Part shown: positions 1 through 64,000 of the stretch, in pieces
Layout: every line of letters starts with the position of its first letter
How positions within the stretch are numbered: the first letter of the stretch is position 1
DNA from: an uncultured Nitrososphaerota archaeon
GTDB lineage: Archaea; Asgardarchaeota; Njordarchaeia; Njordarchaeales; Njordarchaeaceae
Direction: 5' to 3'
Length of the DNA stretch: 64,000 bases
Assembly: GCA_964518475.1 (NCBI GenBank)
Contig: CAZFGR010000001.1
Coordinates: 32,001 to 96,000 of the forward strand
Position numbers and translations under genes: made by a program
Notes under the pieces: generated by a model
The model's database searches: none
What the model was told of the DNA's origin: nothing
Seen by the model: only the letters and a program-made list of their open reading frames with translations

Positions 1-441
1 TTCTTGGTGGCAAAAGATAAATGTATATTTGCTAATGCTGGTCACTTTGATGTTGAAATATGGAAACCGGATTTAGAGGAGATATCTGTTTCTAAGAAGA
101 AGACGAGATATTTCGGATTGCCCTGGGAAGATTATCTAGTTGAAGAATACACTCTGAAAAATGGGAAGAAGCTGTATTTATTGGCTAAGGGTCGATTAGT
201 GAACCTTGTCGCTGGTCAGGGACATGCAACAGAGATAATGGATCTAAGTTTCTCCCTCCAAGCACTTTCGATAGAGCATCTAGTAAAAAAGGCAGGCACT
301 CTAGAAAATAAAGTGTATAATGTTCCTAGAGAAATCGATGAAGAAGTTGCGAGACTCAAATTAAGGACTCTGGGGGTAGAAATAGATAGTTTAACAGAGG
401 AACAAAAAGAGTATTTAAAGAGTTTTGAGCTAGGAACTTAA
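1..441 (+). CDS. ahcY: Adenosylhomocysteinase, C-terminal part (gene starts before the window)
   Basis: Motifs [24 protein letters not shown] and [10 protein letters not shown] are typical of the SAH hydrolase C-terminus. Confidence 0.95.
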
Positions 442-445
442 GAGT

Positions 446-1597
446 TTATTCATGCGTATCCGTTAGTTCACCGGCTGCCCATGCTTTCTTAGCTTCTGGT
501 CCAATTTTTCTCCAGCGATCCTTTAATTTTTCTAACACTTTTGGTAACGTAGTGTACTCCATCTCCTCTGCTGATAACCTATGAGGCTCGAATGGTCCAT
601 GTCTACGGATATAGTCCGCGATTTCCATAGCTTTTCTTCTAGTATAATCAAATGCTGGATCGTCGAATAGATCAACAGGCCCTATTAAATGACCATCGCT
701 TAACTGGAATCCAAGAGCAACTATTCTTGGAGGACCATCAAATCTTGTACATTGGGAATATTTCAGAGGCACAGGCATTAGAGGACCATGGTGACTACCT
801 CGCATCCATCCTGCTACTAAGTGTGGGAAAGCAAAAGCTTCCAGAACCTCGCCGACTGCAGGTAATCCATGCTGGGCTCTCACGATGCACACAGGATCAT
901 CTTTACCAACATATTTTCCAGCGATAAGGTTTAGCCTCTCAGTACTGATCGCTGCAGCAATGCCTATTTCCGGATCTTTTGAATATACATACTTTATAAC
1001 GAATCTTCCCGGTTGACCGATAAGTGCAAGAATATCGTACATTTCTTCGGGTGAACTTAGTTCTATTAATTTTCCCTCATACACGTCCATTATATCGAAT
1101 TTGAAGCCCTCATGCATCTTAGGATCAATTACTAGTCCCGCCGTATTGAAGGGATCAGCAAAGATTCTGAATATGGGTAAATTGAAGGCTCCAGGCTCTG
1201 TTTTATCAGCTGCAAAAACTATTATAGGTTCACTACGTCTCTCTTCAAATTCCATTTCAGCAACTCCAGGACCCATTCCTCTGACGTTTCCGCTGAAAGC
1301 TTCGCTTAGAAGATCCTGTCCAGCACCATATAGTTTTAATTTCTTGGCTTCTTGAGCAGCTTTAACGAAGGTATTCCATGCTAATTCATGAATTTTCGGA
1401 TTATCTACGCCATGAGTATGTGTCATTAATAGTTGTAAGTCGTCGCCAGCATTGAAGACATAATAATCGATTATCAATCCATCATTCTTGGCCTTCTCCA
1501 GCTCCTCCTTAGCAATTTCAATTAGCCTAGGATGAACCTTAACATGCCCAGGCCATCCACCAACATCAGCCTTGATTAATGAAACCGTTACTTTCAA
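446..1597 (-). CDS. fbp: Bifunctional fructose-1,6-bisphosphate aldolase/phosphatase (class V)
   Basis: IKADVGG, GAGQDLL, DKTEPGAFN, DPFNTAGL, YVGKDDP and GWMRGSH motifs. Confidence 0.97.
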   Translation of the reverse strand: MKVTVSLIKADVGGWPGHVKVHPRLIEIAKEELEKAKNDGLIIDYYVFNAGDDLQLLMTHTHGVDNPKIHELAWNTFVKAAQEAKKLKLYGAGQDLLSEAFSGNVRGMGPGVAEMEFEERRSEPIIVFAADKTEPGAFNLPIFRIFADPFNTAGLVIDPKMHEGFKFDIMDVYEGKLIELSSPEEMYDILALIGQPGRFVIKYVYSKDPEIGIAAAISTERLNLIAGKYVGKDDPVCIVRAQHGLPAVGEVLEAFAFPHLVAGWMRGSHHGPLMPVPLKYSQCTRFDGPPRIVALGFQLSDGHLIGPVDLFDDPAFDYTRRKAMEIADYIRRHGPFEPHRLSAEEMEYTTLPKVLEKLKDRWRKIGPEAKKAWAAGELTDTHE

Positions 1598-1742
1598 CGC
1601 GATTCACCAGTATTAGTTTTAGTTTTTATACCCAAATGTAAAACGGAAAGGGATACTATATAAATTGTCTTTGTCTATTCTTCGAAATCAGGGAAAGTTA
1701 TAAAATAGTTGACAATATATTCCTTAAAGATACTTAGGAGAA

Positions 1743-2095
1743 AGGGGGAGACGGGGAAGCGGCTGTCGGGCGCTTAGGCGCCCGAGGAAGTTCCCCCCTC
1801 CCTTAAAGCGCCGCGGCGTAAGCCGCCGGGGGGAGACCCCCGGCTCCGGGAACAGAAACGAAACGTCCCTACGTCAATGAAGATGAGGCGGAGAAGGGAG
1901 CTGGCAACGGCTCCCGAGCTAACCCGCTGATGAGGCGTAGGGAAACGTTGAAACGGCCCGTCGGCGCGGGAGCAAGCGAAGGCCGTCACCAATGAGATGA
2001 GGTGGCGGCTTAGCGCTTAGTAGAATGCCGCGACCGGATTGCCGCCATTAGGCGGCTCTGGGATACAGAAGGGGGGCTATCCCCGTCACCCCCCT
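1743..2095 (+). ncRNA. rnpB: Archaeal RNase P RNA
   Basis: GC-rich island with P4 halves GAGGAAGTTCCCCCC and ACAGAAGGGGGGCTA, ACAGAAAC and TGAAAC conserved regions, complementary ends (GGGGGAGACGGGGA / TCCCCGTCACCCCC) and K-turn-like TGA motifs. Confidence 0.95.
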
Positions 2096-2125
2096 CTAAA
2101 TACTTCCCCGCACTGGTGCTAGTAG

Positions 2126-3187
2126 ATGGTCTCTGTTATTCTGAAAGTTCCAAGAGGTTTCGAAAAGATTGTTGCATCTCGTGTCTTGGAAATTTTTCCC
2201 GAAGCTAGTGTCATTCCTAGACCATATGGTTATGAGGGAATAGTCTTTGTTGATAGAGTAGAACCGGATTATGGAGCTAGAGTTATTCTCGAAAATATTC
2301 CTGAGGTGGAAAAGGCCTTACCAGTTCATGGGGAAAGCATCGCTGATCCAGACTCTATTGCTGAAACAGCTTTTGAATTAGCAAGGAAATATATTAATCC
2401 TGGAGAAAGTTTCGCCGTAAGAACGACTAGGAGAGGATCTCATGATTTCACAAGTATCGACATCAATGTGATAGTTGGTGCGAGAATAAAAGAGGGGTTA
2501 GGTAATCCTGTAAATTTGGAGGCGCCCGATAAAGTTGTTTGGGTTGAGATATTCAGAGATAGAGCCTATATCTCCATAACCAGAGAACAGGCTGTTAGAA
2601 AACCAAAAGGAGAGAATATTTTATTCCTCCTTTCAAAGATCTCTGTAATACAAATACCCTTTGTTAATGGTGATCCAGAAGGCGCTTATAGAATGGGTGT
2701 AAGAATAGGACGAGCAGCTCAAGCATTTGAGATTGGAGAACTAGTTATCGCTATTCATAGGCTTATCAATATCGAAGATTTTGAAGCATTTCTTAAAGGA
2801 GTATTAGAAGGTCGTGCATCCCGGTATGAGATACAAAGAAAAACATACGGTAGGAAAATTAGGCTCGTTCCCGTAAGAATCTACGAAATCTTCCAATTAG
2901 CTAGGGCTAGATATGGAGAATTATTCATTATAACAAGTGCTCGAGGAAAATGGTTAGATGAAGAAACCTGCAGAGAGTTAGGATCCATTCTCACTAAAGA
3001 AAAGAGAATAAACATATTTGCTGGCGCTAGAGAGGGGGTTCCAACAGGCCTTATGCGTTGGGCTAAGTATACAATTAATCTCTGCCCGGGGGTAACATTC
3101 GCCACAGAGCATACGATTCCAGCTGTGGTATCGACCCTAGTATTATGCTATAATAGTTTTAAGAAAAAGGAGGGAAATGAAAACTGA
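2126..3187 (+). CDS. THUMP-domain plus SPOUT RNA methyltransferase
   Basis: N-terminal THUMP (SFAVRTTRRG, VNLEAPD); C-terminal SPOUT knot (GAREGVPTG, INLCPGVTFATEH). Confidence 0.85.
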   Translation: MVSVILKVPRGFEKIVASRVLEIFPEASVIPRPYGYEGIVFVDRVEPDYGARVILENIPEVEKALPVHGESIADPDSIAETAFELARKYINPGESFAVRTTRRGSHDFTSIDINVIVGARIKEGLGNPVNLEAPDKVVWVEIFRDRAYISITREQAVRKPKGENILFLLSKISVIQIPFVNGDPEGAYRMGVRIGRAAQAFEIGELVIAIHRLINIEDFEAFLKGVLEGRASRYEIQRKTYGRKIRLVPVRIYEIFQLARARYGELFIITSARGKWLDEETCRELGSILTKEKRINIFAGAREGVPTGLMRWAKYTINLCPGVTFATEHTIPAVVSTLVLCYNSFKKKEGNEN

Positions 3188-3193
3188 GAAGTC

Positions 3194-3892
3194 CTAGCCC
3201 TTGAAAATCATTCTGAACATTATATGATCTCTAGCATACGGATCCAGTCTAATACCCTCTACTACCTCAAAACCACCCTCTTCAAGAATCTTTTTCTGTT
3301 CCTCAAAAATTTCTTCTGGAGGTCGAGTAACATCGATTGATCTTGCCTTTATAGCTATTAGGCCAGCTCCTCCCTTCCTAAGGAACATTTTTGCATTCTT
3401 AATGAAAATCTCTGCTTGAAACGGTTGTGCTAGGTCAGCGTAGAGCACATCTACACTCTCTCCAATATAGGCATACTCCTGGGGCAGCCTCGCATCCTTT
3501 AGTAACGGAATTATGTTCTTCCTAACTTCAGCAACCTTTACTAAATCTCTCAGAGGCCTCGGAGCGAATTCTACTCCATATATTATACCCCGCAGACCAA
3601 TAATGTCAGATATGTGGCTTGCAGTAGTCCCAGAAGCTATACCTAGGTACAATATCTTACTTCCTTCCTTTATAGGAACTTCTTTTAAGCCATTATGAAT
3701 AGCTGCTGCTAATTTGCTACGATAAGGACTCCATATTCTGTATTCCACACCTTGATAACGGACAAGTTTTTCATCATATACGGTATGCCCCGGAACAAGA
3801 TTCCTTGTAGCTAATGCCCGTCTTCCATCCTCAAACTCTACATAATATATGCCTGGAAAAACTTCCTCAACACCGACAACCTCAATAGGCAT
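3194..3892 (-). CDS. flpA: Fibrillarin-like rRNA/tRNA 2'-O-methyltransferase
   Basis: YRIWSPYRSKLAAAI, LYLGIASGTTASHISD and IKARSID motifs; adjacent to nop5. Confidence 0.97.
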   Translation of the reverse strand: MPIEVVGVEEVFPGIYYVEFEDGRRALATRNLVPGHTVYDEKLVRYQGVEYRIWSPYRSKLAAAIHNGLKEVPIKEGSKILYLGIASGTTASHISDIIGLRGIIYGVEFAPRPLRDLVKVAEVRKNIIPLLKDARLPQEYAYIGESVDVLYADLAQPFQAEIFIKNAKMFLRKGGAGLIAIKARSIDVTRPPEEIFEEQKKILEEGGFEVVEGIRLDPYARDHIMFRMIFKG

Positions 3893-3903
3893 AGTTCCTC
3901 ACC

Positions 3904-5130
3904 TTATTTCTTACCTCTTTTTCTCTTAGGTTTCTTTCTAGGTTTACCAGGCTTACCAGGAGGACCTCTCTTCTTAACAGTAGGAGGCTTCGGATACTTT
4001 TTCTTAATTTCTTCAATTCTTCTCTCAAGTTCCGCTAATAGTTCGTCACCGATGTATTCTCCACTAAAGTAATCTACTCTAGCCGCTATTGCCAGCTTAC
4101 CAGCTAATGCGCGTGCAATTTTTCCTCTCTGCCACCAAGGGGCTCTGAATATTCTCGGATCTTGGAAAATTATTCCATGCTTTGGTGGTGTGCCTCTTCC
4201 CTGAAGAGCCCTGAATAAAGCTTTCTCAGCACCAAGGATCTGTATGGTACTAGCAGGCATTTTCGCTAGCTCAGCCAATCCACCAGCTTTTCGAATAAGT
4301 TTCGCACCAATAACTGAACCAACAAGAGCCCTAATATTTGGCGCCGTCTCCTTCATCAGATTATCTAGGTATTGAAGAATCCTAGCTTTCTGATCATAGA
4401 GATCAAGAGCTCTTCGAGCTACCTCTTGCATCATTCTTATATCTTCCTCGGTCACTCTGATACCTACTCTCTCTTCCTTTGCTTTAAGGATTTCACGAAT
4501 CAGTTTTTCACTCTTCACTATTTTACGCAGATTCTCCTCTGTGAAATTCTCTACGGAGCCGAGCTCAGCAATGAGTCTAAGATATAGAGGATGATCTTCC
4601 ACTACTTTCCCAAGTTCTGGCCAATAATATCCATACCACTCTCGAACATGTGAGACTAGAGTATTGATCATCTTTGTCAAGTCTTCAGATATTGTGACCG
4701 CCCTTATTATCATTAAATCTCTACGCTCTCCTGCTTCCTGCAGTTTCTCTTTTGCTAACTCTATACTGACCTTATTGACGAATTCTACATACTTCTCATA
4801 TCCGCCGAACAGTTCCTCCAAGTATTCTCGAATCTTATCCCTTATTTTTAAGATCTCGTCGCCTTCCATCACCATCTGTACTGGAATATCTGGGTACTCG
4901 CTTTTTATTATATCTACCAGGAACTCATTATCCGTTTTCAACGACACTTTGCCTATTTTTTCGATCACATCTTTTAATTCATCAATCGTTTGTCGCTTTT
5001 CAAGAGACAGGATCGCTTTAAAAGCCCTTTCTACATCTGGCTTATCATCACCGAATGGTCTAAATATTATGTCTTTTAGACCTTCAGAAATCGCAAATAT
5101 ACCAGGATACGTCACTAGTAACCACATCAT
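3904..5130 (-). CDS. nop5: Box C/D RNP protein Nop5 (Nop56/58)
   Basis: REWYG..WPEL, PASTIQILGAEKALF, PPKHGIIFQ and RGKIARALAGKLAIAARVD motifs; basic tail. Confidence 0.97.
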   Translation of the reverse strand: MMWLLVTYPGIFAISEGLKDIIFRPFGDDKPDVERAFKAILSLEKRQTIDELKDVIEKIGKVSLKTDNEFLVDIIKSEYPDIPVQMVMEGDEILKIRDKIREYLEELFGGYEKYVEFVNKVSIELAKEKLQEAGERRDLMIIRAVTISEDLTKMINTLVSHVREWYGYYWPELGKVVEDHPLYLRLIAELGSVENFTEENLRKIVKSEKLIREILKAKEERVGIRVTEEDIRMMQEVARRALDLYDQKARILQYLDNLMKETAPNIRALVGSVIGAKLIRKAGGLAELAKMPASTIQILGAEKALFRALQGRGTPPKHGIIFQDPRIFRAPWWQRGKIARALAGKLAIAARVDYFSGEYIGDELLAELERRIEEIKKKYPKPPTVKKRGPPGKPGKPRKKPKRKRGKK

Positions 5131-5141
5131 TGTTCACCATT

Positions 5142-5178
5142 AATACTCAGATCCTTATCTGAGTATTTGCCATACTCA
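5142..5178. repeat. Overlapping inverted repeats upstream of nop5
   Basis: AATACTCAGAT-cctt-ATCTGAGTATT (5142-5167); TGAGTAT (5160-5166) can alternatively pair with a second ATACTCA (5172-5178). Confidence 0.7.
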
Positions 5179-5263
5179 ATTATCATAGAGAGATAACCAG
5201 CAATATAAATAATGATTAGCAAACGAATGTTTTTTAAGCACATCTATCTGGGTCGAGATTACC

Positions 5264-5839
5264 ATGTTCGAAGTAGAAATGAAAGCACGAGTCACTAATC
5301 TCCACGCATTACACGAATTCCTTTCCTCAAATAATTTTGAAAAGAAGACCTATGAAACAATAGATTATTATTTTAAACATCCCTGCCGCGATTTTATTCC
5401 TAGAGACGAAGAACTCCGGGTAAGAATAGAGAAAGAGAATAATATCCCACGCATACTAGTTACTTATAAAGGCTCCTCATTAAGCAAAGATCGAAGTGCG
5501 AGGGAGGAGATAGAGATTCCCGTAACTAGTATAGGAATTATCAAACTCCTAATGGGACTCGGTTTTGAAATAGATCTGGTAAAAAGGAAAAAAGGTTTCA
5601 TTTTTTCAAAGAAAGACTTGAAAATCTCTGTATGTGAGGTTAGTGGGATTTTGCAAAGAAAACTGATTAATTTGGGACACTTCGTTGAGGTTGAAAAATT
5701 GGTGAAGAGAAAGGAAGATATTAATCATGCTAGAGAGGAAATCCTTAATATATTAAGGAGCCTTCCTGGAGTAGGAGGCATAGAGACCAAGTATTATACT
5801 GAATTGGTTAAGGAACTTGCTGAGAAGACTCATATTTGA
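5264..5839 (+). CDS. cyaB: CYTH-domain protein (class IV adenylate cyclase / triphosphate tunnel metalloenzyme)
   Basis: N-terminal EVEMK, DYYF..P.RDF, LRVR, TYKG, REEIE, FVEVE and terminal YTEL motifs. Confidence 0.85.
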   Translation: MFEVEMKARVTNLHALHEFLSSNNFEKKTYETIDYYFKHPCRDFIPRDEELRVRIEKENNIPRILVTYKGSSLSKDRSAREEIEIPVTSIGIIKLLMGLGFEIDLVKRKKGFIFSKKDLKISVCEVSGILQRKLINLGHFVEVEKLVKRKEDINHAREEILNILRSLPGVGGIETKYYTELVKELAEKTHI

Positions 5840-6303
5840 ATTCTTGCCGCCAATTTTTCAGCCCATCCCCTAATAATCGATCTAGCCTCGGTCAAAGCCT
5901 CCATTATTTTCCCTATAAACTCTATTAAAAATACCCTCATTGATTCATGCACTCTCTTCGACGCCACATCTGTAGCTTTTATGAGAAGAGAAATATCATA
6001 TCCCTCCTCTGGTTTGTCTAATATCAGCGGAAATCTTCTAGTAATAGCCTTCGCGACCTCCCTTATCAGTAGGCGATCTAATTCATCTCGGGCCGGTATC
6101 TTAACTGATAATATAGCTGAATTAACTGTTTTCTTTAAAAGAATCTCAGGCGGACCCGGGAATTTATATTCCCTATAACCAGCTCTCTCGCACTCTAAAC
6201 ACAGGACACAAGGATAATCGTAACCCTTCTTATCACAATTAAGTACCCTTAAATCTTTAAGAACATCCAGTAATTCATCTATCGAACGGAAAGTTGCCGC
6301 CAA
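5830..6303 (-). CDS. ARPC4-like protein (Arp2/3 complex subunit 4 homolog)
   Basis: TVNSAILSVKIPARDELDRLL...KPEEGYDISLLI matches remembered eukaryotic ARPC4 [21 protein letters not shown]...KPVEGYDISFLI; similar length. Confidence 0.8.
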   Translation of the reverse strand: MAATFRSIDELLDVLKDLRVLNCDKKGYDYPCVLCLECERAGYREYKFPGPPEILLKKTVNSAILSVKIPARDELDRLLIREVAKAITRRFPLILDKPEEGYDISLLIKATDVASKRVHESMRVFLIEFIGKIMEALTEARSIIRGWAEKLAARIQI

Positions 6304-6455
6304 GTGCCTCTCCCTTAAAGGTTTAGTAACTGTTTACTTCTCTAAGACATTTTTCTTAAACGTTTACCGAAATAAAATAAGGTTTCGACAACAATTCTTT
6401 AGCCGAATTATTCTTAAAAAGTTATCCATAATTATGTTGAAGCGGGATATTTGAC

Positions 6456-7553
6456 GTGATTCCTATGAGTGAAGTAAAAATTATAGATGGGTCAATGGGA
6501 GAAGGAGGAGGACAGATCTTTAGAACCGCTATTGCTTACGCAGCAGTTACTCGTTGCCCAGTAAAGATAATCAACATAAGAGCTAAAAGATCCAACCCAG
6601 GTCTACGCCCGCAACACCTTTCTGCATTAAGAGCCTTGGCAAAAATTACTCATGCAGAAGTCCGAGGAGATTATGTAGGGTCTACACAAGTATTTTTTAA
6701 TCCTAAAAAGATAGAAGGCGGAGAATTCGTTATTGATCCAGGCACTGCTGGAAGCATTACGTTAATTATTCAAGCAATTTTGCCCGCTCTAATATTTGCT
6801 GAAAAGAAAAGTATTGTGACAATAAAAGGCGGTACAGATGTACCATGGTCACCTCCTATAGATGCTGTTAGATACGTTCTCTTACCAGGTCTCAAAGATA
6901 TGGGTGTAGAGGCTAAACTAGAGCTTATAAGAAGAGGGCACTATCCAAGGGGAGGAGGATTAGTAAAGTTATATGTTGAGCCAATTACAGAACCATTAAA
7001 GCCTAAAATACTCAAGGAGCAGGGAATTATTGAGAGAATTAGAGGAATCTCGCATTGTGTAAGATTACCTAAGCACGTAGCTGAAAGACAAGCAAGATCA
7101 GCTACTGAAAAGTTAGAGAGCGCTGGATTTAAGAATATAGATATTGAACTAGAGTGGTATCCTCCCGATAAAGATCCTCACCTTGGTCCTGGATCTGGTA
7201 TAGTCTTGTGGGTCGAAACAAGTTCTAATGCTTTATTAGAATATGATAGCCTAGGAGCTAGAGGAAAACGTGCAGAGGTGGTAGGACAGGAAGCCGCGGA
7301 GGGTTTAATCAAACAAATAAGAAATTGTGGAGCAGTAGATGTCCACCATACTGACCAGCTAGTACCCTTCATGGCTCTAGCCAAAGGAGTCTCTGAAATA
7401 TACTCTTCAGAAATTTCCCTACACACATTGACAGCGATCCAAGTAGCACAAATGATAATAGGTGCTAAGTTTGAAGTAAAAGGCTCTCAAGGATCTCCTG
7501 GACTCATTAGAGCTGAAGGTATCGGACTAGAACCACATTGGCTCACATTCTAA
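6456..7553 (+). CDS. rtcA: RNA 3'-terminal phosphate cyclase
   Basis: DGSMGEGGGQ, PGLRPQHL, GGTDVPWSP, RRGHYPRGGG, DQL and HTLT motifs. Confidence 0.96.
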   Translation: MIPMSEVKIIDGSMGEGGGQIFRTAIAYAAVTRCPVKIINIRAKRSNPGLRPQHLSALRALAKITHAEVRGDYVGSTQVFFNPKKIEGGEFVIDPGTAGSITLIIQAILPALIFAEKKSIVTIKGGTDVPWSPPIDAVRYVLLPGLKDMGVEAKLELIRRGHYPRGGGLVKLYVEPITEPLKPKILKEQGIIERIRGISHCVRLPKHVAERQARSATEKLESAGFKNIDIELEWYPPDKDPHLGPGSGIVLWVETSSNALLEYDSLGARGKRAEVVGQEAAEGLIKQIRNCGAVDVHHTDQLVPFMALAKGVSEIYSSEISLHTLTAIQVAQMIIGAKFEVKGSQGSPGLIRAEGIGLEPHWLTF

Positions 7554-7673
7554 AAGAGACAAAAAATGTATCTTATTGTCCTTCTTTAACCATATACTTG
7601 TATTTTTTATGCTAAATAATGTTAATGAATATTTGCTCTATGGTTGGATGATCTTTCTTTCCTAGGTGTTATT

Positions 7674-9008
7674 ATGAAAGCTCCCAAGATTATTGTTCCC
7701 CCTCCCGGTCCTAAAGCTAGAGAAATTATTGAGAAGGGGGAAAAATACTTAGTCACCACTACTAGAGAACCCTATTTAGTAATTGCTAGGATGGAAAATG
7801 ATCTAATTGAGGATGTTGACGGAAATGTCTATATCGATTTCGCAGCTGGTATCGCTGTAGCTAACGCTGGTCACAGAAATAAAGCGGTAGTAGAGGCTAT
7901 TAAGGCTCAGTTAGAGAAATACATCCACTCAGCCCCTCATGATTTTTATGATGATCTCCAGTACAAGGTTGCAGAGAAATTAGCAGAAATAACTCCTGGA
8001 AATTTTGATAAGAAGGTATTCTTTGGTAACAGTGGAACAGAGGCTGTTGAGGCTGCGATAAAAATCGCTAAAGTAGCCACGGGAAGAAAAAGATTTATAG
8101 CATTTATTGGGGCCTTCCACGGAAGAACACATGGTAGCTTATCACTTACCGCTAGTAAACCGGTTCACCAAAGAGGACTATTCCCAACAATGCCCGGAGT
8201 CGAACACGTTCCCTACGCCTATTGTTACCGATGCCCATATAGGTTAAACCCCGACGACTGTGACCTCTGGTGTGCCAAGTTTATAGATGAAGTGCTCTTC
8301 CAGACATATGTACCGCCTGACGAAGTTGCGGCTATTTTTGTGGAGCCTATTCAGGGAGAAGGCGGATATATTGTTCCACGCGATGGTTTTATCCAGGAAT
8401 TAAGAAAAATCGCGGACAAGTATGGAATCTTATTAGTTGCGGACGAAGTTCAATCCGGTTTTGGCCGCTCTGGTAAAATGTTCGCCGTAGAGCACTTTAA
8501 TACAATACCCGATATCATCACAACAGCTAAATCTATAGCGAATGGCGTACCCCTCGGAGCCACTATCATTAGAGCAGATCTTGATTTCAAAGAACCAGGC
8601 ACTCATAGCTCAACGTTCGGCGGTAATGCTCTCGCGCTAGCAGCAGCTTTAGCCAACATCGATTTCATAATAAAGGAGAAATTACCAGAAAGAGCTGCTA
8701 GATTAGGAGAGATTGCTCTTAAGAGGCTAAAGGAGGCCATGGATGAAATCGAGATCATAGGAGATGTGCGTGGAAAAGGCTTAATGATAGGTGTGGAGAT
8801 TGTCAAGAAGAAAGAAACTAAAGAACCCTATCCTGAGGGTCGTAACAAGATAGCAGAAATAGCCCTAAGAAAAGGTCTAGTCCTATTACCTGCGGGTAGA
8901 ACCGCTATAAGAGTAGCACCACCACTCACAATCACCGAAGAACACTTAGAAACAGGCCTAGAAATCCTTATAGAATCAATAAAAGAAGTATCAAAAGAAA
9001 CCTCCTAA
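7674..9008 (+). CDS. Class III PLP-dependent aminotransferase (ornithine/4-aminobutyrate type)
   Basis: NSGTEAVEAA, FHGRT, EPIQGEGG, DEVQSGFGRSG, AKS and TFGGN motifs; ATG at 7674 preferred over TTG at 7644. Confidence 0.9.
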   Translation: MKAPKIIVPPPGPKAREIIEKGEKYLVTTTREPYLVIARMENDLIEDVDGNVYIDFAAGIAVANAGHRNKAVVEAIKAQLEKYIHSAPHDFYDDLQYKVAEKLAEITPGNFDKKVFFGNSGTEAVEAAIKIAKVATGRKRFIAFIGAFHGRTHGSLSLTASKPVHQRGLFPTMPGVEHVPYAYCYRCPYRLNPDDCDLWCAKFIDEVLFQTYVPPDEVAAIFVEPIQGEGGYIVPRDGFIQELRKIADKYGILLVADEVQSGFGRSGKMFAVEHFNTIPDIITTAKSIANGVPLGATIIRADLDFKEPGTHSSTFGGNALALAAALANIDFIIKEKLPERAARLGEIALKRLKEAMDEIEIIGDVRGKGLMIGVEIVKKKETKEPYPEGRNKIAEIALRKGLVLLPAGRTAIRVAPPLTITEEHLETGLEILIESIKEVSKETS

Positions 9009-9138
9009 ACACCTTTTTCTTTAACTATTTTATGTCTTCCTCTTTATGTCTTCCTCCACCCTAAGTTTTCTCAGCACTGAGATTAGGAGAAATAAATATT
9101 AAGAATTGAAACATTATGAGATAACTAGTATCTGCTCT

Positions 9139-9897
9139 TCATGCGGTATATTTAAGAATTTGAAGGAGCATTAATGATATATTCCTCTCTCTCGCCAAGC
9201 TATCTAATTTCTCATTAGAAACCTGCTTGATATCCTTCTCTAGCTTATCTATTAATTCTTTCTGAGAAGCATATTCGACTAGCTTTTTATGCAATTCCTT
9301 GAACCCCACTCCTAATTCATAGAATATTGTAATCGTAATTAGGCTTAGAACTATTTGCATGCCGAGCAATAATCCAAGGATAGAGTTAGATACAACGAGA
9401 CTAATAATGTTTAGGACTAATTCTACTGCTACGAGAATTACTAAGAGATTCCCAGCCAGAATAATTCTATCAATTTTGTTTTCCAAACCGAGTTTCCTTA
9501 AGCCAAATCCAATAAAAATGAAGCCTGAGCCGATTAACACACTAATAACAGTTCCTGAATAATTTATTATGGATTCCGTAACATAAGGGATTCCCATTCC
9601 TAGACTAGAGTAGCCGACATAAGCGATTAGGACGATAGATGCTAGAATACCAGTCCCAATTAGCTTAAAGCCATCGCTGATCTCTCCAATTTTAGCAATC
9701 TTGTTAATAAAGTAGAGCCCGTTGAAAAAAGCAATATAGTACATAACCAGTAGAATTAGTCCCGTTCCAGTAGCTAATCGATAAATGCCGGGTAGAGGCA
9801 GAAAAATCAAGACTATAAAGCCCAGTATAGCTAATTTAACTAAAGCATCACCAAACTTAAATATCTTCTCCAGAATTGAATCAATCGTTTCCTTCAT
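9139..9897 (-). CDS. Hypothetical multi-pass membrane protein
   Basis: About 6 hydrophobic segments followed by a charged C-terminal tail. Confidence 0.7.
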   Translation of the reverse strand: MKETIDSILEKIFKFGDALVKLAILGFIVLIFLPLPGIYRLATGTGLILLVMYYIAFFNGLYFINKIAKIGEISDGFKLIGTGILASIVLIAYVGYSSLGMGIPYVTESIINYSGTVISVLIGSGFIFIGFGLRKLGLENKIDRIILAGNLLVILVAVELVLNIISLVVSNSILGLLLGMQIVLSLITITIFYELGVGFKELHKKLVEYASQKELIDKLEKDIKQVSNEKLDSLARERNISLMLLQILKYTA

Positions 9898-10149
9898 TGA
9901 AACACCTTAGAAACTATAATTGTTAATTGGTTAAAAAAGAACAAACTTCATAGTACTATCAAAAAAAAACGTATAAAAATAATACATACGATTAATTCGG
10001 TTTTAAGATAATAGTGTTAAATATTGTATTAGAGGTCTAGCTAATGTTTCGTAACAATATTTTACAGAAGCAATTTCTAAGAGCTTTACATGAAAATACA
10101 GAAACAAATTAATGAGAAACAAAAGGTATGTGAAAATTTATCAGAGAGT

Positions 10150-13100
10150 TTATATTGCATCTTCTATGTTGAGCCGTACTCTTATAGCTAGACTCATAAG
10201 CTCGTTAACTAATAGTACGAAAGCGTACGGCATCTTTAATTTGTATACTTCGCCTCCATCGTCACAGAGTCTGCACTCCCACTTCTTCTTGTTCGGATTA
10301 TAGTATGCGAAGGAACCACACTTTCTGCAGACATAGACATCGATTCCATCAGAGCTTTCAACGAATCTTTCCTGTAGGAATCTAGCTACTCCATGGCCAA
10401 GTAATGCGTCTCGTTCCATCTCTCCCAATCGTAATCCGCCGCCACGTGCTTTTCCCTCTGTTGGTTGCATCGTCATCAGAGTAACCTTTCCCTGAGCTCT
10501 TGCGTGTATTTTATCTCTCGCTAGATGCTTTAATCTCTGGTAATACACAGGTCCCATGAGGACATGAGTCTTAAGCATTTTACCGGTTTTTCCATCAAAG
10601 AGAGTCTTCTCACCATAATAGTTTAGTCCTAATTTCTTAGCTTCTCTAACTAATTGTTCAAGCCAATTATCGCTCTCGAAAGCAGTACCATCATAAACCT
10701 TACCAGTCTTCGCAGCAATATCGCCAGCTAAACTTTCAAGTAACTGCCCAATCGTCATTCTGGAAGGAATCGAGTGGGGGTTTATAATAATGTCTGGTGT
10801 CATTCCATACTCGTCAAACGGCATATCTTCTTGCGGTACTATAAGTCCTATTACTCCCTTCTGACCATGCCTACTTGCGAATTTATCTCCTAGCTCTGGT
10901 TGTCTTGGTTGTCTTAATTTAACCCTCACGAATGCTGTTCCTTCTCTAGTCACTGTTAGATATACAGTATCAACAGCTCCCGCTTCTCCCTTTCTCACTT
11001 TTTCGCTAGTATCTCTAAGCATTCTTATTCCTCCACCGATGCTAACTCCAGGGACGCCGACGTCTGCAGGACTCACACGACCTACAATTACCTCATCCTC
11101 AGCGATATCAACCCCTGGCCATGCAATACCATCCTCTGCTATCTTCTCAAGTACTCTATGCGCTGATCCTGGTGCTTCTAGAGGAATCTTTATTTCATCC
11201 GTCATGCTGGCAATGTATCGTCTCTCTTCAACTTCGTATATTCGATAGAGATATCCTCTCATAAAGCCCCTTTCTATGGATGCTTTGTTTATAATGATGG
11301 CGTCTTCTATGTTGTATCCTTCGTAAGCAAGTACGGCGACGATAGCGTTTTGACCAAACCCTCTCTTATCTGCTCCTACTATTTCAACCGTTTTCGTCGT
11401 GACTAGGGGTCTCTGAGGATACTGTAGGATATACGTTGATGTTTCAGGCTTTAATCGATAGTTTGGTCTCGGAATGCTCATTGCTTGTTTAGCCATTGAT
11501 GTCTCATGAGTTACTTTAGGAGATTGGTCATGATTTGCGAATGGTATGATTCCAGCATTTACCCCTAACAATGCTGCTGGGGCTATTTCCAAATGTGTAT
11601 GGTCTGGGGTAAGATCTTTCTCCCATACAGCGATATAGGCGTCTTCTTCCTCCTCTGCGTCTAACATTTCTATGATACCGTTTCTTAGTAGATCAGAGAA
11701 TGTCCATTCTCCTCTCTTTAGCTTTTCTACATGCTCTGGTCTAAGCATTGGTTTTCCTTCACGAACAATTATCAGAGGTCTTAGAATTCGTCCTCCATCA
11801 GTATTAATATGGACTTCGCCATATTTCTCCCAGTACTTTATGGAGATTTGCCAGTGAATTCTTCCGCTCCTTCTTAACTCCCTAAAGTCTCTTACTAACT
11901 TCTCGGGATCGGGATGAACACCTACGTACTCACCATCCACAAATATTGGCGTGTTTGGATAATATGTCCAACCCACATGTACGGGCTCGCGCTTGACTCC
12001 AAGGCTTGGCAATATATCATTGATTAATTTGTCTCGCTCTTCAGAAGGCAGTGGAGTGGTTACATAAGCCATTAGAGCAAGATGCTTTGTTAGTCCACAA
12101 AGTTCTCCTTCCGGGGTTTCGTTAGGACACATCCTGCCCCACTGAGTAGGGTGAAGGTCTCGCGCCTCTACTTTTCCTCTCTTAGCCTCAGCTGCTGTTC
12201 TTGTTAAGATATTCTTAACCCGTCTTAGATGGCTTAAATTGTCTAAATAGTTTAATCTGCCAAGAATCTCTGTCACACCTGTAACTCCTGTTGGCCACAT
12301 ACCTGTAGCTAAAGCTCTCATCATTATATCGTATAGCTTATCGGTTCGTAGAATACTTCTAATGGACTTTATCTCTTTGTACGTAGATACAACATTTACA
12401 ACTTTTCTACGAGTTTCCTCTATAAAGTTCCGCCAAGCAAATGCAAATAACTCCTCCAAAAAGTCGCCAACCATCTTTAATCGCTTATTCTTGTAATGGT
12501 CACGATCATCAGGAGTTATCTTGTTGAAATAAACGAGAACGACTCTTCTAACCATTCTTGCTAAGTAGTAACCCTTTAAGGGCCATGATTTCTCATCGGT
12601 TCCAATGTGGGGCATGAAATATAGGTTAAGTCTTCTTTTGACCTCTGCAATTATTCTTTCCCTGTTTCTTGGTGTAAGCGGTATTCTGAGGTCCGTTATG
12701 TACTTTGCAAGTTCTAGGAGAGCATTTTCCTGAGAAATCAAGACTTCGGGCTTTAAGCCCTCCATATTAAGTTGTAAAACCATAGTTATAAGCTCGCCCC
12801 AAGGGCTTTTACCCTCTATTTCATCGGGGGCAGCTAATAGTGAGAAATCACGAAGCGTGAATCCCAAAGCTCTAACAAGAACTAGTAATGGTATAGGCTC
12901 TTTATCACCCGCTTTAGTGAACTGTACATAAAGCTTCAAGTCCTGGCGTCCCATGTAGATAGTTACTCTGTTTCTGTATGTTCCGGGAGAGACAAGCCAA
13001 GCCATGACAGCATATTTCTTAGCCTCTGTAGAGACTCCCGAGATTTTTTCTGTAAGAATTCTCCCTCTAACCCCTTCTTCACGTGGTACAACGACTCGCT

Positions 13101-13671
13101 CGGATCCGTTAATGATTAGGTATCCTCCAGGATCCATTTCGTCTTCTCCAAGCATGATTAGCATATTCTTGTCTTTTTTGGCGTAAATGCTGAGATAGGG
13201 GTCATATTTAGAACCAACAACTAGGGGCATTATCAGTAGTCTAACACGTTCCCTCTTCACAACCTCGTCTGCTCTTCTATCTCCTTCATACCTAACTCTC
13301 TTTAAAGATACCCAGACATAAACTGGTATTCCATAAGTGACTCTTCTAATTCTACACTCTAATGGAGTTATATCGGGTAGAGGAGAACCGTCAAAATCAA
13401 AAATAAAGCTACGTGGTTCAATCTCAACCCTAACTCTCTCTTTATCATCGTCGTTCATCTTAACTCTGAAGTCAAAGTAAAATCCAACCTCTGCATCAAT
13501 TATTGGGTGTGCTTCGATGACTCGCCTTATTCTCTCTTCTAGAAAGTTATCATAGCTTCGTATGTGATGCGATGCGATCCCAAATTCCTCTATCATCTTC
13601 TGGATAACTAACCATCGGCTGTCCTTGGATAGTGTTACTTCTCTAGCATTACTTCCAGCGGAAGAGTTCAT
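10150..13671 (-). CDS. rpoB: DNA-directed RNA polymerase subunit B (Rpo2), unsplit
   Basis: GGYLIINGSERV, ETPEG..CGL, GYNIEDA, GDKFASRHGQKG, PSRMTIGQ, GGLRLGEMERD and a C-terminal Zn ribbon. Confidence 0.97.
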   Translation of the reverse strand: MNSSAGSNAREVTLSKDSRWLVIQKMIEEFGIASHHIRSYDNFLEERIRRVIEAHPIIDAEVGFYFDFRVKMNDDDKERVRVEIEPRSFIFDFDGSPLPDITPLECRIRRVTYGIPVYVWVSLKRVRYEGDRRADEVVKRERVRLLIMPLVVGSKYDPYLSIYAKKDKNMLIMLGEDEMDPGGYLIINGSERVVVPREEGVRGRILTEKISGVSTEAKKYAVMAWLVSPGTYRNRVTIYMGRQDLKLYVQFTKAGDKEPIPLLVLVRALGFTLRDFSLLAAPDEIEGKSPWGELITMVLQLNMEGLKPEVLISQENALLELAKYITDLRIPLTPRNRERIIAEVKRRLNLYFMPHIGTDEKSWPLKGYYLARMVRRVVLVYFNKITPDDRDHYKNKRLKMVGDFLEELFAFAWRNFIEETRRKVVNVVSTYKEIKSIRSILRTDKLYDIMMRALATGMWPTGVTGVTEILGRLNYLDNLSHLRRVKNILTRTAAEAKRGKVEARDLHPTQWGRMCPNETPEGELCGLTKHLALMAYVTTPLPSEERDKLINDILPSLGVKREPVHVGWTYYPNTPIFVDGEYVGVHPDPEKLVRDFRELRRSGRIHWQISIKYWEKYGEVHINTDGGRILRPLIIVREGKPMLRPEHVEKLKRGEWTFSDLLRNGIIEMLDAEEEEDAYIAVWEKDLTPDHTHLEIAPAALLGVNAGIIPFANHDQSPKVTHETSMAKQAMSIPRPNYRLKPETSTYILQYPQRPLVTTKTVEIVGADKRGFGQNAIVAVLAYEGYNIEDAIIINKASIERGFMRGYLYRIYEVEERRYIASMTDEIKIPLEAPGSAHRVLEKIAEDGIAWPGVDIAEDEVIVGRVSPADVGVPGVSIGGGIRMLRDTSEKVRKGEAGAVDTVYLTVTREGTAFVRVKLRQPRQPELGDKFASRHGQKGVIGLIVPQEDMPFDEYGMTPDIIINPHSIPSRMTIGQLLESLAGDIAAKTGKVYDGTAFESDNWLEQLVREAKKLGLNYYGEKTLFDGKTGKMLKTHVLMGPVYYQRLKHLARDKIHARAQGKVTLMTMQPTEGKARGGGLRLGEMERDALLGHGVARFLQERFVESSDGIDVYVCRKCGSFAYYNPNKKKWECRLCDDGGEVYKLKMPYAFVLLVNELMSLAIRVRLNIEDAI

Positions 13672-13812
13672 TCTGATGCACCAATTAGAAGGAAGTAACT
13701 ACATATATCTAAGAGGTATAAATATAAGTTAGGTGACGAGTAAAAGTATTTAAGGATTATTCTCCACAACCAAGAAATTAAAAACTATAGCTAAAGATAT
13801 TACTAACTACTA

Positions 13813-13886
13813 GGGCCCGTAGCGCAGTTGGAAAGCGCGGCGGCCTTCGGAGCCGTCGGTCGCGGGTTCGAGTCCCGCCGGGCCCG
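13813..13886 (+). tRNA. tRNA-Arg(TCG)
   Basis: Acceptor stem GGGCCCG/CGGGCCC, anticodon arm GCGGC-CTTCGGA-GCCGT, T-loop GTTCGAGTC; CCA not encoded. Confidence 0.95.
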
Positions 13887-13918
13887 CTATCCACCTTAAA
13901 GATTTTTCTATCGGATTT

Positions 13919-14668
13919 TTACTCTATGAGATCCTCAATAGCACTTGCAAAGTCTTGAAGAACCGCGAATGGATCTTTAGCTTTTACTACGGCAGAAGCC
14001 ACTAAAACTCCTTTCGCTCCTAATTCAATAGCTCTTCTAACATCTTCTCCAGTAGTTATTCCTGCACCACATAACGGTATGACCTTTCCCATACTCGCTT
14101 TCTCTATCCTCTTTACGCTCTCCACTACCGCCTCTGGTTTAGCTTTACTGACGCTTATTCCCGTACCTATGAGCTCGGGTGGTTCGAAGGCTAGAAAATG
14201 AGGCAATAATCTAGCTATTTTTTCGCTCATTTCTGGAGATGACGCACAAACGCAGGTGACAAGCCCCACTTCATGAGCCCTCTTTATGGCTTTTTCTATA
14301 TCTTCCAGAGAAAGAGGACGTTCTGAGTGATTAATCAGAGTACCATGAGCTCCAGCTAATTTTACAACTTCTGGAGGAGTATGCCCCGTTTTCGCTCCTA
14401 GAGGCACAGGATCAATATGTTGAGAAAAAATATAGACCCTTCGCACTACTTGTGCTACCCGATAAATATCTGCTATCTGAGGAGCTATACCGAAGGTTAT
14501 TTTGCTGAAGTCCTCAGCTACATCCTCAACAATTTCAGTTAACCTAACAGCATTCTCCCCAATCGCACTCTCATAAGCCTTGTAATTTACCAGTATTATT
14601 GGCGGAGAAATCTTTAATTTCATTTCTTCGTGAGAGATTTGAGATAGCATCTTCATGCACCAGAACAT
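13919..14668 (-). CDS. tpiA: Triosephosphate isomerase (archaeal type)
   Basis: NYKAY, QHID, NHSER, EPPELIGTG, GAGI and GVLVAS motifs; true start probably slightly downstream. Confidence 0.96.
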   Translation of the reverse strand: MFWCMKMLSQISHEEMKLKISPPIILVNYKAYESAIGENAVRLTEIVEDVAEDFSKITFGIAPQIADIYRVAQVVRRVYIFSQHIDPVPLGAKTGHTPPEVVKLAGAHGTLINHSERPLSLEDIEKAIKRAHEVGLVTCVCASSPEMSEKIARLLPHFLAFEPPELIGTGISVSKAKPEAVVESVKRIEKASMGKVIPLCGAGITTGEDVRRAIELGAKGVLVASAVVKAKDPFAVLQDFASAIEDLIE

Positions 14669-14725
14669 TCTATACTCTCGAAATATAGTGGTACATTATT
14701 CAATTAAAATAACAAGTATGAGGTG

Positions 14726-14938
14726 CTAGAAAATTATCCATGCAGAGATTACAAGCAAGATAAATAACAGAGAGATCGCGGTGACTGCCCTTGGTCCTAC
14801 CTTTATGCCCATTTCTTCCTCTTCATAGAATCTTAAAAGTCCAGCCCCCGTAGGAGGCGTTGTTAATCGCCTCGATTTTCTTCTAGCTCTTTTTTCTTCT
14901 AATTCTTCCTCTTCATACTCCCAATAATCCTCTGACAT
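14726..14938 (-). CDS. secG: Preprotein translocase subunit Sec61beta
   Basis: GAGLLRFYEEE..GIKVGP motif followed by one C-terminal TM helix. Confidence 0.92.
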   Translation of the reverse strand: MSEDYWEYEEEELEEKRARRKSRRLTTPPTGAGLLRFYEEEEMGIKVGPRAVTAISLLFILLVISAWIIF

Positions 14939-14959
14939 ATATCATACACTTCCTCTAAA

Positions 14960-15271
14960 TCATCCAAGCATATCAGCAGAACTTATTTGGAACGAGACAA
15001 TGTTGTATTCACGAAGAATATCCCCAACCTTCTTACCAGCAAAGTATATTGGTTCTCCTCCACCAGTCAATCCTATCCTTCCGCTTTTTATGCCTAATTT
15101 TTCAGCTGCTTCAAGCACTACTCGCTCCATTGAATCATTTATTGTCGTTCTGATCGCTATTGTTTTTCTCAGATTATCCGCCCTCTGGAAATATAGTGTA
15201 ACTATTTCGGGCAATTCTTCGTGTTCCTCAGTTTGCTTAAGCTCAGCGATTTTTTTATCACGCGATTCCAT
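14960..15271 (-). CDS. UFM1-like ubiquitin-fold modifier
   Basis: Beta-grasp-sized core aligns by eye with UFM1: VLEAAEKLGI vs VLKFAAEEFKV, TGGGEPI vs TNDGIGI, KVGDILREY vs TAGNVFLKH; ends DMLG vs mature UFM1 DRVG. Confidence 0.72.
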   Translation of the reverse strand: MESRDKKIAELKQTEEHEELPEIVTLYFQRADNLRKTIAIRTTINDSMERVVLEAAEKLGIKSGRIGLTGGGEPIYFAGKKVGDILREYNIVSFQISSADMLG

Positions 15272-15377
15272 TCATTTCACCGCATTAAACACTAAAATCA
15301 ACCTAATACTTCTCAAGTCATTTAGCTTACTAAAATCTATCTTAAAATGCACCTCACAGGGAAAGCCCAATCATCGA

Positions 15378-15779
15378 CTATTTCAATATCTCGTCGAGAT
15401 GCTTCTTAGCCTTCTTTTTCAATTTTTCATCTTTCATCAGATTAGATTCTCTAATCTCAGCAAATTCGTCCTTAAGAGAATCCATGCTCACTTTGAGATC
15501 ACTAAGAATCTGTGCGAAAGAATCTAGTTTACCAACTAATTTACTAATACTTATGGACAATTTCAAGATATGATCCTCAATTCTCTTCATCATATTAACT
15601 AATTCAGAAGTATTCTCATTAATCGTTGATAAAACCTCATTCCAAGCCTCCACTAATGATTTTAGAGATTCGGCGCTTGGTACTGGTCCCCGGGGCGTCT
15701 CTATAACATCTATAACTATAACCTTTTCCTTCTTCTCTGATTCGCCCTTACTCAATACTCTCACTCCCACAATACTCAC
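15378..15779 (-). CDS. Hypothetical coiled-coil protein between the UBA5-like and UFM1-like genes
   Basis: Short beta segment (VIVIDVIETPRGPVP) followed by a long heptad helix; ORF overlaps the E1 gene end. Confidence 0.7.
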   Translation of the reverse strand: MSIVGVRVLSKGESEKKEKVIVIDVIETPRGPVPSAESLKSLVEAWNEVLSTINENTSELVNMMKRIEDHILKLSISISKLVGKLDSFAQILSDLKVSMDSLKDEFAEIRESNLMKDEKLKKKAKKHLDEILK

Positions 15780-16515
15780 AGTTTCTCCTTCTCTTTACCT
15801 TATCGTCACTTAATACTGTAATACTATTGTTACGCAAGCTAATTATTATCCTAGGAGCCACGTCATTATTATGTAATATCTTTAATCCTTGATCTACCTG
15901 AATAGCCGCTATAATACTTATGGTTGTGGGTAATGAGGCGTCACAAGATCCGGATTCCTCCTCCCCTCCCAGCTCCACCAGAGTTCCCTCTCCAAAATAA
16001 CACCCTAGACAAGGTGTCTTATATGGAATAACCGTTATAACACGCCCCCCTAGACCATCAGTACTTGTTCCTCCATCGATAAGAGGCTTCCGAAGTTTTA
16101 CAATCCAGTAATTAATCTCTAGCCTAGCCTCTACATTATCAAAGCATGTAAAAACAAGATCGCACTTCTTTAAAATCTCTGGAAGCTTCTCCCAACCTAT
16201 AACATCGACATAGTACGTTTCTATATCTGGTGCAAAATTGCCTAGAATCTTCGATATCTTCGCCAGTTTATTAGCTAACGCATTTACTTTCGGTTTACCA
16301 ATATCCTCTACCTCAAAACCTAGTCTATTGAAGTTCTCCGGCCCGACAATATCACGATCCACAAGAATTAGCTTCCCAATACCTAACCTGCCCAGCATCT
16401 CAGCAACCAAAACTCCTAAACCTCCAACTCCTAAAACACATGCGACTTTACTATGCACCAGCTCTGGATCCACTCCCGCCCTTTTTACTCTCTCCAGCAT
16501 GGGGGGTAGAGCCAC
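15748..16515 (-). CDS. UBA5-like E1 activating enzyme (ThiF/MoeB superfamily)
   Basis: GVGGLG, AEMLGRLGIGKL, NFNRL, CFDNVEAR, Zn ligands CLGC and CEYC, and GSCDASLPTT matching the UBA5 catalytic motif GVCAASLPTT. Confidence 0.85.
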   Translation of the reverse strand: MALPPMLERVKRAGVDPELVHSKVACVLGVGGLGVLVAEMLGRLGIGKLILVDRDIVGPENFNRLGFEVEDIGKPKVNALANKLAKISKILGNFAPDIETYYVDVIGWEKLPEILKKCDLVFTCFDNVEARLEINYWIVKLRKPLIDGGTSTDGLGGRVITVIPYKTPCLGCYFGEGTLVELGGEEESGSCDASLPTTISIIAAIQVDQGLKILHNNDVAPRIIISLRNNSITVLSDDKVKRRRNCEYCGSESIE

Positions 16516-17833
16516 TTTCCCTCGCCTCCCTTCTTTTCCTCTTTTTCTCCCTCATATATAACAATCGTACAAATAGTAATGGATGAGACATCTCCTTTTC
16601 ATATCTTCTACCCATCAAGAAACTTAGATATTCACTGCAAGCTTTTCGAGCTTCTCCTTCCCTCATTCTTCTTAGTATAGTTACAAGCACTTTATCGGGC
16701 ATTTCTTGGTGCATATTCTTGAGAATTTCCTTCAACTGTTCAGAGGACAAGGATTTGAATGGACAGAAATACTTAGCTATTATGGTTTCACATTTCGGCG
16801 CTTCATAATCTTTTCTCCCTCCAACTAATCCATAGATGTGTTTTATATAATATCCACCTTTCCGCTCAAATTCCTCCCAAGACATACCAAAATTATCAAC
16901 TGCTGATTTGTACCATAATTGTAATTGCTCTTCCAAGCTCATACCTAGTTTTTTAAGAAATAGTCCTAGTTGTAACCTTTCCCCATGAGTAAGATAACCT
17001 GAAGTTCTAAGTCTATTAATCAGTATTTTCATACATAATGGCCATAGATCCTCTCGCTCATATAGCTTTTCACCCACTACCTTAAAATCTTTGTATTTGA
17101 TACTCATTAGATCCCTCTTCTCCCTCCAGTAAGAGAGAATTCTCTCTGCTACTTCTTGCAAGATAAGAACTTTTGTATCTCCCTCTTTTTTGCGTTGACT
17201 TAGATGCTTAATTCTCGCCTCCAGTTTCGTTTGAAAGCATTTCTTTATTTCAGCTAATAGGAACCTCATCGTCGTTACGATCCATCCCTTATGGGGAAAG
17301 CCACGGTGCTTAATAAGAAGCCATGGAACCTCCCAGAATTTTACCGCTACTCCTCCAAGCTCGTTCCGATAAATGTCAGTATAAAGCTTTGTCATCGTTT
17401 CCTTTCTCCTAGTATCACTAGGTAATAATACCGCTAATTCCTTTAATATATCATCTCTGCTAATTCCTAGACGAGATGTTATCTCCTTCCATCCTATAAT
17501 TACGTTATCACCTAGCAAGTCCTTTATTATTGCAATTTTATCTCCAATCGAAGCCCTCTCCATCCAATACGAGAAAAAATCACCCTCATGCTCTAGAAAC
17601 CATAACTTGAAAAGGTTATCTTCCGATAAAGCTGCTGTAATTATCAAAGAGAAGCAACCCAGCGGATTCAAAACGTCCTCATTAGACTTTAAAAAAGCCT
17701 CCTCCCTATCCCTCGCAATACTCAATAGGAAATCTACCCTTTTCTTACCAGCTTCAACTAGTTGATCCAGATTTACTGAGCCATGAAGCTTTTGTAACGG
17801 ATACCACTTAGGTAGTTTTGACTCCAGAAACAT
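16451..17833 (-). CDS. priL: DNA primase large subunit, eukaryote-like (PRIM2/p58 type)
   Basis: Fe-S domain WPLCM...LTHGERLQLGLFLK...Y.IKHIYG..G.RKDY...C...CPF...AC...HP. Confidence 0.9.
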   Translation of the reverse strand: MFLESKLPKWYPLQKLHGSVNLDQLVEAGKKRVDFLLSIARDREEAFLKSNEDVLNPLGCFSLIITAALSEDNLFKLWFLEHEGDFFSYWMERASIGDKIAIIKDLLGDNVIIGWKEITSRLGISRDDILKELAVLLPSDTRRKETMTKLYTDIYRNELGGVAVKFWEVPWLLIKHRGFPHKGWIVTTMRFLLAEIKKCFQTKLEARIKHLSQRKKEGDTKVLILQEVAERILSYWREKRDLMSIKYKDFKVVGEKLYEREDLWPLCMKILINRLRTSGYLTHGERLQLGLFLKKLGMSLEEQLQLWYKSAVDNFGMSWEEFERKGGYYIKHIYGLVGGRKDYEAPKCETIIAKYFCPFKSLSSEQLKEILKNMHQEMPDKVLVTILRRMREGEARKACSEYLSFLMGRRYEKEMSHPLLFVRLLYMREKKRKRREARESGSTPHAGESKKGGSGSRAGA

Positions 17834-18415
17834 CTAGTCACCCCCACCCGGTCCCTTAGCCAACATGTCAATAACTATTTCATCAATTAATTCGGGGGGA
17901 GGCATTAGAGCTTGCCCAAGTTCTGTCAAAATGATTTTTCCAGAATCAGCGTCGAGTCTAATGATTTTCTCTCTTTCGAGCTTCTTAAGAGCCTTTCGCA
18001 AGAGCTTATCTACTTTTTCTTCATCACCAATAAGGGCTAGCAAATCGTTTCTTAACACTGATAAGAAAATTTCTCCTCCCTTACTTCTAAAAAATATAAG
18101 CGCCAGGACACCCATGACATCCTTACTATAAGGCCGTAACTCCCCAAGTTTTATAGCTGGATCAATCACAGCTACGAAAATCTCGCTTCGCCTACTCCTC
18201 CTAACAACTCGTACCCTCTTAAGTTTTAGCCCAATCTTCTCGAACCTTCTCTCAAGCTCTTTTAAGCATTCTTCTAGAGGGATCCGTGATTTCTTCAAAA
18301 TCTTTATTACCTTGCTCACCGGTGCACCTATACTTCTATAACGACTGGCTAGGATATAGGCCGCCGCCTCCCGAATCGCTTGTTCAGCTTCCTCTGGTAA
18401 ATCTTTGCTACTCAT
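17834..18415 (-). CDS. Tandem winged-helix KITE-like protein (Nse1/Nse3/MAGE/ScpB-like)
   Basis: Two WH-like halves (LKELERRFEKIGLKLKRV; MGVLALIFFRSKGGEI...ALKKLEREKII...IILTELG); lies in an SMC gene cluster. Confidence 0.65.
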   Translation of the reverse strand: MSSKDLPEEAEQAIREAAAYILASRYRSIGAPVSKVIKILKKSRIPLEECLKELERRFEKIGLKLKRVRVVRRSRRSEIFVAVIDPAIKLGELRPYSKDVMGVLALIFFRSKGGEIFLSVLRNDLLALIGDEEKVDKLLRKALKKLEREKIIRLDADSGKIILTELGQALMPPPELIDEIVIDMLAKGPGGGD

Positions 18416-19097
18416 ATCGTTTCACCTTAACGATGTTCTCCTTATAATCATACAATAAATTACCATTTTTCAACAGTCTTAACACTCCAATAACACGTAG
18501 TTTCACTTCTAGCTCCGTCTGCACTAACTCCCGTCTTCTTACTACTTCCTCTATTCTACACTTCCCCTCGTTTTTTATTATTTCATTAAGTAATGTCTCC
18601 TCCAACTTCTTCAGGAAAGAATTCTTTTTGAGTAGATGAGTTACTATCTCAGGCAATACTCTCTTTAACCTCTTCTTTAACGCTTTCCGAACCTTTTGTC
18701 CTCCAAGAATTAGTTGTTCAAGACCTTCTTTTAACGCTTCATATGAAAATCCTTGGATAGAAACAATATGTGTGATGGGGAATTCTTCGCGTTTAACGGC
18801 TTCTAGAACCATCTTTATACTTGATAAGGGTTTGTTGAGAGAAACTTTACTAGCTTGTAATAACTGTTCAACATAATTGTGTCTAGCTTTAACATAAAGA
18901 TTAAGCATTTGAAAGAAAGAGATGCCAAGATCCGTATCCCTAATCAGAATACGCCTAACATCAGCATTATCTGATATGTCTACGATATTATTGAGAATAA
19001 TCCGTGGAAGACCCTCAGCCCCTGTCTTAATGTATTCTTTCATTAACCTAATTGTTCTTACCACGATACCCCGATTCTTATCACGGCTACGACTCAT
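18408..19097 (-). CDS. Putative kleisin (ScpA/Nse4-like)
   Basis: Helical N-terminus and C-terminal WH-like LRVIGVLRLLKNGNLLYD; located between the SMC and KITE-like genes. Confidence 0.5.
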   Translation of the reverse strand: MSRSRDKNRGIVVRTIRLMKEYIKTGAEGLPRIILNNIVDISDNADVRRILIRDTDLGISFFQMLNLYVKARHNYVEQLLQASKVSLNKPLSSIKMVLEAVKREEFPITHIVSIQGFSYEALKEGLEQLILGGQKVRKALKKRLKRVLPEIVTHLLKKNSFLKKLEETLLNEIIKNEGKCRIEEVVRRRELVQTELEVKLRVIGVLRLLKNGNLLYDYKENIVKVKRYE

Positions 19098-19134
19098 TTT
19101 AACCAGAACCTAATTCAACAATATCTCTTCCAAT

Positions 19135-28757: not shown

Positions 28758-29864
28758 TTATTTAAGCCACGGTATTATAAGTGTTGAGTGAAAATCAAAG
28801 TCGCCACCTACATATTTACCCAAGCCCCTAGGTATCATTGAAAAAAGAATATCAGTAAGTATTCCTAGGTTTGAAAAAGTAACCATAATTCGCTTCATAT
28901 GAAGCATTATCCTTAAATGATTACCAAGGATCCTTCTCCACACCCGTTCATAATTTTCGAGAGAAAATTCTCCCTCTGTAGATATGTAACGATCGATTAT
29001 TCCAGCCGCTATCTTAGCGCTTAAACCCCCCATAACTACTCCGCCCCCAGTAGTGGGCTTTGTTTGACCAGCGGCATCCCCTACCGCAATTATTTGCCCC
29101 CACACCATTCTTTTTAAAGGAGGCCCACTCACAACAATTCCTCCAAAAGTCTTTATTATTCGCATTTCTCCTAGTCTACGCTTAGCAAAACGTTTTATGA
29201 AATAGAGCATTCTATTTCCAAGAAAATTGCTGGCAACACCAACTCGATATGTTTGATTATCTAACGGAATTACCCATGAAAAGAAGTCTGGAACGTTAAA
29301 ATGAATTTCCACAAAATCGCTTTCTAGTTTTCTTCTACTTTTAACATCGATTTGTATTGCTGGTAATAGGCCCGCCAAGTAAACTCCAGGGAAATTTCTT
29401 ATAAGAGCTCTCCTCGCCCCTTCTGCATCCACCACTACTTGAGCCCTAAACTTTTCCAGTGACTTAGTAGCGACTAGTGTACCATCGGGATATATTTCGT
29501 TGATCCTGATACCAAGCCTACCAATTCCTCCCTCTGAGACAAACTCTGTATACAATAATTTATCGATGCCCTCTCTATCAATGACCCAAGCCACTGGTTT
29601 AGCATAGTGTATTTCAAAATATTTCCCTCTTTTCGAAAAAAACCTCGCTCCTCTAATCTCATTAATAACAAGTCCTTCTCTCAGTACCTTATTTCTAAGA
29701 CCTAATCGTTCTAGACCACTTATCCCCACTAATCCAGCACAATGCGGGGGAAAACCGATCTCTTTATGTTCCTCAAAAATCACTACCCTATATCCCTTCT
29801 TAGCTAGTTCAGATCCTACAAAATTTCCAACGAAACCAGCACCCACTATTGCCACATCAAACAT
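28758..29864 (-). CDS. Geranylgeranyl reductase family FAD oxidoreductase
   Basis: GAGFVG Rossmann motif, IGFPPHCAG, WVIP and GDAAGQTKPTTGGG. Confidence 0.88.
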   Translation of the reverse strand: MFDVAIVGAGFVGNFVGSELAKKGYRVVIFEEHKEIGFPPHCAGLVGISGLERLGLRNKVLREGLVINEIRGARFFSKRGKYFEIHYAKPVAWVIDREGIDKLLYTEFVSEGGIGRLGIRINEIYPDGTLVATKSLEKFRAQVVVDAEGARRALIRNFPGVYLAGLLPAIQIDVKSRRKLESDFVEIHFNVPDFFSWVIPLDNQTYRVGVASNFLGNRMLYFIKRFAKRRLGEMRIIKTFGGIVVSGPPLKRMVWGQIIAVGDAAGQTKPTTGGGVVMGGLSAKIAAGIIDRYISTEGEFSLENYERVWRRILGNHLRIMLHMKRIMVTFSNLGILTDILFSMIPRGLGKYVGGDFDFHSTLIIPWLK

Positions 29865-29954
29865 TCTCAGACTCCCAACTCACTTTAATCCATGTACCGT
29901 CCTCCAAACCAACAATCAGCAATAATTAATTAAAGTAAGTACCTCAACATCATA

Positions 29955-30001
29955 GAAAAGCTTTTATATGAGATTTCCTTGGTAAGCCTATGTAGGCTTA
30001 C
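29955..30001 (+). promoter_or_regulatory. BRE/TATA promoter followed by a palindromic operator
   Basis: GAAAAG-CTTTTATAT, then the perfect inverted repeat GTAAGCCTA-tg-TAGGCTTAC (29982-30001) just upstream of an HTH gene. Confidence 0.6.
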
Positions 30002-30018
30002 TCAATACCGGTGTTGGC

Positions 30019-30483
30019 ATGTCCTTCATGCACGGCTACTTGACTCCTAGGCAAAGAGAACTATGGTCCTTGCTCATAAAGAAAATCAAGCAAAAAGATA
30101 TAGCTAGGATTCTTAACATTACGAAACAAACTGTCAGCAAAAGTGTTTTTATTATTGAGAAGAAAATAGCTAGGGCCCTATACGAAGCCGCTAAACTCAA
30201 TAGAATTATTATAAAAAGAATGGAACCTTTGAAAGGCATACTCCTAGGGTATAGTCCCGAATTCAAGACAGAAGTGATCATCTTTCTATCACCTAAATAT
30301 GGTTTACAGATTTGGTACAGAATCGAGCACTCCTGCAAAGATTGCTATTTCTACAACGAATGCAAAAAGATGCTCTTAGATGAAATCCAGCTACGGGGAA
30401 TAAAGCTTCGTGAAGAAGAAAAGTCACTGGAACCAAGCAAGCTAGCAGAGCTCTTATTTAACCATTTACTAGGAGAAGATTGA
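30019..30483 (+). CDS. HTH transcriptional regulator
   Basis: LTPRQRELW...QKDIARILNITKQTVSK HTH; C-terminal H.CxxC....C metal site. Confidence 0.8.
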   Translation: MSFMHGYLTPRQRELWSLLIKKIKQKDIARILNITKQTVSKSVFIIEKKIARALYEAAKLNRIIIKRMEPLKGILLGYSPEFKTEVIIFLSPKYGLQIWYRIEHSCKDCYFYNECKKMLLDEIQLRGIKLREEEKSLEPSKLAELLFNHLLGED

Positions 30484-30484
30484 G

Positions 30485-32398
30485 ATGTTTAGTAGTGTAT
30501 TATTAAGGAAAAATTACTGCAGATTATTCTATGTATTGAAAAGGATCAGTTATTTCCATAACATGTCTAAGCTAAAAAAGTTAATAACACTCTCACTCGT
30601 GTTGCTTATTTTCACCTTCTCCATATGCAGTGGGGCTAGGGGAGCAGCCCCAGATGTAAAAAGAATTGTAATAACTTACAAAGATATGACTGGAAATGGG
30701 TACTTAGTATATAAGGAGAATGGAAATCTCACACAAGAAATATGTTTATTTGATTCAAGAGACCCTTATTATGCAAATAGACTAGAAGGGCCAAAAGGAA
30801 CAGGATTATTACAATTCTTTAAGAATAGCAGTGGATTTTTCGTTGAGTTTAATGATCTAATCGAATTTGCGGGGTATACTGATCCCTTCCCTATAAATTC
30901 CACAGTATCTTTCAGTCTTAAGATAAAAATTCTGCAAGGTACTTCCGTTCTCTCCGTTACCATTGGTGAACATAAGCTAAATGTTTCTCTATCAGCCCAA
31001 GATAAACCAGATGAAAAAGTCATCAACCTAACTTTTTTCGAACCTAAAAGCGCCAGTGAGTACTTCTTTGAATTAAAACGATTTATTATTGTTTTAAAAA
31101 GCATAAGTGAGAAAACCAGAATATTTCTAGAGCAGGCAAGAGTATTTGCACATACATATACACCGTTGGTACCTATAAGATTCTCGTATTATGATGTATC
31201 GGGTATCCGGATTGTCGCTAACACAAGTACTGTGAGAAATAATACTCTATACCTGTTAGGAACTTTTGGTCTCTATCTACACCTAGATTATCGTTTAGAT
31301 AAACGTAAATCTTCTATTTACGTCATATATCCAGCAGACATTATTTACGTAGACCCTAACGGAATAATCAACAATATTTCTATCGGTATTGATGCATGGG
31401 CCTATCCCCCCGTATTAGCAATATCACAGCAAATAACTGTGCCTAGTGAGAGAGGGCTAATCATTGATGCGTATATTCCATTCTCAAAAATAGACCTATC
31501 TGTAGTTTATCTCAACCATTATCCAGCAGAAATAGAATGGCTCGATGCCGAGTATTATGATGAAATAAGCGTTCTAGGTTACGTAGCTAGGGAGATAATG
31601 ACTAGATATGATGAAAAAATCCTCCTATTATTGCCAGGGAAATACCGCATATATCTCCACACACCAACGAGTTTAGGAGGATCTCTTTCATGCACCTTTA
31701 CGGTAAACGTCGGGAATAAAAACATGGCGATCAGTATCGTGTTTAATGCGTTCTATATTAACGGTCTAGTTTTGCGTATAGAGGAATTCCTACCAATATT
31801 AGTTAGTATCCTATTGGGATGCTTTTTATTAGTAGCTCCTCTCGCATTTTCGGACACTAGAGAAATGTACTTACAAGTACTAAGAAGACCACTTTTTTAT
31901 GCCATAATATTCCTACTCGTGTCAAGTTTTCTACCCTCCATAGGCGCTACTTATTTTAATAAGTATATCTCGCAAACAGAAGAAATAATGATAGTCGATC
32001 TATTCACCATTATATTATCTAAGAAAACAGGCAGTATCGTATACAAAATCGAATTCTACTATGTAACCTCCCTCTATGGTATTTTTCTCGCGATTTTTTG
32101 GCTTTTTTATCCTCTAGTAGTCATGTTTCGTGAAATTCTAAAACCTACTCTAGAGCTAAATGTTGCTCGCCTAAAGAGAACCCTAACATTATCGCTCGTC
32201 GCAAAGATTATCTTCCTATCCACATTAGTAACTCTCCTTTACACTAATCCATATGGCAAGATCTTAGCTAGTTACCCCGGACTAGGTATTTTCCTATACG
32301 GATTATCAATCATACCGGTGCTTCTAGAACTTAGAAGAAGCCAAAAAATCAGGAAGATAACTTCATACTTAAAGAGAAATAAATCGTCTATTATGTAA
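30485..32398 (+). CDS. Hypothetical surface/membrane protein (signal peptide, beta-rich ectodomain, C-terminal TM bundle)
   Basis: Signal-like MSKLKKLITLSLVLLIF (likely start about 30563), several N-x-S/T sequons, about 5 C-terminal TM helices. Confidence 0.7.
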   Translation: MFSSVLLRKNYCRLFYVLKRISYFHNMSKLKKLITLSLVLLIFTFSICSGARGAAPDVKRIVITYKDMTGNGYLVYKENGNLTQEICLFDSRDPYYANRLEGPKGTGLLQFFKNSSGFFVEFNDLIEFAGYTDPFPINSTVSFSLKIKILQGTSVLSVTIGEHKLNVSLSAQDKPDEKVINLTFFEPKSASEYFFELKRFIIVLKSISEKTRIFLEQARVFAHTYTPLVPIRFSYYDVSGIRIVANTSTVRNNTLYLLGTFGLYLHLDYRLDKRKSSIYVIYPADIIYVDPNGIINNISIGIDAWAYPPVLAISQQITVPSERGLIIDAYIPFSKIDLSVVYLNHYPAEIEWLDAEYYDEISVLGYVAREIMTRYDEKILLLLPGKYRIYLHTPTSLGGSLSCTFTVNVGNKNMAISIVFNAFYINGLVLRIEEFLPILVSILLGCFLLVAPLAFSDTREMYLQVLRRPLFYAIIFLLVSSFLPSIGATYFNKYISQTEEIMIVDLFTIILSKKTGSIVYKIEFYYVTSLYGIFLAIFWLFYPLVVMFREILKPTLELNVARLKRTLTLSLVAKIIFLSTLVTLLYTNPYGKILASYPGLGIFLYGLSIIPVLLELRRSQKIRKITSYLKRNKSSIM

Positions 32399-32401
32399 TT
32401 A

Positions 32402-33112
32402 GTGATAACCCACCCATCCCCATTATTCATGTTTTTAAAAAATCAGCGGATGGGGGATTTGGTGCAGAAGAATGTGGATCCTACTATGAATAGACTATAC
32501 TTAAAAGTTGACGAAAGGGGACAGGTAAAATTACGTGTCGAGTCAATAATTGAGAATCTCAAAAAACTGAAACATGAAAAGTTACGGGAAAACGTCAATA
32601 TTGTTATTCATTATGATCTCGATAAAGATAAGTGCTTACAAATATCCGTAATCGATGAGAAAATTCCTATACAATTAGCTTATGCACTCTTGGTTCTTAA
32701 TCAATCCTTTTCAAAACAGCCCTCTATTCCTGAAATTCTTAACACCCTTAAAGGTGAGATTGAGAAACTAACGAGAGATCTATCTGAGACAGAGAAAACT
32801 ATAGCTCAACTTGAAAATCGCCTTCTTGATGATTTTGAAAACATACCGTTCCTCCAAGCAATGTTGGATGAGCTTTTAGATATGTCTTATGAAATCGAAG
32901 AAAGAAAGCGTGCTATAGAGATCGCATACAAGCTCTTAACTTTTCCAGAAACAGCTTATGATCATATACCAGCTAGAATTTTGAGAAGCGGCAAGAATGA
33001 AGAAGCGTTAATTATCCAAGAAAGAGAGATTATTTGGTTGCTTCCTTTTTCTGAATTAAGAAAAAAGTTGCATCTATTGAGTAAATCAGAGAATGAGGAA
33101 AAACCTTCTTAA
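32402..33112 (+). CDS. Hypothetical coiled-coil protein
   Basis: Long ORF with a central heptad region; no recognised motif. Confidence 0.6.
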   Translation: MITHPSPLFMFLKNQRMGDLVQKNVDPTMNRLYLKVDERGQVKLRVESIIENLKKLKHEKLRENVNIVIHYDLDKDKCLQISVIDEKIPIQLAYALLVLNQSFSKQPSIPEILNTLKGEIEKLTRDLSETEKTIAQLENRLLDDFENIPFLQAMLDELLDMSYEIEERKRAIEIAYKLLTFPETAYDHIPARILRSGKNEEALIIQEREIIWLLPFSELRKKLHLLSKSENEEKPS

Positions 33113-33530
33113 ACTCGCTAGTAATCTTACTTAGAATCCCCTCGTTAATTTCTATAAAGTGCGATGGGCAATTACAATCTGTTGCTCCAAACTTTGGAAT
33201 AGAGACCTTACCTCCGAGACTTATTAAAAATTCTGCGAGTTCACATTCTAGTTTTCTATCGCTTATAACCAAGAAAATTTTCTGAATAGTCACATTTCTA
33301 TTCGTTGTTAAATAATCGATGTGCCATTTCACTGGTTTATTTCTCTTTATATGCCTAAGGATTCTGGCTCTAAGCCCTCCAGGGCCAAGAGCCGATCCCA
33401 CATATGCGTAGAGTCCTGGATTTATAGAAAAATCTCCAAGCTTACCTATCTTTACTCTCATACGTACTGGGATACTTAGTACTAATATGTAAGCACCCTT
33501 AAGGTCTGGTATACCCAAAAATTTATCCAT
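33030..33530 (-). CDS. GIY-YIG (DUF123/Uri family) nuclease
   Basis: KGAYIL, G.YAYVGSA, WHIDYL and FGATDCNCPSH motifs. Confidence 0.9.
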   Translation of the reverse strand: MDKFLGIPDLKGAYILVLSIPVRMRVKIGKLGDFSINPGLYAYVGSALGPGGLRARILRHIKRNKPVKWHIDYLTTNRNVTIQKIFLVISDRKLECELAEFLISLGGKVSIPKFGATDCNCPSHFIEINEGILSKITSEFKKVFPHSLIYSIDATFFLIQKKEATK

Positions 33531-33600
33531 AGTTAATCACTTGCAATATTTTCAGGTTTACATGAAAAATCTGGAGTCCTTGTAAAAAATGTGAGAACTG

Positions 33601-34482
33601 ATGGAAATAAGAATATTGGGCGCGGATTCCCTTGGAGTACGAAGCATGGCTACTTATATCAAGACAATAGATGCTAAAATACTAATAGATCCTGGAGCTA
33701 ATTTAGCTCCAAAGAGGTTTGGCCTTCCTCCCCACCCAGTTGAAATCGAGAAGTTAAAGGAGGTTTGGAAAGAAATAACGAGATATGCCGAGAAAGCCGA
33801 TATTCTCATAATTACTCATTATCATTTTGATCATTATAATCCAGAACACAATATAGAGATCTATGAGAGCAAAATCGTCTTTCTGAAACATCCCACAATG
33901 AAGATAAATGAGAGTCAAATGAGGAGAGCGAGTGCATTTATAAATAAGATCAAAGATCTTGCAGAGATCATAGAATTCGCTGATAATAGGGAATTTTTCT
34001 TCAATGAAACACGTATATTATTCTCAGCGCCAGTTCCCCATGGTATCGATACTAAACTCGGTTATGTGTTAGAAATAGTTATCGAAGATGAAAGAGGCGA
34101 AAAGTTCCTTTTTACAAGCGATACTCAAGGGTTCCCCACAGATAAGCACAGAGAATTTGTTCTGAAAACGAGACCTCACATCATATTCGCTGATGGCCCA
34201 CCTACCTATCTTTTAGGCTCCAGATACGAGAAGACACAACTAAAACAAGCACTGGAGGGATTCCTAGAAATACTCACTAGATATCCTGTGAAAAAATTGA
34301 TAATAGATCATCATTTTCTACGCGACCTCAACTGGTACGAGTATCTGGTAAGAGAAGAAGGCTTTCAAAAATATTTTGCAGAAAAAGTAATAACTACAGC
34401 GGCAGAGTTCTCTAAACAAAAACCTAACCTATTAGAAGCTCGCAGAAAAATCCTCTGGCAAGAAAAATCAGCTCAAAAATAA
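33601..34482 (+). CDS. MBL-fold metallo-hydrolase (UPF0282)
   Basis: DSLGVRSMAT, LAPKRFGLPPHP, THYHFDH, SDTQG, DGPPTY and DHHFLRD motifs. Confidence 0.9.
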   Translation: MEIRILGADSLGVRSMATYIKTIDAKILIDPGANLAPKRFGLPPHPVEIEKLKEVWKEITRYAEKADILIITHYHFDHYNPEHNIEIYESKIVFLKHPTMKINESQMRRASAFINKIKDLAEIIEFADNREFFFNETRILFSAPVPHGIDTKLGYVLEIVIEDERGEKFLFTSDTQGFPTDKHREFVLKTRPHIIFADGPPTYLLGSRYEKTQLKQALEGFLEILTRYPVKKLIIDHHFLRDLNWYEYLVREEGFQKYFAEKVITTAAEFSKQKPNLLEARRKILWQEKSAQK

Positions 34483-34557
34483 CTAAAAAATTAATATTCG
34501 TTTTTTCATTTATGTTATGAGTCACCCTTCTCAAGAATTTTTATTCAGGGATAAATA

Positions 34558-34974
34558 ATGGCAAAGCACATTTTTGTGGATTCTGTACGGTGCTCTGGTT
34601 GCAAAATCTGCGAACAGGTATGTGCTAAGACTCATTTTAATGTATTGAATGTATCAAAATCTGCAATAAGAATACACACAGAGTTTACCCAAGACAAAAT
34701 GAGGCATACGCATAACGTCTGCCAACAATGTGGTCCTTCAGCACCCTGTATCCGTGCATGTCCGGAAAATGCCTTATTCTGGGATGAAGAAAAGAATCGC
34801 TTGGCTATAGATCTTAACAAATGCGTTGGTCATTTCAATTGTGTAGCCGCTTGTCCTTACAATGCAATATACAGGCACCCAGCTCTTAAGCATCCGATAT
34901 TCTGCGATTTGTGCGATGGTGATCCTCAATGCGTAAAGTGGTGTCCGATGGGGGCTATTAGGCTTGTTGGTTGA
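34558..34974 (+). CDS. 4Fe-4S multicluster electron-transfer subunit of AOR
   Basis: Multiple CxxCxxCxxxC(P) motifs; directly upstream of the AOR gene. Confidence 0.9.
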   Translation: MAKHIFVDSVRCSGCKICEQVCAKTHFNVLNVSKSAIRIHTEFTQDKMRHTHNVCQQCGPSAPCIRACPENALFWDEEKNRLAIDLNKCVGHFNCVAACPYNAIYRHPALKHPIFCDLCDGDPQCVKWCPMGAIRLVG

Positions 34975-34977
34975 GAG

Positions 34978-36861
34978 GTGATGATTATGGAGTTTAAGGG
35001 TGGGTGGATAGGTAAAATCTTGAGAGTCGACCTTTCTAAGGAAAGCGTGAAAGAAGAGGATCTTTCTAAGGAACTAGCTCTTGAGTGGATAGGTGGTCGT
35101 GGATTCGCTATAAAAATATTATGGGACGAATTAGAGCCGGGGATAGATCCATTATCTCCAGAGAATAAAGTTGTAATAGCTACTGGACCATTGACGGGTA
35201 CTATAACACCTAGTAGCGGAAAACTGGTTGTAGCTACAAAATCCCCCCTCACGGGCGGTTATGGAGATGGGAACATCGGGACTCATTTTGCACATATGTT
35301 AAAGATGTCTGGATATGATGCTTTGGTACTCGAAGGAAGAGCGAAGAAACCCGTATATGTCTACATAACTCCTAATGGCGTCGAGATTAAAGACGCGTCT
35401 CATCTCTGGGGTAAAAGCGCTATTGAAACAGAAATTACTCTACGAAAAGATCATGGAAAAGACGTGGGCGTTATCAGCATCGGCCCAGCAGCCGAAAATT
35501 TGGTAAAGTTTTCAGTTGTTATCTCCGAGTACGGCCGTGCAGGTGGAAGACCTGGAATCGGTACTGTCCTAGGATCTAAGAAAGTAAAGGCTCTTGTAGC
35601 CGAGGGATGGAACGATATCCCAGTAGCAGATATAGAAAAAGCCTTTAATCTAGCCTGGGAAGCTCGTATGAAACTACTAACTCATCCAGGGTATAGGAAA
35701 TGGATTAATCAGGGAACCATGATGACAATAGAGTGGTCTCAAGAAGCTAGTGTATTACCAACATACAACTTCAGCGAGGGAGTCTTTGACGATTACGCAA
35801 ATATTGGCGGAGAAATAATGGAGAAAGAATATAAGTTATTAAGAAAGGGCTGTTTCTCATGTCCAATGCCCTGTGGTAACTTATCAATAGCTAAACTCGG
35901 TAAGTTCATGAAGACATGGGCCGAGCTAGATTATGAAAACGTAGCAATGCTAGGTTCTAACATCGGTATTGACGACATGAATATTGTTATTAAGCTCAAT
36001 AGACTAGCTGATGAGTGGGGCGTAGACACGATATCTCTTGGGAACGCTATTGGATTCGCCATAGAGTTATATCAAAAAGGCATTATTTCCCAGAAGCAGA
36101 CTGGTGGATTAGAACTTAAATGGGGCGACGAAGAAGTTATCATTAGCCTTGCTGAGAAGATCGTGAAAAAGGAAGACATCGGAAAAATACTCGCTGAAGG
36201 AGTAAAAGCCGCCGCTGAAAAAATAGGTAAAGAAGCTCCTAAGTACGCTATTCATGTAAAGGGCTTAGAAGTTTCTGCTTATGATTGCCACGCAGCACCT
36301 GGAATGGCACTATCCTATGGGACTTCTCCAATAGGCGCGCATCACAAGGATGCTTGGGTTATTTCTTGGGAGGTCAAAATCGGTAGAGATAAGATAGATA
36401 AGAGCAAAGTCGATAAGGTTATAGAGTTCCAGCGTATTAGAGGCGGTCTATTTGAGATCTTGACGGTTTGTAGATTACCTTGGATCGAATTAGCATTAGA
36501 TCTAGATTACTATCCAAAGCTATTTAACGCAATAACCGGCCTAGATTATACCCTAGAAAACTTCTTCTTCATAGCAGATAAGATATATAACTTGATACGA
36601 GCATTCTGGATACGCGAATACGGAGAGTGGAAACGCGAATACGACTATCCACCGAGGAAATGGTTTGAGATACCTCTTTCAAAAGGTCCTCTCGCTGGTT
36701 CAAAGCTAAAGAAGGAAGCCTATGACAAGTTACTTGACTGGTACTATGAAGAAAGAGGGTGGGACAAAAACGGAATACCAAGAAAAAGCACGCTAGAGAA
36801 ATTCGGTCTATCATATGTGATATCTACTCTGGAGGAAAGAGGCGTTACACTTTCTGAATAA
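34978..36861 (+). CDS. Tungsten aldehyde:ferredoxin oxidoreductase family protein
   Basis: KILRVDLS, KSPLTGG, GRAGGRPG.G, CFSCPMPC, EYE-like DYE, DTIS and ERGWD..GIP motifs. Confidence 0.95.
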   Translation: MMIMEFKGGWIGKILRVDLSKESVKEEDLSKELALEWIGGRGFAIKILWDELEPGIDPLSPENKVVIATGPLTGTITPSSGKLVVATKSPLTGGYGDGNIGTHFAHMLKMSGYDALVLEGRAKKPVYVYITPNGVEIKDASHLWGKSAIETEITLRKDHGKDVGVISIGPAAENLVKFSVVISEYGRAGGRPGIGTVLGSKKVKALVAEGWNDIPVADIEKAFNLAWEARMKLLTHPGYRKWINQGTMMTIEWSQEASVLPTYNFSEGVFDDYANIGGEIMEKEYKLLRKGCFSCPMPCGNLSIAKLGKFMKTWAELDYENVAMLGSNIGIDDMNIVIKLNRLADEWGVDTISLGNAIGFAIELYQKGIISQKQTGGLELKWGDEEVIISLAEKIVKKEDIGKILAEGVKAAAEKIGKEAPKYAIHVKGLEVSAYDCHAAPGMALSYGTSPIGAHHKDAWVISWEVKIGRDKIDKSKVDKVIEFQRIRGGLFEILTVCRLPWIELALDLDYYPKLFNAITGLDYTLENFFFIADKIYNLIRAFWIREYGEWKREYDYPPRKWFEIPLSKGPLAGSKLKKEAYDKLLDWYYEERGWDKNGIPRKSTLEKFGLSYVISTLEERGVTLSE

Positions 36862-36939
36862 ATGATAAAAAGAGAAAGCCTCCTCTTGCCTCCTTTTTAA
36901 AAACTTTTTCTTTCAGAGAGAACCTCCCCGTACGCTTAC

Positions 36940-37224
36940 TTAGCCGCCGCTTAGGAACGGCATTATTGAAACAATATCACCATTCTTTAACTTAGTCCCA
37001 AGATCGTTAACTGATTGACCATTAATAAGAACTATTATGTTTTCGCTAAGGGTTTTTCTCTGACTTGATTCGAAAAGTACTTTCTCTAGTTTTTCACCAT
37101 ATTTCTCCACTAACACATTTAATAGGTCTCTAATCGTTGCATCGTCTGGTAATGATATCTCCTCTTCTTTTACTTCATTAGTTAACTGTCTAAGATACGC
37201 GAAATACCTAACCTTTACCTGCAA
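36940..37224 (-). CDS. MoaD/SAMP-family ubiquitin-like sulfur carrier
   Basis: VKVRYFA.LR, VLING, L..GD.V.I.P and C-terminal SGG; next to AOR. Confidence 0.92.
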   Translation of the reverse strand: MQVKVRYFAYLRQLTNEVKEEEISLPDDATIRDLLNVLVEKYGEKLEKVLFESSQRKTLSENIIVLINGQSVNDLGTKLKNGDIVSIMPFLSGG

Positions 37225-37269
37225 GCTTTCTCCCTCTCATTAAATTAGTCGTTTATCCTCATGTATTCG

Positions 37270-37872
37270 TTATGTACTTTTGGTCTTGTTGATATACTCT
37301 ATTATTTCCTCGTACTTATTACGGGATATTATTCCCTTCTGCATCAAGATTTCAAATAACTCCTTAGCTGTTAATAAAGAAAACAAATTCACCCCTATTC
37401 TTCTCAGTCTTTCTTTTGCTCCCTGTTCCCTATCGATTACCACAATAGCGTTTTCTATGGTTCCCCCATTGTCTCTTACGACATTCACAGCCCTCTCTAA
37501 GGACTGGCCAGTTGTAGCTACATCATCAACCAACAGGACTTTCCTATCAACGACGAACCCCTCCAACAGTTTTCCTGTACCATGTTTTTTCTCTTCCTTC
37601 CGTACATATGCCATCGGAATATTCGCTATACATGAAATATAGGAAGCTAATGGTATACCGCCAGTAGCAATACCCACCACTACCTCAAAGACGGTTCTCT
37701 TCTTTGCTTCCGTCAGAATCAATCCTGCAATGTCTTTTAATATTTTAGGATACCCTATCAGCTCGCGCAAATCGATATAAAAAGGGCTTCTAATTCCAGA
37801 CGATAATATAAAGTCTCCGATCTTAACCATGCCGAGGTTATATAGCTTTACTGCTAAATCTTCTAGATTCAA
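37270..37872 (-). CDS. pyrE: Orotate phosphoribosyltransferase
   Basis: F.LSSG..SPFYIDLR, RKEEKKHG and VDDVATTGQS motifs. Confidence 0.96.
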   Translation of the reverse strand: MNLEDLAVKLYNLGMVKIGDFILSSGIRSPFYIDLRELIGYPKILKDIAGLILTEAKKRTVFEVVVGIATGGIPLASYISCIANIPMAYVRKEEKKHGTGKLLEGFVVDRKVLLVDDVATTGQSLERAVNVVRDNGGTIENAIVVIDREQGAKERLRRIGVNLFSLLTAKELFEILMQKGIISRNKYEEIIEYINKTKST

Positions 37873-38576
37873 TACTGATCCCTCATGCGTTCATTAATTA
37901 TTTCACTATGAACCTCGTTAATATGAGAGACGACCTTGAGGGGATCTTGAGCATTAACAATTAATCTCCCTATAATCTCAAAATCAGCTCCAGCTTTTAA
38001 AGCATCTCCTGGATTAGCTCCTTGAGCACCTACCCCCGGAGAGATTATTACCATCTCTTTATTCCCGAGAATTTTTCTCGCATCTCTTATGTATTGCGGC
38101 ATCGTAGCTGGGAGCACAATACCATAGAAATCAAGATCCTTAGCGATATCTAAAAGTTTCTTAAATGATTTATTAAGCATTTCTTCTGCTCCTGGATGAG
38201 ACATAGCGGCTACCATAAATAATTTCATATCAAGCTCCTTAGAGCTTTCTACAAGAACATCCAGCGCGTTTTTTACTCCAACAAACCCATGAACTATCGC
38301 AGCATCAAAATTCATTTCATTGAGTTTTTCTAAAGTCATAACCATTACGTGCCCAACATCCGCCATTTTAGTGTCGGCTATAAAAAAGAAATCTTCAGCA
38401 AAATTCTTCAAGAAATCTCTAGTCTGTGCTGATCCTTTCGTTAAAATATAGGGAAGCCCTATCTTTATCCCAGCTATTCTTCCCCGCAACTTGTCCGCTA
38501 ATGCGACGCAGTCAATTAGCGGATTATCTAGGGCAAGTATTATTCTACTACCGCCCATATCTAGAGATTTTCCCAT
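37869..38576 (-). CDS. pyrF: Orotidine 5'-phosphate decarboxylase
   Basis: ILALD, DTKMADV, MSHPGA, SPGVGAQG and IIGR motifs. Confidence 0.95.
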   Translation of the reverse strand: MGKSLDMGGSRIILALDNPLIDCVALADKLRGRIAGIKIGLPYILTKGSAQTRDFLKNFAEDFFFIADTKMADVGHVMVMTLEKLNEMNFDAAIVHGFVGVKNALDVLVESSKELDMKLFMVAAMSHPGAEEMLNKSFKKLLDIAKDLDFYGIVLPATMPQYIRDARKILGNKEMVIISPGVGAQGANPGDALKAGADFEIIGRLIVNAQDPLKVVSHINEVHSEIINERMRDQY

Positions 38577-38669
38577 AAAAACCTCCTCAAAAGCAGTAAT
38601 GTCTCATTACAAACCGAGATCCCAGGAATTATTAATTTATTTCTCTACTTAGACTATTTTAACAACAAG

Positions 38670-39686
38670 GTGAATAACATGACTATTGATGAAAATGCAT
38701 TAAGGATAATAGAGGACACAAGCAAGAGAATATCACAGATGATCGTAAGAGGCGCTACAAACATTGCTATCGAAGCTATGAAGAGTCTAGAGAGTTTTAT
38801 TAGGAACGTCCGAGACAACGCGCTGGAACTAAGTTTCTATAAAGCAGTAGAGATATTATTCAAGAGCAGACCGACAGAACCCGCAATGCAAAATGGCATT
38901 ATTTATGTCCTCGCAACATTTGAGAAAGAGAAACAGGAAACAAACTCTATATCTGAGTTAAAAAATGCCCTTATCACAGCGACACGAGAATATATAAGCC
39001 TACTTAAAACAGCTATTAATAAAATAATTGAGATTGGGTGGAGACGCGTTCCAGAAAACGGTATTGTTATGACTCATTGCCACTCATCAACTGTTGTCTC
39101 GATCCTGCAAAAAGCAAAAGATGCTGGTAAGAAATTCATTATTATTAGTTCGGAAACGAGACCCCTTTACCAAGGTCGAAAAACCTCCAAAGAACTAGGG
39201 AGCTATGGAATAAAAGTCTACCATATCGTTGACAGTGCAATGCGATGGGCCGCTAGAAAATTTAAACCTGATATGGCATTGATTGGTGCTGATGCCGTTA
39301 CTAGTACTGGCGTTGTTATAAATAAGATAGGCAGTAAACTTTTAGCACTAGTAGCCGCCGAATTCGATTTTCCCCTTTACGTCGCTACAACACTCCTAAA
39401 ACTCGATCCTAAGACTTTATTGGGTGGTTATACTCCGATAGAAATTAGAGATCCAAGAGAGGTGTGGGAAAACCCTCCCAGAAATATTGAAGTTTTAAAT
39501 CCAGCATTTGAGACAATCGATCCCAGATATATAGACGGAATAATAACTGAAGCGGGAATAATTCCCCCAGAGATCTTTCAGTTAAAATTTGAAAGCACAT
39601 ATCCTAGGATATGGAATATAATCTCCAGTGAACAGGTAAGAAAACTATTTTTTTTTAAAAACTGTTTGGGAGAGAGATTCAAATGA
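38670..39686 (+). CDS. Ribose-1,5-bisphosphate isomerase (eIF-2B alpha/beta/delta family)
   Basis: VRGA, SRPTEP, THCHSSTV, ETRP.YQG, GADAV, NKIG and NPAFE motifs. Confidence 0.88.
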   Translation: MNNMTIDENALRIIEDTSKRISQMIVRGATNIAIEAMKSLESFIRNVRDNALELSFYKAVEILFKSRPTEPAMQNGIIYVLATFEKEKQETNSISELKNALITATREYISLLKTAINKIIEIGWRRVPENGIVMTHCHSSTVVSILQKAKDAGKKFIIISSETRPLYQGRKTSKELGSYGIKVYHIVDSAMRWAARKFKPDMALIGADAVTSTGVVINKIGSKLLALVAAEFDFPLYVATTLLKLDPKTLLGGYTPIEIRDPREVWENPPRNIEVLNPAFETIDPRYIDGIITEAGIIPPEIFQLKFESTYPRIWNIISSEQVRKLFFFKNCLGERFK

Positions 39687-40783
39687 TTCCTCCCGATTTA
39701 AGAGTAAAAATAACAAGAACGGGTGCAGAAATAGAGGCTCCGCTCCCTAAGGAGGAAATTTTGAATATTATCACGTCTCAGACGATCTCACAATTTAGAA
39801 AAAAATTCCGTAGAGCATTAGTTGAGTTCTATGGAAAAAACATCTTAGCGGGTGTTAGATTCATTAAAAATCTATTCGAAAGCTTGACAAGAGCAAAAAT
39901 TCCAGACAGTATTGATGATCTCTACGCAATTATTGAAGAGACTGAAAAAACTCGCCCCGATATATTCATACACATTAATGAAAAAAAGATTACATTCGCC
40001 TCAAAAATCATTAAGACTAGTGAGAAAGAATTAGAAGACTTCTTTACAATAATCTGTACCCTAAAGAGACCCGCTCGAGGAAGCGTATATAAATTCTTTA
40101 TTAGAAAAAACCTCAGACCAATAATTAATTTCTTGGAAAAAAATCAAGAAAAACTCAATGGACTACATGAACTTCTCCTCCATGAATCAATGCTAAGAAT
40201 AGCACAGGAAACACTTAGTAAGAACATACAAGCAGAAATGTTCAGATTTCTCCCAAGAGAACAGTCGGTAATAATCAACATTAGGAAAACTCCATTGAAA
40301 TTAATAGAGATCTTCTCTCCAATAGAAGGAGATCTTCCTCCATATCCTATTATAGAAATCCTTCCCCAAATTAATGAAAAAGTCTCGGAACTTATAATTT
40401 CCTACTCAACAACAAGCGTAATGAATTATGTCACCACCTTTCTAGAAGAATATCTCAAATCCGTTGAGCCGGGAAACATTAGCCTTCATATGCTAGAAAA
40501 ATCGGATAGATTGCTTCTATCAATGATAGATAATGTATCCGTAGCCCATTTCGAAATTCTGCGCCAGGAAAACATACTAAACTCATCGCATACCCTACCT
40601 TCAAAGATTCTTGATGTAGCAATGGCTGTTCTTCGCGAGAAAATTTATACAAAAATAATTATTAGCAAAAACATCCAGTTACAGCTTCACGCATATCCTC
40701 AGACAAAATTCATTACACTAGATGAGAATTGGTCGGAATTTATTAAAGAGGAGATAAAATCGTTAAAAACGAAAATCGGTTGA
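39683..40783 (+). CDS. Hypothetical protein
   Basis: 366-aa ORF that overlaps both neighbours; no recognised motif. Confidence 0.65.
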   Translation: MIPPDLRVKITRTGAEIEAPLPKEEILNIITSQTISQFRKKFRRALVEFYGKNILAGVRFIKNLFESLTRAKIPDSIDDLYAIIEETEKTRPDIFIHINEKKITFASKIIKTSEKELEDFFTIICTLKRPARGSVYKFFIRKNLRPIINFLEKNQEKLNGLHELLLHESMLRIAQETLSKNIQAEMFRFLPREQSVIINIRKTPLKLIEIFSPIEGDLPPYPIIEILPQINEKVSELIISYSTTSVMNYVTTFLEEYLKSVEPGNISLHMLEKSDRLLLSMIDNVSVAHFEILRQENILNSSHTLPSKILDVAMAVLREKIYTKIIISKNIQLQLHAYPQTKFITLDENWSEFIKEEIKSLKTKIG

Positions 40784-41793
40784 TAATCATGAAAAACCCT
40801 AGTAAGTGTTTTCTATGCCCCCATGAGTGTGAGGACGTTAGCGATCTAGTTAATGGTCTTTGTTACATAATAGGCCGAGAGAAAACAAGAGGAATAAACA
40901 CCGTCTCTGCCGAAATTGTAAACGTTGAATCAGCTGGTTTTTTTCATTTTTTTCCCGGACATGAAGCTGTGAAGATTGCTCTCCCCGGATGCAACTTGCG
41001 ATGTCTCTTCTGTGATTACTTGGGTGGAGAGAAAAATTGGATCGTTATCTCAGAACTTGAGAAAAAACTTTCTCTTTTGCTTGAAAAGAGTTCTCCACTG
41101 ATATTATTTCTGGATTGCAGTTTCTCTATACTTCCTCCAGAACCATTGACGAGGATTATAAAATGGAAGAAAGTGTATAGGGGCGATGTCTGGATAATCC
41201 ACGCAACAAACGGTTTTGTTGACGAGAATCACTTTAAGAGCATTATTGAGCATCTGGACGCTCTCCTCGTAAAATTTTTTGGATTCTCGGATGAAGCTTA
41301 CGGGAGGCTCACGATTACGCCACGGGCTTGGAAGTATGCACAAAAAATTGTTGAGAGAGTACTTGAGAGAGGTCCTCTACTTGAACTATCATATACTATT
41401 GTCCCTGGCTTTAATGAAAAAGACTACAAGGAGTTCTTAAACTGGTTATCGTCGCTTAGACAATTTGATATACCACTTCATATTAGACGATTTTATCCAA
41501 AACATTTGTTAAAGAATAAAGCACCTACACGAACCAAGATTCTCATGGACGCTTTTAAGGAAGCCAAAAAGATGGGTTTTAATTACGTCTATATCGACGA
41601 TATATACGAAGGCGTACCCAGAAATACTTATTGTCCTAATGACAGAACCCTCTTAATACGGAGAGTAGGATATTTCGTAGAGAACACAGGAATCATCGAA
41701 TCAAAATGTAAAAAGTGTGGAAAAAGAATTAATGTTTTTGGAAAAATAAAGGAAACGGACATAAGAAGCATATTAAAACTTCCAGGAGAATGA
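40780..41793 (+). CDS. Radical SAM protein (divergent AmmeMemoRadiSam / PFL-activase-like)
   Basis: GCNLRCLFC, FFHFFPG, IVPGFN, PLHI.RFYP and NTYCP...CKKCG motifs. Confidence 0.8.
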   Translation: MIIMKNPSKCFLCPHECEDVSDLVNGLCYIIGREKTRGINTVSAEIVNVESAGFFHFFPGHEAVKIALPGCNLRCLFCDYLGGEKNWIVISELEKKLSLLLEKSSPLILFLDCSFSILPPEPLTRIIKWKKVYRGDVWIIHATNGFVDENHFKSIIEHLDALLVKFFGFSDEAYGRLTITPRAWKYAQKIVERVLERGPLLELSYTIVPGFNEKDYKEFLNWLSSLRQFDIPLHIRRFYPKHLLKNKAPTRTKILMDAFKEAKKMGFNYVYIDDIYEGVPRNTYCPNDRTLLIRRVGYFVENTGIIESKCKKCGKRINVFGKIKETDIRSILKLPGE

Positions 41794-42413
41794 TTCTAAT
41801 GAGTGACAATAGAAATGATAGCACTCTCATCAATATAAAGGAAGCAATTAACGATCACGTTGTTATCAGATTTGATAAACATCTAAGACAAACCATAATT
41901 AAGCTAGAACTACACTTGATGAGATTACCTAATAACTATTTCTTAACAATCTTTAAGCATTGCCTAGATATATGGATTCGCCGCCCTCTCCCTCTGTTTA
42001 ACATAAAGGCAGGTCCAAGTGATAGAAACTGGTCTTTGAGAATAAGAGAGGAAAAGCGGGTCTTTCGGATACTTAAAAAGCATAACCCGTTCAGCAATAT
42101 TATCTCTTACCAATTATTAGAAAATGCTGATTCGAAGGGGAAGAAATGGATCCTCATTTACTTAGATACATTAACTTATCAGCCTAAACACGTCGAAATA
42201 ACGATTCCTAATAATTATCCTCGAACACCCCCGGTAGTACACAGCCATGAGATAAAAAAGTTAGATCAGTGCCTCAACAAAGCGGATGAAAATATAGCGT
42301 CCCTATGGAGGAAAGATGGTAGATACGGTATTCCTCATTTTTTGGCATACTTTTTTTCTCCTTTGCTATATATGACCGCTTCTATTTTAAAAATAAGAAA
42401 AATATTCCAATAA
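41790..42413 (+). CDS. UFC1-like E2 conjugating enzyme
   Basis: LPLFNIKAGPSDRNWSLRIREE, GKKW, IPNNYPRTPP, a Cys in DQCL and LW....YGIPHFLA...P align in order with remembered UFC1 motifs. Confidence 0.75.
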   Translation: MILMSDNRNDSTLINIKEAINDHVVIRFDKHLRQTIIKLELHLMRLPNNYFLTIFKHCLDIWIRRPLPLFNIKAGPSDRNWSLRIREEKRVFRILKKHNPFSNIISYQLLENADSKGKKWILIYLDTLTYQPKHVEITIPNNYPRTPPVVHSHEIKKLDQCLNKADENIASLWRKDGRYGIPHFLAYFFSPLLYMTASILKIRKIFQ

Positions 42414-42578
42414 GTTTTTAAAAAAATATACAAGCGATATAGTTATTATTACCGTTTTTATAGTCCATATAATACTGGTTTGCTATTGAATATACCTATG
42501 TATACTCATGGAAGTTTTATATATACAGAAAAACTGACTAGTTGTAGTAGACTATAAACCTTCTCAACAGGGTTTAAA

Positions 42579-43646
42579 ATGTCCATGAGAACTCTCTTAA
42601 AACTGGGAAAATCAAGCTTGGTAGTTGTTTTGCCAAAAGACTGGCTTAATGAAATGGGACTCAAAAACGGGGATAAAGTACTAGTAAAACAGGAAGACGA
42701 TGGAAGCCTAAAAATAATCCCTGCGAATATTTCTATTAGCGGTTCATCAAATAGCACACGATTGGTTGTTAACGTTGATAAATGCAAGGATATAGGTCTC
42801 GTAACTAGACTCTTAATTGCTAATTATTTAATAGGGAACGATTCTATAATCATACACGCACGACGCGGAGGCATACCTCCAAACGTTTTAAAGGAAGTAA
42901 GAGATATCATCTCTAAGCTCCGCGGTTTCGAAATAATAGAGCAAAAACCCAATAGGCTTCTCTTACAATGCGTTACGGATGCAACGAGCTTTTCTATAGA
43001 TAACCTAATTGGACGAATGCTTTCCCTACTTCTATCAATGATTGATTATTTGAGACGAGGTCTTTCTGAGCAGAAAAGAGATTATTTCCAAGAAGCCATA
43101 TTCATAGAGGAAGAAATCGACAGAATATATTGGTTCGGTGTCCGTCAATTAATAATGGTTCAGAAAAATAGAGCACTAGCCAAACTCGTTGGTCTAGAAT
43201 CCACGCTACACATAGTAGGTAATAGAGCAATACTGAAATCGCTTGAATTGGCTGGAGATTACGTAGAAGAGATGGCCAGAGACCTTTCTAAACTTGATCT
43301 AGAGAAATTATCCCATCTCTCAGGAATAATAGGTAAAATATGCGACTTGATAAATGTAATAGAAGACATTATAAGCGATGCCGTCCGTACATATAATGGC
43401 CTCGATATATTCCTTGCAAACGCTGTACTAGAAAAGATTAGGGAGATCACTGAAACAGCTCACTCACTAAGCGAGGAAATCATGAATAGGTGCAGAGATG
43501 TAAAGACAGGCGTTATTCTGGTCAAGCTACTCACTAGATTATCTGACATGGCTAAAAGCATAGGCACTGTATGTGAAATTATTCTAAATAGAGCAATGGA
43601 AAACCCAAGCAAGGGTCTACAAAACTGCATCTACAGAGAACTATGA
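42579..43646 (+). CDS. AbrB-PhoU phosphate uptake regulator
   Basis: RTLLKLGKSSLVVVLPKDW AbrB domain; EEEIDRIY and LELAGDY PhoU repeats. Confidence 0.9.
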   Translation: MSMRTLLKLGKSSLVVVLPKDWLNEMGLKNGDKVLVKQEDDGSLKIIPANISISGSSNSTRLVVNVDKCKDIGLVTRLLIANYLIGNDSIIIHARRGGIPPNVLKEVRDIISKLRGFEIIEQKPNRLLLQCVTDATSFSIDNLIGRMLSLLLSMIDYLRRGLSEQKRDYFQEAIFIEEEIDRIYWFGVRQLIMVQKNRALAKLVGLESTLHIVGNRAILKSLELAGDYVEEMARDLSKLDLEKLSHLSGIIGKICDLINVIEDIISDAVRTYNGLDIFLANAVLEKIREITETAHSLSEEIMNRCRDVKTGVILVKLLTRLSDMAKSIGTVCEIILNRAMENPSKGLQNCIYREL

Positions 43647-43834
43647 AACTATCTTTCCTTTCCTCATATCATAGCATTTCCTAAGCGACGACAGTCGAGG
43701 CCAAAAGTAATTTTATAAACCTTGCCATACATATCTGACTATACAGGATATATACATTATTAAAAAAATAATACAACGTGCAGAAGTTAAATATAGCAAC
43801 TTATCTCTGAGCTCTCCAATAGAGGTCTAAAAAA

Positions 43835-44875
43835 ATGCTAAGAAGAAAACTTGTCAAGCTTGGAAAATCCAGTCTCGTAGTCTCACTACCAAAAGAATGG
43901 ATAAATAACCTGAATCTTAACGCTGGAGATGAAGTCTCGATAACTTATTCTGAAGACGGATCCTTGATTATAACGCCAGCAAAATTCGCCATGCGTAAGA
44001 GGATATTGCCTCTTCTAATCGATATTACTAATTGTGATGAACCGCACCTAATTGAACGATTGATCATAGCAGCTTACGTTGTTGGAAAAGATCCTATTAT
44101 TATTAAATCCGAGAGAGGGCTTTCTTCATCTCAGTTACGAGAAATAAGAACAGTGATCAATAATATTAGGGGCTTAGAAATCGTGAAAGAAGACGAGAAA
44201 AACATTGTTCTCAGATCCTTCCTAGATCCTACGAAGTATCCTCTGACGGGACTCATCAAAAGGATAATTAACCTAGTTCAAGCAATGCTTGAGTTCTTAA
44301 TCGAAGCTTTGAGGAGAAAAAATAAGAGCTATTTAGAAGAGCTTTTATATATTGAAGAAGAAGTTGATAGACTTTACTTCTCTACCCTGAGACAGATATT
44401 CTTAGCCGCTAAAATCAGAGAAATAGCCGAATCTATTGGAATAAAACGAAATATAGAGATTATGAGCTTGAAAACAATTATCAAAGTTTTCGAGCTTCTT
44501 GCTGATGATTTAGCAAAAATAGCACGTTCAGCATTAAATCTAATAGAGAGCGGGGAGAATATTCTAGAAACTAATATGCATGAATTCATTAACTTTCTAG
44601 CAGATATCTCATCCCTATTCAACTTCGTTTCTAAAATGATTCTCTACAACAACGCTAGCTTAACCAATGAACTCCTCAACAAACTAGAAGATTTGCTGAA
44701 AGAGTATAGTGCACTGGATACACTATTCGCTACAAAAATAAAAAACGAAAAAGTTCTGAAATGGCTTAAGGAAGCTCTCTGGGGATTAATGATATTTACC
44801 GATATGTTAAGAATAATCGCAGAGATCTCGATTAACATTATAATTGATCGTGCTGAAAATAAATTTGAGTGTTAG
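43835..44875 (+). CDS. AbrB-PhoU phosphate uptake regulator (tandem paralog)
   Basis: RKLVKLGKSSLVVSLPKEW and EEEVDRLY motifs. Confidence 0.9.
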   Translation: MLRRKLVKLGKSSLVVSLPKEWINNLNLNAGDEVSITYSEDGSLIITPAKFAMRKRILPLLIDITNCDEPHLIERLIIAAYVVGKDPIIIKSERGLSSSQLREIRTVINNIRGLEIVKEDEKNIVLRSFLDPTKYPLTGLIKRIINLVQAMLEFLIEALRRKNKSYLEELLYIEEEVDRLYFSTLRQIFLAAKIREIAESIGIKRNIEIMSLKTIIKVFELLADDLAKIARSALNLIESGENILETNMHEFINFLADISSLFNFVSKMILYNNASLTNELLNKLEDLLKEYSALDTLFATKIKNEKVLKWLKEALWGLMIFTDMLRIIAEISINIIIDRAENKFEC

Positions 44876-44931
44876 TTAATTACCCTAAGTTCCAAAGTAC
44901 AAGTAATTCACTTAGACTGGGGACTCAAACG

Positions 44932-45714
44932 ATGCCCATAATTCTCCACACAATATTCATTCAACGATCTGATGGTTCGCCTGTAGTAGTATGCGGGAAA
45001 ACGACCAGAGACCCAACAATGCTCGCTGCCTTAGTAACAGCACTTAAGGAACTTAGCGAAGAACTGTCTCTTAACAATGCGCGACAAGCTAATAGGGCTA
45101 ATATCACATTCCATAACTTCGGGGACTACTTTCTCGCCATGATTAACAGAGGAGACTTGATAGCTGCGATAGTAACGGACACAACAGAGATCCAAGTGAT
45201 CGGAGAGATAATCTCCCTACTCTCGAGACTTTTTAGAGAATTCGAAGATAGTATATGGGACAGACTTGATGAGAAAAAACGAGAAATTGGACTTGTACCA
45301 AATGAGTATTACCGAGAGTATATTCAGGGGATCCTTGATCTCATAACCCGGGATACGAATTGGCGAGGAAAAGTCTTTATATCCCCCTTCTTCATAGCAA
45401 GCGATGCTGGCTTAATAGCCATAGATCATCTACTACTAGAATTAATCCAACGCTTAAATAAGGTACTTGGTCCAAAACTAGCCTTCAAATTCCTGAAAAA
45501 TTTATCAATAAAGCTAGGAATTACCGATCTATTGCTAATTAAGTATGGGAAGGAGAAGAAAAATATTGAACACACTATTTCTATTCAGGAATATTCAGAA
45601 GAAGTTGAAGAACTTCTCCAAAAGTTAGCAACCTACTACCTAAAAATCATAAAACAGATACAAAAAGCACTCCACATAAGAGGTTTAGAATTTTTAGCTG
45701 TAATCCAGTTATAG
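44932..45714 (+). CDS. Longin-like domain protein
   Basis: From ATG 44932: beta-beta (IFIQRSDGSPV), helix (DPTMLAALVTAL..LSEEL), three strands (FGDYFLAMINRGDLIAAIVTD), helix (LLSRLFREFE), i.e. longin topology. Confidence 0.6.
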   Translation: MPIILHTIFIQRSDGSPVVVCGKTTRDPTMLAALVTALKELSEELSLNNARQANRANITFHNFGDYFLAMINRGDLIAAIVTDTTEIQVIGEIISLLSRLFREFEDSIWDRLDEKKREIGLVPNEYYREYIQGILDLITRDTNWRGKVFISPFFIASDAGLIAIDHLLLELIQRLNKVLGPKLAFKFLKNLSIKLGITDLLLIKYGKEKKNIEHTISIQEYSEEVEELLQKLATYYLKIIKQIQKALHIRGLEFLAVIQL

Positions 45715-45718
45715 AAGG

Positions 45719-46093
45719 GTGCTTATTATGGAAGAAACTCAGGCAATCCGCGATTTCTTACTAATCATCAAGCAGATCCTCGAGTTTATTGGTCGTTACC
45801 CATTAATATTTACCTTTATTACCCTAGCTCTCGTATTGGTTCTCATTGTTGTTATAGTTGCCAGTGCTTTTAAGATCGGTATAAGAGGCGGAGCCCTACC
45901 ACGAATTCTAGCATATTCAATAATATTCTTTATTTTAGAAACGCTGATTGTGTTAGTCTTTACATTTAGTAAGAACATTGAAACACAGTACTTGCTGAGA
46001 GGCGGATTGCAGGCGATGACGATCTTGTCTTTTACGTTCATGCTTGCAATTCTACTGGAGCTATGGAAAGTCTATAAAATATTAACGCGGTAA
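45719..46093 (+). CDS. Small hypothetical membrane protein (about 3 TM)
   Basis: Hydrophobic helices; starts 4 nt after the longin-like gene. Confidence 0.7.
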   Translation: MLIMEETQAIRDFLLIIKQILEFIGRYPLIFTFITLALVLVLIVVIVASAFKIGIRGGALPRILAYSIIFFILETLIVLVFTFSKNIETQYLLRGGLQAMTILSFTFMLAILLELWKVYKILTR

Positions 46094-46094
46094 G

Positions 46095-46664
46095 GTGTTA
46101 GCGATAGTTGTTGTATTTGATTTAGAAGGAGTTCTGATCGATAATCACAAGAGACTAAGGCACGCTCTCAGAAAACTAAGCGTTAACTCGATTAATGATA
46201 TTCCGATGAGTAAGAAGACCTTATTCTGGAAAATATATTTCGATCCAAACCTAGCAGAGAGACTTGATAGCGTGAATTTGGACGCATTAAAAATCTTGCT
46301 TAAGAAAAAGGCGGAGGGATATAAAATAGCCATTATATCGGGTGCACCAAAAGAAATAGTTAACATAGGTTTAAGAAAACTTCGAGAAATAGCTGAAAAA
46401 GAAAACCATAAACTTGGGATAGACTACGTTTTCTGGCGTCCTCCGGGGGATAAACGAAAAGCGAGTGCATTTAAGCTTGATGTTGCAAAGCGCTTGAAAA
46501 CTTTATTTCGAGAAGAAATTGTTGAAATTCATGACGATGATTATAACGTTATCGAAAGCTTTAGAAAAATTGGTGTTAAGACTTATTATTGGAGGAACTT
46601 AAAACTGGTTAATGATGAATCCCTCGTGGACCGAAAAGAGCATGAAGACCGCGACCTACGCTGA
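46095..46664 (+). CDS. HAD-superfamily hydrolase
   Basis: VVFDLEGVL motif I variant, IISG, FK and HDDD motif IV. Confidence 0.8.
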   Translation: MLAIVVVFDLEGVLIDNHKRLRHALRKLSVNSINDIPMSKKTLFWKIYFDPNLAERLDSVNLDALKILLKKKAEGYKIAIISGAPKEIVNIGLRKLREIAEKENHKLGIDYVFWRPPGDKRKASAFKLDVAKRLKTLFREEIVEIHDDDYNVIESFRKIGVKTYYWRNLKLVNDESLVDRKEHEDRDLR

Positions 46665-46665
46665 C

Positions 46666-47226
46666 TTATCTTCTCCACCTCTTACTTACTTCTTCAGCCC
46701 TAACAATAGATATTGCAGCAATGTCTCCAAGAATATTTATTATCACCACGTATTCTGGATTCTCCAAATCTACTGGATAAAAAATAGGTTCAGCAACCTT
46801 CTTAATAAACTCCATTCTGTTAATCCTGTACCCTCGCGTCTTCAACGTTATTCTCCACTTACCCCGTATCCTATGTTTCAGCTTCTCAAGAGCCTTCTTG
46901 ACGCATTCTGCGTCCGTAGGTACTATCGCGTCTAGAATAAGTATTCGTCTAATATATCTAATCCGTCCCTGCTTCTGTCTTTCTTGAAAAAGCTCAATAA
47001 ACTTTCTTCTTAGTTCCTCCTTCGTTTCCTCATCTAATTGTTTAATGATTTTACGCAGATCCAGTAATATAAGTCCTTTAAAACCCCCCGGCCTCAACTG
47101 AGCCTCAACATTTTTTAAAAATGGATACTCCCGCGCAAGTTCATATATTATGTTCTGTAACTCCATCTTCGCCTCAAAACTCCGCTCACGAGGCACTAAT
47201 TCGTAGCTAGCGAGTATACCCTCCAA
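46666..47226 (-). CDS. THUMP-domain RNA-binding protein
   Basis: WRITLKTRG and PVDLENPEYVVIINILG motifs. Confidence 0.85.
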   Translation of the reverse strand: MEGILASYELVPRERSFEAKMELQNIIYELAREYPFLKNVEAQLRPGGFKGLILLDLRKIIKQLDEETKEELRRKFIELFQERQKQGRIRYIRRILILDAIVPTDAECVKKALEKLKHRIRGKWRITLKTRGYRINRMEFIKKVAEPIFYPVDLENPEYVVIINILGDIAAISIVRAEEVSKRWRR

Positions 47227-47235
47227 TTCTATCCC

Positions 47236-48006
47236 TCAACCCCGAAGCCCGAGATAGTCCAAGAAATCTAGAGCATTTTGAACCATTCTCACATTATTGA
47301 ACATGAAATACACTTTTTCAACTCCCTTGTCTTGCAAAAGTCTTATTAGTTTTCTGAGCTCCTCGAAATCCTCTCTTGAATATTCATACCTATAGTTTAG
47401 ATATGGTTTTCCATGAAGTCTAAAATAAACTATATCCTTCACAACCACCTGTTCGTGGAAAAATGGATCAACAATATGGATTAGCGAAGGATTCTCCTCA
47501 AAAATTTCTTGAAGAACCCCTTTGTTCTCTTCTTTTAACCAGTCCCCCCTTGGCTCCCATCCTATAAACGAGTTCACTCCTTCGCTTCCTAATAATTGTG
47601 AGAAATAGCTGAAAAATTCTCGAGCAGCGTCTATATTATCTTTTGTAGGTTTAAAACTAGCAGGAGTTTGAACGACTATCACGGGTGATTTAAGTATCTT
47701 CGCGAATTCAGCCATTATTTGCATCCATTCTCGCGTCAAAGCATTTACCTGTAGATTCCCGACTAATTTTTTCTGATCATCTGTTAGTTTCCCTCTAAAA
47801 CGCCTCCAAGTGGGACTTTTCGCACCATGAGTTAATCCTTGAAATACCTTGAAGCAGAATTCAAAATCTTGAGGAGCTTCTTTACGCCATTTTTCAACTG
47901 TCCTCTTCTGGGGAATATTATAAAATGTTTGCTGAACCTCTACAACGTTGAAAAGGTTATACATCTTCTTGGTAAAGGAACATACACCGACCCTTACAAG
48001 CACCAT
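47236..48006 (-). CDS. DUF72 family protein
   Basis: VEVQQTFY, QTPASF, WEPRG, HIVDPF, YFRLHG and MFNN motifs. Confidence 0.92.
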   Translation of the reverse strand: MVLVRVGVCSFTKKMYNLFNVVEVQQTFYNIPQKRTVEKWRKEAPQDFEFCFKVFQGLTHGAKSPTWRRFRGKLTDDQKKLVGNLQVNALTREWMQIMAEFAKILKSPVIVVQTPASFKPTKDNIDAAREFFSYFSQLLGSEGVNSFIGWEPRGDWLKEENKGVLQEIFEENPSLIHIVDPFFHEQVVVKDIVYFRLHGKPYLNYRYEYSREDFEELRKLIRLLQDKGVEKVYFMFNNVRMVQNALDFLDYLGLRG

Positions 48007-48085
48007 AAATAATCACGCCTCGAAAACATAGTTTATCAGTTAGGATAAATAAGCTATACCATGTATTTAATAGTAGGAATAGAGG

Positions 48086-48688
48086 GTGCATCCGAAGATG
48101 CCACGAAACAGCAAGATGATCTCCTTGAGCAAGTTTCTATCCCTTCTCCTTAGACATAGACCGGATCTCCTTGACTTAAAAATGCGGAAAGATGGTTTTG
48201 TACGTGTTGAGGAACTACTAAGAAAAGTAAGGAAACGGCCAGGATTCGGTTGGGTGACTGAAGAGGACATAAAATTCCTTGTGAAGAATGACCCAAAACA
48301 ACGCTTTGAACTGAAATACGAGAACGGAGAATTATTTATTCGAGCAAGATACGGCCATAGTAAAGCTCTAAAGATAAATGTGCGATATAATCCTGTGAAA
48401 CTAGGAAAAATAAAATATCTCTATCATGGTACTAGAGCAGACGTACTGCCTTGGATTTTGAGAGAAGGATTAAAACCCATGGCTAGAAAATACGTACACC
48501 TCTCTCCCACACCCGCCGATGCCATGGAAGTAGCTAAGAGGAGAAAAGGTAAACCAGTTATCCTACAGATTGATGTGGAGGAATTCCTTAAAGATGGAGG
48601 AAAAATATGGAAAGCTACAGAAAAAGTCTATCTAGCTAAGGAAATCCCCCCAAAATATATCAAGATATACAAATACGGTTATGACTAA
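48086..48688 (+). CDS. kptA: RNA 2'-phosphotransferase (Tpt1/KptA)
   Basis: SKFLSLLLRH, K.RFE, IRARYGHS, LYHGT and R.YVHLS motifs; start probably ATG 48098. Confidence 0.95.
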   Translation: MHPKMPRNSKMISLSKFLSLLLRHRPDLLDLKMRKDGFVRVEELLRKVRKRPGFGWVTEEDIKFLVKNDPKQRFELKYENGELFIRARYGHSKALKINVRYNPVKLGKIKYLYHGTRADVLPWILREGLKPMARKYVHLSPTPADAMEVAKRRKGKPVILQIDVEEFLKDGGKIWKATEKVYLAKEIPPKYIKIYKYGYD

Positions 48689-48707
48689 TCACCAGATAGA
48701 ATAGTGA

Positions 48708-49397
48708 TTATTTTCGCCACAAAATATCGTATGATCCATCAGCCTTCCCCACAATTACTTCAGCTTCGCGCGAAAAAATCCCGTTCTCGATAACCCCTGG
48801 AATAGCATTTAATTCCTTTTCTAATCCTGCATTCACTAATTCTAATGGGATATCTATGTCCAGAAGTATATTCCCATTATCACTTATGCAAGGACCTACT
48901 TTACACTTACTTTCTCTAACCCTGACCTTGAATCCTCGCTCTTTCAGTTCTCTGACAACATAGCCTATAGCAAAAACGTGTACTTCAACTGGTATTGGAA
49001 AAGAGCGATCAATCTTTGTATCATCCACAATTATTACCAATCGCTTTGCTGCGTAGTTTATTATCTTCTCCCTAAAAAGCGCCCCACCACCGCCTTTTAC
49101 CAGTACTTTATTCTCCAATAGAACAGAGTCTGCTCCATCAATAGTGATATCTAATTGATCATACTCCACCAATGAAGCTATTCTCACATTATTTTTCGCC
49201 AATAGAAAATGTGTTTCGTAAGATGATGGAACAGCAACTATGTCCTTAAGATTTTCCTCCCTTATTTTTTGCCCTAACAATTCTATGAAATGTCTGACCG
49301 TGCTACCGCTTCCGACTCCTATAACCATACCATCTTCAATAAAATCGCAGGCAACCTTAGCAGCTATCCTTTTTCTCTCTTCAATCCCTACAAACAT
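48708..49397 (-). CDS. rpiA: Ribose-5-phosphate isomerase A
   Basis: GVGSGST, DGAD, KGGGGALFREK, SDNGN and PGVIENGIF motifs. Confidence 0.97.
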   Translation of the reverse strand: MFVGIEERKRIAAKVACDFIEDGMVIGVGSGSTVRHFIELLGQKIREENLKDIVAVPSSYETHFLLAKNNVRIASLVEYDQLDITIDGADSVLLENKVLVKGGGGALFREKIINYAAKRLVIIVDDTKIDRSFPIPVEVHVFAIGYVVRELKERGFKVRVRESKCKVGPCISDNGNILLDIDIPLELVNAGLEKELNAIPGVIENGIFSREAEVIVGKADGSYDILWRK

Positions 49398-49472
49398 TAC
49401 TGATCACCAAAAATTTTACAACAATTATCATTTGGTTTATAATTCACTGTTGATAAGGAAGAGGGTAATAAA

Positions 49473-50180
49473 ATGTCGGACAAGGATCATGAGAGACGAA
49501 TGTTTGCCTCTATAGATTACAAGGGGAACTGGAATATAGGCGCATATGGTCTGGCCACTGATAAATTCGCTATCTTTGGAGAGGGATTTCGACCACAGAT
49601 TCTTAGACAAGCGAAAGAAGTTTTGAATGTGCCCCTTTATATCTTTAACGTGATGGATGAGCCGATTGTTGGGATCTTATTAGCAGCTAACTCACACGGC
49701 GTATTAGTACCCTTCCAGCTCAGTGATGAAGAAGTAAGTAAGCTTCGATCAATGCTTGATGTTCCAGTCGAAAAACTCTCCCTAAAAACATATGAAAACG
49801 CTTTAAGTAACTTGATACTTGTAAATGATAAAGCCGCGCTCATCCATGATGACATTCTCAGAAAAAACAAACACATCGCTAAAATTGTCGAGGATGTCCT
49901 AGATGTTGAACTTGTTGGTTACAAATTCTCCTTTGTAACGATCGGTTCTGTTGTAGGTGCTAATAATAGAGGTGCCCTAGCTCACCCGCTCATGCAAGAT
50001 GATGAATTAAATTTTATAAAGGAAACCCTAAAGGTACGCGTAGGAAAAGGCACAATTAATCTAGGTTCCCCATATATTGGAAGTGGCATGATCGTGAACT
50101 CCTACGGATTTTTAGTCGGAATCAAAACTACCGGTCTGGAAATACACAGAGCATACGAAATACTACTAAGAGAAGATTAG
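49473..50180 (+). CDS. eif6: Translation initiation factor 6 (aIF6)
   Basis: G..NIGAY, NSHGVLVP, NLILVND, HP and GTINLGSPYIGSG..VN..G motifs. Confidence 0.93.
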   Translation: MSDKDHERRMFASIDYKGNWNIGAYGLATDKFAIFGEGFRPQILRQAKEVLNVPLYIFNVMDEPIVGILLAANSHGVLVPFQLSDEEVSKLRSMLDVPVEKLSLKTYENALSNLILVNDKAALIHDDILRKNKHIAKIVEDVLDVELVGYKFSFVTIGSVVGANNRGALAHPLMQDDELNFIKETLKVRVGKGTINLGSPYIGSGMIVNSYGFLVGIKTTGLEIHRAYEILLRED

Positions 50181-50324
50181 AATACCACATATCCCCCACT
50201 TAATTTACCGCTTTTTATCTCCTAACACTCTACTAAGCGATACTTTTTTACTATTGAGCTATCCCGAAAATTTCTAGATTTCTCTTCGTAAAAGGAATTA
50301 ATGCAAGAAAATAGTAGTATACGA

Positions 50325-50381
50325 GAGCTCAGACGGGCTACAGCTCTTCATAGTTCCGCAACGCCAGGAATCATCATCGCC
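50325..50381 (-). ncRNA. Box C/D guide sRNA
   Basis: Minus strand: C ATGATGA, 12-nt guide, D' CGGA, C' ATGAAGA, 12-nt guide, D CTGA; intergenic. Confidence 0.88.
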
Positions 50382-50402
50382 AAAAACTCCTTCTAAGGAA
50401 TT

Positions 50403-51413
50403 ATGAATTATATTAATGTTATTTCAAAGTCTCTCTACCTAAAGCGGTGGTCAGCATTGCTGGATGAGATCTTAGAGCTTGATTTAAAAATATACAAATT
50501 TCAGCCAAAGAGGCTTCCAGTTATTTCGGGCTATGAAGCTATCAGAATCTTAGAACTAATTAATAATAAGAAGAAAAAAGCCGATAAGGTGGATATTAAT
50601 GTCGCTCTAGGACGATTCCCGGATATTCCCTCAGAGATTTCTGGGGATAATATTACATTTCAGTACCTTGGAAAAAACTACTACTTATCCATATCAGCAC
50701 TTGAGAGATTTAGTAAATGGCCTCACCGGATATTTGCCATAGAAGATGATCAAGAAAAACCCTTAATGAGTTACTCGAATAATCATTTTTACCAACTAAT
50801 CGCTTTAGGGCCTAGAGTATCACCAACAATAGAGATTAATGGTATAAGGATGCATAGAACAGAGGAAATAACACCCTTTTTAGATGCGAAACTAAAGGTA
50901 CTCCCGCTAAAAATATTTAAGGGTGCCAAAATTCTCGACATCTGCACTGGTCTTGGCTACACATCTATTTGGGTTAGTCGTTTAGGGGGAGATGTTCTAA
51001 CGATTGAGAAGGACCGTAACGTTTTAGAGCTAGCTGAGTATAATCCATGGTCCTACGAGCTTGAGAAGATACCGATTATCCTTGAAGATGCTTTAGTCGC
51101 TATTACTAAATTACCAACGAATTATTTTGATAGAATTATTAATGATCCTCCCAGATATTCCTTGGCAGGAGAACTATATTCTAGAGACTTTTTCCAAGAA
51201 ATTTTCAGAGTTTTGAAGCCTGGTGGTATGCTTTTCCAGTACACGGGTAATCCTCAGGAAAAATACCGTGGTAAAAAAATTGTGAAGGGAATTATGGAGA
51301 GACTGAGAAGTGTTGGCTTTCGTGTAAGACAGTATAAGAAGGCTCTAGGATTGCTTTGTATTAAGCCGAGACACACGTTTTCTGATAATTATGAAATCTT
51401 TCGAACCACATGA
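50403..51413 (+). CDS. Archaeal SAM-dependent methyltransferase
   Basis: PTIEINGIRMH, LDICTGLGYT, NPWS and DPPRYSLAGELYS motifs. Confidence 0.88.
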   Translation: MNYINVISKSLYLKRWSALLDEILELDLKIYKFQPKRLPVISGYEAIRILELINNKKKKADKVDINVALGRFPDIPSEISGDNITFQYLGKNYYLSISALERFSKWPHRIFAIEDDQEKPLMSYSNNHFYQLIALGPRVSPTIEINGIRMHRTEEITPFLDAKLKVLPLKIFKGAKILDICTGLGYTSIWVSRLGGDVLTIEKDRNVLELAEYNPWSYELEKIPIILEDALVAITKLPTNYFDRIINDPPRYSLAGELYSRDFFQEIFRVLKPGGMLFQYTGNPQEKYRGKKIVKGIMERLRSVGFRVRQYKKALGLLCIKPRHTFSDNYEIFRTT

Positions 51414-51893
51414 TGGACATTCTAGTAACACGGGATTAAAGACTTCTCCACAAATTTTGCATTTCTTGTACGCTCTAAGAACCACTTTGATTTTTCTATC
51501 AATAACAGACTCAAATTCTATACCGAGGTACGCGCAGAGATTCTGAATCCCGTAATCCTCAGTAAATACTATGACTTCATGACCTCTCCTGATCAAATCA
51601 AGTGCTGTCGCTATCACACTTATATCTGTTCTAGATAAATCATTAGATAGGCCTAACTGATTTGCTATTCTAACAACATCTTCAATAGATTTTTTGGCTG
51701 GTTCTATTACAGAGAAAGCTATTTTACCAGTTTCCAGAAGAAATTTGGTTTCAACATCCTTGATTTCTTTTAATACGATAGATGGGATTATGAATATGCA
51801 TTCTTGAAGTGGTTTACTGCTACGCAATATCCTAAGAATAGATGATGTATCCAGGACGCAGTATTTTCTAGAATCCTTAGGATATTCTCGCAT
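51345..51893 (-). CDS. nob1: NOB1-family PIN endonuclease
   Basis: VLDTS, LSRTDISVIA, TEDYGIQN and a CxxC...CPxCG Zn ribbon. Confidence 0.9.
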   Translation of the reverse strand: MREYPKDSRKYCVLDTSSILRILRSSKPLQECIFIIPSIVLKEIKDVETKFLLETGKIAFSVIEPAKKSIEDVVRIANQLGLSNDLSRTDISVIATALDLIRRGHEVIVFTEDYGIQNLCAYLGIEFESVIDRKIKVVLRAYKKCKICGEVFNPVLLECPSCGSKDFIIIRKRVSRLNTKQS

Positions 51894-52125
51894 GAGCTTC
51901 AGCTTCCTTCTCTTTACTTTTAGTTAAGAAAATAGCGAATTCTGGACAGATATACTCACACATTCTGCATCCTAGGCATTTTTCTGGATGGGCGGGTGTG
52001 ACTGGGTGAAAGCCCATTAAATTTATCTTGTCGGGAGAGAGCTCAAGAACTTTTGGTGCACAAACATATATACAAAGACCACACCCCTTACAACGCTCCT
52101 CCAATACATTAATTCGCCACATCAC
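51877..52125 (-). CDS. 2x[4Fe-4S] ferredoxin (2-oxoacid oxidoreductase delta-like)
   Basis: CKGCGLCIYVC and CLGCRMCEYICPEFAI. Confidence 0.9.
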   Translation of the reverse strand: MMWRINVLEERCKGCGLCIYVCAPKVLELSPDKINLMGFHPVTPAHPEKCLGCRMCEYICPEFAIFLTKSKEKEAEAHARIS

Positions 52126-52159
52126 TGAACACCGGCTAGATCTACATAACCCTTTATCG

Positions 52160-52954
52160 TCACTGACTACTTGTTTTAAGAAACTTTAGTAGTGAAGGTA
52201 GCATCTCTTTTTTAATTGCATTATATACTTCCGACCCAAATATAGCCTCAAAAAAGAAATCGGACTTATCCTTAGCCATTCTTATAAAATTAACAAAATT
52301 ATCCCTCTTCATCTCCATTGAGAGTTTGTTAAGAACTATTGCTATATGAGTCAATAAGGACCCCCCAAAATTCTCGGTACGAATCTTAGCTCCAACTTTC
52401 TTCAACTGAACTATTGTTTTATGTGTAGGGTAAACAATTTTCAGATTCTCTAATTTTGAAACTGCGGGAGTATCGATAGCTAGGATGCCGATCGTTCCCT
52501 TTGGAACATAATCCAGTAACTTAAGGAACTTCACCAATTTACTGTTAGCATAAATATAAAGGATGTCTGGTTGAGACTCTATGATTTCTAGTACCTCATC
52601 TGCTACACCAAAAATTTCAAAGTATTTTTTTATGTCATCAATGCTTAGAGAGTCTAGACATTCTCTATATGGGAAAACCAGATCTTCTTCGGTAAGAACT
52701 TGAAACGGGGTTAGGAAGTATATTTCAAAATCAATAACATCAATGCTCTTCAGAATTTTTATTGCCTCTAGTAAGCCCTTGTTTCTCCCAACAGAAAAAA
52801 CCCTAAGCGCCGTGCTTGGAGATATTTTATATTTGTTATACGTTTCTTCGATAAATTCTCGAAGACCACCAGCATCTATTATGTCCTTCACGCTTATTTT
52901 AGATTGGGGGAAGCAAACGTCTTTAATGAGCGCTACCAACCTTATTTCATCCAT
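52160..52954 (-). CDS. Hypothetical protein
   Basis: 264-aa ORF; no recognised motif. Confidence 0.6.
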   Translation of the reverse strand: MDEIRLVALIKDVCFPQSKISVKDIIDAGGLREFIEETYNKYKISPSTALRVFSVGRNKGLLEAIKILKSIDVIDFEIYFLTPFQVLTEEDLVFPYRECLDSLSIDDIKKYFEIFGVADEVLEIIESQPDILYIYANSKLVKFLKLLDYVPKGTIGILAIDTPAVSKLENLKIVYPTHKTIVQLKKVGAKIRTENFGGSLLTHIAIVLNKLSMEMKRDNFVNFIRMAKDKSDFFFEAIFGSEVYNAIKKEMLPSLLKFLKTSSQ

Positions 52955-53090
52955 TCTCTTTATGCCTCATTTACCCATCTGAAAACATTTAAACACTTTT
53001 TAACGATAAAGCTTCTTCTTAACAAATTCTTGTTCAAGATATTTAAGCTAAAATATCATCTAGATAGCTTTATTAAACGGTGAAAGAGGA

Positions 53091-54407
53091 ATGAATTATA
53101 CAAATATACTACAGAGCGACTACTTTATCATACTTGCAGGCTTTCTCGTAGGTGCTATAATCGGTTTAGAAAGGCAATTCTCGACTGAGAAAGAGTTCAG
53201 TTCAAACATCGGGGAAAGAATGCCCGGAATTCGCACCTTTGGCCTAATATCTTTACTAGGAGCTATTTCTGCCCTGTATTTTAGAAAATATCAGTTGAAA
53301 GAAATGTTGATTTTCAGTATCATTGTTACGGTTGTTTTAATTATTGTTTACTCAATCCTGAGAGCTATGTATTATACGAAGGATATTGGTATTACAACAG
53401 CAACAGCAATGTCCCTTGCCTTTATCTCTGGCACAATTATTGGGTTCGGCGACATCGTACTGGGAATAACTCTCTCAATATTCACAACGTTCATTCTAGC
53501 TATAAAACAGACATTATCAAATCTCATCCAAGGATTAGAATATAACGAGATAAAATCTGCTTTACAGATAGGCATTCTAGCTCTACTATTGTTCCCCTTA
53601 ATTCCAGATGTTTATGATCCAATATTTCATGTTATCAACCTTAGGATATTCTTCCTATTCCTAATCCTCGTACTCTTCATAAGCTTCATAGCCTACATAA
53701 TTTTACGCCGATTCGGACCAATGCAGGGTCTATTAACATTCACAGTAATGGGTGGTCTAATAAATTCTGAAGCTACAGCAATGAACCTAATAAGAATATT
53801 CGAAAGGGGGGCAAGGGAATATGCCTCTGATAAAATACACCAAGCGATCTCTACTGGTGTTTTATTAGTAAACATTTCAATGATTGTTAGAACCATCTTC
53901 TTAGTAAGCATACTTGCTTGGTGGGATGTGGAGTTTATAAAATATATTTCCCTCCTACTGGGACTACCAGCTCTCTTCGGGATTTTACTAGCATATTTAC
54001 GATTCCATGTAATCTCTGAAAGTAAAGTAGCCGAAATACAATTAGAGAGCCCTCTCTCATACAAAAAAGCTCTGAAATTTACATTAGCCTTTACAGTAAT
54101 CACGTTCCTCACAATACTAGTTGAGGAAATAATGCCTTTACATGGCTTATTACTGGGAAGTATAATTGGAGGATTCGTCAGTAACTCAGCCGTGATTTTA
54201 TCCGTAATATCTCTCTACGCTACTAAAAATACTCTCTCCTTTAAGGAGACTCTAGAGGCGATTTTAGCTAGTACAATATCTAGTATCCTTAACAAGGTAT
54301 ACTACGCGAAAGTAGCTGGAGCTAACGCTAGTGTTATCCTTAGAATACTCACGGATAATATCATCCTCGCACTCCTGATGTTAATACTATTCTTAATTAT
54401 GGTATAA
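53091..54407 (+). CDS. MgtC/SapB-DUF4010 membrane protein
   Basis: GAIIGLERQ, GIRTFGLISLLG, IGITT and GGL..S.A motifs; many TM helices. Confidence 0.9.
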   Translation: MNYTNILQSDYFIILAGFLVGAIIGLERQFSTEKEFSSNIGERMPGIRTFGLISLLGAISALYFRKYQLKEMLIFSIIVTVVLIIVYSILRAMYYTKDIGITTATAMSLAFISGTIIGFGDIVLGITLSIFTTFILAIKQTLSNLIQGLEYNEIKSALQIGILALLLFPLIPDVYDPIFHVINLRIFFLFLILVLFISFIAYIILRRFGPMQGLLTFTVMGGLINSEATAMNLIRIFERGAREYASDKIHQAISTGVLLVNISMIVRTIFLVSILAWWDVEFIKYISLLLGLPALFGILLAYLRFHVISESKVAEIQLESPLSYKKALKFTLAFTVITFLTILVEEIMPLHGLLLGSIIGGFVSNSAVILSVISLYATKNTLSFKETLEAILASTISSILNKVYYAKVAGANASVILRILTDNIILALLMLILFLIMV

Positions 54408-54437
54408 GGATCGCACAATTATTCGGAGGATACAGGC

Positions 54438-55226
54438 ATGGATCCAGAAAAACTCCTAGACATTCTCCTAGAGATCCTCCGTAGCATCGATTACAAGAGG
54501 ATTCTACAACAGAGAGGAATACGCGGATATAACCCATCTGGTGACGAATCATTCTTATTTGACGTCATCGTTGAAGAAAGAATTGCAAAAATGCTACGAA
54601 AAAAACAGTTTGAGGGAGAGATACGAGGTGAGGAGAAAGGGAACTATGGTGGAGATCCCTCCAAAGGCATCATAATCATCGACCCCGTCGATGGTTCCAC
54701 AAACGCTCACCAAGGCATACCATTCTACGCAACTCTCATAGCCTACGCAGAAAATGACCACCTAAACGATATCCAACTAGGCATCGCCTACGCACCCTCT
54801 CTAAGAAAAACTTACTGGGCGATAAGGGGCAAGGGAGCATACCTAATAAATGGAGAAAACGTAAGGAAACTAACAATTCCGCGAGAAAAAACGCTACCGA
54901 GACCCCTCATAGAAGTCACGTCAACATATACCCTAAAACATGCCGATAAAATCAATAAAATCGGGAAAATACGCCACTTTGGATCCATAGGCCTAGCAAC
55001 TTGCTTAGCAGCAGAAGGAAAACTAGCAGCCGTCATCGATATAGGGAGAAGAACAAGAATACCAGATATCGCGGCCCCAAGCCTAATAATACGAGAAGCA
55101 GGCGGCGACATCGTAATTGACACAAAAAGACCCTTAGAACCAACCACACGACTAAACTTCATCGCCGGCCACAAAGAATTCGTAGGGATACTAGCGAGAA
55201 CATTATGGTACAGAAGAAGGAAATAA
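54438..55226 (+). CDS. Inositol monophosphatase / FBPase class IV family
   Basis: GEE, IIDPVDGSTN, RHFGS and DIAA..LI..EAGG motifs. Confidence 0.92.
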   Translation: MDPEKLLDILLEILRSIDYKRILQQRGIRGYNPSGDESFLFDVIVEERIAKMLRKKQFEGEIRGEEKGNYGGDPSKGIIIIDPVDGSTNAHQGIPFYATLIAYAENDHLNDIQLGIAYAPSLRKTYWAIRGKGAYLINGENVRKLTIPREKTLPRPLIEVTSTYTLKHADKINKIGKIRHFGSIGLATCLAAEGKLAAVIDIGRRTRIPDIAAPSLIIREAGGDIVIDTKRPLEPTTRLNFIAGHKEFVGILARTLWYRRRK

Positions 55227-55228
55227 GA

Positions 55229-55302
55229 TGGTGCGCCGGGCGGGACTCGAACCCGCGCCACCGGCTTGGCAGGCCGGCATCCTTCCGCTAGACTACCGGC
55301 GC
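55229..55302 (-). tRNA. tRNA-Gly(GCC)
   Basis: Reverse complement reads GCGCCGG...CCGGC-CTGCCAA-GCCGG...GTTCGAGTC...CCGGCGC-A-CCA. Confidence 0.95.
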
Positions 55303-55644
55303 ATCCCAGACTCCTAATCCTCCATAGTCTTAGATATTACTAATTAGAGATCAATTATAAAACTTTCACTAATAGGGGAAGCTTGGAGGAGCACATCCTA
55401 TAGAAACTTCACCCATACCCATTTCCTGATAACTACCCTCCTGATTTCATCATTCATAACTTAGATTTTCTGGAAATTTCAGTAATATACTCCCTATTTC
55501 TGATCAGTGTAGAAGGTTAGCGTATAGTTAATTCTTGAAAAATCTTTTTATGAAATATAAAGCAATAGATAGTTCTTAAAGAGACTCTTGAATTGAGAAA
55601 ATCCATAATATTCTTACTTAGAAAAATTTGACGTAATATCATAG

Positions 55645-55700
55645 AGCATGATGAAAACCCGGTCCTGGGATTTCAATGACCGGACGCAGCAGATCTGAGC
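55645..55700 (+). ncRNA. Box C/D guide sRNA
   Basis: C box ATGATGA (55648-55654) and D box CTGA (55695-55698); GC-rich guides in an AT-rich intergenic region; internal D'/C' boxes degenerate. Confidence 0.7.
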
Positions 55701-55826
55701 AATTAGCATAAATAGTATTGTTTTATTCCCGATAGGCGTCTTAGTAACTAGTTAGCGCACCATAACATAAATAGTAAATATAATAAATGTTTTCGTCCGA
55801 AGCAATTAGTTACTAACGGAGAAGCA

Positions 55827-56501
55827 TTGGAGGGGTTGAGTTTGTCTATAAAGGAGAGAATGGAACTAAAGGGAACAACTACAGTGGGCTTAGTTTTCAA
55901 GGATGGAGTTGTAATTGCGGCAGATAAAAGAGCGAGCGCTGGAACTTTTATTGCTAGTAGGAGAGCACAGAAAATCTACGCGATAACTAATAAAATAGTA
56001 TTTACGACATCTGGTCTAGTAGCTGATGCTCAGATCTTGGTAAGATGGATTCAAAACCATATTCGTAGGTTAACAATAGAGAGGGAAAGAGAACCATTAG
56101 TACGCGAAGTTGCTAATTTAACATCAATTCTTATGCACAATTATTTCAAAAGTTTGCTGCCTTTTCAGGTACACTTCATAATAGGGGGATTAGATGTTCT
56201 TGGACCTCATATATTTTTCTTAGATCACTCTGGAGCTGTGCAAGAGGATAAATTCATGGCTACGGGTAGTGGATCCCCAATAGCTTTTGGTGTATTAGAA
56301 GCCTACTATAAGGATAGGATGGATCAAGAAGAAGCAATAATGCTTGCTCTTAGAGCACTGAGATCCGCAATAAGGAGAGACGCAGCAACTGGCGATGGAA
56401 TAGATCTTGCTGTTATTACAGAAAAAGGTATAAGATTTTTCAAGCCAGAAGAAATTGATGCGTATCTTGCTGATCTTAAAAAACTTCTTGAGGAAGGTTA
56501 G
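55827..56501 (+). CDS. psmB: Proteasome subunit beta
   Basis: KG/TTTVG autoprocessing site, AADKRA, GLVADAQ, TGSGS and RDAATGDG motifs. Confidence 0.97.
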   Translation: MEGLSLSIKERMELKGTTTVGLVFKDGVVIAADKRASAGTFIASRRAQKIYAITNKIVFTTSGLVADAQILVRWIQNHIRRLTIEREREPLVREVANLTSILMHNYFKSLLPFQVHFIIGGLDVLGPHIFFLDHSGAVQEDKFMATGSGSPIAFGVLEAYYKDRMDQEEAIMLALRALRSAIRRDAATGDGIDLAVITEKGIRFFKPEEIDAYLADLKKLLEEG

Positions 56502-56558
56502 AAAGTCTCATTCCCACTTTTTTAAACTTTCAGAAAAATTTTCAGGGAGGCGTAAAGC

Positions 56559-58136
56559 GTGCAAACGGCGACCCTATCAATTCCTATGCGTAAAAGTGAA
56601 AAACCAAGGGTTCGGATTAGGGGCATCTACGCAACCGCGCTAACAAAGATTTTTCTCGATAATGGTTTTGAGATAATACAGCCAAGTGAAGTTGTTGCTA
56701 AAAGGTTTTCTCTATCAACGGTTCGTTATCTTTCTCCGCAAATTGACATTGTAGACAAGCCTGATAAACATGGTGTTATAATAGAGAGTTTATCAGAGAT
56801 GACTGACAGAGTGAGCAAAATACTTTTTGATGAATTATTGGATGTGATAGTTCATAAATCAAAAGTCCAGAAAGGAGCGGTTTACAAAGGGATAATCTAT
56901 AGACCTGCACCCTCTGGAGGATACATTGTAAAACTAACACCAAATCTTGATGGTTTGCTACCAGTTGAAGAAGCTACGAAACAATCATTAAAATTGGGGG
57001 ATACAGTATTAGTTGAGGTAAAAAATCCAAATTCGAACGGATTACCGATCGTGTCCATGAAAATAACTATCCCCGGCGACTTTGCTGTATTGATTCCAGA
57101 AGAATCAGTACGGGTTTCTCATAAAATTAAGGGAGGAGCTCGTTACAAATTACTGGAGCTTGGAAAAATCCTAAGACCAGATGGTTGGGGAATTGTATGG
57201 AGAACTGGTGCAGCGAATGCGGAACTAGAGGAGTTACAGGAAGAAATTAAGATCCTACATGAACAAGCAGAAAAATTACAAGAACTAGCAGAAAATTCTC
57301 CAGCGCTTGTGAAGTTGAGAAATGGATTCGACATAGTCACAGTGGAATTCCCATTTATGAGCAAGACTAAACTTGATGAGATACGTGCACAAGTATTCAA
57401 CACAGTTAAGTATCATCATCTGTTTAAGACATATGGTAACAATATTACGAGATTAGTAGATTTTGCAGAGAAGTATCTATCTCAACATATCTCAATAGAG
57501 AAGATAAATAATGCCCTAAGAGAGTATTTTACTAACGAAATTTTATTCTCAGAAGGTAGAGTAATAAAGATTCACCATATAAAGATCTATGGTCGGGAAG
57601 TAATACTAGGGCCCGCGAAGATAATAATGCGTAAGAATACTGATACTGAAAGAGTTGAGTACAGGCTACATAGGAGATTTATGCCTGGTGGGTATTACGA
57701 TGGTATAGGAGCTCCTAAAGAAGCTGGCGACTATGGAGTAACGATTGTTAGATTATTTGATGACAAGTTAATTACAGCCTACTTCTCCATAGAGAATGAT
57801 TTGAAAGGAATTTACATCAATATTAACACGCCAATAGAGCCCGGCAACGATGGCTTCCGATATATAGATCTCGAAATAGATGTGGTTCTTACGCAGGAGA
57901 ACCAAGTAATGATCCTAGATTCGCAAAAATTGGAAAGATACGTGAATGAGGGAATAATTTCGCAAAACTTGGCAGACTTCGCGAAGAAACGTGCGGAAGA
58001 ATATAAAGAGTGGCTAGAAAATAAGGGAGTGGAAGAGATTCTAGGAATATGTGACGAAGTTCGTAGAAAACTAGAAGAATCAATAGAAACAGATGAAAGC
58101 ACGGAAAGCCTAGAAGATCAACTAATGAGTGGTTAA
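56559..58136 (+). CDS. fau-1: FAU-1 / AubA RNA-binding ribonuclease (S1, RNase E/G-like, DUF402)
   Basis: VRIRGIYATALT, WGIVWRT, G.YDG.G, Y.NINTP.E and RYIDLEIDV motifs; start probably ATG 56586. Confidence 0.88.
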   Translation: MQTATLSIPMRKSEKPRVRIRGIYATALTKIFLDNGFEIIQPSEVVAKRFSLSTVRYLSPQIDIVDKPDKHGVIIESLSEMTDRVSKILFDELLDVIVHKSKVQKGAVYKGIIYRPAPSGGYIVKLTPNLDGLLPVEEATKQSLKLGDTVLVEVKNPNSNGLPIVSMKITIPGDFAVLIPEESVRVSHKIKGGARYKLLELGKILRPDGWGIVWRTGAANAELEELQEEIKILHEQAEKLQELAENSPALVKLRNGFDIVTVEFPFMSKTKLDEIRAQVFNTVKYHHLFKTYGNNITRLVDFAEKYLSQHISIEKINNALREYFTNEILFSEGRVIKIHHIKIYGREVILGPAKIIMRKNTDTERVEYRLHRRFMPGGYYDGIGAPKEAGDYGVTIVRLFDDKLITAYFSIENDLKGIYININTPIEPGNDGFRYIDLEIDVVLTQENQVMILDSQKLERYVNEGIISQNLADFAKKRAEEYKEWLENKGVEEILGICDEVRRKLEESIETDESTESLEDQLMSG

Positions 58137-59458
58137 ATCGTAATTTTCTTTTTCTTTATTTTATCGAAAATAGCATTCACACGGTTTGTCCACTCAAAAA
58201 TTTTTTCTGGATTATGGGGGTAATTCAAATAAAGATCCTGAACAATTGCTGTGTACCGCGCTATATCTACCAAGCTCCAAAAAATTCTGGGTTTAAGAAT
58301 ATTTGTCAGTAATGCAAGACTAACGTGCAGTATAGTATTTAGATCAAAAGACATCCTTTCTGGGAGCGCTGAAGCGAATAAATACAAATTTTTGGGAGAG
58401 AACTTTTGCACAAAAATCCGTAGAGCATCTAACATAGCCAGCATCCAGCCACGATCTCTCATGAATCTAATGTTAAATTCCCATAAATCATTAGTAGACG
58501 GAGGATTATCAGAACTATTAAGAGTTTCTATCAAAACGTTACTGGCAACCTTAGCTACATATAGAGCTCCGTATATTCCGCCTTCGAAAACAGGGTTACC
58601 ATGAGAAGCTGCATCACCTAAAACCATAAATCCATTGAAAACACTGGAGGATAAAGGTCTACGAATCGGGAGCACTCCATATAATCTTCTTGCAGGTCTC
58701 TGTTTGATTCTTAGAATTCTCCGCAAATACACCAATCTATCACTTAATGACACACCATCTGGAAGAGGGGTCAAACCGAGACCAATAATAGTTTTTCTCT
58801 CTAATGGAGTTATCCAGCAGTATCCTCCGGGGGCTAAAGTATTCGAGAGGATTATTGTGGGTGTTTCAAAATCAGAGGTGTTTGGAATTTCATCTACTCC
58901 CCCAACAATTAGATCATTAAGGCTAATTTCTGTCTCCGGCAAGTATCCCGTTAGTCTTTTTCTGAGAGTTGCATTAAATCCTGTAGCATCAATGGTGACT
59001 AGGCCTCTTTGAACTTTCTCATCACTCAGCATAAATCCACTAACATAGGAATTCTCAAGGACAAGATTCTCAACCTTTTTACAAGTAAAAACGCCCACGC
59101 CGACTTCTTTTAATCGCTGAAGTATCTCTTGGCCGAGTTTTTCTCTATTTATGTGGACTAAATCGAGTCTAATGCGAGAAAGTTCGTTGAACCTCTCGTC
59201 AAAAATTGTTATGTGCTTAAAAGACTCATCCACGACATTTTCAACATCAATGTCCATTTCCTTCAAAAAGTCAATTACTTTCTGCGAAGATAAGCCTCCA
59301 CAAGCTTTATTACCCAGAAAATCTTGATTTTTCTTATACTCAAATAGAGCAACTCGAAAACTCTCTGAGGCTAACTTATAGGCGAGAAAACTCCCAGCAA
59401 AGCCTCCACCAGCAATTAGCACATCATAATCATAACTTTTCCTTAACATTAAGAACAC
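58133..59458 (-). CDS. Geranylgeranyl reductase family FAD oxidoreductase (second paralog)
   Basis: GGGFAG, KACGG, DATG, APGGYCWITP, PIRRP and GDAA..GNP...GGI motifs. Confidence 0.85.
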   Translation of the reverse strand: MFLMLRKSYDYDVLIAGGGFAGSFLAYKLASESFRVALFEYKKNQDFLGNKACGGLSSQKVIDFLKEMDIDVENVVDESFKHITIFDERFNELSRIRLDLVHINREKLGQEILQRLKEVGVGVFTCKKVENLVLENSYVSGFMLSDEKVQRGLVTIDATGFNATLRKRLTGYLPETEISLNDLIVGGVDEIPNTSDFETPTIILSNTLAPGGYCWITPLERKTIIGLGLTPLPDGVSLSDRLVYLRRILRIKQRPARRLYGVLPIRRPLSSSVFNGFMVLGDAASHGNPVFEGGIYGALYVAKVASNVLIETLNSSDNPPSTNDLWEFNIRFMRDRGWMLAMLDALRIFVQKFSPKNLYLFASALPERMSFDLNTILHVSLALLTNILKPRIFWSLVDIARYTAIVQDLYLNYPHNPEKIFEWTNRVNAIFDKIKKKKITI

Positions 59459-59656
59459 CAGTATTTCTCCAAAGCGAGAGAGTTGAAATTCCTTACCACG
59501 TATATTTCAATGATAGGAGCCCTAAATGCACGTCTTAGGAATGCTTAGGGATAATGCGAATAAACTTTAGATTATGTAGATTTTTGAGAGTCATACTTAA
59601 TTAGTCAGAGATGATACATTAAGTATAAATGAATGATTAGGCGCTGGGAATCTATG

Positions 59657-59714
59657 CCGATGAAGAGAACAGGCCCCACCGAAAAATCATGAAGAGCCCT
59701 CGAAGGTCTGAGGC
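59657..59714 (+). ncRNA. Box C/D guide sRNA
   Basis: C ATGAAGA (59660-59666), guide GAACAGGCCCCA, D' CCGA, C' ATGAAGA (59689-59695), guide GCCCTCGAAGGT, D CTGA (59708-59711); terminal GCC/GGC stem. Confidence 0.88.
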
Positions 59715-59989
59715 TACTTCGCCTTCGCAGCAGCTTTTACTGTTTTCCACTCAGTGTATCCGCAACGACCACAACTCCATCGATCTGGGTGTTCTGCAAG
59801 GAAAACTCCAGGGCCGCACACTGGACAGAACTTTCGTAATCTAACTAGCTTTCCATTCTCTACTCGGTACAAGTGGGAAATCACAAATAGTTTCTTACCT
59901 TTTATCTCAGCATATGGCTTCTTCTTATGTTTTTTCTTCTTTCCAGCACGCTTTCTTATCCTTTGTTTCTTCTTAACTTTCTTACCCAT
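59714..59989 (-). CDS. rps27ae: 30S ribosomal protein eS31 (S27ae)
   Basis: [24 protein letters not shown] Zn finger; no ubiquitin fusion. Confidence 0.95.
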
Positions 59990-60302
59990 TATATTCACCC
60001 TCTTTTTCTTTTAAGATGCCATTCCTAATTAGTATATGCTTTGGCTCAATTTCCAACATTTTCTCCCGCGAATCGTAAACAAAAGCTTCCACAATTGACT
60101 CATTTACACCAAATGGTGTTTTAATATTTCGAATAACTACTAAGTCTTCTGGGATATTTAGTAATTTAGCAATAGTTTCCTTAACAATCTTCCTGGATGG
60201 TGTACCCTGAGCATCATGAACGACGCGAAAGCGATACTCTGTTCTGAATAGCAACTTATTCTCAAATTTAGAGAGCATTTCGACTTTTAAACTCATGACC
60301 AC
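59982..60302 (-). CDS. rps24e: 30S ribosomal protein eS24
   Basis: NKLL.R.E, H...GTPSR, T.FG and EPKHILIRN motifs. Confidence 0.95.
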
Positions 60303-60601
60303 AACCTCATTGAATTAATTGCGACGACTATAACTAACGCTTTCTAGCATTTTTGTTTTTAATATTAACTATTCCCTTAGCACTGCGGAAGGAGACAGCA
60401 TACCCCGTACTATTTCTGGGTAAGAGGTATAGGTTTCTAAGCGGATTTAGAGCTGATATAGCTGGGGAATTGATTATGATAGATGGAAATGATTTAAATA
60501 CCGCTAGGAGGGAGTTTAAAGGAGATAAAGATCCATCAAGGTTTTAAAGGTAACAATCTTAAAAGATATTACTATCCTTCACGAAATACGGGTGAGTAAA
60601 A

Positions 60602-61937
60602 ATGGCTAGAAAGAAACCACACATAAACTTAGTTATTATCGGGCACGTAGACCATGGAAAGAGCACCACCGTAGGACACTTCCTCTATCTAGTAGGCGCG
60701 ATTGATGATAGAGTAATTAAGAAGTACGAGGAAGAGGCAAAGCAAATCGGAAGAGAATCTTGGAAGTACGCCTGGGTGCTAGATAAACTCGCAGAAGAAA
60801 GAAAGAGAGGACTTACAATAGACCTAGGATACTTCAAATTCGAAACACCAAAGTACATGTTCACAATCATCGATGCCCCTGGACACAGAGACTTCATCAA
60901 GAACATGATTACTGGTGCAAGTCAAGCAGACGCGGCGATTCTAGTAGTTTCCGCTAAAAGAAACGAGTTTGAAGCTGGATATGCTCTAGGAGGACAGACA
61001 CGAGAGCACGCCATCTTAGCTAAGACACTAGGGATCGATCAAATGATTGTTCTCATTAACAAAATGGATGCCGTGAACTGGGACAAATCGGTCTATGAAG
61101 AAATAAAGAACGAAATGCTAAGATTCCTAACAGGCATCGGTTACAAGCCAGACCAAATAAAAGCCGTGATACCTGTAAGCGGACTACTAGGAGACAACCT
61201 GAAGGAGAAGTCTCCTAACATGCCTTGGTATGACGGACCTACACTATACGAAGCCCTCGACCTCCTTGAACCACCCAAACCAATGGTCGATAAGCCGTTC
61301 AGAATGCCCATCCAGAAAGTCTTCAAGATAAAGGGTGTTGGAACAGTAGTAACTGGAAGAGTCGAAACTGGAAAACTAAAGAAAGGAGACCAAGTAATAA
61401 TCCAGCCTCTAGGAAAGCAAACAATCGCACAATCCATCGAGATGCACCACGAACCCCTAGACGAAGCAGTACCAGGAGATAACGTAGGCGTAAACCTCAA
61501 AGGAATATCGGCCGACGAAGTCAAACGTGGTGACGTCATGGGTCATCCCGATAACCCACCAACAGTCGTTGGACCAGGATATGGTACATTCCTAGCTAGA
61601 GTATGGGTCATCTGGCACCCAACAAGCATAAGTGCTGGTTACACACCCGTAATGCATGCGCATACACTACAAGTAGCTACTAGGTTCGTACACTTACACG
61701 CAAAGTACGGACCAAAAGGCGAACTACTAGAAGAAAATCCAAGCTTTATAAAGAAAGGAGAATACGCCCTAGTAGAGCTCGAACCAATCAAACCATCAGT
61801 CATCGAGAAATTCAGCGAATTCCCACCATTAGGGCGCTTCGCTGTACGGGATACCGTGGGGGTTCACGCCCCCACGGCCCGAAATGGGACAGCTAGTGGC
61901 CGTAGGAGTCGTCCAGGAGATCAAGAAGGCGCAATAA
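60602..61937 (+). CDS. tuf: Translation elongation factor 1-alpha; join(60602..61852,61884..61937), 434 aa after intron removal
   Basis: GHVDHGKST, RGLTID, DAPGHRDF and NKMD motifs; the conserved ending GRFAVRD-MGQLVAVGVV is restored only after removing 31 nt. Confidence 0.96.
61853..61883 (+). other. 31-nt bulge-helix-bulge (BHB) mRNA intron in EF-1alpha
   Basis: CGGG/CCCG 4-bp central helix, 3-nt bulges ATA and AAA, inner 9-bp stem CCGTGGGGG/CCCCCACGG; cutting after the 2nd nt of each bulge gives the in-frame junction GAT/ATG. Confidence 0.9.
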
Positions 61938-62201
61938 TCCCAGCGGAGCCAATAATTTCTCTTCCCAGAATTTTACCAATTTTTTCTTTTCCCATTGCTA
62001 ATTCTCTCTAAACTTATTTTTGTTTTTTATGAAAATATTCTGTTGAAGAATTTTGCAAAGCAAAAAGATTAATGCCTATAAGGCTATTTTACTCACTCTC
62101 ACTTGTATAAAATTCCTAGTTTCGATATGAAAGAAAATGTCTTACTTAAGATGAGAGAGAACGTAACCAAGAGTTTTTAGAAAAGGATAAATTAAAGGTT
62201 T

Positions 62202-63008
62202 TTAGACCATTCCTTCTTCAGAGGTCCCCTCTGGTGCTTCTTCGGCTCCTACTTTGCTCCTCCATTCCGCTGCTTTCTTTTTGGCTTCTTCTAGTAGCGG
62301 GAGAATTTCCGGGTCATTAGCTGTCTTTATTACGAATGTTTCGCCCTTTTTTATATACCCTAGCTCTATTTCGTCAGGCTTTATATCTTCTGGGTTAGCT
62401 AGTAATACCGCCGTTAAACCTAGTATAATGGCTTCTTTGAGTTCTATATCCAATTTTCCGCCGTTCTGTTCTACGAATTCTCTAAGGAATTTCTCAGCTT
62501 TGTCTTTGTTGGCCCCGATAGCACCAGCGATCCACCTCATTAAGGCTCCTCCAGGATCTATGTATACCACTTTAGGTCCAGTAATGTCAACTCCTCCTAT
62601 TACTAATCCACAGCCGAAAGGTCGCGCGCCTCCAAATTGGGTATATTGGTGCATCATTTCAGCCACTTCTTGTCCAAGCAGCTCTATGTCGATAGGCTCT
62701 CCATAAACATATCGATATATCTGCGCACGCTCTCTCGCATAATTTATTAGCGCTCTCCCATCTGCTGAGTATCCAGAGAATACCGCACCTACGTGTTCAT
62801 CTATTTGGTAAATCTTCTTGTTTGGTAGAACTAGTACATCCATTTTCCTGCGTCCTAATAGTACAACTCCGTCACGAGCAACAACTCCTACTGAGATTGT
62901 GCCTCTTTGCATGGCTTTTCTAGCATATTCGACTTGTATTATTCTCCCATCTGGAGAGAAAAGAATTGTTGAGCGATCATAACCAGCAAACTGTTCTGGT
63001 CTCCACAC
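62202..63008 (-). CDS. psmA: Proteasome subunit alpha
   Basis: GYDR...FSPDGR..QVEYA, KIYQIDEH, YTQFGGARPFG and DPGG motifs. Confidence 0.97.
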   Translation of the reverse strand: MWRPEQFAGYDRSTILFSPDGRIIQVEYARKAMQRGTISVGVVARDGVVLLGRRKMDVLVLPNKKIYQIDEHVGAVFSGYSADGRALINYARERAQIYRYVYGEPIDIELLGQEVAEMMHQYTQFGGARPFGCGLVIGGVDITGPKVVYIDPGGALMRWIAGAIGANKDKAEKFLREFVEQNGGKLDIELKEAIILGLTAVLLANPEDIKPDEIELGYIKKGETFVIKTANDPEILPLLEEAKKKAAEWRSKVGAEEAPEGTSEEGMV

Positions 63009-63104
63009 TTAAAAAACCTCCCTAGTCCATCATCATAAACTCCTATGGAATTAAGTGAGGATAAAAAACTATATAAAAACTCTACAATACTGAAGAGAAC
63101 ATCT

Positions 63105-64000
63105 TCATCGCGCTAGAGGACCGAGGAATACTCTCTTAAAGAACGGTGTCATTTCTTCTGCATACTTTGTAGCTATCTCCTCATACAAGCTCTTTAATAT
63201 ACTAACTGCTAGAAGTATTCCCGACCCAGATGCGTAGGCTCCTAGAACATCTGCGATACCAGCTACTAAACCTATCAAGACCCCAGATAATGATGCTGCC
63301 GTTCTAATGTAGGGGTCTAGATACCTAGCCATATGAGATTTCGTTCTTCTAACTCCAGGGATGCTCAGATTGGACGCTAATAATTGTTCAGCAATGCGAT
63401 CTGGACCTATTCCCGCTATTTCTACCCAAGTTATTGAGAAGAAATAACAAGAGATTGTCATTAGGATTATATATCCGATTGCTTGATAATAATGTTGCAC
63501 AGACCAAAGTAATCCTTGCGGCGGAACAGTAAAATACGCCAATCCACCAGTAGGGATTGGTCGTCCATTCTCAACTATCCAGCTACCAAGTAATGAAGCG
63601 AAGAAGTTGCCCTCGAATTTGCTCCATATTAACTGGGAAAAGAACATTATGTTAGCGAACAATGCTCCAGCTAAGATAACTGGCACATTAGATGAGTACA
63701 TAAACTTTATCGGATACCTAAACCTAAATCGGTATATACTGCTTTCAACAGGAATCTCAATCGTCATTGCCTCCAAATATATAATGATGATCGCAATACC
63801 GATAGTTGTCAACAATCCCACTAAATCTGGCGCATTATATCTTAGTATGATCTCTCTAAAGCTTCTGTCCTTATCTGTAAGAGTCTGTATTAGTGCAGGT
63901 ATTATACCATAGAAAAGATTGTCATCACTAATACTAACAGAGAACAAAGACCATGCTATTCTACCCGCAACCCCCGCTACTATGAATAATGAAATCCCCG
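63105..64000 (-). CDS. secY: Preprotein translocase SecY/Sec61alpha, C-terminal part (gene starts beyond the window)
   Basis: YPIKFMYSSNVPVIL, GGLAY, WVEIAG, IPG.R and SGSGILLAVSI...YE motifs; frame stays open to the window edge. Confidence 0.95.
   Translation of the reverse strand, partial: GISLFIVAGVAGRIAWSLFSVSISDDNLFYGIIPALIQTLTDKDRSFREIILRYNAPDLVGLLTTIGIAIIIIYLEAMTIEIPVESSIYRFRFRYPIKFMYSSNVPVILAGALFANIMFFSQLIWSKFEGNFFASLLGSWIVENGRPIPTGGLAYFTVPPQGLLWSVQHYYQAIGYIILMTISCYFFSITWVEIAGIGPDRIAEQLLASNLSIPGVRRTKSHMARYLDPYIRTAASLSGVLIGLVAGIADVLGAYASGSGILLAVSILKSLYEEIATKYAEEMTPFFKRVFLGPLAR

Follow-up and report, generated by a model that had tools for sequence, protein, structure and literature searches.

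Background

Eukaryotic ARPC4 (p20-Arc, PF05856; chain F of 1K8K, 6DEC and 3DWL) is always paired with ARPC2 and holds Arp2 and Arp3 (PMC9894260, PMC9295785). Both globular domains of ARPC2 are homologous to the ARPC4 domain, and helix 128-165 of ARPC4 pairs in antiparallel fashion with a helix of ARPC2 (PMC9894260). The ARPC2/ARPC4 pair, for which the term 'clamp' is used in PMC9295785, contributes 60% of the area buried in the contact with the mother filament, and the isolated pair binds F-actin with micromolar affinity (PMC9894260). For eukaryogenesis, the emergence of the Arp2/3 branching machine with its seven subunits is still to be explained, and ARPC4 is the only non-actin subunit of the complex with a clear archaeal relative.

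ARPC4-like proteins of Asgard archaea are catalogued signature proteins (PMC7522288, PMC7444086, bioRxiv 10.64898/2026.10.28.762692), attributed in PMC7444086 to 'some species of Heimdallarchaeota', and Asgard archaea also encode actin-related proteins (ARPs) of unknown function (PMC7444086). We analyzed an ARPC4-like gene of an archaeon of the Njord order, which had been picked out in a sequence-only reading that rightly noted such genes as already reported from Asgard archaea. The gene adds a Njord-order member to this known family and is not a new kind of system. In the papers searched we found no description of a cysteine knuckle or of the oligomeric state of Asgard ARPC4-like proteins; relative to that literature, our additions are modest, namely a probable metal knuckle, a predicted homodimer with a conserved tryptophan, and a fast rate of evolution.

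The ARPC4-like gene and its genomic context

The window, i.e., the whole stretch of DNA analyzed, is 64,000 nucleotides long and belongs to an assembly of 2.33 Mb in 121 contigs that is 91% complete. According to the list of open reading frames and their translations, the ARPC4-like coding sequence lies on the minus strand at 5830..6303, exactly where the sequence-only reading had placed it, with a TTG start at 6303-6301, a stop codon at 5832-5830 and a product of 157 aa (157 codons), for which a database record holds an identical protein. The two strings quoted in that reading, NSAILSVKIPARDELDRLL and KPEEGYDISLLI, correspond to residues 61-79 and 97-108, respectively. Both the TTG start and the length of 157 aa recur in the closest relative, a Njord protein 61% identical to it, and GAGGAG precedes the TTG of that gene. 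In the window, a Shine-Dalgarno-like sequence, GGGAGAGG (6307..6314, minus strand), is located 3 nt before the TTG and is a candidate ribosome-binding signal, and a TATA-like A+T-rich stretch, TTTAAGAAAAA (6350..6360, minus strand), about 50 nt upstream of the TTG, is a candidate promoter; both were read from the sequence. They fall within the 152-bp spacer between the ARPC4-like gene and the divergent gene for RNA 3'-phosphate cyclase (rtcA; 6456-7553, plus strand).

At its other end, the ARPC4-like gene meets a CYTH-domain gene (5264-5839, plus strand) tail to tail, with a 10 bp overlap at the 3' end. A Nop56/58 gene (3904-5130, minus strand) and an ORF presumed, without a family search, to encode a class-III aminotransferase (7644-9008, plus strand) are also found nearby. 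There is no actin gene within the window, and the actin-family matches of our genome search sit on other contigs. With ARPC2, ARPC3 and ARPC5 likewise undetected (see below), the earlier description of a gene standing alone with no actin nearby holds.

A single-protein scan of species-representative genomes returned two nearest loci, both in Candidatus Njordarchaeota MAGs, the nearer of which is syntenic with the window. The adjoining CYTH and Nop56/fibrillarin genes recur within the Njord order only, and in another lineage carbamoyl-phosphate synthase and Nuo genes adjoin the ARPC4-like gene. Outside the Njord order the context is not conserved, and it is never actin-linked at the loci compared. 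We read the context as lineage synteny and rejected the idea of a functional neighborhood; the adjoining genes in the other lineage are unrelated.

The CYTH/ARPC4-like pair is kept in six Njord-family loci (L005, L007, L014, L015, L018 and L024), and the CYTH gene also evolves fast, with 53% identity to its closest relative versus 85-87% for housekeeping genes. In a second Njord-order MAG (L006:1220-2432, plus strand), a fibrillarin gene follows the ARPC4-like gene by 8 bp on the same strand; in the window and in L005, a Nop56 gene is found two genes away from the ARPC4-like gene. This proximity to rRNA-methylation genes is order-level synteny with no evident functional meaning.

Sequence and fold of the ARPC4-like protein

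The Pfam ARPC4 family (PF05856) matches the protein with 40.7 bits (cut-off 22.2; E-value 2.3e-10), residues 53-143 (5875..6147, minus strand) being aligned to positions 60-152 of the 167-position profile; the whole-genome profile search recovered the same match, and no Pfam family other than ARPC4 was matched. When the protein was compared with the PDB using phmmer, significant matches were obtained to ARPC4 chains only, with E-values of 1.5e-8 for Schizosaccharomyces pombe ARPC4 (3dwl_F) and 8e-6 for bovine ARPC4 (1k8k_F). The blocks quoted in the sequence-only reading align residue by residue with 3dwl_F and 9dlx_F, and the conserved blocks are all present, i.e., the NSxxxS strand, the D-capped helix 2 and the P-x-x-GYDIS-F-L-I strand. 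The matched core is marked by N61-S62, D73 and the EGYDIS strand (100-105); over the archaeal and eukaryotic rows together, S62 never varies, and conservation reaches at least 90% at N61 and D73.

These results are in agreement with the structural comparisons. The AlphaFold2 model, computed with 20 homologs, has a mean pLDDT of 94.8 and comprises one alpha/beta globular domain, from which a long helix (residues 116-156; 5836..5958, minus strand) extends at the C-terminus; this helix had been noticed from the translation. In a Foldseek search, one of the checks proposed with the sequence-only reading, nine ARPC4 chains rank at the top (E-values 2e-10 to 4e-8, TM-scores 0.76-0.82), the best TM-scores being 0.82/0.78 to 6dec_F. 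In a VIA all-against-representatives comparison, 1k8k_F scores Z 17.3 with an rmsd of 2.2 Å over 151 of the 157 residues (6-157 on 10-166), and the runner-up, a type III secretion chaperone, scores Z 5.2. Since residues 6-157 align with 1k8k_F, the ARPC4 fold extends to the N-terminal half, outside the reach of the Pfam profile. With a Pfam match above the cut-off and a Z of 17.3, it is virtually certain that this Asgard protein is a true ARPC4 homolog, in line with the sequence-only reading.

Two other groups of proteins show a lesser likeness. ARPC2 (p34-Arc) is a distant relative with Foldseek E-values of about 7e-3 to 1e-2, and the profile of the ARPC4-like family, which includes two eukaryotic ARPC4 rows, matches it with an E-value of 4e-4; however, ARPC2 has two domains and about 300 aa, and the window protein matches ARPC4 far better. 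Type III secretion chaperones and YbjN-like proteins have a similar small alpha/beta arrangement (Z 4-5), which may be just a common one, and tend to form homodimers; they show no sequence likeness to the window protein and have neither the long C-terminal helix nor the cysteine knuckle.

The window protein shares with eukaryotic ARPC4 the fold over its whole length, a similar size (157 versus 168 aa), the NS that opens the third strand, the capping D at helix 2, the EGYDIS strand, and the long C-terminal helix with its basic residues at 141 and 149, whose residues 116-156 are the counterpart of ARPC4 helix 128-165. On the other hand, their identity is only about 20%, and the two differ in several respects: the window protein has a cysteine knuckle where eukaryotic ARPC4 has a longer cysteine-free stretch, has W147 in place of R, has a second copy of itself and not ARPC2 as its predicted partner, and evolves fast, whereas eukaryotic ARPC4 is slow and tightly constrained. 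Furthermore, it is encoded in a genome in which ARPC2, ARPC3 and ARPC5, the partner subunits of the seven-subunit Arp2/3 complex, were not detected.

Distribution, phylogeny and rate of evolution

An exhaustive HMMER search of 1.84 billion representatives returned 27 proteins: about 19 archaeal-type sequences of 144-164 aa matched over their full length, one form of 191 aa, one of 383 aa, and eukaryotic ARPC4, which was matched over residues 53-148 only. The gene is found in 97 of 400 genomes of the phylum, nearly always as a single copy. Nearly all genomes of about 14 family-level groups carry it, whereas in several other groups among these 400 genomes it was not detected; in the largest group, 133 of the 135 genomes sampled had no match, and the other two gave marginal matches (E-value about 3e-4). 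This distribution is wider than the wording of PMC7444086 implies. The window protein is the plain stand-alone form of the family, and its knuckle and W147 are common to almost all members.

In the maximum-likelihood tree, archaeal sequences of one organism family cluster together, the number of label changes being the smallest possible, and the protein of the window falls inside a Njord-order clade (support 95/86). A single clade (100/100) unites the eight eukaryotic sequences; it sits on a long branch of 1.54, and the tree does not fix its position among the archaeal groups (backbone support 66/90, with a long-branch warning). Because of the weak backbone and the long branches, we make no claim as to which Asgard group is closest to eukaryotes.

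The ARPC4-like protein is 61.5% identical to its closest relative, compared with 85-87% for RtcA, Nop56 and the aminotransferase; in another genome, it is 34% identical where RtcA keeps 73%. By these identities, the ARPC4-like gene evolves much faster than the genes adjoining it.

A four-cysteine knuckle specific to archaea

Residues 23-38 (6190..6237, minus strand) form a knuckle with four cysteines, C23, C32, C35 and C38, in the loop that joins helix 1 to the first strand, where the pLDDT of the model is about 93. Each of these cysteines is at least 90% conserved in 42 archaeal rows, and 43 of 44 distinct archaeal homologs share the motif C-x7-9-C-x2-C-x2-5-C, one lineage having a serine in place of the third cysteine. 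In most archaeal homologs these four are the only cysteines of the protein. None of the eight eukaryotic ARPC4 representatives has the motif. As computed from these alignments, the four-cysteine knuckle of the helix 1-strand 1 loop is thus archaea-specific, in line with the earlier remark that such a cluster was not known from eukaryotic ARPC4 and was possibly a metal site.

The knuckle is very probably a metal site. Zinc appears about twice as likely as an iron-sulfur cluster; since between 2 and 5 residues separate the third and fourth cysteines, depending on the homolog, we prefer a zinc knuckle over a ferredoxin-type CxxCxxC site, and ranked a canonical iron-sulfur site of the latter type below zinc. 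The knuckle would then bind a structural metal, most likely zinc, at the place taken by the longer cysteine-free stretch in eukaryotic ARPC4.

Predicted self-pairing

When a complex of two protein copies was predicted from an alignment of 44 rows, the score was 0.61 (0.59, 0.61 and 0.63 in individual runs), compared with 0.00 for the best control. It thereby passes a mark reached by 20 of 30 proteins solved as one-chain pairs versus 1 of 23 solved as single chains, a calibration that is only rough because our own alignment was supplied. At least 86% of contacts recur between runs, and the pLDDT of the partner is at least 80. The predicted interface is symmetric and involves helix 2 (residues 74-91 of the interface; 74-90, 6034..6084, minus strand, in the secondary structure of the model) and the C-terminal helix (121-157), with a crossing at 143/144.

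Conserved positions of the C-terminal helix are G/A140, R/K141, I144, N145 and W147, the last being W in 38 of 42 archaeal rows and R in eukaryotes. Helix positions in the interface are more conserved (entropy 2.30 versus 2.65) and more hydrophobic (fraction 0.51 versus 0.36) than the remaining helix positions, a result that is independent of the predictor.

Since the predicted interface mirrors the antiparallel helices of ARPC2 and ARPC4, the pass may partly be a memory of solved Arp2/3 structures, and a co-folding prediction of this kind shows likeness, not binding. On balance, a homodimer seems somewhat more probable than not. Helix 2 and the long C-terminal helix would join two copies in a symmetric dimer, and the resulting antiparallel helix pair would resemble the ARPC2/ARPC4 clamp, with W147 and the small residue 140 at the crossing. 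The sequence-only reading had proposed a homodimeric ancestor of the clamp: the homodimer gains computational support (0.61 versus 0.00), and 'ancestor' does not, as the eukaryotic clade is unplaced in the tree.

The actin toolkit of the genome

A search for actin, profilin and gelsolin genes, which had been suggested along with the reading, found an actin and probable forms of the other two. The genome encodes a eukaryote-like actin of 407 aa on contig 19 (E-value 1.6e-134 to yeast actin). A profilin-like protein of 118 aa (contig 31, L054:1414-1770, minus strand) lies below the Pfam threshold and matches solved profilin chains (E-values 4.7e-6 to 7pbh_A and 4.4e-5 to 6yrr_A). Similarly, a single-domain gelsolin-like protein of 107 aa (contig 11, L055:1426-1749, plus strand) is below the Pfam threshold and matches gelsolin (E-value 6e-5) and the Asgard gelsolin chain Heimdall 2DGel (9e-5). 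These two proteins are probably the Njord profilin and a one-domain gelsolin. An ALP/MreB-like protein is also encoded. For the actin family, the search of this fragmented assembly yielded one actin, one broken fragment and one ALP/MreB-like gene, with no clear second ARP.

The broken fragment covers 58 codons on contig 19 (L002:1501-1683, plus strand) and matches positions 128-188 of the Pfam Actin profile with an E-value of 6e-15. Stop codons flank it, and it sits at the extreme end of the contig, with the intact actin gene about 11 kb away; it is the remnant of a pseudogene or else an artefact of the assembly.

Profile searches found one copy of the ARPC4-like gene in the genome. ARPC2 (PF04045), ARPC3 and ARPC5 (PF04062 and PF04699, at E-values up to 1) had no match in this 91%-complete genome, a result to be read with the fact that the control genomes could not give positives for the ARPC2, ARPC3 and ARPC5 families. 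With these subunits undetected, the ARPC4-like protein would be a lone Arp2/3-type subunit amid a minimal actin toolkit.

Possible functions of the ARPC4-like protein

The explanation that we favor, with a probability of roughly 0.4, is that the gene is a stand-alone member of the Asgard ARPC4-like family whose product forms a metal-knuckle homodimer that binds actin or an ARP. The dimer would attach to the side of filaments made from the eukaryote-like actin of the same organism, or to an ARP, and would act as a simple accessory or anchoring factor. With its Arp2/3 partner subunits missing, it would not be expected to nucleate branches. Taken by itself, the proposed binding of actin or an ARP is somewhat less likely than not. 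Caution is called for by the absence of actin from the gene context at the compared loci, by the fast evolution of the protein, by the domain's fusions in other lineages and by the failure to detect the family in nearly all sampled genomes of the phylum's largest group. The boldest form of this explanation is quite unlikely: a metal-stabilized symmetric homodimer that clamps the side of the Asgard actin filament and is a living model of the ARPC2/ARPC4 core before its duplication, with a knuckle, lost in eukaryotes, that could confer metal or redox sensitivity on filament binding. If the archaeal protein bound filament sides as a homodimer, the ARPC2/ARPC4 clamp would predate the rest of Arp2/3, and the origin of the clamp through duplication of a self-pairing protein would become directly testable.

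Alternatively, the protein could act on a client other than actin, as a dimeric adaptor or in the manner of a chaperone; the Asgard protein would then keep an older client-binding role, and it would have been recruited into Arp2/3 in the eukaryotic line only. The ARPC4 fold lies within a broad arrangement that resembles secretion chaperones and YbjN, and type III secretion chaperones are its next structural neighbors (Z 4-5), YbjN- and CesT-like clusters providing weak further leads. The compared loci offer no actin-linked gene context, the protein evolves fast, the gene went undetected in most members of the phylum's largest group, and elsewhere the domain occurs in fusions with unrelated modules (an ATC-hydrolase-like cysteine domain and a ribbon), all of which would suit such a role. 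However, the likeness is specifically to ARPC4, with E-values of 1e-8 to 1e-10, the NS, D and EGYDIS blocks and the basic residues 141 and 149; moreover, no other Pfam family is matched, and the rest of a minimal actin toolkit is present in the genome. We regard an adaptor with another client as unlikely, though it is the strongest competitor of the actin- or ARP-binding homodimer.

It is less probable still that the protein is a subunit of an unrecognized proto-Arp2/3, in which it would form a hetero-oligomer with a very divergent ARPC2-like partner and hold ARPs. Eukaryotic ARPC4 with its constant partner ARPC2 and its hold on Arp2 and Arp3 (PMC9894260, PMC9295785) provides the precedent, Asgard archaea have ARPs of unknown function (PMC7444086), and, at 91% completeness in 121 contigs, genes may be missing from the assembly. 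Nonetheless, the genome has a single ARPC4-like gene, ARPC2, ARPC3 and ARPC5 are unmatched (the latter two even at a relaxed threshold), and beyond actin only the ALP/MreB-like protein and the broken actin fragment were found; in addition, the N-terminal domain of the fused relatives is no second ARPC4-like domain (i-Evalues 12-37), and the self-pairing prediction passes.

Equally improbable is a protein that is mainly a redox-sensing regulator, with the four cysteines holding an iron-sulfur cluster or forming a redox switch: the commonest form of the motif, 'CP ... CxxCxxC', recalls the ligands of single-cluster ferredoxins, the hosts are anaerobes of hydrothermal sediments and fused Odin-type forms have a further cysteine-rich domain, but the gap before the last cysteine ranges from 2 to 5 and the third cysteine is lost in one lineage, while cubane sites rarely accommodate variable spacing or cysteine loss, no Fer4 family is matched in Pfam, and the iron-sulfur genes that adjoin the gene vary among loci.

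Fused relatives

Unlike the plain stand-alone form in the window, Odin-type relatives of 377-434 aa carry the ARPC4-like domain between a cysteine-rich ATC-hydrolase/V4R-like domain and a ribbon, and another group has about 200 residues added at the C-terminus of the domain. We considered whether the N-terminal domain of the 377-434-aa forms might be a second ARPC4-like domain, giving an ARPC2-like tandem, and rejected this on i-Evalues of 12-37; its only Pfam match is a weak one to ATC_hydrolase. Language-model neighbors of the protein (DUF2299 and uncharacterized bacterial clusters) score 0.88-0.89, under the 0.9 line, and were treated as leads only.

The domain is placed between two modules in relatives with small genomes (1.3-2.0 Mb), at L044:1949-3082 (minus strand), L045:1140-2444 (plus strand) and L013:977-2128 (plus strand), where a cysteine-rich N-terminal domain with a weak ATC_hydrolase match precedes it and a ribbon-like CPxC...H..DH module is found at the C-terminus. 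The 373-aa protein at L046:1477-2598 (minus strand) has its ARPC4-like domain at the N-terminus, followed by about 200 extra C-terminal residues. At L047:1272-2042 (plus strand), a protein of 256 aa carries about 100 extra N-terminal residues, with a faint ubiquitin-like match (E-value 0.06).

Follow-up and report, generated by a model that had tools for sequence, protein, structure and literature searches.

The window analysed here, a stretch of 64,000 nucleotides from a Njordarchaeales archaeon (Asgard), carries a locus in which E1_2, cc133, Ubl2 and Sec61beta follow one another on the minus strand, surrounded by housekeeping genes (TIM, RpoB, PriL, SMC). The stretch was wholly or partly present in three DNA runs from sediment/hydrothermal-vent metagenomes, and no RNA run containing it was listed. 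The genes, together with two further features of the window, are collected in Table 1. Their layout agreed with the original prediction: a 103-aa protein with a single terminal glycine ends in ISSADMLG followed by a TGA stop codon; the E1, lying two genes upstream of it beyond an intervening 133-aa reading frame, carries VAEMLGRLGIGKL, ENFNRL and GSCDASLPTT; and the ATG of Sec61beta, a protein recognised by Pfam PF03911, is placed exactly 21 nt past the Ubl2 stop. Ubl2 and Sec61beta share the same reading frame, the sequence between them consisting of the TGA stop of Ubl2, five further sense codons, another TGA and a last single codon. The AT-rich spacer preceding Ubl2 may provide a separate promoter for the Ubl2-Sec61beta pair.

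Table 1 Features of the Ubl2-Sec61beta locus and other relevant genes in the window.
Feature	Position	Strand	Evidence or remark
E1_2, UBA5-like Ubl-activating enzyme	15748..16515	-	Pfam ThiF E 1.2e-39; best PDB match human UBA5
cc133, conserved coiled-coil accessory protein (probable)	15378..15779	-	Follows E1_2 directly in each locus seen
AT-rich spacer, 106 nt, 5' of Ubl2	15272..15377	-	Read from sequence
Ubl2, UFM1-fold modifier, 103 aa	14960..15271	-	AF2 model nearest UFM1; M-L-G invariant
Sec61beta	14726..14938	-	Pfam PF03911 E 6e-13; NCBIfam Sec61beta E 3e-14
E2_3, UFC1-like E2 paralog, 207 aa	41790..42413	+	Pfam UFC1 E 9e-8
GG-ending MoaD/SAMP-like gene	36940-37224		Separate from Ubl2

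E1_2 comprises 255 aa from the listed GTG at 16515 and 250 aa from the ATG at 16500, the latter being the more likely start and yielding the same length as the database record. The protein consists of an adenylation domain only (PF00899), and its predicted catalytic residue, Cys191, is embedded within GSCDASLPTT in the manner of UBA5. HMMER aligned this motif onto GVCAASLPTT of the solved human UBA5 (6h78), in agreement with the catalytic-Cys assignment proposed beforehand. When E1_2 was compared with the PDB by sequence, human UBA5 scored 96 bits (E 3e-26), ThiF 61 and MoeB 54.5 bits, and this result is discriminating because the neighbouring ThiF clades match other PDB entries best. The NCBIfam models for ThiF, MoeB and UbaA reached just 62-92 bits (among models above 60 bits) against cut-offs ranging from 159 to 510, with 62 bits for UbaA, whose cut-off is 450. 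In a phylogenetic tree without eukaryotic UBA5, the 17 clusters of the E1_2 family grouped together (SH-aLRT 97), and their sister group was a broader clade of Asgard E1s that takes in Hel-, Frey- and Promethearchaeota. The fold search gave similar values for MoeB (29.5), ThiF (29.3) and UBA5 (28.8), so that UBA5 was not separable from MoeB/ThiF and fold was dropped as a proof of kinship. Therefore, the earlier claim that the E1 is UBA5-like, and not of the MoeB, ThiF or UbaA type, was upheld by sequence but not by fold. Residues C169, C172, C191, C246 and C249 were invariant in 16 orthologs, and the two CxxC pairs could, as candidates read from the sequence, act as zinc ligands. The E1_2 model covers UBA5 residues 41-318 only, and the protein stops a few residues past the second CxxC. 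The UFM1-interacting and UFC1-binding sequences (UIS and UBS) at the C-terminus of UBA5, whose roles have been described (PMC5428781), are absent from E1_2.

The gene for cc133 was found directly 3' of E1_2 in all E1_2 loci seen (the window, L011-13, L015-18 and L031-32), its start codon overlapping the E1_2 stop codon or abutting on it; in the window its start, the position of which is uncertain, overlaps the E1_2 stop. The protein displays an N-terminal motif, K-x-[IV]-x-I-[DE]-V-I-[ED]-T-P-R-G-x-V-P-[ST]-A-E, followed by a coiled coil, contains no cysteine (alignment A4) and matched no family in Pfam, NCBIfam or Atlas. The directly following cc133 is probably an E1 accessory protein and, more speculatively, might act in trans as a substitute for the tail that binds UFM1 and UFC1 and is missing from E1_2. 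A complex prediction with E1_2, Ubl2 (residues 18-103) and cc133, run without controls, scored 0.00 and was informative neither way.

Ubl2 was modelled with AF2 as a disordered N-terminal segment of 20 residues followed by a beta-grasp core (core pLDDT about 90). After VIA-align comparison, the top 9 PDB entries were all UFM1 (Z 10.4-12.3), with an rmsd of 1.5-3.2 Å over 75-87 residues (6.0 Å in one case), and ubiquitin-like proteins (Ubls) other than UFM1 remained at Z 10.4 or less, ubiquitin itself at about 9. This Z gap of about 2 represents a modest margin. TM values by query were 0.64-0.67 for UFM1 and 0.51-0.57 for ubiquitin, the best two-way TM (0.69/0.77) corresponding to an Atlas Ufm1 cluster. 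In the superposition on 8bzr, a conjugate of UFC1 and UFM1, Gly103 falls in register with UFM1 residue 83 (8bzr_B). Moreover, no MoaD or ThiS appeared among the 50 structure entries listed for the model, and Ubl2 ends in L-G, with a single glycine as UFM1 does, instead of the Gly-Gly of SAMP, MoaD and ThiS. These comparisons place the beta-grasp modifier on the UFM1 side, as had been anticipated. Residues M101, L102 and G103 were invariant in the 16 clusters of homologs that make up the Ubl2 family (65-100% identity), and 13 of these clusters stop exactly at the glycine, the others being one with an added K, one Sec61beta fusion and one profile match with a longer tail. The terminal glycine of the family is not there by chance, and the Ubl2 reading frame stops right after Gly103, as expected for a modifier encoded already mature.

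At the sequence level, membership of the UFM1 family found no support, since every profile search came back empty: PF03671 (Ufm1) matched neither the 16 Ubl2 family members, at E values up to 10, nor any protein of the window's own genome, the Ubl2 family profile (A1), run against 1.84 billion proteins, recovered no UFM1 of eukaryotes, and a wider profile (A2) retrieved no UFM1 chain from the PDB. The Atlas language-model features classed Ubl2 as 'ubiquitin-like' only, with no specific UFM1 signal. As no sequence method ties Ubl2 to UFM1, its putative assignment rests on the modest Z gap of the model and on the enzyme context. Profile searches with the Ubl2 family did recover short Asgard Ubls ending in D-M-L-G plus 1-2 residues. 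A related tandem di-Ubl, P0122, has no terminal glycine. Four other proteins (P0117, P0128, P0129 and P0131) were discarded as spurious relatives, being repetitive and matching many unrelated Pfam models.

The enzyme context includes E2s, as foreseen in the original prediction. The genome holds three UFC1-like E2 paralogs, of which E2_3 lies within the window. With Pfam UFC1 (PF08694, cut-off 25 bits), E2_3 scored 32.4 and E2_2 30.1 bits, and E2_1 is tied to UFC1 only via its paralogs; E2_3 is homologous to both E2_1 and E2_2. Every PDB match obtained by sequence for E2_2 was UFC1 (E 4e-6), with its cysteine aligned on C116. The cysteine, located in DQCLNK in E2_3, was invariant in an alignment of 12 members of the family, and the motifs RV.EE, YP..P and G[IL][AP]H are kept across the paralogs. 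E2_2 is encoded 83 kb beyond the window. Of the 14 genomes of the order, 12 contain an ortholog, which in every case follows a gene for a four-CxxC zinc-ribbon protein, and this distribution agrees with the range of Ubl2. E2_3 closes a row of genes joined by 4-nt overlaps (IF-2B-family, unknown, radical SAM, E2), and the only ortholog found, in G290, has the same context. By distribution, E2_2 is the best candidate E2 for Ubl2, with E2_3 as the alternative. Across the phylum, PF08694 was detected in at least 29 of 400 Asgard genomes, a lower bound because this run missed the copies of the window's own genome, and the PF08694 search of that genome likewise missed the E2_3 of the window. No UQ_con E2 exceeded the cut-off in this genome, which is 91% complete. 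A 163-aa protein encoded after Sec61beta in some relatives (x163) was ruled out as an E2 and belonged to no family found.

A complete JAMM-E1-E2-proUbl operon (system 1) was located 5.4-8.2 kb before the window and 20 kb from the Ubl2 locus. It encodes JAB1, E1_1 (UBA5, 93 bits), E2_1 and Ubl1, the latter ending in LLG+DDF, and is kept in G290 and G287; E1_1 adjoins E2_1 in G284, and G119 contains a Ubl-E2-JAB row. The Ubl2 locus ('system 2') is a Njordarchaeales-specific paralog of this cassette, parts of which recur in other Asgard lineages; the original prediction had left unweighed that the locus arose as a duplicate, specific to this lineage, of an operon that is complete. The JAMM motif (E...HxHP...SxxD) was complete in the JAB1 of this genome and in 9 JAB1-/JAB2-type relatives, the Pfam Prok-JAB matches of such proteins being weak or faint. 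No copy of JAB2 was found in the window's genome. Searches for UFL1, DDRGK1 and UFSP (Peptidase_C78) gave nothing over threshold in the same 91% complete genome and therefore, in the case of UFL1 and DDRGK1, no E3 candidate was identified in it.

Sec61beta, detected as a single copy in the 91% complete genome, scored 49 bits with PF03911 (cut-off 27) and 52.4 bits with the NCBIfam model, slightly below the 55-bit cut-off of the latter. It bears a hydrophobic C-terminus, AISLLFILLVISAWIIF, of the kind that forms the transmembrane anchor, and an aromatic/poly-Glu N-terminal extension rich in Trp and Glu, MSEDYWEYEEEELEE, precedes the usual basic patch. In a comparison that included the Sec61beta of 11 other Asgard sequences, this acidic and aromatic N-terminus was found only in the window's genus. 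The Ubl and Sec61beta genes were adjacent in all the contigs of the genus examined that reach past the Ubl, across three gene orders (L021 and L022 end inside JAB2 and hence do not reach past it). In the relatives, Ubl-(JAB2)-Sec61beta forms a transcription unit of its own that converges with cc-E1, and in most genomes a JAB2 with a full JAMM motif stands between the two genes. Two natural in-frame Ubl-Sec61beta fusions were also found, one in three assemblies plus G290 and the other on a single 1.8-kb contig. The synteny check was thus positive within the genus, with two fusions, and negative in the sister family, where Ubl and Sec61beta lie 4-9 kb apart and a TruA-like gene follows JAB2. The link cannot be called ancestral, a possibility raised in the original prediction, direct adjacency being confined to one genus. 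No Sec61beta was present within the 1.5-kb flanks of other, comparable Asgard cassettes. The evidence for the coupling comes from one genus plus one short contig and, since related genomes share their gene order, represents few independent events.

Taken together, we consider it probable that the locus represents the half of a UFM1-type conjugation system that activates the modifier, as the Njordarchaeales-specific version ('system 2') of an Asgard cassette. The UFM1 conjugation system originally proposed is favoured by the UBA5-like E1, the UFC1-like E2s and the UFM1 fold of the modifier, and disfavoured by the failure to match UFM1 in sequence. By homology, E1_2, which probably forms a homodimer containing structural zinc, would adenylate the free Gly103 of Ubl2 and take the modifier as a thioester on Cys191. 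Ubl2 would then pass to the cysteine of a UFC1-like E2, either E2_2 or E2_3, which would place it onto lysines of target proteins. JAMM proteases (JAB2 in the relatives, JAB1 here) would stand in for UFSP in processing and removal. The loss of JAB2 from this genome would have been possible because Ubl2 needs no maturation.

Regarding the place of action, the Sec translocon is the most likely one, because Ubl2 and Sec61beta form one putative transcription unit, have been fused in frame twice independently, and the Sec61beta of this genus carries the Trp/poly-Glu N-terminus. The coupling of both genes suggests an archaeal counterpart of UFMylation at the ER translocon, in which Sec61beta might be a substrate, might offer a docking site in the form of its acidic, aromatic N-terminal end, or might be a partner made together with Ubl2 and freed from a fusion precursor. 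That an archaeon devoid of ER couples a UFM1-type Ubl2 to its translocon, whether delivered to, docked on, attached or fused to Sec61beta, is a reading we put forward only tentatively. It is also possible, if rather doubtful, that the Ubl-E1 pair conjugates and that the neighbourhood of Sec61beta just reflects an inherited order of housekeeping genes, the fusions having arisen by neutral loss of stop codons. The restriction of direct adjacency to one GTDB genus, the distant Sec61beta and the TruA-like gene of the sister family, the empty flanks of other Asgard cassettes, the surrounding block of housekeeping genes (SMC, PriL, Sec61beta, TIM, RpoB) and the lone contig harbouring the second fusion are all consistent with such passive linkage. 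However, three rearrangements (E1 moved, unit inverted, JAB2 gained or lost) left the Ubl-Sec61beta pairing intact, the two fusions differ in their junctions and in the divergence of their Ubls (76% and 47% identity), and the N-terminus of Sec61beta was altered in this genus only. Furthermore, fusion blocks the C-terminal glycine and should be selected against unless the product is processed or functional.

The natural fusions in two lineages, together with the shared frame and short spacing of the window's genes, would also be compatible with Ubl2 being a non-covalent, cis-acting Ubl domain of Sec61beta, the fused form being functional and the split form derived; the tandem di-Ubl without terminal glycine points the same way. 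We regard this as improbable, since the invariant M-L-G is the exact end of most family members, the Ubl co-occurs with its own paralogous E1, whose catalytic cysteine is invariant, an active-looking JAMM protease stands between Ubl and Sec61beta in most genomes, and the Ubl of the sister family has no adjoining Sec61beta. Least credible by far is a sulfur carrier of the MoaD/ThiS/SAMP/Urm1 type, with Ubl2 thiocarboxylate serving cofactor or tRNA thiolation: E1_2 is MoeB/ThiF-sized, equally near MoeB, ThiF and UBA5 in fold and weakly matched by the NCBIfam ThiF and MoeB models, but the ThiF, MoeB and UbaA scores fell far under their cut-offs, the L-G end and the UFM1-like model of Ubl2 speak against it, UFC1-like E2s and JAMM proteases accompany the family, and the genome already possesses a classical MoeB/ThiF (contig C12), separate from E1_1 and E1_2, which with the GG-ending MoaD/SAMP-like protein of the window would, as judged from sequence, exist for that role.

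Among the major ubiquitin-like pathways, UFMylation is the one understood least, and its best-established role concerns 60S subunits released or exposed at the SEC61 translocon. The main target of UFM1 in eukaryotes is uL24, located where the ribosome meets the translocon (PMC10120006; PMC11354881). The archaeal system resembles the eukaryotic one in its beta-grasp modifier with a single terminal glycine, best superposed on UFM1, in its one-domain E1 with the cysteine within the adenylation domain (G-x-C-x-A-S-L-P-T-T), in an E2 above the UFC1 profile cut-off and aligned cysteine on cysteine, and in a link to the Sec61 translocon, here by gene order and fusion. It differs in that Ubl2 has no detectable sequence similarity to UFM1, is encoded mature and carries a disordered 20-residue N-terminal extension, and in that E1_2 is devoid of the C-terminal UFM1-interacting and UFC1-binding sequences of UBA5. 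A JAMM metalloprotease occurs in place of the Cys protease UFSP, UFL1, DDRGK1 and CDK5RAP3 were undetected in this genome, a coiled-coil protein is encoded beside the E1 and a zinc-ribbon protein beside the E2, and it is Sec61beta itself to which the translocon link leads, uL24 not being known to take part.

Homologues of Ufm1 have been published from Asgard archaea (Kostlbacher et al. 2026, PMC12962969), as have UBA5-like E1s from archaea (Picchianti et al. 2023, PMC10183829; PMC11354881), although UFM1 and UFC1 were stated to be exclusive to eukaryotes (PMC10183829). Given that Asgard Ubls with the D-M-L-G ending were recovered, and that proteins of Hel-, Frey- and Promethearchaeota fall within the E1 clade, the locus probably belongs to what those surveys detected. 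In contrast to these reports (PMC12962969, PMC10183829, PMC11354881), which dealt with the modifier or the E1 alone, we describe an operon with E1, UFC1-like E2, JAMM protease and Ubl, as well as a second paralogous set tied to Sec61beta. Within the literature consulted, no publication was found on the UFC1-like E2s, the JAMM protease or the Sec61beta coupling.

Other known systems offer partial parallels. As in the Ub-eL40 and Ub-eS31 fusions, the modifier precedes in frame a small subunit of a machinery which it may serve, with its C-terminal glycine at the junction. Ubiquitin is freed from its ribosomal-protein fusions; in the present case cleavage of the fusions is only putative, two stop codons part the genes of the window, the partner is a membrane translocon subunit, and fusion is restricted to some lineages. 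The archaeal SAMP/UbaA system and the Caldiarchaeum-type ubiquitin operons likewise combine an archaeal Ubl, a MoeB-like E1 and a JAMM protease. Unlike Ubl2, SAMPs carry a terminal GG, function without an E2 and also serve as sulfur carriers. The Ubl of the Caldiarchaeum system is ubiquitin-like and works with a UBC-type E2 and a RING E3; no UQ_con E2 was found in the present genome.

This genome shows together an operon comprising E1, UFC1-like E2, protease and modifier, a second paralogous set, and a modifier-Sec61beta gene link with natural fusions. These small, soluble, thermophile-derived proteins constitute an in vitro testing ground for the origin of the UFM1 cascade, and also permit a direct test of the age of the translocon link. 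If the translocon reading were true, a UFM1-fold domain would be placed at the ribosome-translocon junction, as eukaryotic UFM1 is on uL24, and the connection between UFM1 and the translocon would either be older than eukaryotes or have evolved twice.

The genome holding the window (2.33 Mb, 91% complete) was placed in the Asgard archaea by the NCBI names of the homologs of its proteins (Njordarchaeales/Njordarchaeia), and the DNA runs holding the stretch came from sediment and hydrothermal-vent metagenomes. All the motifs quoted in the original prediction were found in the E1 (E1_2) and the ubiquitin-like modifier (Ubl2), which lie in a co-directional row running from an SMC-like ATPase to RpoB. 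The Sec61beta ATG follows the Ubl2 TGA after 21 nt, as claimed; both genes share a reading frame and are separated by this TGA, five codons, a second TGA and one codon. At the other end of the row, the SMC-like ATPase and the two small proteins before PriL (17834-22401, minus strand) form a row kept in relatives, possibly a condensin-like module.

Genes of the window locus, its E2 paralogs, the parent cassette and the sulfur-carrier pair (window positions unless a contig is named)
Feature	Position	Strand	Remarks
SMC-like ATPase	19135-22401	-	1088 aa
Two small proteins	between SMC-like ATPase and PriL	-	229 and 193 aa; weak MksE match of the 193-aa one
PriL (primase large subunit)	16451-17833	-	
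E1_2	15748-16515	-	
cc133	15378-15779	-	133-aa coiled-coil protein
Ubl2	14960-15271	-	ends ISSADMLG, then TGA
Sec61beta	14726-14938	-	
Triosephosphate isomerase, then RpoB	after Sec61beta	-	end of co-directional row
MoaD/ThiS/SAMP-like protein	36940-37224	-	94 aa, ends LSGG
Classical MoeB/ThiF	C12:59-793		244 aa
E2_3	41790-42413	+	Pfam UFC1, 32.4 bits (cut-off 25)
127-aa protein and E2_2	C1:178890-179800 (L004:1429-2360, minus strand)		83 kb past window end; E2_2: Pfam UFC1, 30.1 bits
System 1 operon, four genes	C1:23800-26643 (L023:9800-12643)	-	5.4-8.2 kb before window start
JAB1	system 1 operon		361-aa JAMM protease with Ubl-like region and coiled coil at C-terminus
E1_1	system 1 operon		272 aa, GQCDASLATT; best PDB match UBA5, 93 bits
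E2_1	system 1 operon		UFC1-like, 175 aa
Ubl1	system 1 operon		96 aa, KDLLG, then DDF at end

E1_2 carries a ThiF-family adenylation domain (E 1.2e-39). When it was compared to all PDB sequences, human UBA5 led with five constructs (E about 3e-26, 96 bits), well clear of ThiF (61 bits) and MoeB (54.5 bits), and HMMER aligned its GSCDASLPTT with GVCAASLPTT of UBA5 around the catalytic cysteine. Scores against the NCBIfam models of ThiF, MoeB and the haloarchaeal SAMP E1 UbaA fell far under the cut-offs. The ThiF clades that came next in the homolog search served as a control, and their best PDB match was ThiF/MoeB (cluster P0094) or UBA1/SAE2 (P0110). The fold was not discriminating, since the AF2 model (pLDDT 88) gave near-equal Z values for MoeB (29.5), ThiF (29.3) and UBA5 (28.8). 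Across 16 orthologs, neither the catalytic Cys191 nor either of two CxxC pairs varies; E1_2 terminates just past the second CxxC and therefore lacks both the UFM1-interacting and the UFC1-binding sequences found at the UBA5 C-terminus. Directly behind E1_2, at every locus where it was seen, lies cc133, whose N-terminus bears a highly conserved motif ([IV]-x-I-[DE]-V-I-[ED]-T-P-R-G-x-V-P) ahead of a coiled coil; we speculate that cc133 would supply in trans the partner-binding tail absent from E1_2. In the E1 tree, the window's type formed a clade of 17 clusters (SH-aLRT 97) whose sister was a wider Asgard type of 55 clusters. A long stem with support of 98 united the two types, indicating that the window locus is a paralog ('system 2'), specific to its lineage, of a cassette of Asgard archaea.

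The Ubl2 family is tiny, with 16 clusters at 90% identity in a word-index search and 16 matches, about 11 of them real, in an exhaustive profile search of 1.84 billion representatives. M-L-G is invariant across the family and most members terminate exactly at the glycine. Two metagenomic relatives depart from this architecture: P0118, a Ubl ending SAEMLG, is fused to a 268-aa C-terminal part with CxxC pairs and no assigned family, and P0122 is a tandem di-Ubl lacking the terminal glycine. The AF2 model of Ubl2 was a beta-grasp (core pLDDT about 90, N-terminal 20 residues disordered), for which the nine best PDB entries in VIA-align were all UFM1 (Z 10.4-12.3; rmsd 1.5-3.2 Å over 75-87 residues, 6.0 Å in one), with Gly103 superposed on UFM1 residue 83. 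No other Ubl exceeded Z 10.4, and ubiquitin scored about 9; Foldseek TM-scores and an Atlas search agreed on UFM1 as the nearest fold. Given that the nearest models were UFM1 and that no sequence method, including the profile search, tied the family to UFM1, its likeness to UFM1 is structural and contextual, by a modest margin.

The cassette from which system 2 derives is system 1, an operon encoding JAB1, E1_1, E2_1 and Ubl1, the last of which needs processing as its KDLLG is followed by DDF. Relatives also carry this operon, and a distant Asgard family has a row of Ubl, E2 and JAB. Including E2_1, the genome encodes three UFC1-like E2 paralogs; in the family alignment the cysteine is invariant and the UFC1-like motifs RV.EE, YP..P and G[IL][AP]H are present, and the UFC1 profile had matches in no fewer than 29 out of 400 Asgard genomes, against none in 14 control genomes. 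E2_2, whose PDB matches were UFC1 only, with its cysteine on the catalytic one, has orthologs in 12 of the 14 genomes of the order, and in all 12 it is paired with the 127-aa protein, which has four CxxC pairs (weak DUF4428 match), directly precedes E2_2 and, in this genome, overlaps its start; this protein may be an adaptor or E3-like partner. E2_3 closes a translationally coupled row (38670-42413, plus strand) after an IF-2B-family gene, a 366-aa protein of no assigned family and a radical SAM enzyme, and has an ortholog, in the same context, only in the related genome G290. The MoaD/ThiS/SAMP-like protein of the window and the classical MoeB/ThiF probably form a sulfur-carrier pair of their own, distinct from the UFM1-like systems.

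In most relatives, a 232-280-aa protein (JAB2), homologous to the JAB1 N-terminal domain and keeping the full JAMM site (E...HxHP...SxxD), lies between Ubl and Sec61beta. None was detected in the window's own genome (91% complete), which fits a modifier encoded mature: as predicted, the Ubl2 gene stops right after the Gly103 codon, so that no UFSP processing would be needed, and no UFSP-type peptidase, UFL1 or DDRGK1 scored over threshold in this genome.

Within the window's GTDB genus, the five other genomes with a Ubl match and further metagenome contigs all showed the Ubl-Sec61beta pair, which came in three gene orders: PriL-E1-cc-Ubl-Sec61beta, all co-directional (window and G290); Ubl-JAB2-Sec61beta, convergent with cc-E1-PriL; and Ubl-JAB2-Sec61beta-x163, with the E1 elsewhere. 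The conserved 163-aa x163 (L014:7382-7873, L019:7375-7866, L027, L028) matched no known family and is not an E2. In the G290 lineage, Ubl is fused to Sec61beta (...SADMLG-APP-MSEEFWEE...) in three independent assemblies and the GTDB genome; a second, more divergent fusion, joined differently (...SADMLG-SWQRREEE...), was seen on one 1.8-kb contig only. Sec61beta is the sole copy detected in the genome (91% complete). All seven Sec61beta sequences of the genus, both fusions included, have an aromatic/poly-Glu stretch at the very N-terminus (MSWEWEEEEEEE or MSEDYWEYEEEE) and then a basic patch; eleven sequences from seven further Asgard families, the sister family among them, have a short basic MSS-KKKKKK-type start. 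In the sister family, other genes follow the Ubl-JAB2 pair and Sec61beta lies 4-9 kb off on the same contig in 4 of 5 genomes, indicating tight coupling at genus level and looser linkage at order level. The predicted linkage is thus real within the genus and, though it reflects few independent events, probably functional there, but the ancestral status proposed for it is not supported, as no outgroup carries Ubl2 by which the change could be polarised.

Ufm1 was described as absent from prokaryotes (Grau-Bove et al. 2015, PMC4327156), and UFM1, UFC1, UFSP2 and C53 as eukaryote-exclusive, with archaeal and bacterial homologs of UBA5 and an Asgard origin of UFL1 and DDRGK1 (Picchianti et al. 2023, PMC10183829). 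Ufm1 homologues were later reported in nine Asgard clades, in a text that mentions neither UBA5 nor UFC1 (Kostlbacher et al. 2026, PMC12962969). In our incomplete coverage of the literature, we found nothing combining UFC1 with Asgard archaea beyond the 2023 statement, nor any link of Sec61beta to an archaeal Ubl. We infer all mechanistic steps of the proposed system. With the E1 nearest to UBA5 by sequence and the modifier nearest to UFM1 by fold, though not by sequence, homology and context lend good support to reading the locus as a UFM1-type E1 and modifier, and the UFC1-like E2s, the JAMM protease and the parent operon extend this reading.

Follow-up and report, generated by a model that had tools for sequence, protein, structure and literature searches.

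A short-loop UFC1-family E2-like protein as a probable accessory third paralog in a Njordarchaeales archaeon

In this study we focus on E2-A (P0001), a 207-residue UFC1-family E2-like protein encoded at 41790..42413 (+) of the window, the whole 64,000-nucleotide stretch of DNA analysed (positions 32001-96000 of contig C1 in assembly G000, which measures 2.33 Mb and is 91% complete). In our reading, to which we give a probability of about 60%, E2-A is an accessory third paralog, called type A here, among the UFC1-family E2s of an Asgard archaeon of the order Njordarchaeales, and probably serves an auxiliary conjugation route. The protein has most likely kept the ability to bear a UFM1-like tag on Cys161. 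With E2-A, a single organism is seen to possess three UFC1-like E2s that have diverged from one another.

Family assignment and relatives of E2-A

The open reading frame, whose translation carries PLPLFNIKAGPSDRNWSLRIREE, GKKW, IPNNYPRTPP, DQCL and LWRKDGRYGIPHFLAYFFSPLL, is present exactly as quoted in the original prediction, which had proposed a UFC1-like E2; translation could equally plausibly begin at Met4 (nt 41799), which agrees better with the ortholog. Residues 67-194 match positions 8-142 of the 155-position Pfam UFC1 profile (PF08694) with 32.4 bits and an E-value of 8.9e-8, the curated gathering cut-off being 25 bits. The UQ_con profile (PF00179) gave no match to E2-A, the RWD profile reached 16.7 bits, under its cut-off, and the HPN motif of canonical UBC E2s is missing. 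All 26 rows returned by phmmer against all PDB sequences are UFC1 chains, one of them a UBA5-UFC1 fusion (best E 2e-5), with no generic E2 among the matches; the resemblance to UFC1 is not accidental.

The AlphaFold2 model of E2-A, based on the family alignment of 62 rows, has a mean pLDDT of 82 and a pTM of 0.76, with values mostly above 90 across residues 61-150 or so. When this model was submitted to Foldseek, the top 29 PDB matches were UFC1 (probability 1.00, target-normalised TM up to 0.70), and generic E2s first appeared at an E-value of 0.018. Moreover, the nearest ESM Atlas cluster contains 61 proteins, all archaeal, of which 89% carry PF08694. Taken together, the Pfam, phmmer, AlphaFold2/Foldseek and ESM Atlas results settle that E2-A belongs to the UFC1 family and has a UBC fold of the UFC1 type, so that this part of the original prediction is supported.

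The additional N-terminal segment of about 60 residues noticed at the outset is real. The Pfam match begins only at residue 67, and the extension (about residues 1-60, 41790..41969, +) is modelled as helices 16-38, 42-45 and 50-64, with pLDDT values of 45-67 for residues 1-50 and about 83 for residues 51-60. It is kept in the ortholog P0002 and in P0022, whereas eukaryotic UFC1 has no such extension, E2-A being about 50-60 residues longer at this end.

An exhaustive profile search, covering 1.84 billion representative proteins, returned 61 hits at E of 0.001 or lower. Eukaryotic UFC1s are among them, together with about 30 clusters of archaeal type, of which one is labelled Helarchaeota; automatic annotation assigns PF08694 to the archaeal UFC1-like proteins. 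Within the same phylum, UFC1-like matches were found in 46 of 301 sampled genomes belonging to at least 14 families, some genomes having 3-6 copies. Three of them (G296, G239 and G071) have 2-6 matches, several on single contigs, with three within 4 kb on contig C36 of G239, and the pattern points to local expansions of the family in some genomes. In P0025, P0036, P0044, P0033 and P0040 (archaeal metagenome), the UFC1-like domain is fused C-terminally to Ras/Roc GTPase, Roadblock/LC7, HEAT or Zn-ribbon regions; no fusion of that kind was seen among the eukaryote-type UFC1 hits of the same set.

The closest relative of E2-A in a named record comes from a Candidatus Njordarchaeota MAG. E2-A, its ortholog P0002, P0022 and P0029 form what we call the A clade, and a search for related loci with the four-row A-clade alignment retrieved two loci only. 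E2-A and P0002 share 48% protein identity, their synonymous sites being saturated, and E2-A is 21-26% identical to its paralogs E2-B and E2-C and to other archaeal UFC1-like proteins, with which it shares the invariant Arg, Glu, Tyr-Pro and Cys residues.

UFM1-type components and their pairing

A phmmer search of all open reading frames of the genome revealed three UFC1-like E2s: E2-A, E2-B (C1:24208-24735) and E2-C (C1:178887-179438). The genome further encodes two Ubls, two UBA5-like E1s, one distant ThiF-family protein and one operon-type JAMM protein, and no third modifier or E1 able to pair with E2-A was found in it.

The UBA5-like and UFM1-like pair that the original prediction placed about 25 kb from E2-A is indeed present. 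E1-a (15748..16515, -), a UBA5-like activating enzyme of 255 residues with a Pfam ThiF match of 136 bits, is a candidate upstream enzyme for E2-A; its best PDB matches are to UBA5 (96 bits, versus 61 for ThiF and 54 for MoeB), and its orthologs occur across the order. The protein stops shortly past its final pair of Cys residues, without a UIS/UBS tail; both E1-a and the second enzyme, E1-b, are devoid of the C-terminal tail through which human UBA5 recruits UFC1. Ubl-a (14960..15271, -), a UFM1-like modifier of 103 residues, ends in a single terminal Gly (...SSADMLG), as UFM1-type modifiers do, and its predicted structure is consistent with the reported Ufm1-like fold. Since a profile of both modifier types matched no UFM1, ubiquitin or other Ubl among the PDB sequences, and the Pfam Ufm1 profile retrieved nothing from the genome, the modifiers are to be called UFM1-like by predicted structure only. 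Between the two genes lies a 133-residue predicted coiled-coil frame (15378-15779, -), which overlaps the E1-a stop and has no family match. E1-a adjoins Ubl-a only in this genome and in G002.

The Ubl-a ortholog of G002 forms a single frame with Sec61beta (L035:1225-1800, +; ...ISSADMLG-APPMSEE...TM helix, 192 residues); in the window, the Ubl-a and Sec61beta genes are separate, with 21 nt between them (14726-15271, -). Short tails follow the Gly in Ubl-a orthologs of family f2 (AEMLGDS, AEMLGAS and AEMLGITGST), and post-Gly tails occur in all six Ubl-b orthologs examined. The fusion and the tails suggest that precursors are processed and that this tag is linked to the translocon subunit.

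E2-B resides about 7 kb before the window (L002:4208-4735 = C1:24208-24735) in a compact operon with the order JAMM-like protein, 272-residue UBA5-like E1 (E1-b), E2-B and 96-residue Ubl-b (...KDLLG|DDF); the HxH...SxxD motif of the JAMM-like protein was identified by eye, and the protein has no Pfam hit. E2-C is encoded elsewhere on the contig (L001:1429-1980 = G000:C1:178887-179438, -). A 127-residue protein with several CxxC pairs and a weak DUF4428/Zn-ribbon match (L001:1977-2360, -) overlaps the E2-C start, and could be a candidate adaptor or E3-like partner of E2-C, the paralog that tracks with Ubl-a.

The original prediction had also noted that the window holds no recognisable UFL1/DDRGK1-type E3, and this extends to the whole genome (91% complete): Pfam profiles of UFL1, DDRGK1 and CDK5RAP3 gave nothing above cut-off, the best E-values of 0.08 and 0.005 being no better than in control genomes. 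The UFSP (peptidase C78) profile likewise matched nothing in the genome, where a JAMM-like protein occupies the operon instead.

The same prediction took E2-A for the E2 that completes the cascade of the E1-a/Ubl-a pair. We consider it unlikely that E2-A is the dedicated enzyme of this pair and that the three genes form one cascade, even though all three are UFM1-pathway-like and lie on the same contig. Co-occurrence was assessed over 13 related genomes carrying the UFC1-like family. Ubl-b and E2-B strictly co-occur in one operon (G000, G002, G003, G004, G006 and G008), and Ubl-a and E2-C are found together in G000, G002, G004, G005, G006, G007 and G010-G013, the exceptions to this second pattern (G001, G003 and G008) being assemblies that are 66-76% complete. 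E2-B and E2-C are widespread across the order. E2-A was found in G000 and G002 only, its absence elsewhere resting partly on incomplete assemblies (66-90% complete). Ubl-a and its E1 occur in 9-11 related genomes in which E2-A was not found but E2-C was, and in the five genomes of family f2 a single E1, a single a-type Ubl and a single UFC1-like E2, of type C, were found. A prediction of the complex between an E1-a dimer and the E2-A core gave a score of 0.01 (mark 0.32), values that count neither for nor against an interaction.

The co-occurrence of Ubl-a with E2-C and the restriction of E2-A to two genomes therefore make E2-A, by its distribution, an accessory addition to a minimal conserved cascade of E1, Ubl-a and E2-C. 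On these grounds E2-C is the more likely core E2 for E1-a/Ubl-a, and the operon paralog E2-B the more likely E2 for Ubl-b. Thus the identification of E2-A as a UFC1-like E2 is supported, and its role as the enzyme completing the pair is not the preferred reading.

The operons of the other A-clade members bear on this pairing in both directions. P0029, a short-loop protein of 168 residues from a Candidatus Jordarchaeia MAG (JAHAWU010000072.1), lies immediately downstream of an a-type Ubl, as a dedicated partner would, in an operon (L031:7696-11278, +) that encodes this Ubl (...PDMLG|N), the E2, a 473-residue JAMM fusion, a UBA5-like E1 and a long-loop UFC1-like E2 of 163 residues. P0022, however, adjoins a b-type Ubl: its 1.7-kb contig reads Ubl(...VLG)-E2-JAMM, and the Ubl is 41-57% identical to b-type modifiers (47% to Ubl-b of the host genome) and 27-31% to a-type ones, so that the A clade is not bound to one modifier type. 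Judging from these two contexts, short-loop E2s belong to bona fide conjugation operons, span tag types and can share an operon with a long-loop E2. That these outgroup members of the clade still lie in such operons supports a role in conjugation. The Jordarchaeia JAMM-like fusion bears a long charged tail, and a protein with HEAT and ubiquitin domains is encoded 3 kb downstream of that operon.

Putative catalytic cysteine, shortened loop and locus

In the alignment of the UFC1-family domain (A3; 62 rows, including 12 eukaryotic UFC1s with the KICL motif), the invariant columns are R84, E88, Y143, P144 and C161 in E2-A numbering. Cys161 (codon 42270..42272, +), the putative thioester-forming residue, lies in the sole invariant Cys column, filled by Cys in all 62 rows, and aligns at the sequence level with human Cys116, which bears out the cysteine position originally proposed. 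The ortholog P0002 has a single Cys in the whole protein, the counterpart of Cys161. In the AlphaFold2 model, Cys161 is placed within helix 153-172 at moderate confidence (pLDDT about 75).

The YPRTPP motif (Tyr143-Pro148; 42216..42233, +), with Y143 and P144 invariant and P148 nearly so, is followed by a shortened segment (residues 149-160; 42234..42269, +) in place of the TAK/HPN loop. The distance from Tyr to Cys is 18 residues in E2-A (Tyr143-Cys161) and 14-18 among the four A-clade members, versus 26 in 12 of 12 eukaryotic UFC1 rows; clade B has 27, clade C 25-34 and the remaining archaeal members 22-40. The pre-Cys segment of E2-A is thus 8 residues shorter than that of eukaryotic UFC1 and 7-16 shorter than those of paralogs B and C, and the loop of the A clade as a whole is 8-12 residues shorter than in eukaryotic UFC1. 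The TAK motif (T106-A107-K108) is absent from E2-A, as predicted, and from every archaeal member aligned. Given the distance of 18 versus 26, the stretch that bears TAK in eukaryotic UFC1 and HPN in other E2s is deleted in E2-A. A natural clade that has dispensed with the TAK/HPN-equivalent loop, kept the catalytic Cys and remained in conjugation operons constitutes a natural test of the loop dependence of E2 aminolysis.

For the mechanism, we infer that one of the two E1s would load a UFM1-like modifier onto Cys161 of E2-A as a thioester, and that E2-A would hand it on to lysine. The missing loop could be replaced by a loop-independent oxyanion hole just after the Cys, formed by the backbone and the helix dipole (compare the auto-modification of human UFC1), or by a partner protein. 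E2-A would then add a specialised or auxiliary conjugation route, and would probably not be the core E2.

An alternative is that E2-A is a regulatory, non-transferring variant, which might carry a thioester, or associate with the modifier or with a second E2, without itself transferring to lysines; UEV proteins, for instance, assist Ubc13. The entire TAK/HPN-equivalent loop is gone in E2-A, and in human UFC1 TAK forms an oxyanion hole required for E3-driven trans-UFMylation, its mutants losing trans-UFMylation and retaining self-modification (PMC12032130). Since the human loop is needed for E3-driven transfer, E2-A may not carry out normal aminolysis. That the Jordarchaeia operon pairs a short-loop E2 with a long-loop one is also compatible with a division of labour between two E2s. 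However, the Cys is strictly kept in four of four A-clade members, whereas typical UEV/RWD variants have lost it, and the short-loop P0022 is the only E2 seen beside a Ubl and a JAMM gene, although its contig spans just 1.7 kb. We therefore regard a non-transferring role as improbable, and retain that of an accessory conjugating enzyme.

At its locus, E2-A is preceded by a radical SAM gene of the AmmeMemoRadiSam/PflA-like type (40780..41793, +; Pfam Radical_SAM; TIGR04337 at 98 bits, under cut-off), whose stop shares 4 nt with the start of E2-A; the two genes are therefore probably co-transcribed. The three genes ahead of E2-A (38670-39686, 39683-40783 and 40780-41793, +) are themselves chained by 4-nt overlaps, and code for a ribose-1,5-bisphosphate isomerase/eIF-2B-family protein, a fast-evolving 366-residue protein of no known family, and the radical SAM enzyme; the counterparts of the latter two are separated in sister genomes by an amidotransferase-like gene (start MCGIAG). 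Directly downstream of E2-A are two tandem paralogous AbrB/MazE-like proteins with PhoU domains (355 and 346 residues; 42579-43646 and 43835-44875, +), the first of which stays beside the radical SAM gene across the genus. In four sister genomes (G001, G004, G005 and G006) the AbrB-PhoU gene comes directly after the radical SAM ortholog and no E2 intervenes, which means that E2-A is truly absent at that assembled locus rather than unassembled.

Two neighbours considered as partners of E2-A were rejected. The radical SAM enzyme was set aside on the grounds of the same four genomes, in which its ortholog directly precedes the AbrB-PhoU gene. The 366-residue protein, envisaged as an E3 or adaptor sharing the narrow distribution of E2-A, has diverged syntenic homologs in G004 and G006, which lack E2-A; an ESM Atlas look-up of this protein returned no usable look-alike.

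That E2-A has no function, and is what remains of a third operon since lost or transferred, its place after the radical SAM gene being fortuitous, would fit its narrow distribution, its insertion between two genes adjacent in sister genomes and the lack of a Ubl, E1 or JAMM gene beside it, but is hardly credible for a frame that is intact in two genomes at 48% protein identity, retains all family-invariant residues and overlaps the upstream gene at its start in both, consistent with translational coupling.

Relation to eukaryotic UFC1 and to known tagging systems

Maximum-likelihood analysis (LG+C20+F+G4 PMSF) unites the A clade with eukaryotic UFC1 on a branch supported at 92/94. A second tree, computed from an independent L-INS-i alignment with stricter trimming and without three long or compositionally odd rows, again places the A clade as sister to the eukaryotes (SH-aLRT 86). 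The eukaryotic stem is very long (2.36), no Thermoplasmatota sequences were identified among the rows, and the alternative grouping of eukaryotic UFC1 with clade B stands in the AU test (p 0.069), for which reason the sistership of the A clade is kept as a lead with moderate support. If true, it would mark the lineage that gave rise to the eukaryotic enzyme. A wider proposal, possible but tentative, is that eukaryotic UFC1 has its closest archaeal sister in the short-loop clade of Njordarchaeota and Jordarchaeia, that eukaryotic UFMylation derives its E2 from this Asgard lineage, and that Asgard UFM1-type systems routinely run two to three specialised UFC1-like E2s without a UFL1-type E3, which would amount to an E3-independent ancestral UFMylation.

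Picchianti et al. (2023) observed UFM1, C53, UFC1 and UFSP2 exclusively in eukaryotes, and assigned a prokaryotic origin to UBA5 and an Asgard archaeal one to UFL1 and DDRGK1 (PMC10183829). Koestlbacher et al. (2026) described Ufm1 homologues in nine Asgard clades, with UFC1 unmentioned (PMC12962969). Both studies, like ours, find some components of the UFM1 pathway among Asgard archaea. Our full-text searches pairing UFC1 with Asgard or archaea retrieved no report of an archaeal UFC1. The archaeal UFC1-like E2 family thus revises the published eukaryote-only view of UFC1 (PMC10183829). Compared with the Asgard UFL1/DDRGK1 report (PMC10183829), the situation in the host genome is reversed, UFC1-like E2s being present and UFL1/DDRGK1 not found. 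The E1-E2-tag core would then predate eukaryotes, as this genome has the core and no UFL1-type ligase was found in it.

E2-A differs from eukaryotic UFC1 (human, PDB 2Z6O and 8BZR), which has TAK, also in a Cys-to-Trp spacing that is three residues longer (12 versus 9) and in the lack of conservation of human W145 and E149. Furthermore, it is one of three paralogs, in a genome in which neither a UFL1/DDRGK1 E3 nor the C-terminal recruiting tail of UBA5 was found. At the level of the pathway, the UBA5-type E1 and the single-Gly UFM1-type tag of eukaryotic UFMylation are matched in this archaeon, whereas the UFL1-type E3 and UFSP were not found in its 91% complete genome.

Other archaeal tagging systems offer a second comparison. 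SAMP/UbaA of Haloferax is an archaeal Ubl/E1 tagging system. In Caldiarchaeum subterraneum, an operon encodes Ub-E1-E2-RING-Rpn11 (PMC6043591). Common to both and to the genome described here are a Ubl, an E1, a JAMM/Rpn11-type protease and processing of the tag precursor, to which Caldiarchaeum adds an E2. In these known systems, the tags are ubiquitin-like or MoaD/ThiS-like and end in GG, and there is either a canonical HPN E2 or no E2, whereas the Njordarchaeales archaeon combines a UFM1-like single-Gly tag with a UBA5-like E1 and a UFC1-like E2.

Follow-up and report, generated by a model that had tools for sequence, protein, structure and literature searches.

A 31-nt insert in the aEF1A gene of a Njordarchaeia genome is probably a bulge-helix-bulge pre-mRNA intron

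We analysed a window of 64,000 nucleotides (G000:C1:32001-96000) from an archaeal metagenome-assembled genome (MAG) of 2.33 Mb in 121 contigs, which is 91% complete with 5.8% contamination. Sister assemblies are titled Candidatus Njordarchaeota or Njordarchaeum and belong to the Asgard lineage. The window holds an open reading frame (ORF) of 469 aa at 60602-62011 that the NCBI annotation lists as EF-1 alpha. Its first 417 aa match archaeal elongation factor 1A (aEF1A) in Pfam, with the GTP_EFTU, D2 and D3 domains, up to GRFAVRD. What follows is a tail of 52 aa that starts with TVGVHAPTAR and matched no Pfam family. In this frame the D3 match stops at profile position 92 of 106, whereas in an intron-less orthologue it reaches position 105. 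A second EF1A was not found in the 91%-complete MAG, where the next best match is 30% identical, so that an intact copy elsewhere, the possibility left by the first-pass annotation, did not come to light.

The lost ending lies in another frame downstream. Excising the 31 nt at 61853-61883 joins GAT/ATG, regains the conserved ending (RD followed by MGQLVAVGVVQEIKKAQ and a stop) and yields a protein of 435 aa with the C-terminus RDMGQLVAVGVVQEIKKAQ. The sequence after the insert, hereafter exon 2, corresponds to roughly the last 13 positions of domain 3 of EF-Tu in the intron-less orthologue, and the longer D3 match of that orthologue indicates that exon 2 provides the end of D3. The C-terminal peptides of the predicted spliced product (...AVRDMGQLVAVGVVQEIK and ...FAVRDMGQLVAVGVVQEIK) would differ from the read-through peptide. 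Excision of 61854-61884 would lead to an identical product, since an A stands at each of positions 61853 and 61884. The insert is 74% GC, against 39% for the window. The first-pass annotation had proposed that a bulge-helix-bulge (BHB) intron interrupts EF-1alpha here and that automated annotation would miss it. Every sequence element it had named lies where it had placed it (Table 1), the excision it had derived does restore the frame, with the same junction as in intron-less orthologues, and the public record is indeed the read-through ORF.

Table 1. Features of the aEF1A gene and its insert, and similar inserts in two ribosomal protein genes. Positions are those of the window except for uL2 and uS12, which lie outside it and are given by genome and contig.
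Feature	Position	Strand	Basis and remarks
aEF1A exon 1, 417 codons, ending ...GRFAVRD	60602..61852	+	ORF list, Pfam
GCTGTA, upstream of the central helix	61841..61846		
Short outer helix, 5' strand UA	61845..61846	+	pairs with 61885-61886 (UG); A-U and U-G invariant
Central 4-bp helix, 5' strand CGGG, exon 1	61847..61850	+	pairs with 61878-61881; invariant in five variants
5' bulge AUA (ATA in DNA); predicted cut 61852/61853	61851..61853	+	fold; cut rule checked on tRNAs of the same genome
Predicted 31-nt BHB intron	61853..61883	+	fold, excision, five variants, DNA contigs of two runs
Intron stem-loop, stem of 9-10 bp, loop of 4-6 nt	61854..61877	+	fold, covariation
CCGTGGGGG, before the loop	61854..61862		
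Loop TTCACG	61863..61868		
CCCCCACGG, after the loop	61869..61877		
Central 4-bp helix, 3' strand CCCG, intron	61878..61881	+	invariant in five variants
3' bulge AAA (AUA or AGA in variants); predicted cut 61883/61884	61882..61884	+	fold, variants
aEF1A exon 2, MGQLVAVGVVQEIKKAQ plus stop	61884..61937	+	frame restoration, purifying selection
TGGGACAGC, after the 3' bulge	61885..61893		
uL2 insert, 47 nt, inner helix of 13 bp	G000:C1:205520-205566	-	BHB scan, loci L091, L092
uS12 insert, 33 nt, inner helix of 11 bp	G000:C1:172387-172419	+	BHB scan, loci L090, L109
aEF1A insert, 31 nt, inner helix of 10 bp	61853-61883	+	BHB scan

As listed in Table 1, the insert and its flanks can be drawn as a BHB, and this is also the MFE fold of 61835-61900 (-34.9 kcal/mol, z -3.76), which 1 of 200 shuffled sequences equalled. 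The geometry described in the first-pass annotation held for the central helix, the two bulges and the 10-bp inner stem, but not for the long outer helix. The 5-bp MFE outer helix (GCUGU:ACAGC) is not conserved in relatives and was dropped from the motif, leaving a conserved outer helix of only 2 bp (A61846-U61885 and U61845-G61886). With an invariant outer helix this short, the motif is a relaxed BHB, which would therefore require an EndA splicing endonuclease of broad specificity. The real genome contains five strict BHBs whose inner helix is 10 bp or longer, compared with 0-3 in each genome shuffled with local composition preserved; a strict BHB as good as the one in aEF1A turns up roughly once per shuffled genome. 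Since shuffled genomes give similar BHBs, the fold alone is weak evidence, and the motif itself is not significant genome-wide. The significant part is that in each of three genes a BHB matches, to the base, the two ends of an insert that breaks the frame; besides aEF1A, these are the genes of ribosomal proteins uS12 and uL2.

An insert that breaks a frame in a MAG might be an assembly artefact, and the available DNA disfavours this. In two public DNA runs, Logan contigs span 61600-61893, insert included, with no indel or joint. These contigs come in two strain forms: one is identical to the window, and the other, with 40 differences from it (T>C at 61863 among them), matches the sister species G002. 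The insert also turned up in four further assemblies through pattern scans and a protein search. Among 40 relatives, the EF1A insert occurs only within the genus (in G002, G001 and the present genome, G000). The congeners G004 and G006 and a contig of G005 read uninterrupted through RD/M(A/G)QL..., joined exactly at GAT/ATG. Similarly, relatives in run X3 have ...AGAGAT joined straight to position 61884 (ATGGG...); this allele has no intron, and its junction is the predicted one.

The EF1A gene of one congener, G003, takes a different course. At L007:2700-2900 (CBDULE010000039.1) its ORF loses homology at the 5' splice site and runs into RD/ICKIFPRIFC and a stop, and a search for exon 2 in this 66%-complete MAG found none. 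We considered a trans-spliced EF1A in G003 and did not adopt it, given a near-identical intron-less protein of 433 aa with a normal end (P0004). Because this protein exists, we suspect that the G003 contig is a chimera or carries a rearrangement at the intron site.

Five distinct versions of the insert are available (from G000, G002 and G001 and from the metagenomic variants L081 and L127), each 31 nt long. We scored pairing on the canonical BHB drawn over an alignment of these five. All 80 of 80 pair cells are standard pairs, compared with 39-50% when the partners are slid. Two pairs of the inner stem change from G-C to A-U on both sides and one from G-C to G-U, and the loop varies freely. 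With just five related sequences, the support from covariation is modest. Exon 2 adds a separate line of evidence. Between variants, its MGQ frame shows 8-11 synonymous and 1-2 non-synonymous codon differences, as opposed to 0 synonymous and 9-11 non-synonymous in the other two frames. Judging from these substitutions, exon 2 is under purifying selection solely in the spliced frame. The read-through tails of the variants are unlike one another in sequence and length, the ORFs being 469, 461 and 467 aa long.

The genome also appears equipped for the reaction. Of its 45 tRNA genes, 20 have introns according to ARAGORN. In at least five of these tRNAs, the intron ends given by ARAGORN are reproduced exactly by the rule that places each cut behind the second base of a 3-nt bulge. 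Two EndA paralogues are encoded. The alpha paralogue (G000:C1, 215 aa) matches the catalytic alpha subunit of A. pernix (3P1Z_B) at 6e-50; the alignment spans the Crenarchaea-specific loop, and the K44-equivalent lysine and the Tyr/His/Lys triad are conserved. The second paralogue (G000:C26, 203 aa) is beta-like, since Phe replaces the Tyr and Gln replaces the His of the triad. Asgard EndA has been described as an (alpha-beta)2 enzyme with an L1 loop that permits relaxed motifs (PMC5829648), and the pair predicted here agrees with that type. The ligase RtcB is present too. Its matches are dispersed over the start of one contig (G000:C5:1-1212), the end of another (C18:30073-30752) and a fragment that contains two TAA stops (C55:1173-1589). 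Assembly gaps may have broken the gene, or a second, degraded copy may exist. Taken together, geometry, covariation, selection on exon 2, sister alleles and the complement of enzymes argue for the BHB pre-mRNA intron in EF-1alpha that had been proposed at first pass.

To place the insert in its genomic setting, we ran a strict BHB scan over both strands of the whole genome, keeping GC-rich inserts whose excision joins open frames. The aEF1A insert ranked third, below inserts of the same kind in uL2 and uS12. Excision from uL2 gives RGVAMN/ACDHPFGGG, with the insert splitting the Asn codon in a strict BHB. Excision from uS12 gives GRSMGD/IPGVKFRVVKV, and the unspliced frame ends at a TGA inside the insert. 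Both inserts are patchily distributed among relatives. That of uS12, in which six pairs are compensatory, is 33 nt long in G000, G002 and G001, is 34 nt long in G006 and is missing from G003, G004 and G005. That of uL2 measures 47 nt in G000, G002 and G004 and 53 nt in G005, and is absent in G001, G003 and G008. Lengths at the same site that differ modulo 3, and are repaired only by exact excision, are a strong argument for RNA splicing and against recoding. In a tree of the three proteins, G004 and G006 form a very close pair and yet differ in the uS12 insert, which implies fast turnover.

The three introns have no sequence in common and no copies elsewhere in the genome (blastn-short); they therefore do not represent a repeated mobile element. 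We looked for further introns with a relaxed BHB scan (316 GC-rich islands) and a codon-score screen, whose hits were mostly structured RNAs, RNase P RNA among them, and false positives in AT-rich intergenic sequence. One candidate, a 21-nt mini-intron with an in-frame TAG in a conserved hypothetical gene (G000:C22:12707-12727, + strand; L128:1008-1028), was rejected: the G007 orthologue reads through the site with TGG (QGGSVLWIGDIP), so the TAG is either a sequencing error or a nonsense change. This rejection indicates that the comparative test is able to fail. No interruption was seen in cbf5 of this genome, where TruB_N is contiguous within an open frame of 340 aa.

Several explanations other than splicing by EndA and RtcB deserve consideration. 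Ribosomes might recode the message, either by a +1 shift within the 31 nt that inserts TVGVHAPTAR before MGQ or by a hop like that in T4 gene 60. None of the five variants has an in-frame stop among the ten codons of the insert, and in G001-type variants GAT stands both before the insert and before exon 2, providing matching take-off and landing codons. T4 gene 60 bypass and +1 frameshifting further resemble the aEF1A case in having a short non-coding gap and a hairpin in an essential ORF. However, ten open GC-rich codons are expected by chance, and the codon before exon 2 is GAA or GAG in three of the five variants (G000, G002 and L127), which removes the landing match. A slippery site or a stop after the take-off codon is absent. 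Unlike gene 60, then, aEF1A mostly lacks matched take-off and landing codons, and the substitutions in its insert follow RNA pairing and not codons. Recoding would also leave unexplained the uS12 insert, with its in-frame TGA and 33/34 nt, and the uL2 insert of 47 or 53 nt. We regard it as highly improbable. A different set of enzymes, such as some other nuclease acting with its own ligase, might remove the insert from the RNA in place of EndA and RtcB; this would be compatible with the weak outer helix and with the fact that EndA cleavage at this site is a prediction. Against this, the inserts end at EndA-rule positions in three unrelated genes, and tRNAs of this genome use the same motif. 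Self-splicing as a group I or II intron was also rejected, because the ribozyme core of such introns spans hundreds of nt, more than the insert can hold, and Rfam gave no match at the site. Participation of other enzymes thus seems very unlikely.

Two further readings would deny that the insert is removed at all. The gene could be decaying or mis-assembled, carrying a frameshift lesion or an artefact, with another EF1A in use or the organism not viable as drawn. A MAG of 121 contigs with measurable contamination invites such doubt, as does the BHB-like candidate on C22 that turned out to be a plain nonsense change. It is difficult to reconcile this reading with a 31-nt insert at the same site in independent contigs of two runs, in four further assemblies and in five variants, with strong purifying selection on exon 2 in its own frame, or with the failure to find another EF1A, and we find it barely credible. 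Alternatively, the unspliced protein of 469 aa could be the functional form, with exon 2 not translated as part of EF1A, as the public annotation would have it. The tail of that product varies in sequence and length among variants, matches no family and displaces the last strand of domain 3, and selection acts on the MGQ frame instead. We give next to no weight to this option.

We conclude that the 31 nt at 61853-61883 are very probably a BHB intron in the only aEF1A gene found, removed by EndA and RtcB; cleavage and ligation themselves we infer. In the pre-mRNA, CGGG of exon 1 would pair with CCCG at the 3' end of the intron, forming the 4-bp central helix. This would be flanked by the two 3-nt bulges, with the 10-bp GC-rich hairpin of the intron on one side and the weak 2-bp helix between the exons on the other. 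A heterotetrameric (alpha-beta)2 EndA, its alpha subunit bearing the broad-specificity loop, would cut both bulges. RtcB would then ligate the exons at GAU/AUG and probably circularise the 31-nt intron. On this model the full 435-aa aEF1A, including the last strand of domain 3, would come from spliced mRNA only.

What role the intron might play is a separate matter. It is gained and lost among close relatives, and on these grounds it is most likely a tolerated, evolutionarily mobile passenger, not a regulator or an indispensable control. The first-pass annotation had raised the idea of a feedback that couples EF-1alpha supply to tRNA maturation, which is speculation. The presence of such introns in three translation genes is suggestive of a feedback link, but the idea is weakened by close relatives that lack one or more of them. 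A stronger version holds that EndA and RtcB gate the output of aEF1A, uS12 and uL2 in Njordarchaeia, as a post-transcriptional checkpoint tied to RNA-processing capacity and an archaeal counterpart of RtcB-dependent mRNA splicing of the XBP1/HAC1 type. We think this unlikely. If true, it would place XBP1/HAC1-like splicing in the closest prokaryotic relatives of eukaryotes.

Watanabe and colleagues reportedly described a BHB intron in the cbf5 pre-mRNA of Crenarchaeota in 2002. The cbf5 intron is found in Aeropyrum, Sulfolobales and Desulfurococcales (PMC2738675, Yokobori 2009), and cbf5 of Crenarchaeota is the only confirmed case of archaeal pre-mRNA BHB splicing in the searchable literature (PMC2738675). 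The two systems are alike in having, within coding sequence, a short BHB intron as a substrate of the tRNA splicing endonuclease (as predicted for aEF1A), a patchy, lineage-specific distribution with gains and losses, and routine mis-annotation. They differ in host gene and phylum, with aEF1A, uS12 and uL2 of Asgard Njordarchaeia in place of cbf5, so that three translation-machinery genes of one genome are affected compared with one gene. Splicing of cbf5 has been demonstrated experimentally, whereas that of aEF1A is deduced from comparison of sequences. We also considered an intron homologous to that of the cbf5 lineage and rejected it, the host gene here being aEF1A of an Asgard archaeon. 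Our literature search turned up no earlier description of such an intron for EF-1alpha, for any ribosomal protein gene or for mRNAs of Asgard archaea, and a 2026 preprint on Asgard introns deals with tRNA genes only. We infer a known mechanism acting in new genes (aEF1A, uS12 and uL2) and a new phylum.

Other systems offer partial parallels. BHB introns of archaeal tRNAs and rRNAs share with aEF1A the motif (a 4-bp helix and two 3-nt bulges), the cut rule and, as predicted, the enzymes. In contrast to these introns, splicing of aEF1A would compete with translation of the same RNA, and excision must be exact to the base to hold the frame because the exons are codons. The mRNAs of HAC1 and XBP1 also carry a short, spliceosome-independent intron at paired stem-loops whose removal changes the C-terminal frame. 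RtcB performs the ligation in metazoan splicing of the XBP1 type (PMC13149111) and would do so in aEF1A. The nuclease differs, however, being IRE1 and not EndA, and HAC1/XBP1 splicing is a regulated stress switch.

These results imply that an Asgard lineage would need EndA-dependent mRNA splicing to make two ribosomal proteins and a translation factor that is essential and highly expressed. Gene callers misannotate such genes, as with the 469-aa product in the public record. BHB introns can be gained by and lost from coding sequences over short evolutionary times. The three genes are testable substrates for asking how splicing coexists with coupled translation in archaea, and they bear on whether RtcB-based mRNA splicing predates eukaryotes.

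Some structured RNAs of the genome merit separate mention. Within the window, an archaeal RNase P RNA lies at 1746-2091 on the + strand (Rfam RF00373, 166.6 bits), and a tRNA-Ser(CGA) with a 47-nt intron lies at 22587-22708 on the same strand. The latter was missed by default ARAGORN and detected by ARAGORN in intron mode and by Rfam. At G000:C10:22367-22480 (- strand), a whole intron-containing tRNA-Phe sits within a BHB-like motif with a TTGG/CCAA central helix and a 7-bp outer helix. This bracketing motif hints that EndA may excise the entire tRNA-Phe precursor.
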